From Trichosphaerium sp. ATCC 40318 (lineage: Eukaryota; Protista; Tubulinea): a stretch of 64,000 bases of DNA. Below the pieces are notes generated by a model. The model ran no database searches. It was not told where the DNA came from and was given only the letters and a program-made list of their open reading frames with translations. Of the stretch, positions 1 through 64,000 are shown piece by piece. A program made the translations under genes and the position numbers. The first letter of the stretch is position 1, and every line of letters begins with the position of its first letter. Location: positions 558,001 to 622,000 of the forward strand of contig JALMLS010000322.1 of assembly GCA_038496445.1 (NCBI GenBank), in the 5' to 3' direction.

Positions 1-3000
1 TTGTTGTATAACTTGCGAGTGCATGATAAAGTAATGCAAATTCTTTCTGTACGTTCTCTTTTTTCTTTCTTCTATTTTTTCAATAATTCTTGTGTTACTT
101 ACATATATACGTATAGGTGCCTATTGAACCTGCTGATGATTGCGACTTGAACCCTAATCAAGTGTATGTACAAGGGTATAACTTTATCCGCGAGGTATGT
201 TGCAAAGGCTTTGGTTTTTTGGGTTGAAAATTGAATGTTTTTCTTTGTTTGCGCTCTTTACTGACAATAATAATTTTTTAGTTCTGTATGGACAGCAAGC
301 GAAATCAACGTGCTGTTTTTGAATACTTGGATTGGATGATTCATCAGTTATTGATCTTTATTGGCTTACAATCTAAAAAGACTGAGCTAGCTATCTTGAA
401 AGCAATCAATAGTGTTTTGTTAGAAAACCACGATTTGTGTGAACGTATGACTTTGAATAATATTGATAAGCTTGTAAACCTTGCTTGGAATAACAAAGTA
501 GCTCATAATTACGTCGTTTTGTTTCAGGTACGATATAAAACTCTGAACGAAGACAAGAAACGTTGTATTACCCCCATTGCTGATTAGTTTTGTTTTAGAC
601 AATCATTGCTCCACATGATACTAAAAGAGCTTCTATATACATGCAAACACAAGTGTTCAAGGCACTATTACGCCACCGGAAGATAAAGGAAATGTGAGTC
701 GATACTGCTTTGATGTGTTGTTTTTTTTTGTTGCTGATGTTTTACTTTCTTAGAATGAGACCTGGTCGGCGAAGAGATCAACTCAAATTTTCTGAGTTGG
801 GAACTCTGGACGATGGCAAAGCTACTAATTTCTTGTCACTGTTGACACTCTGTGTTGAGGGTAGCAACCCTGAAGTAGAAACACAGTTACAAAAGATTTT
901 CCCTCTTAGCCACTGCGTCAAGGCGTGCAAGTTGTGCTTTGAAGATTATCCAGATATCATCCCTACATATACACAGTTTATGACTGAAATCCATTTGAAC
1001 ACAGTAGCAATTACAGACAAGCGTATGTGTTTTTTTTCTTGGTTTTGGATTTTCTCTTTTTTTTTGCAATTGCCTGACTGAATTTGTATAGCTGGTCTTG
1101 ATGAGAGGTTATGGCTATTGATGAAGTCATTTGCAGATGATTTAGATACTTTAGTTAAAGAAGGCATAGCCCTATCAGAGTACGCTTCTATTATATTTTT
1201 CTTTCTCTGCCAATACAAAAAAAACCATCGGATTACTGAGTTTTCTGTTTAGATCTGGATTGGAATATGTCTTTGAAGGTATTGTACCACTTTTCAGGTA
1301 TTACTTTAGCAAGAGCTTTATTCAAGCGTTCGATGAGATGAAGTACGTCCACTTGTTCTTTTCTCTCTTTATTTACTTTCTGTGTAGTACTGAAGAACGT
1401 GAAAAGCGTCGGGCAATCGCTGATACAATAGTAATGAATCTGTTGCTATTGAAGAGACGTTTTACTATGGTATGTTGTTTTCTTGTTTCTTTATGATTAT
1501 GATGTATTAACCTGTTTATTAGGTTCGTGGTGCTGATAACCATGTTGCAGCGTTGAATTTGTGTCTTAAAGCCATGGGCGACGTTGGACTTACAGGAGAA
1601 GGCGAACAAGTCACTCAAGAGGTAGCTCTTTTATTTTATTTATTGATTGTAAGTTCGTTATTCTTATGATTGGTAGATGGACTATATAGTGCGTACAGTC
1701 ACTGTAAAAGTTATGCAAGATGATGAGGAACCAGAATACGCAGAGTTCCCTATTCAAGCGTCTTTCATGATTAAGCTGTAAGTTTTCTTTAAATTATAGA
1801 TGACTTGTGACTTATGCTTTTTTTTCGATTAGAAATGACTTGATTGCATTCCGTGTCGCTGAATTAATGACTGAAGAAGGAGAGTTTGAATACTACATGA
1901 AAGTACTTGTTAATGAACTAGGGTACGAACAAAACCCTAGAGGGATTTATCTTTTAGTTTATGTCAAAGTTATCTCAATGCTAATGGTTTCTTAGCACTG
2001 ATGCTGAGCAAGATATTTCGCTTAAGATATTTTCTTTGAAGATTTTAAGGAAACTAGCAGAGTTTACTGATTATAAGCGGCATTCTAAGATTATGGAAGC
2101 TACAAAAGCAGTTCCAGAAGCTGTACGAATGACCAAAAAATGTTTTATTTTTTTTTGTGTATATCTTATATATTAACCCCTTACCTGGGATTATCTACCT
2201 GCGTCATATTTATCCCTCTTATGTAGTTATTAGACTTCGTATGTATATTATAGTATAGTTTAGGCCCCTCTTTTTGCATCAAGTCCTTACGTAGGCGCTT
2301 GCCTTCACGTGTTTTTGGACTTGGTGTTTTTTTTGAGGCGGATTTTTTTTTTTTTTTTTTTGGGCTGACACCTTTCTTAGTTGGTTGCTTTGCTGTCTCG
2401 GCAAGGTGGCGGTAAATACAGTAATGAAGTACTCAAGGCACTGTGTGCGCTAGTGTATGATGGTGAGACACAATATGCACCAAATAAGGTACATAGCTAT
2501 ACTAGGCTTTTTAGCGTCTAATTCATTTCTAGAAACTACTTGTAAAGGTAATGGATGGTGATAGACGTGTTGCATTTCAGAAAGCAATTGATAAAGCACT
2601 TGGTAGAACACTAGAGGTAACTGTCGGTTGTTTTCTTTTATTTCTGATTACTAACGATATGAATAAAGGCAATGAACTCGGATAAGGTTGGTGAAGAAGT
2701 TCTGAGCATGAGTAATGGTTCTATATCTTCTAAGCAGCAACCACCTTTGGACAAAGAATTATTGGAGAAGTTGTTCCGGTTGATGTTCATCTTGAGTTCA
2801 AGTATCATCTTCAAGGTAAAGTAGCTTGGTAAACTTGGAGCGCTTTATATTGACTTATTGTTATAGAGTATCCTTACCAAGGATATTGTAGATAAGGTTG
2901 TGCAAGTTCTGACAAGTCTACAAAAAGTGTTGGACACAAATGACGCTGTTATGGTTATTGTCCTCTTAAAAACGATATCTCGGTTTATAAAACTTAATCC

Positions 3001-3732
3001 GAAATACATTGTACGTTTTCCTTTGTTTTCGATTGAAATTTTTTCGCCCAACTTCGCAAAACTTGGACTAACTTTTTGGTTGTTTAGAAACGCCTTCTGG
3101 ATGAGAATCCGTACCCTACCATTTGTGAGATTTTCGAATTGAGCCCATTGGTTGTAAGGGAATACGATGAAGAGACAATAATGGAGTTTGATGATAATGT
3201 AGTTTCTGCAAAGGTGATTTTCTTTTTTTGTTTATTCTCACTTGTTTACACCTTACGTTAACTCTCCCCTTAGGTCGAAGTTTTCTTCTTCTTGGGCGCC
3301 TTATTGGCTCATGATAAAAACTATGCAAAGACTCTTGTGTCATCACTTACAAGCGCTTACCCTCTTATTGTACGTGTTGTATTCATTTTTTTTAAGGTTT
3401 TGTTTTAAAGCTCATGTTTCTCTTTTAGATTCAAAATGTCCAAATGCTTGACAATTACGAACTACCTCCAGCAATTTATGTAAATATGGCGGTTCGTACT
3501 GAGGCATTTTTGAGCACTCTGGCTAAAGCTGAAGGCTTTAAAAACCCACAGGTACAGTCGAATATTCAAGTCAAGATTGTTTTTGAGAAATAGTTTATTT
3601 TTGTACCGGTTTATGTATGGCGTAATTGCTCATTATATTTAGTTGAGCAAGACACGGAAGGTTGTTCAAGCCGTAGTAAGACGATTCAACACTGAAACTA
3701 AACCACGCTTGGAGAAAAGGAACATGCTGTGA
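1..3732 (+). CDS. IP3/ryanodine receptor-like RIH-domain/ARM protein, 5'-truncated by the window, multi-exon, no C-terminal channel domain
   Basis: Spliced exons read FCMDSKRNQRAVFEYLD and NFLSLLTLCVEGSNPEVETQLQKIFPLSHCVKACK...YTQFMTEIHLNT, resembling the IP3R RIH2 region. The last exon LSKTRKVVQAVVRRFNTETKPRLEKRNML ends at TGA 3730-3732, followed by an AT-rich 3' region with AATAAA. Confidence 0.6.
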
Positions 3733-4402
3733 CTTTGAACGGGTTTTTTAATCAAAAAAAAGAAAAAAAAAGTTGTCGAGGACCCGAAGCTCCCCTTTGT
3801 TTTTTGCGTTACAGTTTGGTGATTAGTATTATTATATCACCTTTCTGTTTATGTAAATTCTTGTGGTGTACTATTTATAAGCTCGGCGTTATTATCATCC
3901 CCCGCTATTGTCTTTGATTTTCAAAAAAAAACACAAATAAATAAAGACTTGCGTATTTAAAATCTAGTGGTTTTCTTTGAGTTCGAATTCTTTAGAAGTG
4001 TTCATGAAAAGATGTCTTTTTGTGTATTTAAAAATAAACCAGACGTTGTCATTTTTATTTAGAGCTTTAGTAGTAGATGTGGATTGTTGACTCAAACTTT
4101 GCAAGACGCAGTTTGACGAAAACAAGAATCAAAAAACCTCACTGAACTACACCTTTACACGGCCGAAACGCATCCTTGATAGCAGTATCAGCTCACCAGC
4201 ATAAAATATAGTACGTTTTTGTACATTTGTTTGCCAGGAGATTTAGTTGGCTCTAGAATGCGCTCGAGGAGTCTATCATTAGTGAGGGCTGTTTTTTACG
4301 CGTTAAAAATACCTTTTTCGTTAAATAGCTTTAAAAACGTTCTACTATGATCTTTTTGCGAAAATGCTTCCTATTCTGTCCTAACAACGCATAAATAGAA
4401 AA

Positions 4403-6104
4403 ATGGAAACAACACTTGAAAACGCTCCTGTCGAAGTCGTTTCACACATTTTGGATTTTCTCAAAGAGTCTAGATTTTCTGTAGCTCAGACATGCAAGAG
4501 ACTATCTAGTATTATTCACGAGACTGTTGGATACCATAAGGTAGTAATTAGAACAAAACAAGATGTTATTGACATTGCTAAACACAATGGTATTTTAAAA
4601 CATTCAATGATTGACTTGTCGTCAAAAGTCAGACCTTCAGATGACACCCTCAGCCTACTAAAAGAAGCTCGGTATCTCGATATAACAGGATCATATTCGG
4701 TAAGGCAGCGTATCACTGACAAAGGACTTTCTGGGCTCTCAGGAGCTCATACATTAAGTCTTGATTGGTGCCCTGATATCGGTCATACACTCGAATGTCT
4801 GTCAGGTGTTCACACTATAAGCCTTTCTAATTGTAAGCATCTAACGGATAAGTCTATTCCTTCGCTAGCAGGTGCACATACGATTAATATATCTAATTGT
4901 GAAGCTATCACTGATATTACGGCTCTTGGTGGTTGTTATTCTATTAACTGCAGTGAATGCTTTGATATTACTGAGGACAGTATAAAGGCCATGGCTGGAG
5001 CTCATACTGTTCTTGCTGCGTGTTGTGAGAGTGGTGTTACTGATGAGTCACTTAAGGCTTTGGCAGGTGTTCATACGCTAGATATTAGTGAGACTTTTGT
5101 CACTGATGAAGGAATGAAAAGTTTGGCGGGTGTTTATTCAATCAATCTGTGTGGTTGTAATGATGTAACAGATGATGGGTTAAAGGCTATTGCAGGTGTA
5201 AAAATAGCTAATATATCGCAAATGGAAAGTATTTCTGATGAAGGTGTTAGCGCTTTATCTGGTGTTCATACGATTGATTTAGGCTTACTCAAAAACCTTA
5301 CCTTAAGGTCGTTTAAAGCTCTATCTGGTGTTCACAATATAACCCTTTGGGAAACAAGTATAGGTAACTTGTTGTTTTTAATTTATAAAAACGTTTTCTT
5401 GTTTTTTTCTTCTATTTCTTTGATCCACACGTGATAAACATCTTTTTTTTTTTTTTTGATACTAACATATATTGCTTTCTTTTTAGTTTTGCCCTTGCTC
5501 ATATATTCTTTTCGTAGACGATGATGGTCTTAAAGCGCTCGCTGGCGTTCATACCATAAATTTGCACAAAGCAAGAAACGTTACTGACGAGGGTATCAAA
5601 TCTTTAGCCGGTGTTCATACAATAGATCTATCCTACACATCTGTAACTGATGATGGTATTGCCGCATTAGAAGGTGTTCACTCTATTGTATTGGATTACA
5701 CACGTGTTACCAATAGAGGCCTTGAATCACTTAAGGCAGCGCATACAGTAAGCTTAATATATTATGATGTTGTAATCAACAATGGTACCTCTTCTGCTAT
5801 TACTGATGAAGGTTTAAAGCACCTTTCTTCTGCAGTTAAGGTATATCTTGATGGTATTACTCATATTACAGATAAAGGAGTAAGTCATCTTTGTGGTGTT
5901 CATCGTCTGTCTCTTGATGGAAATGCTATTACAGATGATAGTATTAGAAAGCTTACTAATCTTCGTTCTCTTTCAATAGCGAGTATTCCAGGTGTGACTG
6001 ACGCTAGTATATCTTGTTTACCTTACCTGAATAAGATAAAATGTCATAACCACAGCTTCTCTACTAATCTTATTAACAAGCTTTGTAGTCCTGTGTACCT
6101 TTAA
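4403..6104 (+). CDS. F-box + leucine-rich repeat protein (~24-aa GVHTIDLS...VTDEGLKAL repeats), one intron 5364-5517
   Basis: N-terminal LENAPVEVVSHILDFL...VAQTCKRL F-box; roughly 20 LRRs; a phase-1 GT-AG intron joins the two ORFs (TSI-DDDGLKALAGVHT). Confidence 0.85.
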
Positions 6105-6319
6105 TGGTAAGTGTACAACAAAAAAAAAACCTAATAAAAACTTGATTTTGCTACAACATTGAAACGAGTCATGTGGCATTCAGTACTGCCCTTTAGCAAG
6201 GGTTTTTAGTTCTTTTTTGGTCAGTTTCATAGAAATTGAGTATTGTTAAGACGCGAGCCATTTATTTGTAAAACAAACGAACTTATGATAAGTAATAATA
6301 CGCAAAAAAGTGCATTTTA

Positions 6320-9300
6320 TTAATTCTTACAAGCTTGAAGAGATTCTTGTTTTGTAAGAGCAAGCATTGCCATTGCATCTGTGAATGTTGGAGAAGACCA
6401 ATAAGGGAATGATGCTGTATTATATCCTGGAAACTTCAGTGGTGTTTTGTGTTCTAGGTTTAAGTTTTTTTGTTAAAACGATGGTGAGGTAAGAAGGCTT
6501 TGAATTCACTTACCGAAATGTAGTTTTGTGAGTTCCTTTTCGTATTCAGCTTGTGGCATGAAACCTAATTATGTAAAGTGAGTACATGTACATTGGATTT
6601 ATAAGGATATAAGTACCAGAGACGCCATAGATGAGTAAGGAAGTTATATCCCTAGAAGCAAAAGTTTAACTTTTGATTTTTTTTGGGTTTTGTTTGTCTC
6701 GCTGTGGTGAGCATAGAGTAGTTTTTTATTTACGTACTGTGGTTTTGGGTTTGTTAATACTGTACCATTTACGTAACGAGCTGCATTTCCAGGGTACCTG
6801 AAAGGATCACATGCTAAAAAACCGTTAAAACCTTTGAAACGTTGAAAGTTCAACATGCTTGATAAAGGAGTGCATTGAACGCTTTCCGAAAAAAATCAAG
6901 TGAAAACCGAACGTACTGAGTCCCTTTACTGAAGCTGAGAAGAAAGCATTTTGGTGCTCATATTCATCTCCAAGAATATAATGAGATAAAAAGGAAACTG
7001 CTTTCTCAACAAGAATTTTAATTTTCTGCAGTAAAAAACAACGGTATTAGCAAACAAAAAACCAACAAATCACAAGCTCAAAGCAGTCCAATTATTCCAC
7101 CCACTCACGAAAATAGAAGAAGCACACGTTGAATAGAATAAAACACGTGTTAAGGACAAGGCGTGAGAAGCATTGAAAAAGTTCTGAGCTGTTGTTTCTT
7201 GTAAAGAAACACGTACCGCAGGTGTGGATGGAATCCAGTTACGTGTGCATGAAGCATCTGGTTGAGTCCAGATATCAACAAGAGCATTAACAGCAACAGC
7301 TGTAGTAAAAAGGCGGTCATCACCATGGTTGATAGGATAACCGAATATATCAATATCATCTAAAACACAAAATATCCTATTTAGTAAACAACAACAAATA
7401 TCTTTTGAAGCTTTTTTCATGGCACGTTATGTATTTTTTCCAACAACATTTCTTGTTTATAAAAATAGGTAACAAGGGGTTTGTTAAAACATTTAAAATT
7501 GGTTATAAAAATGATGTACAGCCGGATTGAAACTCGTTTTCTTTTTTTTTGGATCAACGTTTTAAAGTCTTGTTTTGATTTGGAGACAATGAGATAAAAA
7601 AGTGCTTACCGTTCCCAAGGAAGTCGTCCCAGTAAACCCAACCACTATTTTTAGAATCTACAACACTGTTCTCAACAATAGCATTCGTTCCATTACCGCG
7701 CATTGCTTCTGTTAATAATTTCTTCGCTGTTTTGAAACATTCATAAGGTAGTTCTTCTTGTTTGTTTAAAAGATAAACTGTTCTTGATGTGAACCACAAA
7801 AAGTCGTATTTAGGCGGATAATACCTGTAACACGTGATTTAGTAATACTAACCCAAATATCGTAAACACGTACAATAATGCTATGTCTGGTCTCTTATCA
7901 ACAATACGGTGGTTGATAGCCCTACGTGAATGAGTAAAAAATTATGTGGATGAGAAAATATTTTGGGTTTTTTGTCTTGGTCTTTCTACAAAACAACAAG
8001 ATTTGACTTGTTTAGCGATTTTTACACGCCCCAGTACTTGGTTGAATACCAATTGAAAAAATTAAATACCACTGTAGCGGAGGTGGGGTCCTGAAACTAG
8101 TTTTTCTTGACATTTTTTAGTAGTTTTTTCGAATCAAAGGTACCATGCAAGGAGTTTTGATGTATCGCTGTAAAGCTTCTGAGCATCCGAATGGAACCAT
8201 TCGGATACATCTCCAACATTGTTTAAAGCAGCATTACCTAAACCAAAGATGGTATTGGAAGCAACCGTGAGGTCAACCTAGAGAATCTGTTAAGATTTTT
8301 TTCAAAAACAATACAAAAAATCAATAAAGGCTAGTACATTATTCACTTCAAACGGCATGCTGACTTCATAATTACCTTTCCTTCTTTCTGCAAGATTTTG
8401 TAGCCATGTAGTTACAATAAATAACGATGGTAGGCCATCTAAAAAATCGGTTAAAAGAACGTTAATACAAGACTTTGAATTTTTTTCAGATGTCTCACTT
8501 TTTTCTTCTTCTTCGGCCAAGAAGTCTCTGTTGAATAATAAGTAAGGAGAAGTATGTGTATTATGCGAGATGTGTTTTTACCTTATCCAATAGTACGTTC
8601 TTGGATCAATTAAATTATCATCAAGTGTAGTAGAGAATGGTTTATACGAAAACTTTACAAGAGCATCTGTTGTAAGTTTCATATTTTTGTTATTGTTCAT
8701 CCATGTCTGCAAAGACTTTGGAAATAGCTTTTCTTGTTCCTTCAATAAACCGCCTATGAAATTAAATAAAAGAAAAGTAACCAACACTGAACGTTAGCGA
8801 GAACAGAAATGATTCGCGAAACCGACAAAAAGAAGAAAGAAAAAAGTTATTGTACCGAGTTGGAAGTTAACAGATGTGTCATCAGCATCAGGTGGGATAT
8901 TGAATATGTTCAAGTTGAATTCAGCCTCCTCAACAATTGGAGCAACATAAGGAATAAGACTTGATAATCCTAGTAGAGCTCTGTCAACATAACTCACGAA
9001 ATTGTATTTTTCTCTCAAAAAAAAATTGCTTTTTTACCAATGCTTTTTAGTAGCTCTTCAACTACTTTCCCAAACGTTTCTAATTCTTCTAATGGTTCAC
9101 CAATATTACTTGGAAATGCTTTCCATGTTCCATTAGAAAGTACTTGTGGCCAAAAGCTATAAGTAGGTGCATCTTGTTTATTGTTCTTTGAAAAAATTAA
9201 TAGATCTCATCGACAATTAGTTTTTACCTTATCCTTGAAATTACCAAGAGCTTCGACGGATGTCAATAATTGCGCTTGGGAAATATTTATCTTTCCGTAT

Positions 9301-10048
9301 TTACTTACTTCCAAAAGTGCCTAGAGACAAGAACAATCAGAAATAACAAACAAAGAAATCTTGCATCCAAATACAATCAAAATTTTTTTTGCGAAATTCT
9401 TTCGTTTTATCATTCTGTCACGTGACAAAATATAATTTTATCAAACAACTAAATTTAATGTAGCAGCAACCATAGTTAAAAGCCGAAGTGGCAGGTTCAA
9501 AAAAAACCAAAGGAGGTGTAGGTACGTACTTGAGAAACCCAATTTGTGACAAACATGTTGTTATCATAAAATTCGATATACCTTCGCGCTAGCGAATATT
9601 CTTCAGCTCCATAGAAGTTCAAGTGTACATAACTAGGGTAAATACCTAAAAACAACACCGGGTGAGTCAATACACGTTGTTAGTGCGTGTATTCGGAAAA
9701 CGATATCAGGCTTAAAAAAAGTTGTGTGACGTCTAAGAAAACCATTCCAAACGCTTGGAAATACTGCTTTGAATGCGTCTTACAGTAAAAAGAAAATTCT
9801 TTGTGACAAAGCGTTCTAAACGGTTTTAAACGTACCACGTAGTTTCCTCCATTGCGCAAAAGGCGGAATATACTCCTGAGATTGTCTTTTGTACCAGTAA
9901 GTGATAAATGACGACAACAGGCGTTCACGTACTGAACTTGAGCCTCTGTAATACGTTTATTTAGTTTTTGGATAACAGAGCCAATGTCTTGTCCAACACA
10001 GACACAAACAAGAAATAATGAAATAGAAAGAAGCGCAATTACCCTCAT
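6320..10048 (-). CDS. Secreted multi-exon protein of unknown function with a PPDADDTS (DxDDT) motif; possible prenyltransferase/terpene-cyclase-like alpha-barrel
   Basis: Signal peptide MRVIALLSISLFLVCVCVG. Exons include FNIPPDADDTSVNFQLG, MPFEVNNVDLTVASNTIFG, YWDDFLGN and DDRLFTTAVAVNALVDIW. The last exon FPYWSSPTFTDAMAMLAL...ACKN ends at 6320. Confidence 0.65.
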
Positions 10049-10504
10049 TATAAGCTCTATTGCCTAAAGTGCCCGTTTTATTAGGTTAAGTCGGTTTTTT
10101 TTTACAGCTTTTCGGTTTGGATTGAACTTTTTTGTTTTAGCGTACTTGTGCTTTATCTCTGTATAAAACTCCGGTATCTGCTACCAAATATGTAAATACA
10201 ACCAATGTAGATAGTCAGAAATAAAAACTTGCCTTACAAGCTGTCACGTGACTATATCTTGAGTTTATGTTCTCCTTGAAAAAAAAGAAAAAAAAGAGGT
10301 CCGCTGCGCACTCACTGGTTGGTAGATTGAGACCTAATATTAGTGTATTGAAGGTACGCATGTATAAAGAATTAAAACACAATAAGAGCTTGATGTAGTG
10401 GTGGATAGCGGTTTTATTTACAGTTTTTTTTTTTCGAAAAATTTCCACTTTGTTAGGGCTTGGAGCGATATAAATAGCTTGTTTTTAAATTAAATAGACG
10501 CCTG

Positions 10505-12925
10505 TTATCCTGTCAATGAGTGATCATCTTCTTTTATGAGTTTGGGAGAAAGATAGATAGATCGACTGTGGTTTAGTGATCTACTCTTTCTTGCATATTC
10601 ATCCATAGAACCAGCGTTTCTACTCATCGAAGCCATGGACTGCTTTAAATGTCTTCTTAAATTTCTTTGTGAGCCACTTTTACTTCTTCTTAAAATAATG
10701 ATAGGAGCTTCTGGGTTCTCTCTTTCTTCTTCTACACCTTCTGAAACAGCCAAAGAAACATTTGTCGTATCACGTCTTAGTTTGTGAGGTGGATCAAACA
10801 GATAGTGGCTTGTCTCTTGACGTGGTAATTTTTTGTATCTATTTCTTCTTTCTCCCGTTGTTTTACTTCTTCTTCGTCCTCCTCCTCTTCGACTGTGTCT
10901 GCTTCTATGGCTTGATCTTCTTTCAGGGGGCGTTATAATTATCGGATCGCTTATAACGCATGGCTTGGCCAGGTTTGGCCTTGCCATCTCAAGGGGAGGC
11001 GTTTTGGAGAACATACTGCCATTACTTAGATTACTCGCTGCTCTACTATTTTTTTTGCCTTCAGTGAATGTCCTCCTACGAACTTCCCGAAGCACTTTGG
11101 AATCAGCAGACTGTTCACATGTCGATAAAGAACGTTTCGTCTTATTGGGGGCTGTGTGGCTTCTTTCTCTTGTCTCAATGTCGTCAACAAGGGAGTTCAG
11201 TCGCTTCCCTTCTACAAAAGATTTGCTTCTTACTGTTGTATTGCGCGATTCCCCGTAAAAATCAAGATCTTCTAGTATGTTTATATCCTTCTTTATAGTC
11301 CTGCATGCTTTCTTGAGAAATTTTAGCCATACTGGAACCTCTAGTACGTCTACAGAATGTAAGAAAACTCCACAGCAAAAAAAGAAAGAAAATCACAAAG
11401 AATTCTTGTCTGAAGATGCGAGTAAAAAAAAGATTTGATCTAGCAAACAAGTGTGTCAAGTGTGTCAGCTGTATGTCACAGTACATCAAAAATTTTAGGG
11501 TGCGTAATGGATAGATAAAAAGGGTAAAAAACAAAACTCCAAACGTTTGGTTTCCGTGTTTACCTATTTTAAACATGTATCTATGAGATCCAGCGTGTAT
11601 GAAAACAAGTTTCGTATTTTTACGGGGTAAACTGACCATGATACGCGTTATATGTTCTAAAAGAATAGCATGCTTCTTATGCTTCATGTCCTTAGGAGAA
11701 AGCGTGAATTTTTCAATTTTGTTTTTGCTAAAATAAAAAAACTCCCAAGCTACAAAAGATTGTGCCAAGAATTGTGGAGTTTGTAGGGGACTTATGTGTT
11801 ATTTACCTTGCTTGTGTAACAAACGAGTGTTCTTGCATTGAGCACAAGTAATCCTTTACGCCATTTCTAAACAATTATGTGAGACTTTAGACTAAAGATT
11901 AAAAAACTTTACATCGGAGTATTGTTTATTGGTTAATAAAAAAAAAATACCGCTTTGAGAAAAAAGTTGTCACGTGATATTTTTGTTTTGCTTTTTTTTT
12001 GTTTTTCGTAGCGCGGTAGAATGTTTTTTGTGTTGTAAATAAACTAGAGAACAATATAGCTATAAAGGGTAAAAAGGCGTACCTTCATTTGAGAAACTTT
12101 CAAAGTTACTTTTCCACAATACAATGGTATTTCGCTTCTTAGAGGATCTTCTTGTTCAATACTAGCGCCTACTACCTTCAACGCTACTGATAATCCTCTC
12201 GCTTTAGTCTTATAAATAATTGTACCGTCTGACGTCATTTTATCAAATGTAACGTTTGGGTAAATGGGCACAATTTGTTGTTGAAGTGTTTTAGTTCTTT
12301 TTTGATTTTTTATTGAAAGAAAAATTACGGCTTAACTCAAGTGCAGTTTGTTAATTTGATGACGCTACCATTTTTATGAACCTGTTTTTCATATCTACAG
12401 ACTAATCAAAGATGGCTCGATTAAGTTTTAACTGAGTATTTGCGTTTTCGCTATTCCGGCTGTAATTCTTGAAATTCACTTTAGCTGAACGTCCGCTTGT
12501 GATTGGTGAGAGCGCAGTATAGAGGATTGGGTGTAATGACAGCAAAGGAAAAAGTACCTCTACAACTAACAACCCGAAGACTGAGAACTTCAATCCGAAA
12601 CAGCGATTACTAGCTTGTATGAGTTTGTTTGGTTTTCTGTATTGGCCTACGGTTACTCCACGTGCGGAATATAACACATCGGATAAACCACCTCCGTGTT
12701 GCGCTAGATATTTGATTGTTTACTTCATCCTTCACAACTGTACGTGATATATACCGCCGGATGTTATTAGGTACGTTCCATAGTTGTACAACAATGACCG
12801 ACACGTGTTTTTAATTAATTTGTTCTTGTTCAGCTTTGGCCTTGAGCGATAGCTAGAGGTTTATTGAAGACATTGTAAATACTACTAGTTATTGTAAGTC
12901 CTTTGGCAATGTCATGTTTCGTCAT
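10505..12925 (-). CDS. Probable PH-domain protein with an Arg/Ser-rich disordered C-terminus; 5' exon structure uncertain
   Basis: Exons FLAQSFVAWEFFYF...ILLEHITRI...HRYMFKIG then DVLEVPVWLKFLKKAC (PH-type terminal helix) run in frame into the 10505-11095 ORF. Confidence 0.45.
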
Positions 12926-12973
12926 GCACAGGCGAGAGAAAATATCACGTTGTTTCCACAAGATCAATGAGTA

Positions 12974-13846
12974 CTAGCAATCTTTGGCATTCTCTTCATC
13001 TATGTTTTCGTTAATTTCTTGTTCGAAAAACAAGGCACTAACGAAAATTCTTACCTTCTCTGACATTACGAAGACTCTGTTTTCTCTTTTGTTTTTTCTT
13101 CTTTTTTATTCTACCAGTAGACTTCTCTGCCTTATATTTTTGATATGAAGGTGTTGACTTATCAACTTTACAACCCAAAGATTCGTACATCTTCAGTTGT
13201 GTTTTAAAACCTCTGTTTGGCCACACCATAGACCTACGCTTCTGTGCATGCGATAACGCATCTTCAAACTTCATTCCTTTGTACTTCATCATATACGCAA
13301 TGATAATGCTTGAAGACCTCGAGATACCTAGATACGTAAGTCAAGCGTAATAAAATTGGCAAAAAATGTTTGACTAGGACGAAACTTCACAGCCTCCTAA
13401 CATCCTCGATAGAACATAGCTGTAGATAAAATACTGGATTGGTTGCACATGAATGTAATATTTACCTTGTTGACAATGAACAAACACTCTGCCCTCAGAT
13501 AGTTTTTCATGAATCCACAGTGTACCTGTTGACAAAATTAGGAGTAAAACAAAAACGGGAAAAATTATTACAATCGTCAAAATACGTTAATAGGTCTTCC
13601 TCGTCCATATCTAATACATCAAGAGCCTCAAGATAGTATCTAAAGTCCTTGGCAAGCCTATTAAGACAAAATAATTATACTATCGTTTTATAAGCTTACC
13701 GATGGATAGCAGCTCTTCAAAGCATAGCCTACTGGCATTATGAACTGTATTTTAGATTCTAGCAATAGAGTTCGGTTGAGAGCCACAGCATAGCTTCCTA
13801 AGAATAAATCTGGCACTATTTCATCAAGAGTTTCTTCCTCGGACAT
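12974..13846 (-). CDS. Atypical dual-specificity protein phosphatase (DUSP12/19-like catalytic domain)
   Basis: MSEEETLDEIVPDLFLGS start; the catalytic VFVHCQQG|ISRSSSIIIAYMM is split by an intron; VWPNRGFKTQLKMYE; last exon DEENAKDC*. Confidence 0.88.
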
Positions 13847-14145
13847 GCTAATTGCTGTTAAAATCTCTAATTGGTTAAGTTAGCGATTTTCAAAGCTCTT
13901 TGAAACTGTTGCTGACTAATTCGTTTTTTTTTCTTACTCGGTCTGAGTTCTAATCTGGGTCTCAATAGCAAAGTGTATAAGCGGTCATTCTTAAACACGT
14001 GTTGCAACTGCTTTTTTCTTCGAACCTCTGCCGAACAAGCCGCTTTCGAAGAAAACAACAATTCGCCAACGTTATGAGAATGGTTGTTAAGTCTCAAGGT
14101 TAGGTACAGGTTGCTGAACAACATAAATCAACAACCACTAAAAAA

Positions 14146-14412
14146 ATGAACAGACCAGGCCAAAGAGAAGAGAGAATGTTACTCGAAAACGCCGAAATGT
14201 TTTTGCAAATGGGCCAAAACAAAACGCGAAGAAGCCAACGCAACTGCGCCAATACCTCCAGAATGAGCGCCAACAACAGCAGAATGGCACGTAGTTACAA
14301 CAGAAGCAGAAATAACAACACCAATTCACGCAAACCGGCCCTTTCACGTATGAACACCTTTGAAGAAGCGCAGTACTTTGTAAACACTTGGGGAAACGCT
14401 TCAAACTGTTAA
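14146..14412 (+). CDS. Small 88-aa Asn/Arg-rich hypothetical protein, single exon
   Basis: A-rich start context (AAAAAAATG), clean ORF, AATAAA about 55 nt after the stop; divergent from the phosphatase gene. Confidence 0.5.
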   Translation: MNRPGQREERMLLENAEMFLQMGQNKTRRSQRNCANTSRMSANNSRMARSYNRSRNNNTNSRKPALSRMNTFEEAQYFVNTWGNASNC

Positions 14413-15031
14413 AACAACAAATTCATCTTTTCTCGGAATCGATGGATCTTAAAATGTAAAACTTGTAAATAAACACTTCACTACATTTTATGTCTTTTGT
14501 TAGCTGCGATGATGTGGTTAGCTCCTTGTGCATTCCTTAGATGACATTGTGATTTGATAAAAGTGAAAGGACCGTGTAAATAAAACTGTCAATCGCAACC
14601 CTTAGATTGTGATGTCACTGTCGTATATCACCATAACGTGTTGTTTCGGAGCGTTGATACTGTTGAAACGTATCCCGCCACTTACGCGCCATTAATCATT
14701 CGTGTAAGAGTTGTGAGCGTAAAAACGTACTTGGCCCACTACTAGACGTAGAATACGTAACTTTGACAATGTTGATTGTCAAAAACTATATAAACCTCCT
14801 TAAACCGTTCCCTATGTATTCTGCAGGCGTAATATACGCAGTGCGAATAGCTACAGACGATTAACTACCGAATTAATTATTTGAAACTCGCACAGCGTAG
14901 ACAATCTCGTAAACAGAAAGAGCGAAAGCAACTAAATGTCTTAACAAAGAAAATTCTCGAAAAAAACAGAATTCTTGTTTGTGTCACGAAACGAGATCAA
15001 AAAAAAACTACAAGGTATTTGAGGGGTCTAA

Positions 15032-15095
15032 TTACAAGGGTCTTCTTTATAAACATGGGTTTTTTTGTACAACTTACAAGGGTTTTCTTTACAAA
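15032..15095. repeat. Imperfect direct repeat TTACAAGGGTYTTCTTTAYAAA x2 (period 42)
   Basis: 15032-15053 ttacaagggtcttctttataaa vs 15074-15095 ttacaagggttttctttacaaa. Confidence 0.7.
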
Positions 15096-15170
15096 TATTT
15101 GAGATTTTTTTTTTCTGGAGATTTTGTTTCTTTTTTTTTATCTTTCCTGACGCTTTGTCCAACTTCATCG

Positions 15171-16172
15171 TTACACTGTCACAAGGAATAGAGACTTAGC
15201 TTTCTTCAAAGGAGAATACGGGAGATATAGAGCTCCAGAAGAATCCTGAAGGTAAATACTCTTGTATTGAGGCAGCTTGAAGAGACCATACTGAACGACA
15301 TGTTGAAGCAAGTCGTTAGCAGTACATCCTTCCCATTTTTTAAAAACGATAGAAGATTGACCTGGGTAATGAATACTAACGTTACCGGCGCCAGTGATCT
15401 CATCTGAAGAAGCAAGAAGAAGAGGAGGAAGAGTGTTTGATTGTTCACCGAAAATCGGAGATTTCGAACTTATCCTCAGAATGTGTGATATTGGGTTCAA
15501 GCATTGTTTTTTTCGTTTTATCTCTTCGCAGAACTTTGCATCGAATGTATCTGAACATCTTTTTCTCTTTTTTCCAGAATTCTTAGTGTTCCACGTGGCT
15601 TTATGTAAAAGCATTAAAATCTTTGCTCCTTCTATTGACGCGTCGTCAAAAACCTCTTTTTTCACCTTTGCTGGAAGATTCTTTGACATGTCATGTCCCT
15701 TAAGTTTCGCCGGTATTGGGTCTTCCCGATCTACAAAAGCAACCAATTCTACCCGTGAGGACTTCATTGGTCGCAATCTTAAGAAACATCCTTTAAACTG
15801 AGTTCCTACTTGTCCTTGACCAGATCCTTTGGTCAAAACAGGTTTAATTACGAGAATTCCTGTTTTAAATCGTTTGTACAAGTCTTTCGCTTTTTGTAGA
15901 GTCATATGTAGAACAATTCTTCTGCTGTTCGTTTCTATCAGTACATTCTTTGACGGACCTTCGGTTGAAATGTCGCGGAATTGGGACGCCATGATGTAAA
16001 CGTAGAAGTTGATCTCTGATAGTACTTCTACTAATTCTGTACGTTGTAGGCGCCTTCTATCCTTGCGTGATAAGGCAGAACCATAACTCTGTCGTTTTGA
16101 GTCTTTTCCAACCTTAACGCTTGTCGTGAATAGAGAAAACTTCGGATATGAAGGTAATATAGTTGATGTCAT
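15171..16172 (-). CDS. Intronless hypothetical protein (~333 aa from ATG 16172) with basic NLS-like segments
   Basis: Uninterrupted ORF of about 1 kb in AT-rich DNA; KKRKR and IKRKK motifs; no family recognised. Confidence 0.7.
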   Translation of the reverse strand: MTSTILPSYPKFSLFTTSVKVGKDSKRQSYGSALSRKDRRRLQRTELVEVLSEINFYVYIMASQFRDISTEGPSKNVLIETNSRRIVLHMTLQKAKDLYKRFKTGILVIKPVLTKGSGQGQVGTQFKGCFLRLRPMKSSRVELVAFVDREDPIPAKLKGHDMSKNLPAKVKKEVFDDASIEGAKILMLLHKATWNTKNSGKKRKRCSDTFDAKFCEEIKRKKQCLNPISHILRISSKSPIFGEQSNTLPPLLLASSDEITGAGNVSIHYPGQSSIVFKKWEGCTANDLLQHVVQYGLFKLPQYKSIYLQDSSGALYLPYSPLKKAKSLFLVTV

Positions 16173-17175
16173 GTTAAAATATAGGTGGAGTTTACTTGAA
16201 GAATTCAAGTAAAAATTTGTCCGCTTGGGGTGTTCACTCTGTAAGTCTATAAAAAAATGACGGAATTTCATTTCTTTGAAATAGTGCACCCAGGCCAGTT
16301 CGTAAAATATTCAGGCCCGAAAACGTCGGTATGACGTCAAAACATTATACCGATATCTGTAGTATATTGTCTTTATAATAGGAAGGAGTTTGGCCAAAAA
16401 AAACCGGTCTACTTTGCAGAATTCCAGAAAGCGAATCGGAAAAACAACGTTTTTAGGTTCACAATTGTTTATCCAACCCCAGATTTCTTCAAAACTACCG
16501 TATTTCTCCCAAGTACTTCGTAACTTGTTGTTTGTGACTTGTGAACATCTCTTTCAGTTCGGTACACGCCGGGTCACCGAAATTTTTTTGCCCGCGGATA
16601 GAATACCTTATTTGTCGCTCTCCCGGTACAGCAAGAAACCTGAAGCGCATTTATGGCTGAAAAACGGCGGTTAAAAAAGGTTCACGCGGAGTCACGCCAA
16701 GCGAAGCGAAGGAAGTCTATTGAATATCGTAGCGCAATATGGCGCCGTATAGCCAAAAATGGCCAGATTAACGACACCGATACTTCAAAACTTAAAAAAG
16801 TTGTCCCAACATGTCACGTCGCGCGACTAAATTCGCCTAACCCCACTCAGCCCCCTTTTTCGCCAAATAATATTCGTGTCACCCCAAAAGCCCCAAAAAT
16901 ACACGTAAGTCGTACTTTTTAATATTTTAGGATGTTTTTGGACCGTGAGAACAAGTGAAAAACTGCACAATCTTAGAAATATAAAAAAACGGTTGTAAAC
17001 TAAATTCTTGTTGAGCCGAGAACTTCACTGAAAAAACCCTCTTCTAACAGTTATTCAGAATTCTAAACAAACCTCCGAACCATTGTATAGGCTTTGTAGC
17101 GCTAATTCTAGCCTGCATAAAATTCAACCGAGCCCATCACGTAACATAACTGCCGAAAAAAATGCTGACATTGAC

Positions 17176-18952
17176 ATGGATTTTTCAGAATTTATGCAAG
17201 CTATGGATAACAGTGTGATTGGTAAACCTCAACAAGGAGTACGAACAAAAGAATTCTTTATAGGTATAAAGGAACTTACCAATCTCATCAGGTGTCATCT
17301 GAAAGAGTGAACAAACAATTGATACCTGAACCTAAACAAACATTCGAAAAAACGCCTGCTATCAACAAAAACAAGGTAATAGTACACTTCTATTTTCTAG
17401 TTGACAAAAGGCATATTCACTTAACACTTACAGTTCCTCACCGATGCATTGGGTACCATAGAGCTACTATATAAGATTCAAGGCAAAGAATGGAATGTAC
17501 GAGGAACAAGGTTGGCGATAATCGCTTTGAAACAGTTAGACTTTACTGTACGATCTATAGAAGATGTTAAGGATGTTAAAGGTAGTTCATTTTTTTTCTT
17601 GGCAACTCAAGAACATGTCATTAATTTCATGAATTGTATTGGCCCAAAGTATTCTTATTCTATGTAGGTATAGGCTCCTCCGCGAAGCGTAGGATTGGGG
17701 AAGTACTTGACAACGGATGCTTAAGTGAAGTAAATGAAAAGGAAGAGGTTTTATTGATGTTTTATAAAGTTTGGGGTACTTCTTTTTTGATCACGTTTTT
17801 CTAGCAAACTCTTATTTATGACGTTATTATAAAGAACTACTTATGTCTTAACATTGAAGTAATTTTTTTTATCAAAGGAGCTGGACCAATTACTGTACGA
17901 CAATGGTATAACAGAGGTTTTAGAACTTTAGAAGATCTGAAAAAAATCAAACATGAACTACCTCTTGAACAGCAATTAGGATTAAAGTACTACAAGGTAA
18001 ACCTAATTCAAACTTCTATTAAAGTATTGAACCCTCAGTACTCTCTTGGGACGCTTAGCTAAGCCTTTTGCAACAGGACATTACTTGTAAAATACCTCGC
18101 AATGAAGTAAAGAAACATGCCAATGTTGTGAAGAAAGCAGCTCAGACAATGTATCCTGAAGCGCGGATCGATATTTGTGGTTCTTACAGACGCGAAAGAG
18201 AAGGTACTCCTTTGACACATTCTTTTTCTGTCACGTGATAGTTTTTCTTTTCGAATTTTTTTTCATTAAATTTTTAGAATGTGGTGATATAGACGTTATG
18301 ATAACTGTACCATGCCCAACGCCTGATGGTGTATTGGAACGCATAATAAACGTGTTAATTGAACAGGAATTCATTGTTGAGACGTTACACATGTCAGAAT
18401 ATAAACAAGGAAGAACTTGGCAGCACCACTTTGATAAGTTCATGGGTATCATTTACTTTCTTATCTCTTCTTATTTTTTCGAATCGATTTGTGAAAAAAT
18501 ATTGTAGGTATATCCATACTTCCTGGAGGCAAGTGTCGTCGCTTGGATATCGTCTTGTTACCTTCACACATGCATGCAGGAGTGTTATTTTATTTTACGG
18601 GATCAAATTGGTTCAATAGAGATTTACGCATGTACGTTACTACTCTTGACGCGAAAACACTGTTATACTACGTCACGTGGGATGATATTGCTATTTTAAA
18701 GCAAAAAAATTAACTACTTTACCGCGCCTTAGTAAATCGAAGAAGGTTGGGTACTATGTTTGTAATCATGGTATTTCAAGGTGTAATCATAATGGGAAGA
18801 AAGTCGGTGAAAGATTCAAAGTTTGTATGTCACCATTCTCTTCTAATAATTTTTATTGAAAACGTGATAATTAAATCTATGTAGCGAGCGAAAAGGAGAT
18901 ATTCTCCATGTTAGGTATTCCCTATTATACCCCAAAAGAGCGAGACTGGTAG
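17176..18952 (+). CDS. X-family DNA polymerase (pol beta/lambda-like), multi-exon; start uncertain
   Basis: KGIGSS HhH, VWGAGP HhH, GLKYY, ICGSYRR, CGDIDVMIT, RRLDI, YFTGSNWFNRDLR, and SEKEIFSMLGIPYYTPKERDW* (TAG 18950-18952). Confidence 0.92.
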
Positions 18953-19482
18953 CCTTTTTCAAAAATTCAAAAAAAAAAAAAGAAAAGGATGCTTTTTGTG
19001 CGTGATTCTCTTTTATTTCAAGATCAAAACCACCTAAAGATAGCACGTTGTATAGTATTATTTGTGTAAAGAAAGGTGAAGCTGTAAATTAAAGTATTGT
19101 TGTTGTTTTAAGCGAACAGATCAACTTTTTTAGTTCAACAAGTACTTTACAACCATTTTTTTTTTGATTTTCTTCGGTTTTTTGGTTTTTAAGGCACACC
19201 ACCTCAAATAATCACCTGAAGCTGGAGTACGCACCTATATTACCTTGTGATCTCAATAAAACTACCAAAAAAAATCTTAAGATTTGGCTTTAGTTTGTGT
19301 CGCTTTTCTCGAGTCGTTTTTAGTCGTAGCGCCTTTGCTTCGTATTCAGCGTCCTGTTAGCGTTGTACAATACCTCGTATTTTCTCGTCAAGATCTGTTT
19401 GGGGAGATATCGCTTAATCCAAGTGTGTACCTATCTCATACAGAAGATAACTGTTCCGGAATCAACAACAACGCAACGCGTC

Positions 19483-22021
19483 ATGAATTTTAGTGGTTTC
19501 TTGACTGCTTTGTTATTTTTAAGCCTACGTACGTGTTCAGGATCCTGTTTTATTCGTTTTCTCTACCATTCTCCCTTTACTTTATCTCGTTTGTGTCTAT
19601 ATACCCCGACAGTTATATTAACAAGTGTTAGTGGCGCTCACAACTGGTCAGATTTGCTCTTCATGCGAATGTACTTCTTGTGATGCATGTAATGCTCGTC
19701 GTGCCGCTGGACAATGCTTCGTCGTCTCACAGGGCGATGGAACAAGTACGTATTTTGTCAATCTGCAAATGGAGATGATTTAAAACAAAAAACCTCGCTG
19801 CTAGGCGTTAAAGTGTTAACGAACCTTTGTTTTATAGGATTAAACGATCAGCCTTGTGTAGTCGTTGGTCCTGGCGCTGTCGTTCTTGGGTTTACCCACA
19901 CTACAAACAACGCAGAGTGTGTCTTTTTAGAGCCTGGATCCCGCGTTTTGGGCGGCATCACTATGGGAAATGGTAATGATTGTATTATATCTAATGGAGG
20001 TATTATCGACGGCAATGTTGACATGGGTACGTGTTTTCTCGCTCACATCCGCGAATATCGGAAAAGGCAGTGTTCTTTCGACTGGGATGTTGTACATCTG
20101 CCCCGAACTTCGTAGCAATCTGCTTAACTTTCTGGCCAACTGTTTTTTTTTTCCTTGTACAACTCCAGTGTTAAGTTATGCCTTACCATTGTTGCTTAAG
20201 GTGCCGGTCGCGATTGTTTCTTGGGAACAAGAACACATATCTCAGGATTGGTTATGGGTGCTGGCGATGATGTAGTATTGTTGACAGACGTAGATACTGA
20301 TTCCACAGGAAACTCAAAGTACCCTTTTTTTTAGTTTTGTGTTGACCTTGTTTCTGACACTTTGGTGGTTTTTTAGCTTCGGTGATATTAGCGGTAATGG
20401 TGGTGACGATTGTATTTCTATTGTTGGAAGTGAGCCAGGAGACCCTACAAAGAGAAGTGTCCCTACCAAATGGCAAAATGTTGATGGCACGTTTTTTTCT
20501 TCTGGTTTTTTTTTCATTCTTGGTCTTTTGTAGTCTACGAAGTGAGTACTAATTTTTTTCTGTAGATATTCAACAAATGGAACGCCCTGAACTTTCCTCT
20601 ATGGAAGCTCACCGCAAATTTACTGAAGAAAGACAAGAGATGAAACGTCAGACTTTCCCAGTTATTGCCACTCGTTCTGTAGTTGGTGATATTAACGGTA
20701 ATGGTGGTGACGATTGTATATTGATCGTTGGTACTGATTTTGATAATGCCAATGGTACGTCAGTCTTTCGAAAGGACGAGAAGATACGAAACAACAACAA
20801 TAAAAAATTCTCGTTTTTTTCGTTTCTTTTTCTGCAAAGAGTCAACGTTTACTAACTTTGTCTTTCTAGGCGGTGGCGGTAATGATGATATCGTTGCTTG
20901 CAATGTTGAGTTTGAGCGTATAAACGGTAACGCCGGTTCAGACGCAATTGATGTAAAGACCTATTTGTCTCCACTCACCCCAGCTTCTATTTTCGGCGGT
21001 GCTGATAACGATATTGTTCGAGGAACAGATTTCAGAGGACAAGGAACTGGTCTTATCGGAGGAGGAGGAGGAACTGATGCGTACGTGAAAAACAAGACCT
21101 GGACTACCCGAACTTGTTTTAATAACTATCGCAAAACCTTTTAATACGAAAATGGCGATTTCTTCATTTTACACCCGCTTTGCATCTTCTTACGTTCTTT
21201 TTAGGTGCTGCCCAGACTTCGCGACAACACTAACAGCAGGAAATTGCGAAGAAGTAACGTGTGTAGACTTTACACCAACAACGCAACCACCAACAAACCC
21301 ACCAACAACGCAACCACCTACAAACGCACCAACATTAGCACCAACATTACCGCCTACTGTTGCACCAACATTAGCGCCAAACGTCCCTACAGAGACGCCT
21401 ACAACAGCTCCTCCAACCACAGCAGGTCCTCCTACAACAGTGGCTCCTACAGAGACGCCTACAACACCTCCTCCAAGCAGCATCCCACAAGAGAACCAAA
21501 TGATCTTCACCGAGATTCACGCAAATCCTTCAAGAGTTAGTGGAGTCTCATCAGCACTTGCTGAGTACTTTGAACTTCTTAATCGCGGACCAACAATAGA
21601 CCTAACAGGGTGTACCGTTGGTACCATGTTTGCAAGAGAAACAATAACTGGCGGAGTTCTTATTACAGGCGACCGCATTTACTTCAGAAGAGCGTTTGTT
21701 CCTGCTGATAACGTGCCTCCACAGTACGGAGGAAATGCACCTCCTACAATGTTCTTTTTTGCAAATTTCGGATTGGGAGATGGCGCTGATGATCTCTCCA
21801 TCTTATGTGAAGGTGACACAATTGTTGTTGCTAGCTTCGCTTACGATGCTTCTTTTGGAATCGCCAGAGGGTCATCATTACAATTAGATCCTACTATCGA
21901 AATGACTGGTGACCAAGCCGCCGTTACAAGTTCTGCAAACTGGTGTAGATCTGAAAACGCAATAGGAGCACTAGCAGGTAGCGATAACGGAACACCAAAT
22001 GCCCCAAATGATGCTTGCTAA
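19483..22021 (+). CDS. Secreted protein: Cys-rich N-terminus, RTX/hemolysin-type Gly-Asp Ca-binding repeats, Pro/Thr stalk, C-terminal lamin-tail-like domain
   Basis: Signal peptide MNFSGFLTALLFLSLLALTTG; repeats MGNGND, MGAGDD, GNGGDD, GGGGND, GNAGSD, GGADND; PT repeats; IFTEIHANP...AEYFELLN...IDLTG...GTPNAPNDAC. Confidence 0.72.
21270..21480 (+). repeat. Pro/Thr-rich coding repeats (TTQPPTN x2, APTLAP x2, PTETPTT x2)
   Basis: Direct nucleotide repeats, e.g. cctacagagacgcctacaaca twice and caacaacgcaaccacc twice. Confidence 0.85.
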
Positions 22022-22456
22022 GTTCAAACACTCAAAAGAAAAAAAGAGGAAAAAACCCAAAAAAAACAGCAGTAGTGTTTAATTATAGTATTAAGAACCC
22101 TGTTTATCTCTTTCAATAAACAAAAAATTAACAAAACAAATCAACCTACCAGCTGGGTTAACGAACACCTGTATCAGTTTTTGTAGTTTGAAGGCGTTCA
22201 TAATCTTGTCCGAATATTACAAATGAAGCTCTCAAATACCTGAAAGGTCGACATACGATTTATCTCGTTTTACTTCTGCTGTAGTTAGGTTCGGAACACC
22301 CGCGTGTGGGGTTACGGCCGTACAGGCTGACACTCTTGTGGCCCATGATGAAGATACACTAGTTGGTCAACGTTTGTGGTAAGAAAAAAACAAGAAGGCA
22401 CGAAATATTGTATGTTTACTCTATTACTACATCATCTATTTACTTTTACATTCTTG

Positions 22457-25400
22457 TTATGAGTACGCAAAACCCTCTGATCCATAACGTATTGCTACTA
22501 ATAAAAGTTGTTCTAATTCTTCATGTTTGGTATACGCTGGAAGCTTTAATAATCGGAAACTAGAACAAACTTAAGTGGCTTTTTTTTAAAAAGGACTGAC
22601 TCACCATGTTGCTGCTCTGGGTAGGTATCCTTTTTGGTACGGCACTCTTGAAATACTAAAATAAGTGTGTTAGAAAGAACAGGTATTAGAGAGTGCGCTA
22701 CATACCAAAATTTGTTTGTCTTGAATCCACCCTGTTTTGGAAAAAAAAAGTTAGCTAATGTTGGGCAAAAACTGAGATGCCAACGTACAACTGGTAGTGC
22801 AGAAGATCCCGTACAGAACTTTAATAGTAGGGCTCTCTCATTCTGAGTAAGTTTGCGAACAGTCTTCCAAAACCATTTTATTTGAACTGAGGATGTAGTG
22901 TAACCCTTTTTTTTGCTTAGTAGAAAATAAGAAATATTACTAAATGTACTTTGTATATTGTGTTTTCTTTCCACGTCTTAGTGTGTATATTAGCGGATCC
23001 AGAGATCAGTATATCTAACTCAGCTTCTGTAAACAGCTCTGCTAATTCTTTCATAGAACACACGAGCTCAAAACCTTCCCGAAACGAGTCTAGTGACAAC
23101 AGAATAGTAAGAAAAAAGTAAGAACAAATTTATCATTGCTGTACCAACTTGAGCTTGAACAACGCCTTGTACTTTGAATTGAGCATACAAAGACACAAAT
23201 TTATCTTTGTTTTCATTTGTGACAGGGATATTTTCTCCTCCAGGGACTAAAGGCACTTGCCTACGTCCTCCAATACCATCATCTGTTGAAGAAAAAAATA
23301 AGAATATTGTTATCACATAATAAGGATTCCCGTACCAATATCAGCGCAAAAATCGTACTCAAGACAAGCTACATCAATGTCCTTAAGCCCAATCAAGTTG
23401 TTATATAGATCCTATAACATTAATACGTAATAAAGCAATGTGACATCTCGCTACCTTATCAAGAAGAGCTAAGTCATCAATTGAACATTCTTCCATGAGA
23501 ATCATTTTTAAAAAAGGTTTAGAGTATCGTATAGATAACTGGATATTTGATGTTATGGCAATACCAGTTAAAATGCCAATAAAGCGAAAATAAATGTCAT
23601 CCGCACAGGGATGAGGATGATATGCATTACCATTTGCTGTGACTGATAAGATTTTACGTGAATCTTCGCATATTTCCTGTGATAAAACTTGCACAAATTC
23701 TCTTACAACACCAGGGCCAAACCCAGCTTCATTTTTAAATCTTGCACCTAATAGGCATGAATTTTGGACGAAATCGAGGAAATTATTTATCAAAAACTGA
23801 CAGCATGCGCTGACCATCATGAAGATAGAAAAAAAACGTACTAAGTTTCGCTTTTGGGTTGAATCCAGAACCGTAAAAGAACCTCATTGTATCAATTAAT
23901 ACTGTTCCTCTACCAACTAATAACTTATTCATTCCTTTATGAGCATCTTTAGTTTTCCTCCAACATCTTTTAAACCATCTGTATCGATTTTTAAGACTTA
24001 ATATCTTATTGTGTTTAAGTAGGAACTTGAACTTCCTAAAAAGAATACTTGGGTTCTTCTTAATAAACTTATTCAATGCGTCGTAATACTCGGGTATTGT
24101 TGCTATAAATTTAATAATAGACTTTACGCTATCGATAGATTTTGGGTCTCTCATCAAATTCCCTAACACGTGGAGCTAAACAAAGTTAGAAGAATTTGAA
24201 AGACAACAAAAAAAAACATGAAAAAGTCGTTGTACTTGTTCAGTATCCATTTCGATTAATTTTAAAGCACATCCTCGCTCTCCATTGAAATCAGCATATA
24301 ATAAAGCAGGCCAACCGTAATTATCCTAGAAATATACAATCAGGCTACAACCAAGACAAGCACACAGAAACAAACAGCCGGATTTTTTTCAAAACTCAAA
24401 AAAACAACACTTACACACATCTCCGCACGTGCTTTGTTCTTCATTAACAATTCAACCATTTGAGTACTACCTACCAGAGCGGCATTGTGCAGCGCTGTTC
24501 TAACCACACATAAGTCTTTGAGGAGCTCCAAATAAGCGTTAGAATAATATTACCTTCCTTCCTTATCCTTCACCAAAGGATCAGCTCCATACAATAGGAG
24601 CTTCTCCGCACATGCCAAGTGATCACTCGAGGCTGCAATCATAAGGGGCGTACTATGGTTATTATCTCTTTCGTAAACTTTAGCCCCATTGTCGATCATG
24701 AAAACTAAAATATCACAAGCTCCAAGTTGTGCAGCGTAGTGAAGTGCTGCAGCTCCATTATTGTCTTTAGCGTTTGTTATATTTTTACCAAGTATACTAA
24801 CTACGCTTTTGACAATAGACAAATCCATGCTAGACACAGCACAGTGTATTAATCTTCTACCATCATCATCTATGACATGAACACTAGAACAAAGTTAAGC
24901 ATGATATATGAGCGTTCAACTCACCTGCTATCGTCTTCAGACGCTATAGCCTCCATGGCATGTTTTTGAGCATTAGAGGCAGCGTAAAGTATGGCTGTTT
25001 CTCCTTCACGATCTTTAATTGCACATAATCTGATACTGGAAGTATGAGGATGCTTGAACAATGATTCAATGCATTTCACGTGACCTGCCAAACAATTTGT
25101 TAGTACTTCTAATACGCTGTTTCTTGGGTGCCTTTAGCGGCAGCTATGTGGAGTGGTGTTCTCCCGTGTTTATCGCGTATATCAACACATGACGAATTAA
25201 ACAATGATAGAGCTTGTGTCAATCCTACAACGTCACCTGATTCTGCACAAGCAAAAATTTTATCCTCAGGAAGTTGTTGGCTATTATTTTCAGGCTCTGC
25301 GCTTATCTCATCATAATCTTCTTTGATTTCCGTTTCTTGTTCTTCTTTTACTTCTTCATCTTCGTTCTTTTCTTGTTCTTTATCAATATCTTCTTCGTCA

Positions 25401-26613
25401 GAACTGGAGAGAATTAATCGGTTATGCGTTCTTGGGGCTGTTGGAGTCAAACTGTTTAAATCAATGTCATCGTCGGAGCTGTCTTTGTTTCTTTTTTCCT
25501 GTTTACTAAGACGACGTTTCCCAGGTAGCGTCCTTTAAAACGTTACCTACAATTATGTACTAAATGTAAAATTACCTTTTCTTCGTCATCACGTGAATAG
25601 GTGCAGATGTAGGCCGAAATTTTATCTTGGGTGTGTCTTCAAGTTGCAGTCTTTGGAAAAAAAAGTAAAGTAAACAGTTGTTTTTTTTCCATCGAACCAC
25701 GTACCCACACGGCAATATTGGACCATTTTCAACCTCTTCTTCAACAACGAAATCTCCAAGGTCGCTTCCATCTTCTTCACTATTGAACAAATCTTGTTAC
25801 AGAGTATTGATTGACAAAGTTTGAAACACAACATGGTACGCACTCTGAACTTTGGTTGTAAGTACTCTATAATCACGTGGTTATTTTTCAATCATGACTA
25901 CATGTACATACCCGCTCCAAAATAAATTTACTGCCTTGTTTCTTACGCTTTGATCTTCTCCTGCGCACTGGCGGCGAACTAGAACTCTCCTCTTCATCAT
26001 ATTGAACACGTTTTCTAAGCATTTAGTAAGAAGAGAGAATAAACAACTGTTGTCATATGAACCTTTTTTGAGCTCTTCGTGGCCTCAGGCGCTGACTAGT
26101 GATAACATTGTCATCTAGTACGGCTGTAACATTCCCAATATTGTCGTCAACCATGTCTTCATCATCCGATACATTGTCTTGAGGAGTACAGTCTTGGACG
26201 TGAGCTGGCTGGCTTTCTGTGAAGTCTGGGTCATAATCTCCGCTAGATAGGGCTCCTTGATCAGGTGCGATAAAAGAATTACTAGCGTCAGAGTCTGAAT
26301 CAGACGTTGGCAGTACTAGTGAGGTACGGCGCTGTCTTTTAGATCGTCGTAAAGGTGGTACATAGTCTTTCGCGTCGCTGAGTTGTGAAAGAGGTGTCTC
26401 TGGGGTGCTCAAAGCGGTTTTGGCTTCAACGGCTGTCAAATTGTCGTTACTAAACAATTCAACTATTCTTTCATCTATGGTTTGGCGTAGGCTGACGTAT
26501 AAGCGATTTTTATCAATATCTAATAGTTTTTTCAAGAAATTCGCTTGGTCAATTTGCACAGGTGTGTAAATGCCTTTGTTAGCCAATACGCTAGCCAATA
26601 CATCCTGTGCCAT
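22457..26613 (-). CDS. Ankyrin-repeat HECT E3 ubiquitin ligase (HACE1-like) with a long acidic/disordered N-terminus
   Basis: Ankyrin motifs GRTPLHIAA, GAAALHYAA, STPLMIAA. HECT: FKNEAGFGPGVVREF, IPVTNENK, LLKFCTGSSALP, and catalytic LPRAAT|CFRLLKLPAY...GSEGFAYS*. The 26053-26613 ORF splices in via KR|KRVQYDEEESS. Confidence 0.88.
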
Positions 26614-26784
26614 CAAAAGCAAGAAGTATATTGAGCCAGCAAGTCCACAAGACTTATTATTGTCTCTTTCTCTGAAGCTTATTTGAAACGTCAAGTTTTT
26701 CAGCTGACACACCAATACCCTTTTACTATTCGGTATGTATTATAGCGATATTTAAGTGTTTTACGTTTGCAACTACAAAAGGAT

Positions 26785-26800
26785 ACAGTCACGTGACTGT
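26785..26800. promoter_or_regulatory. Perfect 16-bp palindrome ACAGTCACGTGACTGT (extended E-box/CLEAR-like site) in a divergent intergenic region
   Basis: Read directly; lies between ATG 26613 (-) and ATG 26886 (+). Confidence 0.6.
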
Positions 26801-26885
26801 GAGCTCAGAATGGAACAGTTCTTTACTGCTTCAAGTTTAAGTAATTGTGGCTTGATTACATCGTAATAAAAGTCCCTATAAACGT

Positions 26886-28274
26886 ATGTCAAGCCCTGCA
26901 GATACTGTTCTTTGCTCAATCGATACCCTGTATATGGTTTGTGGTGCCTGTGACAGCTTTCAAACGATATTGTATTTATCAAGTACAAACCTTACCATTT
27001 CGTTAATACTACGCAACTACAAGGCAGTATTGTATCTTTTCAAAGAGAAATGGCCATGTACACTTCATTGGGGTCCAAAAAGCCGTTGGCCTGTCGATGT
27101 ACTGAACTCTTCGTCATGGAAGGATGTAGTTTATTTCGCTTCATTTATGGAGTACAAACAAAACGTGCGTGTTGCAAAAAACAGTCAGTGAACCATGTTA
27201 GAATTTGTTTTTTTTAATTATTGTATTACAGGCGCCTATTTCGCTCAAGGGAAGTGATATTAAACTTGATATCATCACAGGGCGTAGATACACTAGTTCC
27301 AAAGATAACAAACCTCTGTTTGGGTCACGATGTCAGCCTCTGTTTGTTAACTTTGAACATCAAAGAGATTCTTCTGATTGTTTGATGCTCCAAACATATG
27401 ACGGTCACCACTTGTGGCCTTCTCATCGCCTTTTTCCAAACTACATAGAGCATTTATTAACTAGTGATGTTCTCGTAGTTGCAAGTACCAACCAAATAAT
27501 TGGCATTGATGTAAAAACTGGCGATACAAAATGGATTGCAAAGATTGCTCTAGAGATACCTTTACTAGCTTACAGTAAGGATATTCTGGTTTGCCTTGAT
27601 GAACATGAACATGACGACTTATATAATCGCAAAATGGTTTGCTTGAGTTTGTCCACAGGTGCAACGCTATTACACAAAAGTAAGTGACTAACAAGTTCTA
27701 AGGCAAGATCTTATCAAAGAAAAACAGCATCTCAGGTATCCCAACAAAGGGATTTTTACATCTCTTTGCTAGTGAAGACCTCATAGCTATATCAAGATCA
27801 AGCCGTTTTGACCATACTACCAGAATCTATGACAGGAAATCAAGAGAGATTATTTTGATTTTACCATATTTGTGTGGTGGTTTTGAGTGTTTAAACGATA
27901 AAGTGTTTATCACTTCTGGAGCAAACATAAATTGTTACTCACTTAAAGCAATGGAATTAAGTCTCAAGTGGATTATGACCATGAAATACCAAGCAAGATT
28001 CTTATTACTTGAAGATGGAGCTATACTTACATATACTGGTCCTCACTATATTATGAAAGCTGAGTTGTGTTTGGTTGATTGTGATGGAAAAAAGAAATGG
28101 ACGTACATTTCGGATACTCATGGGAGGCGTAGGGATTTCTGTTACAATATTGATGTTGATGTTCGTTCTTCTCACGGTATCTATATTTTTTACTTATTAG
28201 ATGAAAAACCCAGAGTAATAGAGATGGTGAATTGGAAGGGTGAAAAAGTTTGGTGTAAATCTCTACAAAAGTAA
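26886..28274 (+). CDS. Degenerate F-box-like N-terminus + PQQ-like beta-propeller protein
   Basis: DTVLCSIDTLYMVCGACDSFQTILYLSSTN...LFKEKWP (F-box-like); IIGIDVKTGDTKW, VCLSLSTGATL, LVDCDGKKKW and MVNWKGEKVW blades; two short introns. Confidence 0.55.
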
Positions 28275-28424
28275 AGTATTCCAGCTAGTAGAGGATTGTT
28301 TCTTTGGTTTGTAAAATGGTCTCTCAAGTGTAGGTTTGGCTAAAATAAAGCACTCTCTTTATTGTATAAGTACACAAAAGCACATGTTGTAAATTGCATC
28401 CGGCTACTTTATTTTAAGTTATTT

Positions 28425-30124
28425 TTAATGTGGGAATTGCTTTGGCTCTTTTTTTTTAATAGAGTTCTGATAAGAGTATACTGCGTTTCGGACTTGAGCA
28501 TATGTCTTAGTCTCAGTCAATGCATCAATATAATGACAAGCCTGAGCTACATGTTCAAGTTTAAAGCACCAATATAAAGCCATGAGAGGATTGATAAAGA
28601 GCTTGCTTCCTCGAGTACTGAACAACAAAAACCGTCAGTACAACAAGAAACCAACATAATTTTGCTGAACTACAAATAGAAGTGAAGAAATCGAAAGGTG
28701 ATAAAAATAGTAAGGCAGGAATAAGATAAGAATTTTTTGTTTCTTGGTACCGTGGTGTGCTATGAAAATCTCCGAATTCTCCTTCGACTGCTGCCACTAT
28801 TGATGAAGCAACTATACTAACTTGCATGTGTTTATAAACATATCTTGATGCCTCTGCCATTAGTCTCACTTCTTCCATTTCCTATAAGTAAGTTTAAAAA
28901 AAAAGGTACAAGAAAAAGTCTTGAGAAAGAGGCTCAACCAGGCTTCTAGTATTTTTGTCCTTATGATACGGTACAACATCACAGTAAAGTATAACATAGT
29001 TTTACATTGAATTGAACTGAAAGCGCTTATAAATTGAGTTGTTTGTTCATTTTTTCAGCGAGTTAAAAAAAAAATACCTCATACCTTCATAGCACTAAAA
29101 CAACCCAAATACCCACCAGACTTTATCAACGACGAAATATTTTCAAGGTATTCCACGTGGCATACTCCGTGAAATGCATCAACACCAAAACCAATATTCA
29201 GCAAATACTTTTTAGGTACATTTTCGACCTTTGGGAAAAAAATAAGATATAATAACAAGTACAGGTTATCTCACATACCAAATTAACTGCAGCTATTGAC
29301 GCCATGTCTTCTGTTGGTGTACCAAGACCAGATTCATTACCTTTTTTTTCAATTAACAATAAAGACTATCACGTGATTTTCAAGCAACTCAAAACTCACC
29401 ACGCATCAAACTATCTGTTCCTCCGTCAGATAAAATAATACAGTCAATGTTTTCCCTTTTAATAACAGCTTGTAACGACTTCAACATTGGTACTACACCT
29501 CCACGTCCTTGAGTGTACACTTTAACCTCTTCACCCCTACACAATAAAGCTTTAGCTGTTGCAAGTTGACATAGGGAAATAGTTCGAGAGTACAAACAAT
29601 TGTTTTCTATGTTGAAAAAGTTCGCTTAAGTTTCTTTTCACACAGTTTACAAACCATGTGGAGCTTATCAATGTTCACGTGCCTGAGGCGAAACCAATCA
29701 CAAAGGTACTTCTCTGGAAAATAAGAGTCTTTGCCTGAGACTTTTGTGTCGGCTGTTACTTCGTATAAATCTTCCCCTTTCTTGACCTTTTTAGCGGGTT
29801 TGAGAGTGTAATCTGCTGTAAACGTCAAATTCCATAATGTCACTTTATAACCGCTCTATATAGCTGTTTAGAGATCTCGTGAGTGTCACGAGTTCAACGA
29901 ACGTTTTTTAAAGCAAAGTAAAGCGGTAAGCCTGAAAATACATCGTATCCTCCTCCACAGCCTGAAGTCTTATTAATGGAGGCGATTAAAGAAGAATTAC
30001 GCGTACCTGCTACTAAAATGCTCTTCGAGCCTTGTAAATCATCGAAAAATGGCAGTGACGTTAGCTTGAAAGCCGTTGATGCAACTTTATCCGATTTAAC
30101 TCCCTCTCTTTGTGCCTCAGCCAT
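28425..30124 (-). CDS. DUF1152 family protein, multi-exon
   Basis: ILVAG|CGGGYDVFSGLPLY, YFPEKYL, DGGTDSLMRG-ESGLGTPTEDMAS, GFGVDAFHGVCH, SIVAAVEGEFGDFH, LFINPLMALYWCF. Confidence 0.8.
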
Positions 30125-30803
30125 GTTTTTTGAATAATTTTGTCTGACACTAAAACGTGATTCACAAAACACTCTTTCGGCTAATGGTGGCACATGTCAA
30201 CAACTTCACTTATCTCTTGGGGTGGTGGTTTGACCTCAGCATAGGCCAGACAAGGCTGTTGTTCTTTGGCATGAACTAAAGAAGCAAAGTAAAAGCTTCA
30301 AGTCGCAGATTGCTAGCTCCAAATGAAGAATCGAACCGAGCATACTTGGAGTAACTCCAACGTATAATGTCATCACGTGCTCCACACAATGTTGAACACC
30401 CATGCAGGAAACCGTTTGCAAGTGTATTAAACAGCGTAAACACGAGCTATTTATTGCCGTACAAAAATTGGTCGCTAGTTGCTAGCGTCACATGTTATTC
30501 TTTCTAAAACAAATACAATGAACCTGTTTTAATGGGTCGTTTTGCCCTGGTATCTTTTTTGTTTCACCAACCTGAGACAAGCAAACGCGGATACTCCGAA
30601 CAGGGTACCAACACGACGCGTTTAGGAACCTTTTCGAGTATTCCGGACTAAAACATTGAATTTGGCCTTTTTTTGGTTTAAGGCTCAGCTGTTTTAGTAC
30701 ACAAAACACATTCACAAGCGCAGCAAGCACTCACACTATAGAAAACTCTATACAAGTATATTCACACACTAAACGAAACGAAAACACAAAACAAACCTAA
30801 ACG

Positions 30804-33296
30804 ATGGCTACAAGCACTATTTTCAGCTTGCTTGTACTCACTGTATTTGTTTTTGCAATATCATGCAATGCACGCACTCTCTGGTCTTCTTCATGGGACG
30901 GCAACATTAACTCCAAAATGAGGATAGTCTCAGGTAAATACGGCCAAAGAACTGTACAGGGGCAATTCATCAGTCAAAGTGGCGGTAGAGTCGTCGAGGG
31001 AAACAAGCTAAAAGTAACCTACGGCAGTGTAAGCGATATGGGTGGTAAATCTCCAACCTGGAGCGGTATTAACATGCGTATTGCGCCAACAGATATCTCA
31101 CGCTACAACAAACTCTGCTTAAGGTTAGCAATAGCGCTTTTTCAAGACCAAATACGCATGCAATAACGATTTTGTCGTATACGACTTCAAAACTATCTTA
31201 CTCACCGCTGTTGTTTAGTTACGAGCTTAAGATTCCTTCTGGCACCGACTGGAAAAAAGGAGGTAAACTACCTGGATTCTATGGTACAACTGGCAGTAAT
31301 ACGCCAAATGGATGCAGTGGTGGTAAATCCGTTCGTGATTGCTTCACTACACGTTTCATGTGGCGCTCAGGCGGACGTGCTGAGATTTACGCTTACATAC
31401 CAGAACCAAGAGAAGGGTACGTGCTTTTTAGAGTAATAGAAATAAAGTCGGTTGCTAACACTAATCCTTAGCTGGAGTTCATTCTGTAGACGAGGTGACG
31501 TACTTTGTAATGACAGGTTTGGAGAGTCTCTAAACAGAGGCTCTTGGAATTTCCTTGCAGATGGTCGCTACCACGTTATTTCACAAGAGATTCAATTAAA
31601 CACTGCTGGACAGGCTAACGGCTATGTTAAAATGTTCCTTGATGGAAGACAAAGAAGTCATGCAAAAGGCATTACTTTGAGAACAAACGGTAATGTCAGA
31701 TTCAAGGGAATTCAATTTGAATCATTCTATGGTGGTACGTACCTCAGAAACAAAAAGAAGCGATGCCTTGACTCTTTTTTGATTGTTTTGGCATTTCTTT
31801 AGACAAATGCGAATTCACATCTAATATGTTCGCGTACAGGAGGAAATCCATCTTACACACCTGGTTCAAGACAGTACATGACTTTTGGAAGAGTAACAAT
31901 ATCAACAAGTTGTGACGGAGGAAGTAGTCCCCCACCACCTCCACCACCTCCACCACCTCCACCAAGACCACTACCAATGGGAAACCCACCTCCTCCACCT
32001 CCACCTCCAGCCCGTTCTGGTAATCTTCTTAGTAGCCCTGGTATGTACAAAACAGTTTTTGATTACCGTGATATGTGTATTCTTAAACAAAAGGTCTTAC
32101 ACTAAGATAGGCTTTGAGAAAGGAATTGGTCCTTGGAAAAGACATGGAAGTTCTTCGTTGGGTACTACTACACAACGGGTCAAAAGCGGACGTAACAGCG
32201 GTAGCTGTTATAACAGGTACAGTCCAAATTTTATAAGTCTAGCTAATACGAATACAGGCGCGCCAATTGGAACGGTGCCAGTGTTGATCTTAGAAGAATT
32301 GCTAGTGGCGCAAGGAGAGGTCAGAAATTAACATTCTCCACATGGGTCTACATCAACCAAGGTGGCAGTCACAATTTCAAAGCAACAATCAAGTACGACC
32401 TTGCTTTTGTTGATTTTTCTACTTAACTCCGTGTGAGACTGACATGAGTACTATAGATCTGAAAATCAGTACGTTACTGTTGCATACAAACGAATTCAAG
32501 GGCATAGATGGACGCAAGTTAGCGGTGAGCCTTGGTTTTTTTTTAGAAGTTTTTTCTTTGTTTTTTCTGATCTCTTGGGAACTGACAGTTTCATAATAGG
32601 CACAGCAAATCTACCAAAAGATACCAACTCTGCTCGCGAAATGATACTTTATTTGGAAGGACCAAACTCAGGTACAGTTTTTGTTACAAATTTGTGTGCG
32701 TGGCTAAAACTCGTTCAGGCGTTTCATTCTTCTTTGATGACGCATACCTCTCAGTAGCGGGTTCACGGGGAAGCAGTCCACCACCTCCACCTCCTCCACC
32801 TCCTCCTCCACCTCCACGACAAACTGGCGGTGGTAATAGCGGAAACAGTTTGTCTGGAGACAAAGCATGCGTTCTCAGTACAATCCAACAGAACAGCATT
32901 AAGTCAAGATCCAGCTTCACTGTTAAGGTTCAATACTCAAGTACCAGAACACAAAACCTACGTATGTCCTTCTACCCAGCTTGAAAATAACGAGATTACT
33001 GATTTTTTTCTTTTTTTCAGGTGTATCTTTGTTCAACGGAAAAAAATACATTGAAACGAAACGTATTCAGGTCAATCGCGGACAGGGCACCAAAGATGTA
33101 CGTCTTACAGCCTATTTGTAATTTTACTTTTCCTCTCAAAAGAGATACGAGTGTTCATGGGTTTGACTGGATACTCTAGGTTACTATAAACCATAAAAAC
33201 AAATATGGAAATCAAATCAAAGTAAGTCTTGAGGATGGTGACTGGAGAAGTGCAAGATTCGCAAAGTACTACCCATTGGGTAAAACAGGTTGTTAA
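30804..33296 (+). CDS. Secreted polysaccharide lyase family 14 (alginate/glucuronan lyase-like) + poly-Pro linker + CBM4/9-like module + poly-Pro linker + C-terminal domain
   Basis: Signal peptide; WKKGGKLPGFYG, CFTTRFMWRSGGRAEIYAY, FGESLNRGSWNF, LNTAGQANGYVKMFLDG, FESFYGG; GNLLSSPGFEKGIGPW...YNRRANWNG...FFFDD; ends YYPLGKTGC*. Confidence 0.82.
31920..32010 (+). repeat. (CCA/CCT)n poly-proline linker 1
   Basis: GSSPPPPPPPPPPPRPLPMGNPPPPPPPPA; a similar GSS-P(n) linker recurs at 32769-32817. Confidence 0.9.
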
Positions 33297-33545
33297 GCTC
33301 GACAAGAAGAGAATCACCTCTAATATATCACCACATTATTCACATTTTGGACTTTACTTATTCGTTTGAATACAATGCACCTTGTGGTTAGTTAATGTCT
33401 TTACCCACTGCGAATGCTCACTATTGATTTGGCAGTTGTACTAAAAGTGTCAATCGATTGTAGCTGTACAGCGACACTTCATTGAGAGCGAAATTAGGCG
33501 AAAATTGTTTGGTGAACTAATGGTTTTGAAAAGGCGGTTTAAAAC

Positions 33546-34775
33546 ATGTCGACAACCTCTGAACCTCTCTCGTTGGATTATTTACCTTTAGAAGTACTCG
33601 CCACATTACTGTCATTTGCTGAGACGAGAGAAACTCTTGCAACAGTGATTCAAGTATCTAAATGGCTTTCTTCAGGCGTTAGAGCGACTTCTTTATGGAT
33701 GGTGCGATAGTAGCAAGTTAAAACGCGTTTTTCCGCCTAAATAACATAGGATATGCACACAGTTTATACCGCCGCACCTATCACCCAAGAAAATACAATG
33801 TACTCTATAACAGCAATTCAAGTGGATCCGATTGAAAATAAGGTACCGTTACGCATATTTACATCGTATTCGAAGCTTCATACGTATTATAAAAGGGTGC
33901 TAAATGTCCTTTTAGTTATACGCTGTTGAAAACGATAATTGGGGCGGATGGCAAGGTAAATTGCACGTTATTGACTTGAGTGACGAAACAAAAAGCGTTT
34001 TGTTGCAGTCTGACCCTCCACTTGATAATAATGTGTTTTTTGGCTTAACTAAAGTACCTAATGGTCCTCTTTACATCAGCAGTACTGGGTACCGAACATG
34101 GGTTGCAAGCGTAGATGTTGATGCAAAAGAGCTTAAGTTAGCACCGTTTGGAAGCTCTACTGGTAGTATGTGTTCTTCTGAAGATGGTAAACAGATCTTT
34201 CTTGCACGTGATGTTGAGAATGATGTTATTTCAATTGATACTAAAACGAAAGTTTGCACGACTTTGATTGCTGCTCGTGACAGCCATTTTCGTGCGTTGG
34301 TATGAATACTTTGAAGTTTTTTTTTCAAATTTTCGTCTGCAATGCCTGACCACGTGGTGGACGCAATTGTTTTTTGCCATTGTTATTTTGAAGTTTTTCT
34401 AATTGTTATTAGCTTGATATGCCTACTGGATGTATTTTAGATAAAGATACTCTATACATTGCAGACTCGAACAATCACAGAATATTGTCAATGCCAAGAA
34501 ATGGTAAAGCTAAACCCAACGTTTTTGCATCTTTGCCTGCACGTCCATTGGATATCTGCTTGGGCAATAAAGGTCATCTATATGTTGCAACTATGTCTGG
34601 TATTTATAAGGTATACCCTCAATCTAGAAGTTGGTTCAGATTAAGAGTATCGAAGAGGATGGGTGTTGTAAAGAGTTTGAGTTTTTGTGATGGTTATTTG
34701 TATGTTGCTTGTTTAAACAATCGAGTAACTGCGATTAGAACTACAATATACAAAGTGAATGTTGAAGTATACTAG
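33546..34775 (+). CDS. F-box + NHL/SMP-30-type beta-propeller protein
   Basis: LDYLPLEVLATLLSFAETRETLATVIQVSKWL F-box; MPTGCILDKDTLYIADSNNHRI NHL repeat; PLDICLGNKGHLYVA. Confidence 0.8.
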
Positions 34776-34963
34776 TAATGTAATAAAACATGTAACCTCT
34801 AATATGTGTGGATTTGTACTATGTGCTCTTAGAGACAGCTGCTGTTATTTCAATGAAGCACTCTTTCAGACGACTACCAACAAAAGAAGAAACAATGTGA
34901 CCCCTTTGCGATGAGACAGGACAGGTTTAGAGTAATGATGTATTGTTATTTTGTTTTATTGTA

Positions 34964-35929
34964 TCAATTGTAGTCATACTTTGGCGTAAAGAAAATAGTA
35001 TTTACAATTTGTGTAAACCAATAAAGTTGCAGACCATATAATCCAACTAACGAAAAATGTTGAATAACAGGTGCTTTTTTAAAGTCCTTATTAAAGTACT
35101 TCCATGCTGCATAATATACACATGGTATACCGATTACTCGTGTAAGAAAATATGTAGAAGCGAAGGCAACGTTGACCATATCATATATAGGTTCATTATC
35201 CATGTGTAGCTTGAAAAGAAAGTAACGCAAGTTCAAAAAAATAGAAGACATCTCAACTGATAGTGCAAAACTAATCAACGGCTCTGCTGTTGGTACACGA
35301 AGTATTGATGTTCCTATTTAAATCAATTAGGTATTAACTAAATTTAAAACACGTGATCACATCACGTGAAAATAAGTTTGGAATCCATTTTAGATGAAAG
35401 GTCAGAAAAAGCTGAAATGTGAAGAGGAAACTTGCCTACGGCTAAAGCAACACCATGGTGAAACCAGAAATCATATTCATTGGTTCCATTGACTACAGTA
35501 TCATGTAGAAGGTATCCCATTAGTACAGAGACTGCGTCAAGGTTATGTTCTTTGTATAGAGCGCCATCATATATCGATCTAGCAACTTGGTGTAACACAA
35601 ATCCTGAAAGAGGTTTTTAGAAATTGAAGTTTCTTTACTCCGCTCACAACTGTTGTGAATATTTTTTGTGTTGGCGTACCAGTCATGCCAACAGCAGTGA
35701 TAAGAGAAAGGCCATAGAATGATGACTTGTTCAAGTCTGGTAAATGTCGAAATGTAGGACTTTGTTGAAAGTACGAATAAATAAGGGGACGTAAGCAAAA
35801 GAACGTCGCAAAGCTCGTAGCAGCTATTATGCTATATCTAAGTGCTGATGACTTTTGTTTGCTTTTCTCATGTGACGTCATGGCGCCATTGGTTTCTTCA
35901 CGGTCGCTTACGCCTAGTACCGTGCCCAT
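34964..35929 (-). CDS. TLC (TRAM/LAG1/CLN8) domain membrane protein, TMEM56/TLCD-like
   Basis: MGYLLHDT, FWFHHGVAL, VEMSSIFLNLRYF, FASTYFLTRV, LQLYWFTQIV. Confidence 0.85.
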
Positions 35930-36124
35930 TTAGTTTTTTATGTCGGCAAGAAGAATTAAACGCTTGTTTGAGTTGTCGTGTTCATTATATACGCGAGAAA
36001 ACGCGAACTTTGTAATAACAATTCCGAAATAACAAAACGCTAAGCGAGCTTCCTTAAAAATTGTGTTGTATTGAATTGAACTATGATAATAAGAGCTTTT
36101 CAGGCATAATTATAGTATAGAGTA

Positions 36125-39100
36125 ATGCACGAACCCGTTAATCAACCGCTTATTCAGGAGCGCTCTATTGTTATCGAGAACCTTCCCAGTCGCGTAACAA
36201 CACGCGCTGTACGGCATTTATGCGAAATTCGAAAACAGTTACCAGTCAAACAAATAAGACTCGTTGTGTGCGTAGCTACAATAGTATTAGCGCGAATTTT
36301 ACCACTAAGGATGTTCTGCGTGCTTTTCATTTACACTACATTTAGTAAACCGGAAGATCCTGAAACGCGCTATTGCTTTCTGGAGTTAGCTTCTGCGTCG
36401 TTGATTGACAAGGCCGTTGAAGAGTTGAGTGGTACGCGTTTATTTTATTTTATCATACATCGCTCACAAATGTATGTAAAGGCCAGTTTATACACCATTT
36501 ACACGTCAGCGTTGTGCGATGTACTGAAAGTGGAACCCCGGCGCCATTACCGCTGACAATAACCAACTTATCCAAGAGACAACAAATGACAAAGCTCCGC
36601 AGAGTTCTAGAAGGTACGTACCGTTTTGATCGAATTTAGAAAAAAAAACCCAACGAGATGAAGCGGTACTTCACCATCCGTAGCGTTCTATTAGCTTACA
36701 AACAACGTTACAGTTGTTCCGCCTCGTGCTTCACGTAGTAGAATTTAGCGTATACCCCTAAATTTCATTTCTGCTTCTCACGCATTTCTAGAAGCCAAAA
36801 TTGGCGTACTAGAACATTGGGTATTTCTTGAAGAGTTTGTAGTATTATACGAGGACAAAGATGATTTTAGACCTTTGAAATCAAAGTATAAAGATGTCCT
36901 AGTGTCCAAAGCTGTTATGGACTTATTGACAGACGTGAGTAAACAACAAAAAAAAATTTCTTTATCTGATAGCTCTGCTCCAAATCAACTTTCACGTGGT
37001 GTTTGTTTTCCTATCTTACGAAAAAAAATCTTACGCATCGAGTTTTTGGTATTTCTTCTCTTGTACTCTCATCACATCATTTACATTTATTTTAATAGCA
37101 TACCCTGGTTAAAAACTTAAGCTACACACAGCTTTGCAATATGTTAAAAGTATTGCGTATACTTGGTAGAATGCGTGAGTCATTTTTCTTTTTTCCTTTT
37201 TTTCTTTTTTGGATTATCAAGTTCGTTCGACTAAATTGACTTCTGAACCTAGCTGATAATGTGCAAACACTCAATAAGCGTGGATTAGAGTTTTTACTTA
37301 CAATTCTAAAGTTGTATGCTGTTAAGAACGTCATGGTACTTTCAGAAGCATGTGCAGCATTACAGAACTTTGCACTTGATGGTTAGTATTCTTTAAGAAT
37401 TTTTTTTGTTTTCTTTTATCTTGACAAGCACTCACGGAGACTTGTTGAGGTTTGATAACCACAATGCTAACAAAGGTTTTTGTAGAGCACAACAAAAAGA
37501 AAATAACAGATATGGGAGGCGTAGCACTCATTCAGACTTTTCTACAGCAGCATGCTTCGCATCCTGACTTGATTACAAAGTGTTGCGGTGTTTTAATGAA
37601 TCTAGCCATGCGTGGTACGTACATTAATATAAACACTAATACGCGCTTAACGTGTATTAAGTACCTATCCTATTATGTCTTTCTCAAATTGTTTTTTTTG
37701 TAGAGGGCAATAGAGAAGTAATAAAGGCGTGTATAACTCTTATCATTGATTCAATGAAATCGTTCATGCATATTTCTCCTCTGCAAAAAAATGCTTGTGG
37801 CGCAATTAGGAATATAGCTTTGAGTGGTATGTTTATTTGGGTAGAACGCCTTTAGTTCTAGAGTAAGACCATTTCGTTACTTTTCTCACTTGTTGTTATA
37901 AGATGCCAACAAAGAAATGGTCATTCAGCTTGGTGCTATACCTTTGATTATAACAGTAATGTTGATTCACTCAGATCACCCAGAAGTTCAAGGTATGTTT
38001 AACCAATCAGATTAAACCGTTGTCCTTATTCTTATCTTTAGCAAACGCTTGTGGATGCTTAGTTAACCTCTCAAGGAAGGGTATGTTATTTCGTTAATCT
38101 ACAAGGCGTGTGTTTACGTACAATTTAGACGATGATGCAAAGAGGAGTATTGCTGATTTTAAAGGCATTGATAGAGTTCTAGAAACTATGCGTAGTCATA
38201 AGGGAGTACCTGAAGTCCAAGAATCAGCTATAGCGTGCTTGAGAAACTTAGCTGTAAATGGTTAGTTACTCTTGTTTTTATGTTTTAGAGTGAAGCATTA
38301 AACATGTTATTAGACAGTAACATGGCTAAAATTGAGCAAACTGGTGGTATAGGCGTAATAGTGGGCATGATGGAGCGCCATAAGTGGCGTCCACACGTTC
38401 AAAAGAGCGCTTGTGGAGCACTTCTTAATCTAGCAATTAGACGTGAGTCATTTGTACGTTGATATTGCGTAACACCCATATTAGCGGCTAATAGACACGT
38501 TATTGCGGTGGCAGGAGGTATTGAGTGGATAATAAGTGCAATGGTATTTCGCGTAGTCGAAAGGGTTTACGTGCTAAAATATTTGCTCTAGAGAACGCAT
38601 AGTAATAGTGATGATATACAGCAACATGGTATTGGAGCCCTTAGGAACATAGCACTAAACAGTATGCCATGAACTCTTCTCTTAACTTTTTTTTTTTGGC
38701 TTTCGAGCTATTCGCGTCTAAGCTTTATTGTAGAGGATCTTACATTACGGATAGCTGACCAAGGTGGTATAGATGTTATTCTACAAACTATGGAGCGACA
38801 CAAGAAAAAAGTAGCTCTACAAGTCGATTCTTGTGCTGCACTGTGGAACCTTTGTGCTAACGGTATTTGTTTCTTATTGCTACGGATAACCTTACTTATC
38901 GTTACCTTAGATGCACTTCTGCCAATTGTAGGCCAAAAAGGAGGTATTTCTCAGATTATACAAGCTCTAGGTCTTCATTCTGATCACTATGACCTTTATT
39001 ACCTTGCAATTGGTGCACTCTCTTGTCTTGTGTCTCATGGTACTCATTTTTTTTTTTTGTTTTGGTTAATGTTACTTTTAAGAGGAAAACGTCAAGAGGA

Positions 39101-40916
39101 TTTTTGGTCGCCGTGCAGCTGGTCTACGTGCTATTTTAAGATGTTTAACTTTTTATCCCAACAAAGCATATACACGACATAACTCTCTCGAGTTGATAAA
39201 AACACTGTCTCGACGTACGACAAGCCAAACCTTAGTTTTTTTAAATATGATTCTACATTGTTTTTTTTAAACGATTTTTATAGCCGACTATGTACTGTCA
39301 ATACTCGAGTGCCAAACTATCTCTAGCTTGTATAATATTAAAAAAGATGATTTGGGCGACGATGTTCAATTGTACATAGATACCATGAGCAGCTTACGAA
39401 AAAGTACGTTCGTCTATTTTTATTTGAAAAAAAACCAACAAATTATTTTTAACAACGTGTAGTGGTTAAGTGTATTCCGAAATACGAGGTTATAAAGAGT
39501 AAAAACCAACAAAATCTATCCAAACATGAAATACAAGTGATTGCTGTGGAAATAGCAAACATGAGACGCCATGGTACAAAACAAAACACTTATAAAAATT
39601 TCTCATTTTTTTCTTCTTTTCTTTTTTTCAAAGAGAAACGCACGTGATATCACGAAGCATGTACTTTGTGCGGTTTTTTCGCAACTTAATATTGACTGCG
39701 TACTAGGTAAGGATGAACTTGACAATGTTGGTGTCAATGAACTTGTCCTGCATACTCTTATTGACAAGCAATGGTTGCTTCCGATTATTGAGTTATTGGC
39801 CTGTGAAGAAGAGAGGATGCATGCTTTTAGACTATTACTTGATTTGAAACAATATTTTTATCGTAACGATGATAGTGAAGATGATGAGTATGTATCTGTT
39901 CCAAAGAGTGTAAGAGATGCATATAATTTTACTCGTTTTTTGAACAACAAAAAAATGAGTGATGTAACGATACATGTTGTTAATGGTGAAGAGGAAACTT
40001 TATTTTATGGGTCAAGAGTTATATTATCAGCAGGATCAAAGTATTTTGAAACACTATTATTTGGTACGCACTCAAAGTCAAAAACCTCTTTTAAAAAAAA
40101 CCGCAGTTTATTTCAGTTTCAAATTCTTCACTTTCTTTTTCCCCCACCCATGAAACTCCTCGTTTTTTGCGAAATAAAACGTGGTGTTCCCGTCGGAGGG
40201 CAAAAACAAAAAAATAGAATTTGAACCAATTGACCAAACAAGTTATTCGTTCTTGCATTTTTTGCATTTCTCGTTATTGTTTTGGCTTGTCACACAAAAC
40301 TATTGCCTTGGCTAGTCTTATTTAGCTAATGAGAGTTACTTCTTTTCTAATATGCATTGTAGGTGGTAGTGGCGGAAGTTTTAAAGAAAGTCAAGAAAAC
40401 GATGTTACTATCCATGATATTGATCCACGTATTTTCTACAAAATTCTTGAATTTCTTTACAACCTTGAAACGAAAATAGATAATGAAGAAGATGTAATAG
40501 AACTACTTATACAAGCAGATAAATACCAACTAGAGAGACTACAACATTATTGCGAGTGGCTTCTTAAAAAGAGGTATTTAACAAGCTATAAAAAACTTGA
40601 TGGATATTTTCAACTTGCAACAAAGTTCAACTCAGATCGTCTTTTAAAGTTCTGTGCTGCTTATGTTATTGATAACTTTGAATCCACATTAAGCTACTTT
40701 GATAAAGATAAATCAAAGTCAAAAGCAATACTTAGTCTTATCAATGATGATGGTTTTTTGATTCATATTTTTGCTTATTTTAAAGGACAGTTTCAGAAAG
40801 TAGAGTTTTTAAAGAATACAGATAATATTACAGCAAGACCTATTAATCATATGATTGAATATGAAGCTGTACGTGTTGTAGATAGTTCAGATGACGAAGG
40901 TGGTTTTGAAGAATAA
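36125..40916 (+). CDS. RRM + ~10 armadillo repeats + BTB/POZ domain protein (candidate Cullin-3 adaptor)
   Basis: RSIVIENLP...YCFLEL RRM; repeated NACGAIRNIA / GGI..I...M..H ARM units; FLNNKKMSDVTIHV...SRVILSAGSKYFETLLFG...FKESQENDVTIHDIDPRIFYKILEFLY...ADKYQLERL BTB. Confidence 0.85.
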
Positions 40917-41337
40917 AATTAATAATTAAAATGTATAATTTGTGTCAAACTTGTTTAAATGTGATCTTCATTGGAATGCGACTTACATGCTAGTCTTCAT
41001 CTGTGTGATGTGTCTCTGCGGTCCACTTTAAATAATCACCTTGCAGTTTAGTTTTAGCACATTGCCTCAATAAGTAATTCACCGGTATCAGACCTGCGTT
41101 CACCAGATTTTAAATGACTTGTAGTTGATTTTTTAATACACTTAGCAATATGAAAAGGTATCAAGGCACTCAAAACAGGACAACTGTTGCAGGGAAATAA
41201 AAATAAATCAAATATATTTGCCAGACTTGGCTGTGCTAAGTGCATTTTTTTTTAAGGGACTTGAATTGTTTTTGAAATGTTTACAACACAAACGAGTTTA
41301 TCTGTATCTGGGGAAACATATTTATTTGCTATTTACT

Positions 41338-42049
41338 CTAAACAATTGTACTATAACTAAACAATGGAGCTTTAGAATACCAATTCTTACTTTCTCCATT
41401 AAGTACGCCATTAGTGTAATTACACTGACGTTTCAATTGCCCATTTTCATACCAAACCTTTAGCTCTCCTTCTTGTTTACCATTTACATAGTTACATTTG
41501 ACCTTAAGTTGACCATTTGCAAACCAACGTTTGTATTCTCCTTCAATATGACCTTCAACATAGTAGCATTGATCAGCCAGCTGTCCATTTTCATGCCAAC
41601 GCTTACAATCTCCTTCCAGTTTATTATTTTTATAATGGCATTCTTTAAACACTTTACCATTATGGAATATTTTGTAGTCTCCTTCAAGCAAACCATTGAT
41701 GTAATTACTTTGAGATATCAAAAGCCCGTTCATATGATGCCATCTCTTAAACTCTCCTTGAGCTTTGCCATGCATCCAACATTGCTGTTGAAGAGTTTTT
41801 GAACTAACAGATTTTTGGTGTTTCAGCCATTTCCCGTGTTTATTCAGGTTAGTATCAAACCTCGTTGTTGTGGCTGTGTACTTTGATAAAAGGGGCCATT
41901 GGAAATACACTTTATTACTTAAATCGATAATATACAAGTGTAACTCCACTGGAAGGTTTAATAGGGTAGCAACAACAGATTTGAAGGTATTTTGCTATTT
42001 GTTGTTATTCGGATTAATAAAAACTATGTGCCTTGCGCTTTGTTGCCAT
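41338..42049 (-). CDS. F-box-like + MORN-variant (YwqK-type) repeat protein, copy A
   Basis: MATKRK micro-exon, putative GC-AG intron 42031-41995, then QNTFKSVVATLLNLPVELHLYIIDL; EGEYKRWFANGQLKVKCNYVNGKQ repeats. Confidence 0.8.
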
Positions 42050-42338
42050 TAACCGATACGTTTTAACAGGAATTGCGTTTGATACTTTTGCCACGTGATT
42101 TTTCAGAACGGCGTTGACATTCCAAAACAGTTTGCTTATTCCAAACTTTGTACCAAAAAGGGTTGACGGATTCTCCCTACTGGCAAAAATGTTTGCAGTA
42201 AACAAAATTGAACGTAAACGTATGATACTCTAACGTATCAAGAAACCTGTTCGGTCATCTAATATTTTCAGTCTTTCTTGCTGCTAATAAAGAATAATGC
42301 TAAGAGGATAGAAGTATGTTTATTGAGAAAACAAGGAA

Positions 42339-43390
42339 TTAATCTTCAAGAAGAGAAGGGTCATTGAACATTTCCAAAGCTACGCCTAGTTTCTTCTTTC
42401 TATCTTTTGTAATAACGCGGACATAAGGTTTAAGCATCTTAGCAAAGTCATTGAGGTGCTTTTTACCAACTGCAAAGCAAGGAGTAGTCCCTAAAAATAC
42501 AGATGTGAGAAATGGCCTTAATTTACGGAGAAAAAAAAACGCCGAACAGTTCATACCTTTACCGTCAGGGTCACGTGCATAAAAGCGAACTTGATCCTTT
42601 GACGTTTTGTTAGATATTTTACCCATTGTCCATTGCTTATCTCCTCTTAATACGAGAGGAATACAATGATTAGGTCGCCCAATAGGTCCTATTTGAAACA
42701 GGTTTTAAAAAAATAGCAGTAAAAAAAAGCCATTAAAACATTCACTTTGTTGGCGCGTGTAATACACGTGTCTTATAGTATGATGAATCAACAGTACTGT
42801 GGTTGTTAATGTACCCAAAATGAGAGTGATTTAGCTGAAAAAAAAGTTTTATCGGGTTCACTGTATTTGATGCATCATGCAATACTTTTAGGTAAAAAAA
42901 CGCTATAAAAAGGGTTGTACCTTTAGATCCTTCGTAAAGAACCATAATAGCGTTTTTAATACGCGAGTCTTCTTTCATAACGTAAACCATTATAAAGCAA
43001 TCCTTTGGATTAGCTCTAGTAGCGGTTTTGAAGAGATGGAACGGCCTAAAAATGTCAGCAAACGGCGAGATTTTGTAGGCTTTTTTTATCAAAAGTTCCA
43101 AATACAAACACGAGGTTTACCAGTATCCAATAGGCGCGATAGTAGTTTCACACGTGTTTAACTCATCGATAATAGTGCTCAAGTCAGAAACAACGCCTCC
43201 AATGGCTTCTGGGCCAAAGTAGTGTCCTCTAATCTTAATTGCCTAAGAAACATAGTTAACGGGTTTAATATTTGTGTATTTTCTATCTTACGTTGTCGCT
43301 CATGTTGAATATACCGTTTTTAAAAGCAGAGGATGGCACGAATTTCTTTGACTTAACTGCGTTGTTAGGCAGATTTATCGTTCGATGCTA
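42339..43390 (-). CDS. Hypothetical multi-exon protein; start not resolved
   Basis: Spliceable exons NGIFNMSDN|AIKIRGHYFGPEAIGG...PIGYW|PFHLFKTATR...|GPIGRPNHCIPL...|GTTPCFAVG...PSLLED*; no family recognised. Confidence 0.5.
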
Positions 43391-44128
43391 GGGTGATTGA
43401 TTAGTTTGCAGCTAAGTAGATCAGTTCTGATAGGAAAAGATGAGATGATTTGAATGTGTAAGTACAACGTATGTTCAGTGCTTCAACATCTATTTACAAG
43501 TACAATCACGATTAACAACAACACCTAATTACGTATTTACGCAAGAGCATGACCACTTATGTTGGGTTAACTATTGTAATAAAAATCTTCAGAAGGTTAA
43601 AAAGTGATGCTACGAGAATGGCAGGAGAATACACGTTATGGGTTCCAGTAGTAGGTGAAAAGTGATACGCTATTTAAATACGGATACGTGAGGTGTTTAT
43701 GAGCAATGGCCGAAGAAGGAACGAACTTTAAGCGTAACGTTGTTATAAGAATGGAAGAGTTATAAGAGCGTATTACTGGGCGCAAAACCGTACTCCGGTA
43801 TGTTGTTTGCGAAGGTAGTCTTTTTTTTTATATTGCTGTTTTTTAGAGGCTGAGCGTAGTACTACTTTACGTTGTCGCGCTATTGTTATAATTTAGTTTT
43901 ATGCAGTTATTATTTACATGGTAGTATTTTGGTATGACAGCAGTGTTTGCGCCTTCGCGTTATGTAGTTTTAGATAACTCCACACTTTGCGTTACATAAA
44001 TTTTAATGGATTCTAAATAAGGGATTTCAGATAATTAGTAGCGCAAATGGTAAAAATAAAAGTAATTCATTGAAAAGATGTATATGTCATTTTGGTCATA
44101 AAAACGAAATAACACAAGATAACACATC

Positions 44129-44704
44129 ATGACTAACTACAAAATTGTCGTATTTGGAGCTGGAGGTGTAGGCAAATCAGCACTTACAATACAACTATTA
44201 TACAACCACTTCGTATGGAATTACAACCCAACAATCGAAGACGGATACAGAAAAGTCGTAACTATTGATGATAAAATGGCTGTTCTTGATATCCTCGACA
44301 CTGCTGGCCAAGAAGAATACTCAGCTCTCAGAGACACATATATGCACAGTGCTGACGGCTTCATTCTTGTATACTCTATAACCGACAGTGTAAGCCTTAT
44401 CGAGCTAGAGCAATACATCAAACAAATTAAAAGAGCACGCGAACAAGATGTTCCTCCTTTTGTCATTGCTGGAAACAAGTGTGACTTGGATTACGATAGA
44501 GCAGTATCAACAGAAGAGGGACAAGAGTTTGCTGATCTTCATAACGCTCCGTTTTTTGAGACATCAGCAAAGACAAAAACAAATGTTGAAGAATCTTTTT
44601 ATGAAATAGTCCGCGAGATAAGACGACAACAAGAAACACAATTTACAAAAAGTAAGAAAAAAAGGAGGAGAAAGCTATCTATCACAAAATGTAAACTTGT
44701 ATAA
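44129..44704 (+). CDS. ras: Ras-family small GTPase, intronless
   Basis: YKIVVFGAGGVGKSALT, PTIED, LDILDTAGQEEYSA, GNKCD, ETSAK, polybasic tail and CAAX (CKLV). Confidence 0.97.
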   Translation: MTNYKIVVFGAGGVGKSALTIQLLYNHFVWNYNPTIEDGYRKVVTIDDKMAVLDILDTAGQEEYSALRDTYMHSADGFILVYSITDSVSLIELEQYIKQIKRAREQDVPPFVIAGNKCDLDYDRAVSTEEGQEFADLHNAPFFETSAKTKTNVEESFYEIVREIRRQQETQFTKSKKKRRRKLSITKCKLV

Positions 44705-45215
44705 AAGCCGTGACGAAAATGTATATACACAAAAATAACGATATCGCAACAATTGTACATATAATTGTATAAACCTGTATAAAGAAAAGAAAATGAAATA
44801 AACCTAAAAATAGCCAAACCAAATTGTTTAACGTTCTTGTAATCATCTTTTTCAATCTATTCTTTACTTGAGATGATCTACTGTGTACTTAATAGCATTC
44901 AAGCTATGTTCCAATGGCTAGTAGCAATAAAAACGTTGCACGTTTTATTACTACAGAAAAAATAGAGCAATTAACAAACAAGAAGCTTCTTGTACAACAT
45001 CATTTGTTTTTTCCATATTGTTTATCATCAAGTGACTATACTTTGTGACTTTAACCCTTTCAGCATGCTCTTGACAATCTCAATTGAGAGTACCACATGT
45101 GAAATGGGAAGAGCAAATAAGACAACACAATTCACTAGTAAAAAACATAGCAGAATAACAGTTAATTGAAGAGTTCGCTACTAATACATTTATTCAAAAC
45201 AAAAAGATAAACACA

Positions 45216-47086
45216 TTATTTAGCGTTTGTATTTACAACAGGTAACTGAGGAAGTATACCTTTACAAGCACCTTCAATAAACCAAGTACCAAGACAATAA
45301 AGTTTTTGAAACTTTCCAAATTCTTGACTGCCTTCTCTTGTACATGGAAACTGTACTGTATAAACGACATCAGAGGATGAGCTATCCGGTGTATGTGTAA
45401 CATGGCCGTTAAATCCTTTACCAGGTCCAGCTGTAAGCGTAATTTTTGCTCCTTTTGATAAATCCCATTTAATCAAATTACTGCTCTTCTTTCCAGTGAC
45501 AGGATCATAAGGTACTTGAAATACATGCTTACGTCTCGTCTTTGCTTTCTCTGGTATATTTGGTGTATAAGGAACAGGGTTATATGGTAATTTCATCTCA
45601 ATGGCTAGTAGAAGCATAACTTCATCGATACTCGAGAAAATTCTAAGCGAAGCCAATTTATCAAGTTGTGTTCGTTGAAATCCAATGATAATAGCACCGA
45701 GACCCTTTCCTCTTTTAACGTATTTCTTGCCCGCGGTTTCAACCATACGATCGGCATTCATACCACAAAGACTTGTACCCAGTGTAAGTACAAGGTCTGC
45801 TTTTTGTTCTTCCTCTAACATCCATTGAAATAAATCGCCTCGAAGACTTCCAGTCATAGGAACAACAGGGTTTGACGGATCAAACCAAGCGCCATGGATT
45901 TCGTTTATAGCTTCTTGCGGGAATCCAGCCTTAAAAAATATTGTAAGAACATGATGAGGTGAAAGAGAAAACGAACAAAAAAAACGAGGCTCAGACAAAA
46001 TAAGAAGAAAAAAGTGAGAAAATCTCGCTTGTACTCACTTTCTGTGGTAATCCATCGTGGTTTTGTTGAACCCAATGTTTTAGGTAACCAGCTTTTGATA
46101 GTGCAGCAAGCGTATAATGCGCAAAGGTAGGTTCAGCATTCAATCCAGATTTTTTTTTAACTCGGAATTTTGCTTTGGTTCCAGTCGCAACTGACTGCTT
46201 TGACTGTGAAGCATAGTCATCAATACCACTTGCTGTAGATATACCAGCTCCTGTGTACGCCACACAATGCTTAGATTTCCTAAAAGAGGATCAGAGACGC
46301 CGAAAACAGCAAAGAATAAAGAAAACAATTCACGAAACGAACCTTAGCAAGCGAGCCATTTCCTTTACTTTCAGACGCAGTGTGATTGGATCTTCGCTAT
46401 ATTCATGCGCTTTCATCGATTTATAACCTTTTCTTGCCTCAACATCGCAAAAAGTCCTCAAAATAGGCGCATTCCATCCTTTGCCGTTTCCAAGATGTCC
46501 ATGCATGTAAATATCGTTGACATTCTCAACATCGTTCATTCTGCGTATACCTGCCTTTTTATCATCTCCAGACTTTGGCGACTCGATTTCCTAGCATTAG
46601 GCGTTAGACAGAGGTGAAACAGACAGAAAGCCTACGTACCATTTTATCATCAACTGCGAACTTCTCTGTGTGTCCATTGTTAGGATCAGAAAAGCTCAGC
46701 TCGTGTTTGAATACGTGTGAAGCTCCGTTTACATCTGTAATCTTAATATCGATCGTAAAGACACCCCACCCTACTCTCGTGACCTCATATGGCGCTGACA
46801 TGCATACAACGTTTCGTGGGGTGAATGTTGAGTGGAGCCCAAATTCAACCGCAGCAATAAGCTCCAGACTACTCTGTGGCTTTACATAGCATGTCCATTG
46901 GCTGTTTTTTGTATTTGGAACTGGTGTACATGTGTTTCCAATCAATACGTCTACACTACCACTCGCAAGATCGTCTCCAGGTACTTTTACGGGGTTTATA
47001 GATAATTGTTTAAAGTATTCTGCGAGAGCTGGGTTAACCTTTGCTACGTCTTTAGCAGTGAAGGGTAAATCGCCTGTTGTTGCCAT
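45216..47086 (-). CDS. YEATS-domain / sirtuin (SIRT6/7-like, zinc-ribbon-less) fusion protein; 4 exons (47086-46640, 46590-46343, 46279-46039, 45929-45216)
   Basis: YEATS: VLIGN...WTCYV...VEFGLHSTF...APYEVTRVGWGVFTIDIKI...FKHELSF. Sir2: YTGAGISTASGIDDY, AEPTFAH, VQQNHDGL, EIHG, ADLVLTLGTSL, QRTQLD...LRIFSSIDEVM. All introns are GT-AG and keep the frame. Confidence 0.88.
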
Positions 47087-47731
47087 GCTTGTTTGATTTG
47101 TTATTTCTTACCGCTGGTGCGAAAATAGGCTCGTTAAATGCATTCACTGATTTCCATTTCGATGATTTTTTTTATTGATTTTGTTCTCAGGAACATTGCT
47201 ATGAAGAGTCCATTTTAGCAACGTGTAATGATATCATGTGATTGAAAAAGAGATGTTCACTAACGTTAGAATGTTACAGTGAAACACGTCAGTTGTTTCT
47301 TTACTTTTATTTGTGTTCAGTTGTTTCATAATATGTGGCTATGTAGACGCAATGTTTGGTATCTAGTTTTACGTTAAGCGTTATGTGAGCCAGTGATTGG
47401 CATTGTCAACGTAAACCATATCTCGAAATCTACATGAACGTTGTAAAGTGCAGTTCCCGGGTTTGATATTCACTTTTCAAAGATAATTGTACGGAGTTGT
47501 CAAACTGTCTACATTGTACGTTTGTCACTTTTTCTTGAAGTGGAAACGTTTTGCGCAAACCGCTATCCACAGAGCATATTCTCCTTCGATGTGTGAAGCT
47601 AAAACGCAGACTTTAAAACGCTACAGTGACATTGACGATAATTTGTTAGATAAAATCAATCAACAGAAAACAACATATTTTTCACGATTACACAACCACA
47701 GCAACTACTCCTCGACATCAAGAATATCAAA

Positions 47732-49440
47732 ATGGATCATCCACAATCAAAGAAGGTAATACAAATACTCTTCAACAGCTTTGTAGGTTTTTCTAATGAT
47801 TAATTAGCGTTGCAAAACACCCGACATTCGCATGGATAGGTTACTACAACTTCCACTTGAGTTACAACTCGATATTATCGATCTAGATACAGAAGTATAT
47901 TTAAAGTGGCCTCTGTTATCCAGACACACGGCAATGACAACCAGATTCGACAGTGACCTGAACAAACACGGTAAATGGGAGAAACATCTAATTTTGGAAA
48001 AGATTGATTTCACTATTTCTCAATCAAAACTGTTAACTCGGAAGTATTGGAAACATGGTCAGTACCACGGAGAATTAAAGAAATGGAATTACAGCGGCCC
48101 GTATGACAAAGGTCATCTTAGTCTGAAATGTAACTATGACAACGGTAAACTACATGGAGAGTACATGAAGTGGCACAATAATGGTCATTTGAAACTACAA
48201 TGTAACTATGTCAACAGCAAACTACACGGAGAGTACAAAAAGTGGTATGAGAATAGTCAATTAGCGTTCAAGTGTTTCTATAAATGTGGTGATGTTGAAG
48301 GAGAATATAAAGAGTGGTACAAAAGCGGTCAAAAGTGGAAGGAATGTCATTTTTCTATCCCTGAAAATGATCCTGAACCTGAATCTGACAGTGGGAACAA
48401 AATCGACGTGCTCGAAATATAGAGAAGCCCGCAAAGAGATGAGGAAAAAGTATCAAGAAATCCACCATACACTTGATGGAGAATACAAAGAATGGCATGA
48501 AAACGGGCAATTGAGTTTACAATGCAGTTTTAAAGAAGGTAAGGAAGAAGGAGAACATAAGGAGTGGTACAACAACGGTAAATTGGCGGTTCACAGGAAC
48601 ATAGTAAACGGTGCTGGAGAATTTACCAGTTGGCATAACAATGGCCAGTTGAAGTCAAAAGCTACTTTGATAACACATAATATGAATGGTAAACTAACCA
48701 AGTGGCATGACAATGGTAGATTGCAGGTACAGTGTACTTGTATTGGGCATTTTCCTCTTATTTCCATTGATGCCCCTGAATGGAAGCTTTTAAGTTTCGT
48801 TGAACAAATGACTGTGTGTTCTCATAGTCATAAACTATACACACGAGTACTGAAATGCGCTCAGGGTTTCGTAGAAGGAGTATATAGAGAATGGTGAGAT
48901 AACAGTGCACTACATATTGAGACAACAATGGTTAAAGGTGTACTACATGGAGAGTATTTACAGTGGGACAAACAGAGTCACATCTTACAGGTGAAGACTA
49001 ACTATGTACATGGCAAAGAACATGGTCAACATACTAAGTGGCACACCAATGGCCGCATATCAGAGCATTGTAGGATGGCAAATGGCAAGAGAGAAGGAGA
49101 GTATAAGAGCTGGTGTTTTGAAGGTCAATTGGATGTCCTTAGTTATTTTGTTAATGGCCAACAAGAAGGCAAACACTATGAGTGGCATGTCAATGGACAA
49201 TTGATTAAGCAACAAAATTATAAAGACGGAAAACTTGATGGCCTATCAACAAGATGGTATAGTGACGGTACTCTATTTATGCAATGCAACTTTGTCAATG
49301 GAAAAGAACAAGGTTTTAAACAGGAATGGTATGACAATGGACAAACGAAGGAGCAATACTTTTACGTCAATGGAAAACCAGAAGGTGATTTCAAGAGTTG
49401 GTATGCTGACGGAAGTTTGGAACATCACTTATACTATTAG
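47732..49440 (+). pseudogene. F-box-like + MORN-variant repeat gene, copy B, with a frameshift (~48410-48422) and an in-frame TGA (48895-48897)
   Basis: MDHPQSKK exon, intron 47756-47807, then RCKTPDIRMDRLLQLPLELQLDIIDL. The repeats continue across three ORFs and REW*DNSALHIETTMVKG stays in frame. The lesions could also be assembly errors. Confidence 0.65.
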
Positions 49441-49588
49441 GATGTACAAGTCTGCATAATAATTGTACAATTACGTTTCACTTGCCTATGTACACAATAA
49501 AACCTTATTTTAAAGTACAAAGACGATGAAAGGGATCACTTTACTAAGCTATTGGACTACAACTACTAATTTTTCAACACATTTCGCT

Positions 49589-51962
49589 TTACATTACGTT
49601 TACTCTAGCAATTCCTCCTTTTTTCTGCAAAAAACAGAATTAGAATTAATTAATTTTTTGAAACGTCCAAAAAAAATATATGTACCAAAGGCATGTACTT
49701 CTTGGCCTCTGTCAGTTCTCTTTCAATCCACTAGTATTTAAATAAGTATCCATTATACCTTTAGTCACAATTTTCTCAAACGTACCCAGACGTTACCTTT
49801 GCCTACAGAGTTCTCGCTTACTTCAGCCAAAACTTTCTATACAGGCCGTTAAACCAATAAGAACAAAGCAAGACTTAAGGGTCTTAGTACATACCTCAGC
49901 GTTCTCAAGTTCAACTTGGACAGCTTCTACAGCTGCTACAGCTGCAGCTTGAGCGTCTTCAGATGCTTTTCTAGCAGCGACAGCTTGTGCGGCTGAAGCT
50001 TCTGCAGCTTCTCTTGAAGATACTGCCTGAGCATGAGCTTCTTCTGCAGCTTTTCTTGCAGCAGTTGCAGCCTCAGCAGCTCTATCAGCCGCTTCCCTCA
50101 AAGCTACCGCTTCGCCATGAGCTTTATCAGCGGCCTGTCTCGCATCAACAGCTTCTGAATGAGCCTGGTCGGCTGCCTCACGTGAAGCAACAGCCTTTGA
50201 AAACGGTCAGCATAGGCAGCTGCAAGTTTCGATTGTATACCTGTGCGTGTGCTCTATCTGCTTCTTCACGAGAAGCCACTGCCGCAGCATGAGAATCTTC
50301 TGCGCCCTTACGTGCGGTTGTAGCTGCATCCGCATCCTTATCGGCTGCAACACGAGATTTAGCAGCTGCAGCATGAGCTTCTTCTGCAGGTTGTCTCGCT
50401 TTTTCAGCTTTTTTAGTTGCTGCTTCTTGAGTAATCTTAGCACGACGAAGAGGTAATGGATCCTACAAACAACGATGAGTTCGACAAAAAAATAACGACA
50501 ACAATAAACTATTGAGTGTTTCTTTAACTTACTTCAGCCAAGTGTACAGCAAGATCTGCTTTTGCTCTTCCTCTTGTTACAATACCGCCTTGCTCTGTTG
50601 CTTTTTTTAGTTGTTCAGTTCTATTGTTATACGCAGTCTCCTGGGCCTGTAACAAAGAGTCACTTCAATTCAAGGACGTTACGATTGATTTACATACCTT
50701 TAGATCTTCAAGTGCAGCTCGGAGCTCATCTTCAGCGGCTTTAAGTTCATCTGCTCTAGCTCGCGCAACTTTTTCTTTTTCAAGCGCTTCAGCTGCACTA
50801 GCTTTTGCAGCAGCTTCTTTAGCCGTAGCATCATCCGCTTGTCTTTTAGCTTCAAGTTCGGCAGCCTTAGCGGAACTAGCAGCGTCCTTTGCGTTATCCT
50901 CGTCGCACTTGGCTTCATCAGCTTTTTGCTTAGCGGCATCTTCCTGTCGCTTTGCTTCCGCTGCCATTTCTTTCGCTTGATCTTCACTTGCTTTTGCTTC
51001 AGCTGCCTGAAATTGAAGTTAATATATATCACGTGATTTGCACGTGGTTCGAAGCGCACTCTTTGTTTGGCTGCTTCCTCCTTCGCTTTTGCGTCGTTTG
51101 CTTTTTCTTGAGCATCAGCTTCTTTAGCCTTAGCGTCGGCTTCTTTTGCCTTCGCATCTGCTTCAGCTGCTCGTGCTGCGGCAGCTTTTTGCTTCGCTTC
51201 TTCTGCTTTAGCTTGAGACTCTCTTAAGGCTTCCAAGACTTTGTTTAATGCTTCTTGCGCCTTCTTAACCTCTTCAGGGTCACCCTTATCATCAATATGA
51301 GAAGTGACCAAAAAAAAACAACAAACTTGCCTGAGGGCGCGTGCAAAACTCTTCGATGACTTTACCATTCTTATACAACGCGTATTCTATGACCTATCGC
51401 ATGTTTGAGTGTACGCAAATTCGAAACAGAAACCTTACAGCTAATCGCTTGTTAAAGTCCAAATCAGCTTTTGTAAGTTCTTCTCGCAATTGCTTAACAG
51501 TTTTCGTCTCTCCTAAGGCACTATCAGCATCAAAACGCTAGAGCACTGGCATGTTTACGTACCAATACCTTCGAGGAATCTATGGGCATTGAACTACAAG
51601 ATAATAAGCGGTGACATGAAAAAAAAACCGTTACCTCATCCACGTCACAACCCTCTTTTCCTTTATCAAGATCAAGCTCAATGAACCTCTGCACCCATGC
51701 CCAAACGTCTTCAGCAGAATCTAAAGGGATACAGGTGAGTTCATGTACACGCACAACTCGACAAAATAGCGCAAACAGCATACCTTTGCAGTCATCCCAA
51801 TAAGCGTTCAAGAACGCCTAGTCTCACGTGAATACTTTGGTAACGCGGTTTAAGCTGTTGAAAGGAAAAAAGGCTAAACAAGCGATTCTGGCGTACTTTT
51901 CCTTGTTCTGCATAACACATGCTTGTAAAATCAGAAAACTTGTATTGGATAGGACCTGACAT
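49589..51962 (-). CDS. Calcium-regulated actin-bundling protein (Dictyostelium ABP34 / protist 'TolA-like' family) with extended Ala-rich coiled coils
   Basis: YAEQGK|AFLNAYW, FIELDLDKGKEGCDVDE|FNAHRFLE, ETKTVKQLREEL..DLDFNKR EF-hand-like loop, RPQG, LAE|DPLPLRRAKITQEAA, GNVW|WIERELTEAKKYMP. Confidence 0.85.
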
Positions 51963-52028
51963 GATGCGCGTTTTGGAAACAAAAATATAGAGACGTTGCT
52001 GTTGTGGTGTATGCTCGCTTTATATGGG

Positions 52029-54202
52029 TTACCGTGCACAAACTTTTAACGTATTTTGTTCACTACCTATCAAATACTCTTTACTAGACCATCCTTTAAA
52101 AATCACGTCGTATATATCCACTAAATAACTCAAAACAGATTTTTTTGTAACGGTTTTTTTTGGATTGTTTCCTAACTTTACAAACAAGCGACTAGCACTA
52201 TGAATATAGCTGTAATCCAATTGGTGATGCTCTATGTATGGTTTAGTATACGATTAACGCGAGCACACGTACTTTAAACGCTGCTGATGTATTCATAGAC
52301 GATGGAGCGCTAGTAGCACTTGGTGTGCCTGAAGAAGTTTTAGAAGGAGCAATAGAAGGAGCTACACTAATAGGTAAGACAGTTGAGTCCACAGGAGCGG
52401 ATGATGGTACAACTGGCTTGACCGTAGGATGCTTGTTGGTAAGTAGGCGCACTGGGCATTGGCCCTAAAGGCGATGTGGAAGGTGGCTCAGAAGGTTCCA
52501 TAGAAGGCATTGTTTGCGGAGCTACGGTTGGAGACGGAGTTGTTCTATTACCTTGTGTTGGCGGCAACGTAGTCATTGACACGGGCGGCCCTGATGTCGG
52601 TGGATCTGTTGTAGATGGTTCTGTTGGCGTCGTTGGGGCGCTTGAAGAGCTACACAAATATAAGTACTTTAAAGAAACTTGAAAGGTACTCACTTTGTTG
52701 GAGAGTTCTCTCCTAGAAAAGCTAGAATATCACCGCTTGAGGCTGTTCTGTGGAGTACTTAGCAAAACTTTTATTTTTGGAATTCGTATGAAATAATCGT
52801 ACAACCAGTTAGTTCCTTCTTGGCCTGCTGCTAATTCTACAGTAGCATAACGGTAGAATTCAAAACTTGCTTGTAGATCAGGGTTACCCTGGCTTGTAAA
52901 CACTAGAAAGTAACGAACTTAACATGCGGGCGTAGAAACTAGATAACAAATGATTTTTATGTACCTTGATTATTGTATTCCAATGCTTGAGATGCACTAC
53001 AGCAGTACGTTTCAATAAACTCCCAATCAGTGTAAGCAGTCATGCCAACCTACAAGTATATGAATCAAAACGAACAGCGTTCTTTGGAATACCTGCAAAG
53101 TGCCGCTCATATCAGGTCTGTGAAACCGCCTTCAAAGAAACCACATGTTAGCTAATAATACAGTGACATTGGTATCTAAAAAATTTTCACCTATGTACTC
53201 TCCATGAACCAGAAGGAAGGCCTCTGTACAACATTATAAAATAATCGCCAAGCTTTGCAACTTGAATCTCAGCATTTGGCATGTTATTTACCAAACCATC
53301 AGTGCTAAGTTGTAAATCACTTTGGCTATCTTCAGTTGTTTTTACTTCTACACGAAGACAAAAAAAATTAGCAATCACGTGGCCAGTGAGGTCTAAAAAT
53401 AGCAAAGATCCAAAATAACAACAAAACTGCTTTTTGGTACCTGTTTGAGCCTGTGTTGCAAGCCCTGTACCTACGCTAAGAAATACATAATTTTCATTCC
53501 CCGAAGTCCATGTACTAAGTAAAATAACAGTAAGTATTGGTAGCAAGATTCTGTCTCCTAAAACGCGTACTTTTCAACTGGTCTTGGTTTGCGTATGAAA
53601 ACACCAGCAAGGGAGTACTGAGCCTGTGGTACTATTTGGGATGGTGCGCCCATAGACCTTGCAAACACTGAAGTGTGTACAACAAAATTAGTAGCTGACA
53701 CATCCTTGTAAAGAAGAGCGCCTCTCATCTCTCGAAACTGAAAAAACAAGAAATCAGTTACAAACATTTCTGTAAATAAGAAGAATTGTCGGCTCAACTA
53801 GTTTCAAGCGTCTCTCAAGCGTACCCATCCACTTGAGTATGGTCTCAAGTATAATCTACCGCTTTCAGTTGTGTCAATATCGAAAGTACGGAGTTGGTCT
53901 CCTTGCATTTGTATGGCAGAAGTTACGTTGAACTGAAGAAGAAAATGTTAGTGTAAAACTCTTGCTGCTCCAAATAAGAACAGTTTATGTAAAACCGCAC
54001 GTTATCAGTATTATAAGAGCGTAGCCACTCTGTTTTAGTTGTTGAATCGTCAAATTCATCACTTAGAGCCGCAAGCGGATCTAAAGCTTCTACTACAAGT
54101 AGAAAAGCTATCTTGTGTTATTATAGAGCCTTAAGAGCAATATGTACCAACAAGACTAATAAATAAACAAATACAGTTGGCACTGCTTCCAGGAGTTGTC
54201 AT
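52029..54202 (-). CDS. Secreted/surface protein with a bacterial-type ConA-like (DUF1349-like) domain, a Pro/Ser/Thr stalk and a short C-terminal domain
   Basis: Hydrophobic N-terminus; LAALSDEFDD, LRPYSSGW|FREMRGALLYKDV, YSLAGVFIRKPR, WTSGNENYVFLSVG, VEVKTT, RPDMSGTLQ|VGMTAYTDW; PST-rich region 52280-52650. Confidence 0.6.
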
Positions 54203-54948
54203 CTCACGTAAGTGAATTGAAATATGCTTCTTTTAGAACAACGCACACAATTTCTGAACAGCGAAAATTCATGAGAGTTAAAAGGCCCTAACCTAAACGG
54301 AAGTTCCTTAGCGAATGAAAGTCACAGGTACGTACTCTGAAAGATGTAACAGCCTAACTAGGCTGAAACAAATGACATATATTCACTGAAAAATACCTTA
54401 GGCGCGAACGCGTAGCACTAACCCGCGACGGATGAATGAAGTGTGACTAGGGTTTGATAATGCAAACAGTTACATTAACAATGTTGTGGTTGAACATTGT
54501 GACAAAGAAACTTTCCGCCTCGAAGTGTCTTAACCATTGGCGTAGCTGTAGTGTTCCAAGCCAGACTTCCTCGTAGACGACATAAATACTAACTCGCGTA
54601 CTTCGGTCATCAAGTTCATTACGACGAACTTAGTATGAGTTTTAGTGCCATCCTCAACAATCCACCAGGGCTTTATTAACCGAAATACACTCAAACAAAC
54701 GTTACACGTAAACGCCTTGGCATTGAATGAAACCAAGTTACCTTGGTTGTACTTCGGCATGAAGTAGTTAAACATGTTTTCAAAACCTCGTCATTCGCTG
54801 AAAAAAAAGCAATAAAACAAAGTGTCAACCTGTCATTTGATCAGTCTAAAAAGTACGCAAGCAATAATTCCACCAGAAAGTAAAGAGCAATGTTTTGATC
54901 TTTCGAAAATTGTTTATTTTTTTTTTAGTAGAGAATACATTTAACAAT

Positions 54949-56108
54949 CTAAACCTCTGGAGGTCCGGTGACTTGCTCAAGAGCTTCTGGGTCAGCAGTA
55001 GGAGTGAATTCCTCTGGCTCTTCAGCGGTTTGTTCACCTTCGAATGGTGTGGCGGCGTCAGCAGCTCCAGTTGTGACAACTGGGACCTCTTGAATTTTTG
55101 GTTCGCGGACTTTGACGACATCTGGAAGTGGTTTACGTGGTCCTTGTTTGCCTGAAGCATCATATGGAAGCATAATTGTGACACGTACACCCATAACACC
55201 TGAAAGAAAGAAAAATCAATACAAACACAAAGAAAAAAACAAAAAAAAAATAAATATCAAAAGCACAAAAAAGCGCAAATCTACAAAATGTAGAACGTAA
55301 CAATACAATATGATTGTACAAATGTCACGATTTTACGCGTTTTCGAGCGTGTAGATGGTTTTTCGACATTTTTGTACTGAAATGAGAAAACACAAACATA
55401 CCTTGACGCAACATAACGTGGCGAATAGCGGTATCAATGTAATCGCGGATAGCGGCACCAGCACGGATCATGTATCCATCTCTGAAAATCATGGCTTTTG
55501 CTCTTTGTCCACGAAGTTTGCCAGAAACGACAATTTCAACACCTTTAGCGTCTTTCTCCATGATAAAACGCAATACACCGTAACATGCACGACGAACTGG
55601 CAAAAGACCAAGTAGTTTATAACGGAGGGATTCTGCTTGTGCTTGAGCAGAAAGAGCACGGTTGTGGACGCGTTCAGCGTACAATTCAATGGCGCCTTCT
55701 TCGTATCCAAATCGCTTTTGTACAACTACACTTTGTGTCAATTCAATGTGTTATGAGCGATTGCCAGCGAATTTGTTGCTCAGCGGAAAGATTTGTGAAA
55801 AGAGGTAAAACGCACCGGAAGTAAGCTCTCTGATGCGTCTTCCTTTAAGACCGAGCACATTCTTTGGTCTTGTGGCTCTGATGATTACTTCTGTTCGGTT
55901 TGGAGTGACACGAACTTCAACGCCGCTGTAGCCCTCCTCAGCGAGTTCTTTCTTGAAAAATGCGTTCAATTCGGCATAGAAAATACCGTCTCGCACGAAC
56001 TAGCTAAAAGTCAGCACATCTTGAACTGAGGGTGGTTTCGGCCACATTATATGCTGTAAAGCATCGTACCTTTCTCTTTTTTGAGATCCTAGTTGGTTGG
56101 GAGGTCAT
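54949..56108 (-). CDS. RPS3: 40S ribosomal protein S3 (uS3), 4 exons
   Basis: ISKKRK|[12 protein letters not shown]...[15 protein letters not shown]...GRRIRELTS|VVQKRF...[11 protein letters not shown]...[11 protein letters not shown]...HVMLRQ|GVMGVRV. Confidence 0.98.
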
Positions 56109-56342
56109 TGGTTAGTATGAGAAATAATAGCGATTAAACTAAAACTTGTGGCGTGACCGAGGTTGACGTCGGTTGGGGCAAAAAAAAATTCAGATTACAG
56201 ACACATTACACGGCGTACGATACTGTCCTACGTAGTCTGTTTCCTTACGCCATGGGTAGGTTCAAGCAAAAACGCCATGCATCTCCCAAATACATTTATC
56301 GATAAACGAAGGTTTTCCCTGGTTATATTCCTTATTTGCGCT

Positions 56343-58937
56343 ATGGAATGCCTCACCTGGGCTGCTCCAGTTGTTTCAGTAGCCGCAACACATTCTTCAC
56401 ATGTTGAGAACAGGGGAACAGCCTTGCATGATTACATGATTCGAGACGTTAAGAACTTTGGCTCAACGTTCGAAAATAACTTTGCCACAAGCAGTACTGC
56501 TTTGGCCGAACGTGAAGAAGCGAAAAAAGCTGCGGAAGAGACAGCAAACGAAGAGGCAGAAGAAGCAATGGTAAAACAGACACGCCATTTTTGTTTACAA
56601 TTAGTAGTTTTTGTATTATTGTCTTACAGTCACTAGACAAGCGGAAAATCACCACTGGTACCTTCTAAATGGACAATTATTGGTTGGAGTATCATGGTTA
56701 GTGAACTTTTTGATCTTCGGTCAAAAAAATGCCTAAAACTAAAGAAAATAGGCGTTTCTAACATTTACGCTTGGATTCCAAGAGCAACGCACTACTAAGC
56801 TAGGTGAAGTTGCTACAGTCGCTGAGGAAGACTCTGACGACGCATTTGGATACGGTCCACCACAAGAACAAACAAGTACGTTAGTTTAACGTCAAGTGTT
56901 CGTTCGAACACATTTTCTTGGGTTTTGATCCGACCTATGGTTGTTTGGCGATTTTATCTTCCAATTGTGCTAAAACGCACCATATAATCGCCACGGCTTT
57001 CTACATACTTAAATACATGGGAAAACGTAAAATACTTTTTTCTTGTTGTCGAAAAAGTACAGAAACGACAACCTACCGCTACATTTTTTATTTACACCCT
57101 AAAAAAGCAGGATAAATCACACTAACGCGCTGTTTTAGACGAACAAAACACTCTATCTTCCGTTTCAGAACAAATAAGTAGCAACATGTCATCAACAACG
57201 CCAACAGCCTCACGAATGCCTTGTCGTGCATCTGCACAACCAGCAAGAGATATTTCAAGCATGTCTGACGAAGAAATTTTATCGTTTTTGCGTCAAGGCA
57301 AGATGAAGTTGCACCAATTGGAATCCAAATTAGAACCTACTCGTGCTGTAGCAGTACGCCGTGCATTTATCGGTACGTTTATTGTAAAGAAATAGCTGTA
57401 TTCCTTTTTCTGAGCAAATCTTTGAAATTTTTTTTCTTGTTTTTTTTTTCTGTCGGTTACTAAACGTATACTTTAGGAAATAAAGCTTTAGATAAAGTCC
57501 CATATGAAGGATATGATTATTCTAAAGTAGCTGGAAAATGTTGCGAAAACGTAGTAGGGTATGATGACGCGTAGAAGTTAAAACTTCTTTTTTTTTGTAG
57601 TGATTTTTTTAGCAAACAGTATGTCCTTACATGTTTACATTAGATATATTCAACTTCCTCTTGGTCTCGCTGGACCTCTTCTTGTAAATGGAAAGAGTTA
57701 TAATGTTCCTATGGCTACCACTGAAGGTGCTTTAGTTGCATCTACTTCACGTGGAAGTAAAGCTATTTCTCTTTGTGGTGGAACTTCAGTAATGATTGTG
57801 GATAATGGTATAACACGTGCACCTTGTGTTGAATTCCCATCTGCCATTGAATCAGCCAAGCTTAAAATCTGGCTAAAGGACCCTGAAAACTACGCCAAAG
57901 TGGAGGCAGCGTTTAACGCAACGTCAAACTTTGGTCGTCTCGTTTCGGTACGACTTATTGAGCACCTTGTAGAGTTTTTATTTATTGACTGTTTGTCTTA
58001 GATCCATACGGCTTTAGCTGGTCGCTATGCATATATTCGTATTAAGTGTCACGCTGGTGATGCTATGGGAATGAACATGGTCGCTAAAGGATCAAAAGCT
58101 GTAATAGAATGTCTCACGAATGAATTTCCAAATATGAAACTTGTTGCAATCTCTGGCAACTACTGCACCGATAAGAAACCTGCAGCTGTCAATTGGATAC
58201 TTGGCCGTGGTCGTTCTGTCGTTGCTGATGCTGTAATAACAAAAGAAGTCTTGAAATCTGTGTTGAAAACTGAGTACGTCCTTTTTGTTTTTCAAGCTTG
58301 ATTCTTCGCTCAGACCCATCTTTGAGACTTACGCACTTTGTTTCTCATTTTTTTCATAGTGCCAAAACGATGGTTTCTGTTAATATTCAAAAAAATCTCG
58401 TCGGTTCCTCAATAGCTGGTGCTGTGGGCGGTATGAACGCTCATGCAGCTAATGTAGTAACTGCCGTTTACCTCGCTACTGGTCAGGATCCAGCACAGAA
58501 TGTCGAGTCGTCTAATTGTATCACTCTTATGGAGACTACCAATGGTGGTGAAGATCTTTATGGTAAGTGTCATCCCGTTTTTTTTCGTCTGTTAAACAAA
58601 CCCAGTATTAACGTCTTTGCCTTAGTCTCTGTCACTATGCCTTGTATCGAAGTCGGTACTGTTGGTGGTGGTACATCTCTACCTGTACAGGCAGCTTGTT
58701 TGGAGCTATTAGGTTGTAAGGGAGCTAGCCCAAAAGGTACGCATTTTTTGTTGTAACATTCTGACGCAAACTCACTTTGTTTTTTAAGGGCAAACTGGTA
58801 AAAACGCTGATACCCTTGCTAAAGTGGTAGCTGGTAGCGTTCTAGCCGGTGAACTTTCTTTGGTTGCTGGCATCGCTATGGGACACCTTGTCTCTGCTCA
58901 TATGAAACTTAATCGAAGCAAGAGAGCTAGATTATAA
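56343..58937 (+). CDS. HMGCR: Class I HMG-CoA reductase with a spliced N-terminal extension (one hydrophobic segment) and C-terminal -ARL
   Basis: [88 protein letters not shown]. Upstream exons join in frame through intron 56876-57138. Confidence 0.95.
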
Positions 58938-59743
58938 CTTAACACAATTTTTTTTTTTCCCCATAAGAAAGATTGTCAGCTCGCCAAAATTTACCCCTCC
59001 CTCTTCAACTCGTTAGTTCTTTTCAAGTATTGCAAAACCAAAATAAATAAAACTGCACAAATTTTTGTGCTTCTATGTACACTCAAGCGGTGCTTTATTT
59101 CTTTAGTAATGGTGATGAAACAACTGGTAATGAAAGCAACTTTTTTGCTTGTTTATATTACTTCTAGGTGTAGGAATTAGTACTCTCAATGGCAGTGGTT
59201 TTCGATTCACGTTTTTTCGAGTTCATAAGTGCGATTGGTAATTTACCTAATATCAACAAAAATACTGTAAAACCACACCAAACATATGCCAACTTTAATA
59301 AATGACGTTTACCAACCAAGGTTTTATAACGTTGTGGGTAGCCATATTTTGTAGGCCATTCTTTTTCAGCTTTAAAACTCAATATTAAATGAGTTTGAAA
59401 CCTTTTTGCTCGCGTGTACGTGGAAGGTAGGTCAAAAGGTTGAGTTGTCCAAAAAACCATGTATAAATTCTACGCGCTGCGTATCAATTTTAGTACTACA
59501 ACTCCGGTGATATTCACTTACTCTTTGTAACCGTTCCAATACTATCGTCACGCTCGTACTAAACGGACACGTGGTTTGTCAAAAAAATCACGTGTAACAG
59601 CAAAATACGTAGGTAGGTATCATGACCTTGCATTATCCAATCTAATTAGTACATTTCCAGAAAACTGACTAGCCTATCTTGAATAAGTCACATTTTCAAA
59701 CAAACAGATTAAAGCGAAAGTGCATTACGCAATAATAGGACAA

Positions 59744-62700
59744 ATGAACTATTGTTTGTCTAAATACACGTGTCATGTACTAATTTTAGTTTTGGTGCCT
59801 GTAGTATTTGCGGAAGAGTTCTACGCCTCTACTAGTAATACTTCTCAAGTAATAGACGTTGCTTTGAACACTACCGGAGACCATACTATTCATTTAAGTG
59901 GTACTTACCCAAAAACATTTAGCTGACCTCAAAAACTGTTATAGCTGGCATCCACACGATCAATGAAGAGGTCTATATACATAGAAGGAAGTTTTATTTT
60001 AAAGGGGAAATTAATACCACGATAGATACTAGTGAGGATATAACTGGAAGGTTGTATTACTTGGTTCTTATTTTACGTAGGCTATGGGGTTTTCACTTGC
60101 GTTGAGAGTACCTGCAGTTTTGACGGTATATCAGTCCGTGGTTTCGAACAAGGAGAGTGTTTTTTGAACGCAGAAGGCTCTAATTTGACAATTACGAGGT
60201 ACCAATCCAAACTAGATTGGATTTATTTTTTCACTGTTTTTTTTTCTTCTTCAATTAAAATTTAAAAAAGGACCTCCTTCGATAGTTCTCGGTGCGCTAT
60301 TTATGCTCGGGGTTGTATGATTGATATATCAAATTCGCTTTTTCGCAATATTTCACAGTCGTACGTCACAACAATGCGTGTCAGTGACATTTTATTCACC
60401 ACGTGAGAAATAGAGATTTTGGGCCTGCAATATATGGTGTAGATGTTTCTGGAACTGTGTCGAATACTTCGTTCGTTAACGTTTCTAGTGAGCAATCTGG
60501 AGGTACGGTAGTACAATAATAAGCGAAGGTAGACGATCATTAATAGCCACTAGGTGCTGTGTTTTTGTCATCGCAAAAGAATCAAGGTAAACAAACTGTT
60601 TTTGTGTTTTTTCTCAAACCAACTTGCTTTTTTCTCTATGCTATCTATACTAACCATTTATTTCATTTCTAGACCCATTGGTTTTTAACAAATGTACTTT
60701 TGAAAGAAATAATGCTTTTAATTTCGGAGGCGCAGTGAACGTAGTAAGTGCTGTTTATTTGATCTTTTTCCTGTTTGGGGTATTTTATATTTATAAAAAA
60801 TCACGTGATATTTAAAAGGATATAATAGGAAAGTGCCTCGGTGAACTTCAGAGATTGTGCGTTTAGACAGAATACTGGCAATTCTGGAGGTGCTGTTCGA
60901 GTGGCTTCTTTTGGCTTTGATGTACGATTTGATGGATGTATCTTTGAAGAGAACGAAGGTACAGGAAGTAATGGTGGTGGCGCTATAAAGATAGAAGGTG
61001 CTATGGTGGTGGATAATTGCGAATTCTATAAGAACTCGGGTGTCTTTGGTGAGTACAAAAAAAAAAACCCAATAGTTTGACAAGTTCAAAAAAACTGTTT
61101 TGCGTTCACTTGTTACGCTCTTTAAAAGCCTATTAATTTTATACTTATCTGTAATTTTAACAAGGTGGTGCTATACGTGGTTCTCAGCTTGGAAACGGAA
61201 CGATTAACGCATCTTATTTTGAAGAGAATACAGCACGTAGAACAGGAGGTGCAATTGACTGGGAAGCGTGGTCTGTTATGGTAACTTCATCAACGTTTGT
61301 TCGCAACGACGCTAATAGAGGTGGCGCTATATCAGATACAGGTACGTATATTAGACAGTAAACTGTGCTTCTCACTGATTACAATAGGAATAAACAAGTT
61401 GATAGTAGAAAATTGTAATTTTACGGCCAACACAGCAAACAATGCAGGAGCGATTGTGCTTGATTCTTCTATATCTGAAGATCACACAATTAAAGATTGT
61501 CGATTTGAAAATAATATATCAAGGGGTACTGGTGGTGCTATTTCAGTGAGGGGGAGTGAAGGTAAGTTATAAAACAAATCTTTTTTTGTTGCTTTTCTTT
61601 CCGTGAAAATAAGTCAACTGCTTATTCGCTTACACTATCAAATCTATCTGTATATACACTTTATTGTTGTTTTTGAATTGTCATCGGTTTCATTAGCATT
61701 GCTTAAACCTGAAAGCTGAAACATTTTCTTACTTTTTTCTTAGACGATTCCCCCAACGCAGTTATGGATTGTATATTTATTGGTAATGATGCTGACAGAG
61801 GAGGCGCATTACGTATTGCAAATACAAATTCTAAGATGCAAAGGTTAACATTTCAAAGAAACACTGCAGAACATGGCGCAGCTGTCTTCTTTGATGGATT
61901 TCAATGCAACGATATCCTCTCCTTTTCAAATTTTACAGAAAACAATGCTAGAGTTTCGGGTGGCGCTATGAGTCTCAGTGATGATGTCTTAGAAAAACCA
62001 GAATGCGAATTATGTAGCAATTGCACATTCCAAAACAATACAGCACTGAGATATGGAAACGATAGAGCATCAGGTAAGTCCAAAAACCCTAACAAAACGT
62101 CAAAAATCTCTTCCATTGGCATACTTAAAGCTTTTCTCAGTCTCGCAGCTTTTTACGTAAAGATTCATAGTATCTATCAATGATTTTTGCTTTTTTTCAC
62201 TGTGATTTCATGTCACGTGTTTTTTCTTTTGCTGTAAGGTGTCAATTTTTAATTTTTTCTTTAGCTCCAATTTCGCTTGTTTTTACCACAATTTCGAAAC
62301 CTAAGTGTGTTGGTGATTTCTTGACTGTTTTGATTGAACTAAAAGACATGTTTAACCAAACGTTTGGGTCTTCCAATACGAGTGATCTCTTTACCTATAC
62401 CCTCCAAGCAACTCCTGAAGCAATCTTAAAACCAAACACTGGAATAGTAAGTTCAGCATACTTCTAAGCGTCTAGGAAGCTCTCTGACTCCTTTTCTCTA
62501 GATCAGCTTTCTTGGAGGCACTGAAGTTAAAGTACTAATTGAAGGAACAGGTGGTGTTGAGTATTTTATTCAAGTAGAAGTATCAAGAGATTTCAACATG
62601 GCGAACCAGAGCGTTTATATACCTTTTTGTGAAGGTACTTCTTTTTTAGCTCCTTTTTTGATACGTCTAATCTTATTGAACCTATAGAATTCCTTGAATC

Positions 62701-64000
62701 TGATTCTGCTCTGGGTACAATTGTGTACACCTTAACTACAATTGCCATGATCGTTGTTCTTGGCGCAAGTACGTAAAATGCGTTTTCTTATTTTTTTCTT
62801 ACTTGTGTTTATAGTGTTATTAACAGTACTATTGTGGCGTACCAACGCCATCATTCAGGTACAAAAAGCACACAGAGTCACACAATATTAATACATACTT
62901 TTTTTAGTATTCATCTCCAATGTTTCTTTTGATGTTTCTTTTCGGATGTCTGTTGATGCTAATCAGCAACTACTTAAGTGTTGGACAAGCAAACGAAGCG
63001 CTTTGTATAGTACCTGTATTCTTCTTGAGTCTTGGGTGCGTATATACTTCCTTTGGGGTACTACACTATACATGTCTTACTAAATACAAGGTTGACATTG
63101 ATGTACAGCCCGTTGATTGCGAAGAACTATAGAATGTATGCTATTTTTTCAAACAAGAAAATGGAGCATCGTCATATTTCTGATTTCGTATTGTTACGAT
63201 ACGTTGGTATTATGGTAGCGATTCAACTGGTAAGCTTACTAATTCTTTTATTTGTATCTCTTCTAATATGCGATAAAGATTATTGATTTGCTTTGGGCTA
63301 TATTAACACCTCCAGATGTTCAAGGATTTCATTGTAATTACAATGAAAAGGCATTGTTAGCTGTAGCTTTTTTTTATATTGTACGAAGCGATAATCTATG
63401 GCTTTTCTTTTTTTGTACAGTATTGAGCTCTCCGCCCATTTTATTGGCCTATCTATGTATTTGACTTCTCTTTTAGATTATATTATTCTTGGTAGCAGTT
63501 ATTTTATCAATAGGCACAAGGAAGATACCCAAACTACTCCGTGAAACCCAGTACATTGGCTATTTGGTACAATCTCAAAAAAAAAGCAGCATAACATCGC
63601 TGTTTCTCACACTACTGTGTAGACGTATGGGAACTCAATAATAATGATAGCCGCTGTTGTTGGTATGGCATTGTCTATGGGTAGAGTAAGGAACAGAATA
63701 GCAATCGCATGCTTTGCAGTAGTAGCAAGTGTTCTTCAATCCGTAATATTACTTTATTTTTCAAAAATAAAAGCAATCATCACTGGAAAACAAGGTACGT
63801 ATCAAACAAACACACTTAAAAACTCCTCAGTTCAAGGTTGAATGTGATTTAAACGCAACAAACACTCTAAATGCCGATAACAATCTCACTTTATTCTGAT
63901 AACCCTTTTTTTTTCAACGCAGCTTCTTTTGTTGTATTTTTTTTTCAGTCACGTGTTTTTTTTAATAGTTGGTTTGTTTTAGATAGTTATGTTGAACAGA
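59744..64000 (+). CDS. Class C (GABA-B/7tm_3-like) GPCR with a Pmp/pectin-lyase-like beta-helix ectodomain; may continue past the window end
   Basis: Signal peptide; many FxxNxA..GGAI repeats; 7TM motifs SSPMFLLMFLFGCLL, EALCIVPVFFLSLG, LIAKNYRMYAIFSN, TRKIPKLLRETQYIG, VILLYFSKI. Confidence 0.78.

Follow-up and report, generated by a model that had tools for sequence, protein, structure and literature searches.

To our knowledge, an acyl-lysine reader domain is not part of any characterised sirtuin, and the characterised YEATS proteins are non-catalytic subunits. Fusions of a reader to an eraser are known for other marks, as in the PHD-JmjC proteins PHF8/KDM7 and the JmjC-Tudor protein KDM4, and HDAC6 carries a zf-UBP domain. 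The zinc ribbon is a hallmark of characterised sirtuin deacylases, the zinc-finger module of SIRT6 binds the nucleosome, and SIR2 domains of defence systems are found without a zinc ribbon. In sponges and cnidarians, the class IV sirtuin SIR8 is combined with a CAP-C domain (Gold and Sinclair 2022, PMC9486876). The SIRT6 mutant R65A has been reported to lose deacetylase activity and to keep mono-ADP-ribosyltransferase activity (PMC9662279), and the pYEATS domain has been listed as a ligand-binding sensor of prokaryotic immunity (bioRxiv 10.64898/2026.10.19.760177).

Here, we describe a gene in a stretch of 64,000 nucleotides (the window) from Trichosphaerium sp. ATCC 40318 that encodes a YEATS domain and a Sir2 domain in one polypeptide. 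This YEATS-sirtuin fusion is real and uncharacterised.

Gene structure and transcript

The gene lies on the minus strand and has the following parts:

45216-47086, minus strand: whole coding region, four exons, 549 aa, read as one continuous frame after splicing
46640-47086, minus strand: exon 1, aa 1-149, N-terminal helix and YEATS domain
46591-46639, minus strand: intron 1, 49 nt, GT-AG, phase 0, with an in-frame stop inside it at 46604-46606
46343-46590, minus strand: exon 2, aa 150-231 plus 2 nt, with linker, conserved RM...MHG..G..W motif and class IV N-terminal extension
46280-46342, minus strand: intron 2, 63 nt, GT-AG
46039-46279, minus strand: exon 3, Rossmann NAD motif and QQNHDGL; the exon with the Pfam SIR2 match
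45930-46038, minus strand: intron 3, 109 nt, GT-AG
45216-45929, minus strand: exon 4, with NEIHG, the loop replacing the zinc ribbon, LGTSL, the remaining Rossmann fold, the C-terminal domain and the stop codon
45189-45194, minus strand: AATAAA about 24 nt past the stop codon, a possible poly(A) signal predicted from sequence

Splicing of the four exons gives a CDS of 1650 nt, and a TAA stands in frame eight codons upstream of the ATG at 47086. A single expressed mRNA joins YEATS to Sir2 at the predicted splice sites. In transcript contigs of runs X1, X2, X4 and X5, which come from three studies, the segments missing relative to the genome measure exactly 49, 63 and 109 nt; a single intron-free contig spans 47109 to 45373. 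The in-frame fusion through a 49-nt phase-0 intron that had been proposed from the sequence, with RNA across 46640/46590 as the suggested check, is thereby confirmed by the spliced joint in contigs of all four runs. A Ras-like protein is encoded in the neighbourhood of the gene.

The joint could in principle be an artefact in which two adjacent genes, a YEATS gene ending at 46604 and a sirtuin gene starting at Met167 (46539), were wrongly connected. Such a reading would fit the unspliced exon 1 ORF, which terminates within intron 1 at 46604, and the conserved Met (RM) at the domain border; it would also fit a second genome, L001, in which the YEATS-Sir2 arrangement recurs and a prokaryote-style gene caller separates the two ORFs. 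However, the contigs of all four runs lack precisely intron 1, and the shorter flank of the joint is covered by 103-248 nt; Paramoeba, Dracoamoeba and Paulinella have full-length transcripts of the fused form, and no unspliced contig occurs among the transcript contigs of X1, X2, X4 and X5. Instead of two separate mRNAs, the contigs bridge both domains, and we regard an artefact as extremely improbable.

YEATS domain and N-terminal helix

Domain searches were run exon by exon, with the orthologs P0164 and P0001 as proxies for the whole protein. Exon 1 contains:

46643-46969, minus strand: predicted immunoglobulin-like beta-sandwich of the YEATS domain, approximately aa 40-148, aligned to GAS41
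46823-46837, minus strand: YEATS pocket residues H85, T87 and F88 (LHSTF)
46757-46771, minus strand: YEATS pocket residues W107 and F110 (GWGVF)
46991-47068, minus strand: conserved N-terminal helix, aa 7-32, LPFTAKDVAKVN...FKQLSINP, placed from the ortholog model and relatives

Exon 1 matches the Pfam YEATS model PF03366 over aa 62-133 (E 4.9e-16, 58.9 bits, cut-off 22), and GAS41 is its best PDB phmmer match (2.3e-8), with LHSTF and GWGVF of the window protein aligned to LHESY and GWGEF. The Pfam match and the aligned cage, LH.(S/T)F and GW G.F, are shared with GAS41/YEATS4, Yaf9, Taf14 and AF9/ENL. Those readers are non-catalytic subunits of chromatin complexes, whereas the YEATS domain of the window protein is covalently linked to an enzyme; their cage Ser is replaced here by Thr, and what we take to be the position of AF9 F28 and GAS41 H43 in the structures is non-aromatic. 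Among 90 YEATS domains fused within the family, the pocket residues are conserved as H in 80, T/S in 82, F in 81, W in 81 and F in 83, a pattern indicating that the pocket is under selection across these related domains. A complete YEATS domain with an intact pocket, as the sequence-only reading had it, is thus present, and on this comparison its role as a probable acyl-lysine reader is well supported.

In the AF2 model of P0164, eight strands cover residues 43-148 with pLDDT >90 in the YEATS region, and residues 13-35, equivalent to the N-terminal helix of the window protein, are helical with pLDDT of approximately 95. The helix is retained in the YEATS-less relatives P0180, P0183 and P0178. 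Directly after the codon for Pro32 lies a further candidate splice signal:

46983-46990, minus strand: hypothetical alternative donor GTAAAAGT, phase 0, use of which would skip the YEATS core

The reader may therefore be optional, with the gene or its close paralogues also making a YEATS-less sirtuin that keeps the helix, a possibility that would add to the other explanations considered here. Joining the GTAAAAGT donor to the exon 2 acceptor would yield exactly 432 aa and so match P0180 in both size and domain layout. That relative, 77% identical, is the sister of the window protein (99% support), and in it the helix runs straight into the linker, 15 residues ahead of RRM. Helix-only forms also occur beside YEATS forms elsewhere, P0178 next to the Dracoamoeba protein P0164 and P0183 (Pellita) as isoform i2, and a single organism has both a short transcript, P0204, and a long one, P0262. 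However, the YEATS-skipping joint is absent from the contigs of the four runs, an assembled form of data in which rare forms are dropped, and sister pairs are 77-79% identical and so are not isoforms of one gene. JGI metagenome contigs contain neither that joint nor the canonical exon 1-2 junction, which makes their silence uninformative. We consider an optional reader conceivable, though on balance doubtful.

Sir2 domain

The Sir2 domain is spread over exons 3 and 4, with these elements:

46207-46251, minus strand: Rossmann NAD motif GAGISTASGIDDYAS, exon 3
46048-46068, minus strand: QQNHDGL, exon 3
45891-45905, minus strand: catalytic NEIHG (His324), exon 4
45822-45890, minus strand: short loop in place of the zinc ribbon; the PDB phmmer alignment to SIRT6 falls into two parts and leaves out the zinc-ribbon region
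45768-45782, minus strand: LGTSL, exon 4

Exon 3 matches the SIR2 model PF02146 with 29.1 bits (cut-off 24), and exon 4, by itself under the Pfam SIR2 cut-off, was placed through PDB phmmer and the family profile. The paired HMM search suggested earlier, PF03366 with PF02146, thus finds both domains over cut-off, on exon 1 and exon 3 respectively, and the four core motifs named at that time, GAGISTASGI, QNHDGL, EIHG and LGTSL, are all where they had been placed. All 83 long relatives match the SIR2 profile, and in the family consensus the catalytic His, the Asn of QN.D and the G.S motifs are invariant or nearly so, with the Gln and Asp of QN.D conserved in at least 90%.

By profile scores and Foldseek ranks, the domain is of SIRT6/7 type (class IV). 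With the family profile, SIRT7 reaches 1.5e-38 and SIRT6 1.2e-37, whereas the next-best sirtuin stops at 1.8e-17, and Foldseek places SIRT6 at the top (3e-16, TM 0.68 on target) with only SIRT6/7 at ranks 1-36. The class IV N-terminal extension in exon 2 (EY.D.P..L..KV..LA) aligns to the N-terminal segment of SIRT6 and SIRT7, and GAGISTASGI, QN.DGL, E(I/L)HG, LGTSL and the distal Rossmann strand align with these enzymes as well.

Several features differ from SIRT6 and SIRT7. Where those enzymes carry a Cys4 zinc ribbon of approximately 45 residues, the window protein has the short conserved loop AWFDPSNPVVPM, and the SIRT6 alignment is interrupted at residues ~130-182. The spacer from the catalytic His to GTS is 36 aa without Cys in the window protein and 33-37 aa with 0-3 Cys in 248/248 relatives, so that a Cys4 zinc ribbon is absent from the window protein and from every relative measured. 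SIRT6 GIPDFR reads GIDDYA, placing Ala255 at Arg65, and xDYA recurs in ~195 of 198 relatives; the QN[I/V]D of sirtuins is QNHD, with His for Val115; and Asn240 is Gly, the position being mostly Gly or Ser among relatives. Compared with SIRT6 and SIRT7, the window protein additionally carries the YEATS domain, the helix at its N-terminus and an SH3-like barrel at its C-terminus.

These substitutions bear on the chemistry, and one alternative keeps the YEATS targeting and makes the Sir2 domain a protein mono-ADP-ribosyltransferase, so that recognition of an acyl mark would lead to ADP-ribose being added in its vicinity. The Ala shared by nearly all relatives corresponds to the SIRT6 change reported to retain this activity, and class IV sirtuins are those for which the activity is documented (PMC9662279). 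G60, needed for ADP-ribosylation in SIRT6, is retained in the window protein, and the loss of the zinc ribbon together with the invariant QNHD points to a remodelled substrate site. However, what the SIRT6 mutant shows may not hold for a family with co-evolved changes, such as the Lys two residues past the Ala in the consensus DYASK, and the catalytic His and the remaining deacylase machinery are intact. We judge a transferase to be a credible but rather unlikely reading of the domain.

C-terminal domain and overall model

The remainder of exon 4 encodes a further domain:

45219-45593, minus strand: conserved C-terminal beta domain spanning aa 425-549, a barrel of SH3-like (Tudor/KOW) type, AF2 pLDDT 94.9

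A fold search with this domain returned generic SH3-like, Tudor and NusG/Spt5 KOW matches, the best with Z 5.1 (PHF20L1 Tudor). Pfam KOW is matched in 9/83 relatives, and a match to DUF1541 is weak (E 0.0087) and under the cut-off. The barrel was therefore assigned to no family, the structural matches being weak at Z <=5.1. An AlphaFold model had been suggested as a check on the fusion, and that of P0164, 56.5% identical to the window protein, is confident and compact (pLDDT 93.5, pTM 0.86), suggesting that the domain arrangement is fixed.

Spread of the fusion among relatives

The search for the same architecture elsewhere that had been called for was productive: a YEATS-core profile without the N-terminal helix, applied to 260 fetched sirtuin relatives, placed a YEATS domain N-terminally in 74 and C-terminally in 10, and Pfam YEATS is matched by 24/83 long relatives. 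Judging from these sequences, conservation of the fusion extends over many protists of distant groups and over both domain orders, with the C-terminal form at several positions of the unrooted Sir2 tree. This recurrence speaks for a functional coupling of the two domains. Named sources of the fusion are Paramoeba, Dracoamoeba and Paulinella, and of the relatives that have a name the closest belong to the discosean amoebae; the same arrangement occurs in a 97-member ESM Atlas cluster, its few classified members being mostly green algae. Other fusions of the same sirtuin family carry zf-UBP, CAP-Gly, UBA or SAP, eukaryotic modules that bind proteins or chromatin, and P0028 combines YEATS, SAP and SIR2.

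Our literature search for a YEATS-Sir2 fusion found no paper describing the architecture; the fusion is not mentioned in the chromatin-evolution preprint, nor does it appear in the text or Table S1 of Gold and Sinclair 2022 (PMC9486876). Among the top 120 relatives listed, none has NCBI or UniRef as its source, and this may explain why the architecture seems to have gone unnoticed. SIR8 resembles the window family as a class IV lineage outside SIRT6/7 with an accessory domain, but SIR8 rows align through the zinc-ribbon region that the window family lacks (PMC9486876). CAP_C has no match in the window protein or its 83 relatives.

The module content of the family also bears on the alternative, raised by the sequence-only reading, of a sensor-effector of conflict-system type. 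In our version of it, binding of a ligand to the YEATS-like domain would activate Sir2 to degrade NAD, as in prokaryotic SIR2 defence proteins and pYEATS fusions. Such systems likewise feature a Sir2 domain that has no zinc ribbon, as well as YEATS-like domains. The pYEATS model PF20305 is passed by exon 1 (8.7e-9, 35.6 bits, cut-off 26.9), and the ESM Atlas clusters nearest to it by features include bacterial pYEATS clusters. Yet the same residues score 23 bits lower with pYEATS than with the eukaryotic YEATS model, the residues of the acyl-lysine cage are conserved, and the Sir2 domain is clearly eukaryotic class IV. PADLOC returned 0 families for P0164, P0001, exon 4 and exon 1, so its defence models match neither domain, and the sibling fusions carry eukaryotic peptide-binding modules in place of immune sensors. 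Differences between strains in the gene are mostly synonymous (synonymous:nonsynonymous = 14:2), the pattern of a conserved gene. Taken against this evidence, a conflict-system effector appears improbable.

Proposed mechanism

We propose, at a probability of roughly 0.45, that the protein is a YEATS-targeted deacylase of acylated chromatin, built from a short N-terminal helix, a YEATS reader, a zinc-less SIRT6/7-derived Sir2 domain and an SH3-like barrel. (i) The YEATS pocket would dock on a lysine bearing an acetyl or crotonyl group, in all likelihood one of a histone tail. (ii) Docking would keep the NAD-dependent Sir2 active site beside acylated chromatin, where it would strip acyl groups off nearby lysines. 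(iii) The YEATS domain would thus serve as the targeting module, substituting for the zinc-finger module of SIRT6. Such action would be self-limiting, since recruitment would depend on marks of the very kind that the enzyme removes. Which ligand is bound, that chromatin is the target and that the reaction is a deacylation are inferred parts of the model, and the same is true of the "self-targeting" action and crotonyl preference suggested earlier. Of the original proposal of an acyl-editing enzyme that is both reader and eraser, the fusion, the pocket, the catalytic His and the NAD motifs stand; the eraser role of the Sir2 domain is plausible, but the family-wide lack of a zinc ribbon, the Ala at the position of SIRT6 Arg65, QNHD and the change at Asn240 speak against it.

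The proposed deacylase would parallel PHF8/KDM7, KDM4 and HDAC6, in which a binding module positions an eraser, and some sirtuins of the window family carry zf-UBP or CAP-Gly in the place of YEATS; those systems differ in belonging to other enzyme classes and acting on other marks. A broader and more speculative view, which we hold with little confidence, sees the fusion as one branch of a large protist radiation of zinc-less, class IV-derived sirtuins that exchange targeting modules such as YEATS, zf-UBP, CAP-Gly, UBA and SAP, and whose active site, remodelled by the change of Arg to Ala, by QNHD and by loss of the zinc ribbon, would carry out acyl-mark-dependent ADP-ribosylation or another non-deacylase NAD reaction, with inclusion of YEATS perhaps switched by alternative splicing or choice of paralogue. 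If this were true, the YEATS form would convert one chromatin mark into another, not erase it.

A YEATS-sirtuin fusion would offer a natural and compact system in which to test how the reading of a mark guides an enzyme acting on the same class of mark, here within a single covalent chain. The window family shows that a SIRT6/7-type core can exist without the zinc ribbon. It also bears naturally a substitution that separates functions in SIRT6, making directly testable which class IV activity, deacylation or ADP-ribosylation, has been selected in these sirtuins.

A transcribed gene joining YEATS and sirtuin domains

The gene runs along the minus strand from 47086 to 45216, and its spliced open reading frame is made up of four exons:

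47086-46640, minus strand, exon 1
46590-46343, minus strand, exon 2
46279-46039, minus strand, exon 3
45929-45216, minus strand, exon 4

All three introns (49, 63 and 109 nt) are GT-AG, and the spliced coding sequence of 1650 nt forms an open frame encoding 549 aa, with a TAA in frame 8 codons 5' of the ATG at 47086 and an AATAAA 3' of the stop codon. The sequence-only reading held that YEATS and sirtuin are joined in frame across the 49-nt intron 1, and correctly noted that the exon 1 ORF, if unspliced, terminates within that intron at 46604, as it would if the two domains were separate genes with separate mRNAs. Logan contigs from four runs in three studies instead cover the gene, leave out exactly the 49, 63 and 109 nt of the introns, and cross the exon 1-2 joint with 103-248 nt on the shorter side, and a single contig spans 47109 in the 5' UTR to 45373; no unspliced contig of the gene was among those found. 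Because the contigs skip the introns exactly, the two-gene alternative is effectively excluded. The RNA origin of these runs is our guess, but contigs free of all three introns and with their ends within the gene follow the pattern of transcriptome assemblies, and the fusion is therefore transcribed. Sixteen coding differences separate contigs and window (14 synonymous, two nonsynonymous), and both nonsynonymous ones fall outside the pocket and catalytic residues. The YEATS-Sir2 architecture is real, conserved and expressed.

A convergent neighbour without introns (44129-44704, plus strand) encodes a 191-aa Ras/Rap-like small GTPase with a CAAX-like C-terminus, CKLV; its exact sequence was absent from the protein collection searched. 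On the other side, MORN-like repeat-rich ORFs (YxGEW / GxxHGxY; 47832-48897, plus strand) are oriented away from the YEATS-sirtuin gene, and the intergenic stretch 47087-47831 is common to both.

The YEATS reader

Exon 1 matches the Pfam YEATS model at E 4.9e-16 (58.9 bits, cut-off 22), which backs the domain call, and pYEATS more weakly (35.6 bits). GAS41 and Yaf9 are its best solved relatives, and the motifs singled out from the sequence, LHSTF and GWGVF, do align with GAS41 LHESY and GWGEF. Across 90 YEATS domains fused to the zinc-less sirtuin family, Trp64, Phe88 and Trp107 are each kept in 81, His85 in 80, Thr/Ser87 in 82, Phe110 in 83 and His128 in 76, the loops around them being freely variable. 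Selection on an acyl-lysine cage would leave such a pattern; acyl-lysine as the putative ligand is taken over from the characterised YEATS family. In P0186, a close relative, residues 1-90 resemble a YEATS domain in degenerate form that lacks both LH.TF and GWG, suggesting reader decay in some lineages.

A zinc-less class IV sirtuin core

The Sir2 assignment is likewise upheld by profile (exon 3 against SIR2, 29.1 bits, cut-off 24), and exon 4 aligns with SIRT6 as two separate stretches, between which the zinc ribbon is missing. Against solved sirtuins, the family profile places SIRT7 (1.5e-38) and SIRT6 (1.2e-37) about 20 orders of magnitude ahead of any other. The full-length AlphaFold2 model, built from a 139-sequence alignment for the Dracoamoeba ortholog P0164 rather than for the window protein (mean pLDDT 93.5, pTM 0.86), finds its best structural matches in SIRT6 (E 3e-16), then SIRT7. 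PADLOC defence models matched neither the YEATS nor the Sir2 domain, and NCBIfam returned CobB-type deacylase matches only, all sub-threshold.

The catalytic His, GAGIS, the Asn of QN.D and GTS, motifs on which the sequence-only reading had relied, are invariant or nearly so in the family, and the Gln and Asp of QN.D each occur in at least 90%. In all 248 sequences measured, the segment from the catalytic His to GTS is 33-37 residues long and contains at most three Cys, usually none or one, so a Cys4 zinc ribbon is absent from the family. About 195 of 198 sequences have xDYA as their cofactor loop (PDFR in SIRT6), family-wide Ala occupies the position of SIRT6 Arg65, and SIRT6 Gly60 is retained in the window protein. 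QN(I/V)D is replaced family-wide by QNHD (46048-46068 in the window), its His invariant in the 139 sequences of the family alignment, and the position of SIRT6 Asn240 is mostly Gly or Ser.

An N-terminal helix (aa 7-32), confidently modelled in P0164, precedes the YEATS domain and is also kept in relatives without one, so the YEATS looks like an insertion between helix and core, and this pattern, with the pTM of 0.86, suggests a fixed helix-YEATS-core orientation. The conserved C-terminal 125 residues (45219-45593, minus strand) are confidently predicted to form an SH3-like barrel (pLDDT 94.9), whose solved matches are generic Tudor and KOW alone (Z at most 5.1), with no clear relative.

Spread and possibly optional nature of the fusion

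A HMMER scan with exon 4 recovered 847 cluster representatives at E <1e-3 (182 at <1e-30). All 83 long representatives matched SIR2, with YEATS in 24, KOW in nine, zf-UBP in five, CAP-Gly and UBA in two each and SAP in one. When the Paramoeba ortholog was used in a word-indexed search, 67 of the best 120 matches had YEATS plus SIR2, none of the 120 sourced from NCBI or UniRef; the relatives include P0028 (YEATS, SAP and SIR2) and P0232 (YEATS, ubiquitin-like domains and SIR2). Among named organisms, the fusion is carried by Paramoeba aestuarina, P. atlantica, Paulinella micropora and Dracoamoeba jomungandri, whose protein shares 56.5% full-length identity with the window protein. Of the 97 members of an ESM Atlas cluster, 94% have SIR2 and 91% YEATS; the small number that are classified are chiefly Chlorophyta.

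A YEATS-core profile was positive in 84 of 260 fetched relatives (74 N-terminal to the Sir2 core, 10 C-terminal), although counts of YEATS-less forms are upper bounds, many such database entries being 5'-truncated. On the Sir2-core tree, a quick maximum-likelihood search with no outgroup, YEATS labels cluster yet require many changes, and the C-terminal form appears at several separated places. In a second, AT-rich and amoeba-like genome (404-kb ENA contig, 3276-5218), the YEATS ORF immediately precedes the one for Sir2, and a short intron-like gap (GT..AG at about 3830-3902) follows the YEATS domain; a prokaryote-style gene caller had split the fusion into two overlapping ORFs, and the gene is probably under-annotated wherever assemblies use such calling.

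P0180, a 432-aa sister of the window protein (77% identical, 99% support), lacks the YEATS, its helix running directly into the linker, a form shared by P0183 from Pellita and by the relatives P0178, P0205 and P0206. Alternative splicing could make the YEATS optional: GTAAAAGT lies in phase right after Pro32 (46983-46990, minus strand), and joining it to the exon 2 acceptor yields exactly 432 aa, the length of P0180. The Logan contigs of the gene contain no such joint, and helix-only forms of the P0180 kind may instead be products of paralogues.

A proposed reader-targeted sirtuin

For the enzyme core, the nearest known counterparts are SIRT6/7; for the reader, they are GAS41, Yaf9 and Taf14. 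Another class IV lineage, SIR8, also carries an accessory domain, but that domain is CAP-C; SIR8 shows no YEATS, and its published alignment runs through the zinc-ribbon region that the family of the window protein lacks (PMC9486876). The literature searched gave no description of a YEATS-Sir2 protein, and public data sets give automatic names only (for instance 'NAD-dependent SIR2 family protein deacetylase/transcription initiation factor IIF auxiliary subunit' and 'Sirt7 protein family'). We regard this as an architecture for which no published description was found and whose catalytic core is unusual, but not as a system of a new category.

Past domain identity, functional statements here are inference throughout. 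In SIRT6, R65A is reported to lose deacetylase and keep mono-ADP-ribosyltransferase activity, and G60A to do the opposite, losing ADP-ribosylation and keeping deacetylase (review, PMC9662279). Given these effects, the family's Ala at the Arg65 site with Gly60 retained makes the chemical step uncertain: deacylation is the most likely NAD-dependent step, and ADP-ribosylation by the Sir2 domain, the activity that R65A spares, carries substantial weight.

The best-supported reading is that of a reader-targeted class IV sirtuin, in which the YEATS would dock onto an acylated lysine and so set the NAD-dependent Sir2 site beside it. Some siblings bear CAP-Gly (P0245, P0251-P0253, P0256), zf-UBP, UBA or ubiquitin-like domains in place of or besides YEATS, the zf-UBP pairing being an HDAC6-like combination. 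SIRT6 holds the nucleosome via its zinc-finger module; sirtuins without that module would need a substitute anchor, and the variety of plug-in modules among siblings fits this idea. The SAP domain of P0028 and descent from class IV point to chromatin as the probable target of the YEATS-sirtuin; the CAP-Gly and zf-UBP siblings show that chromatin is not the limit of the sirtuin family as a whole.
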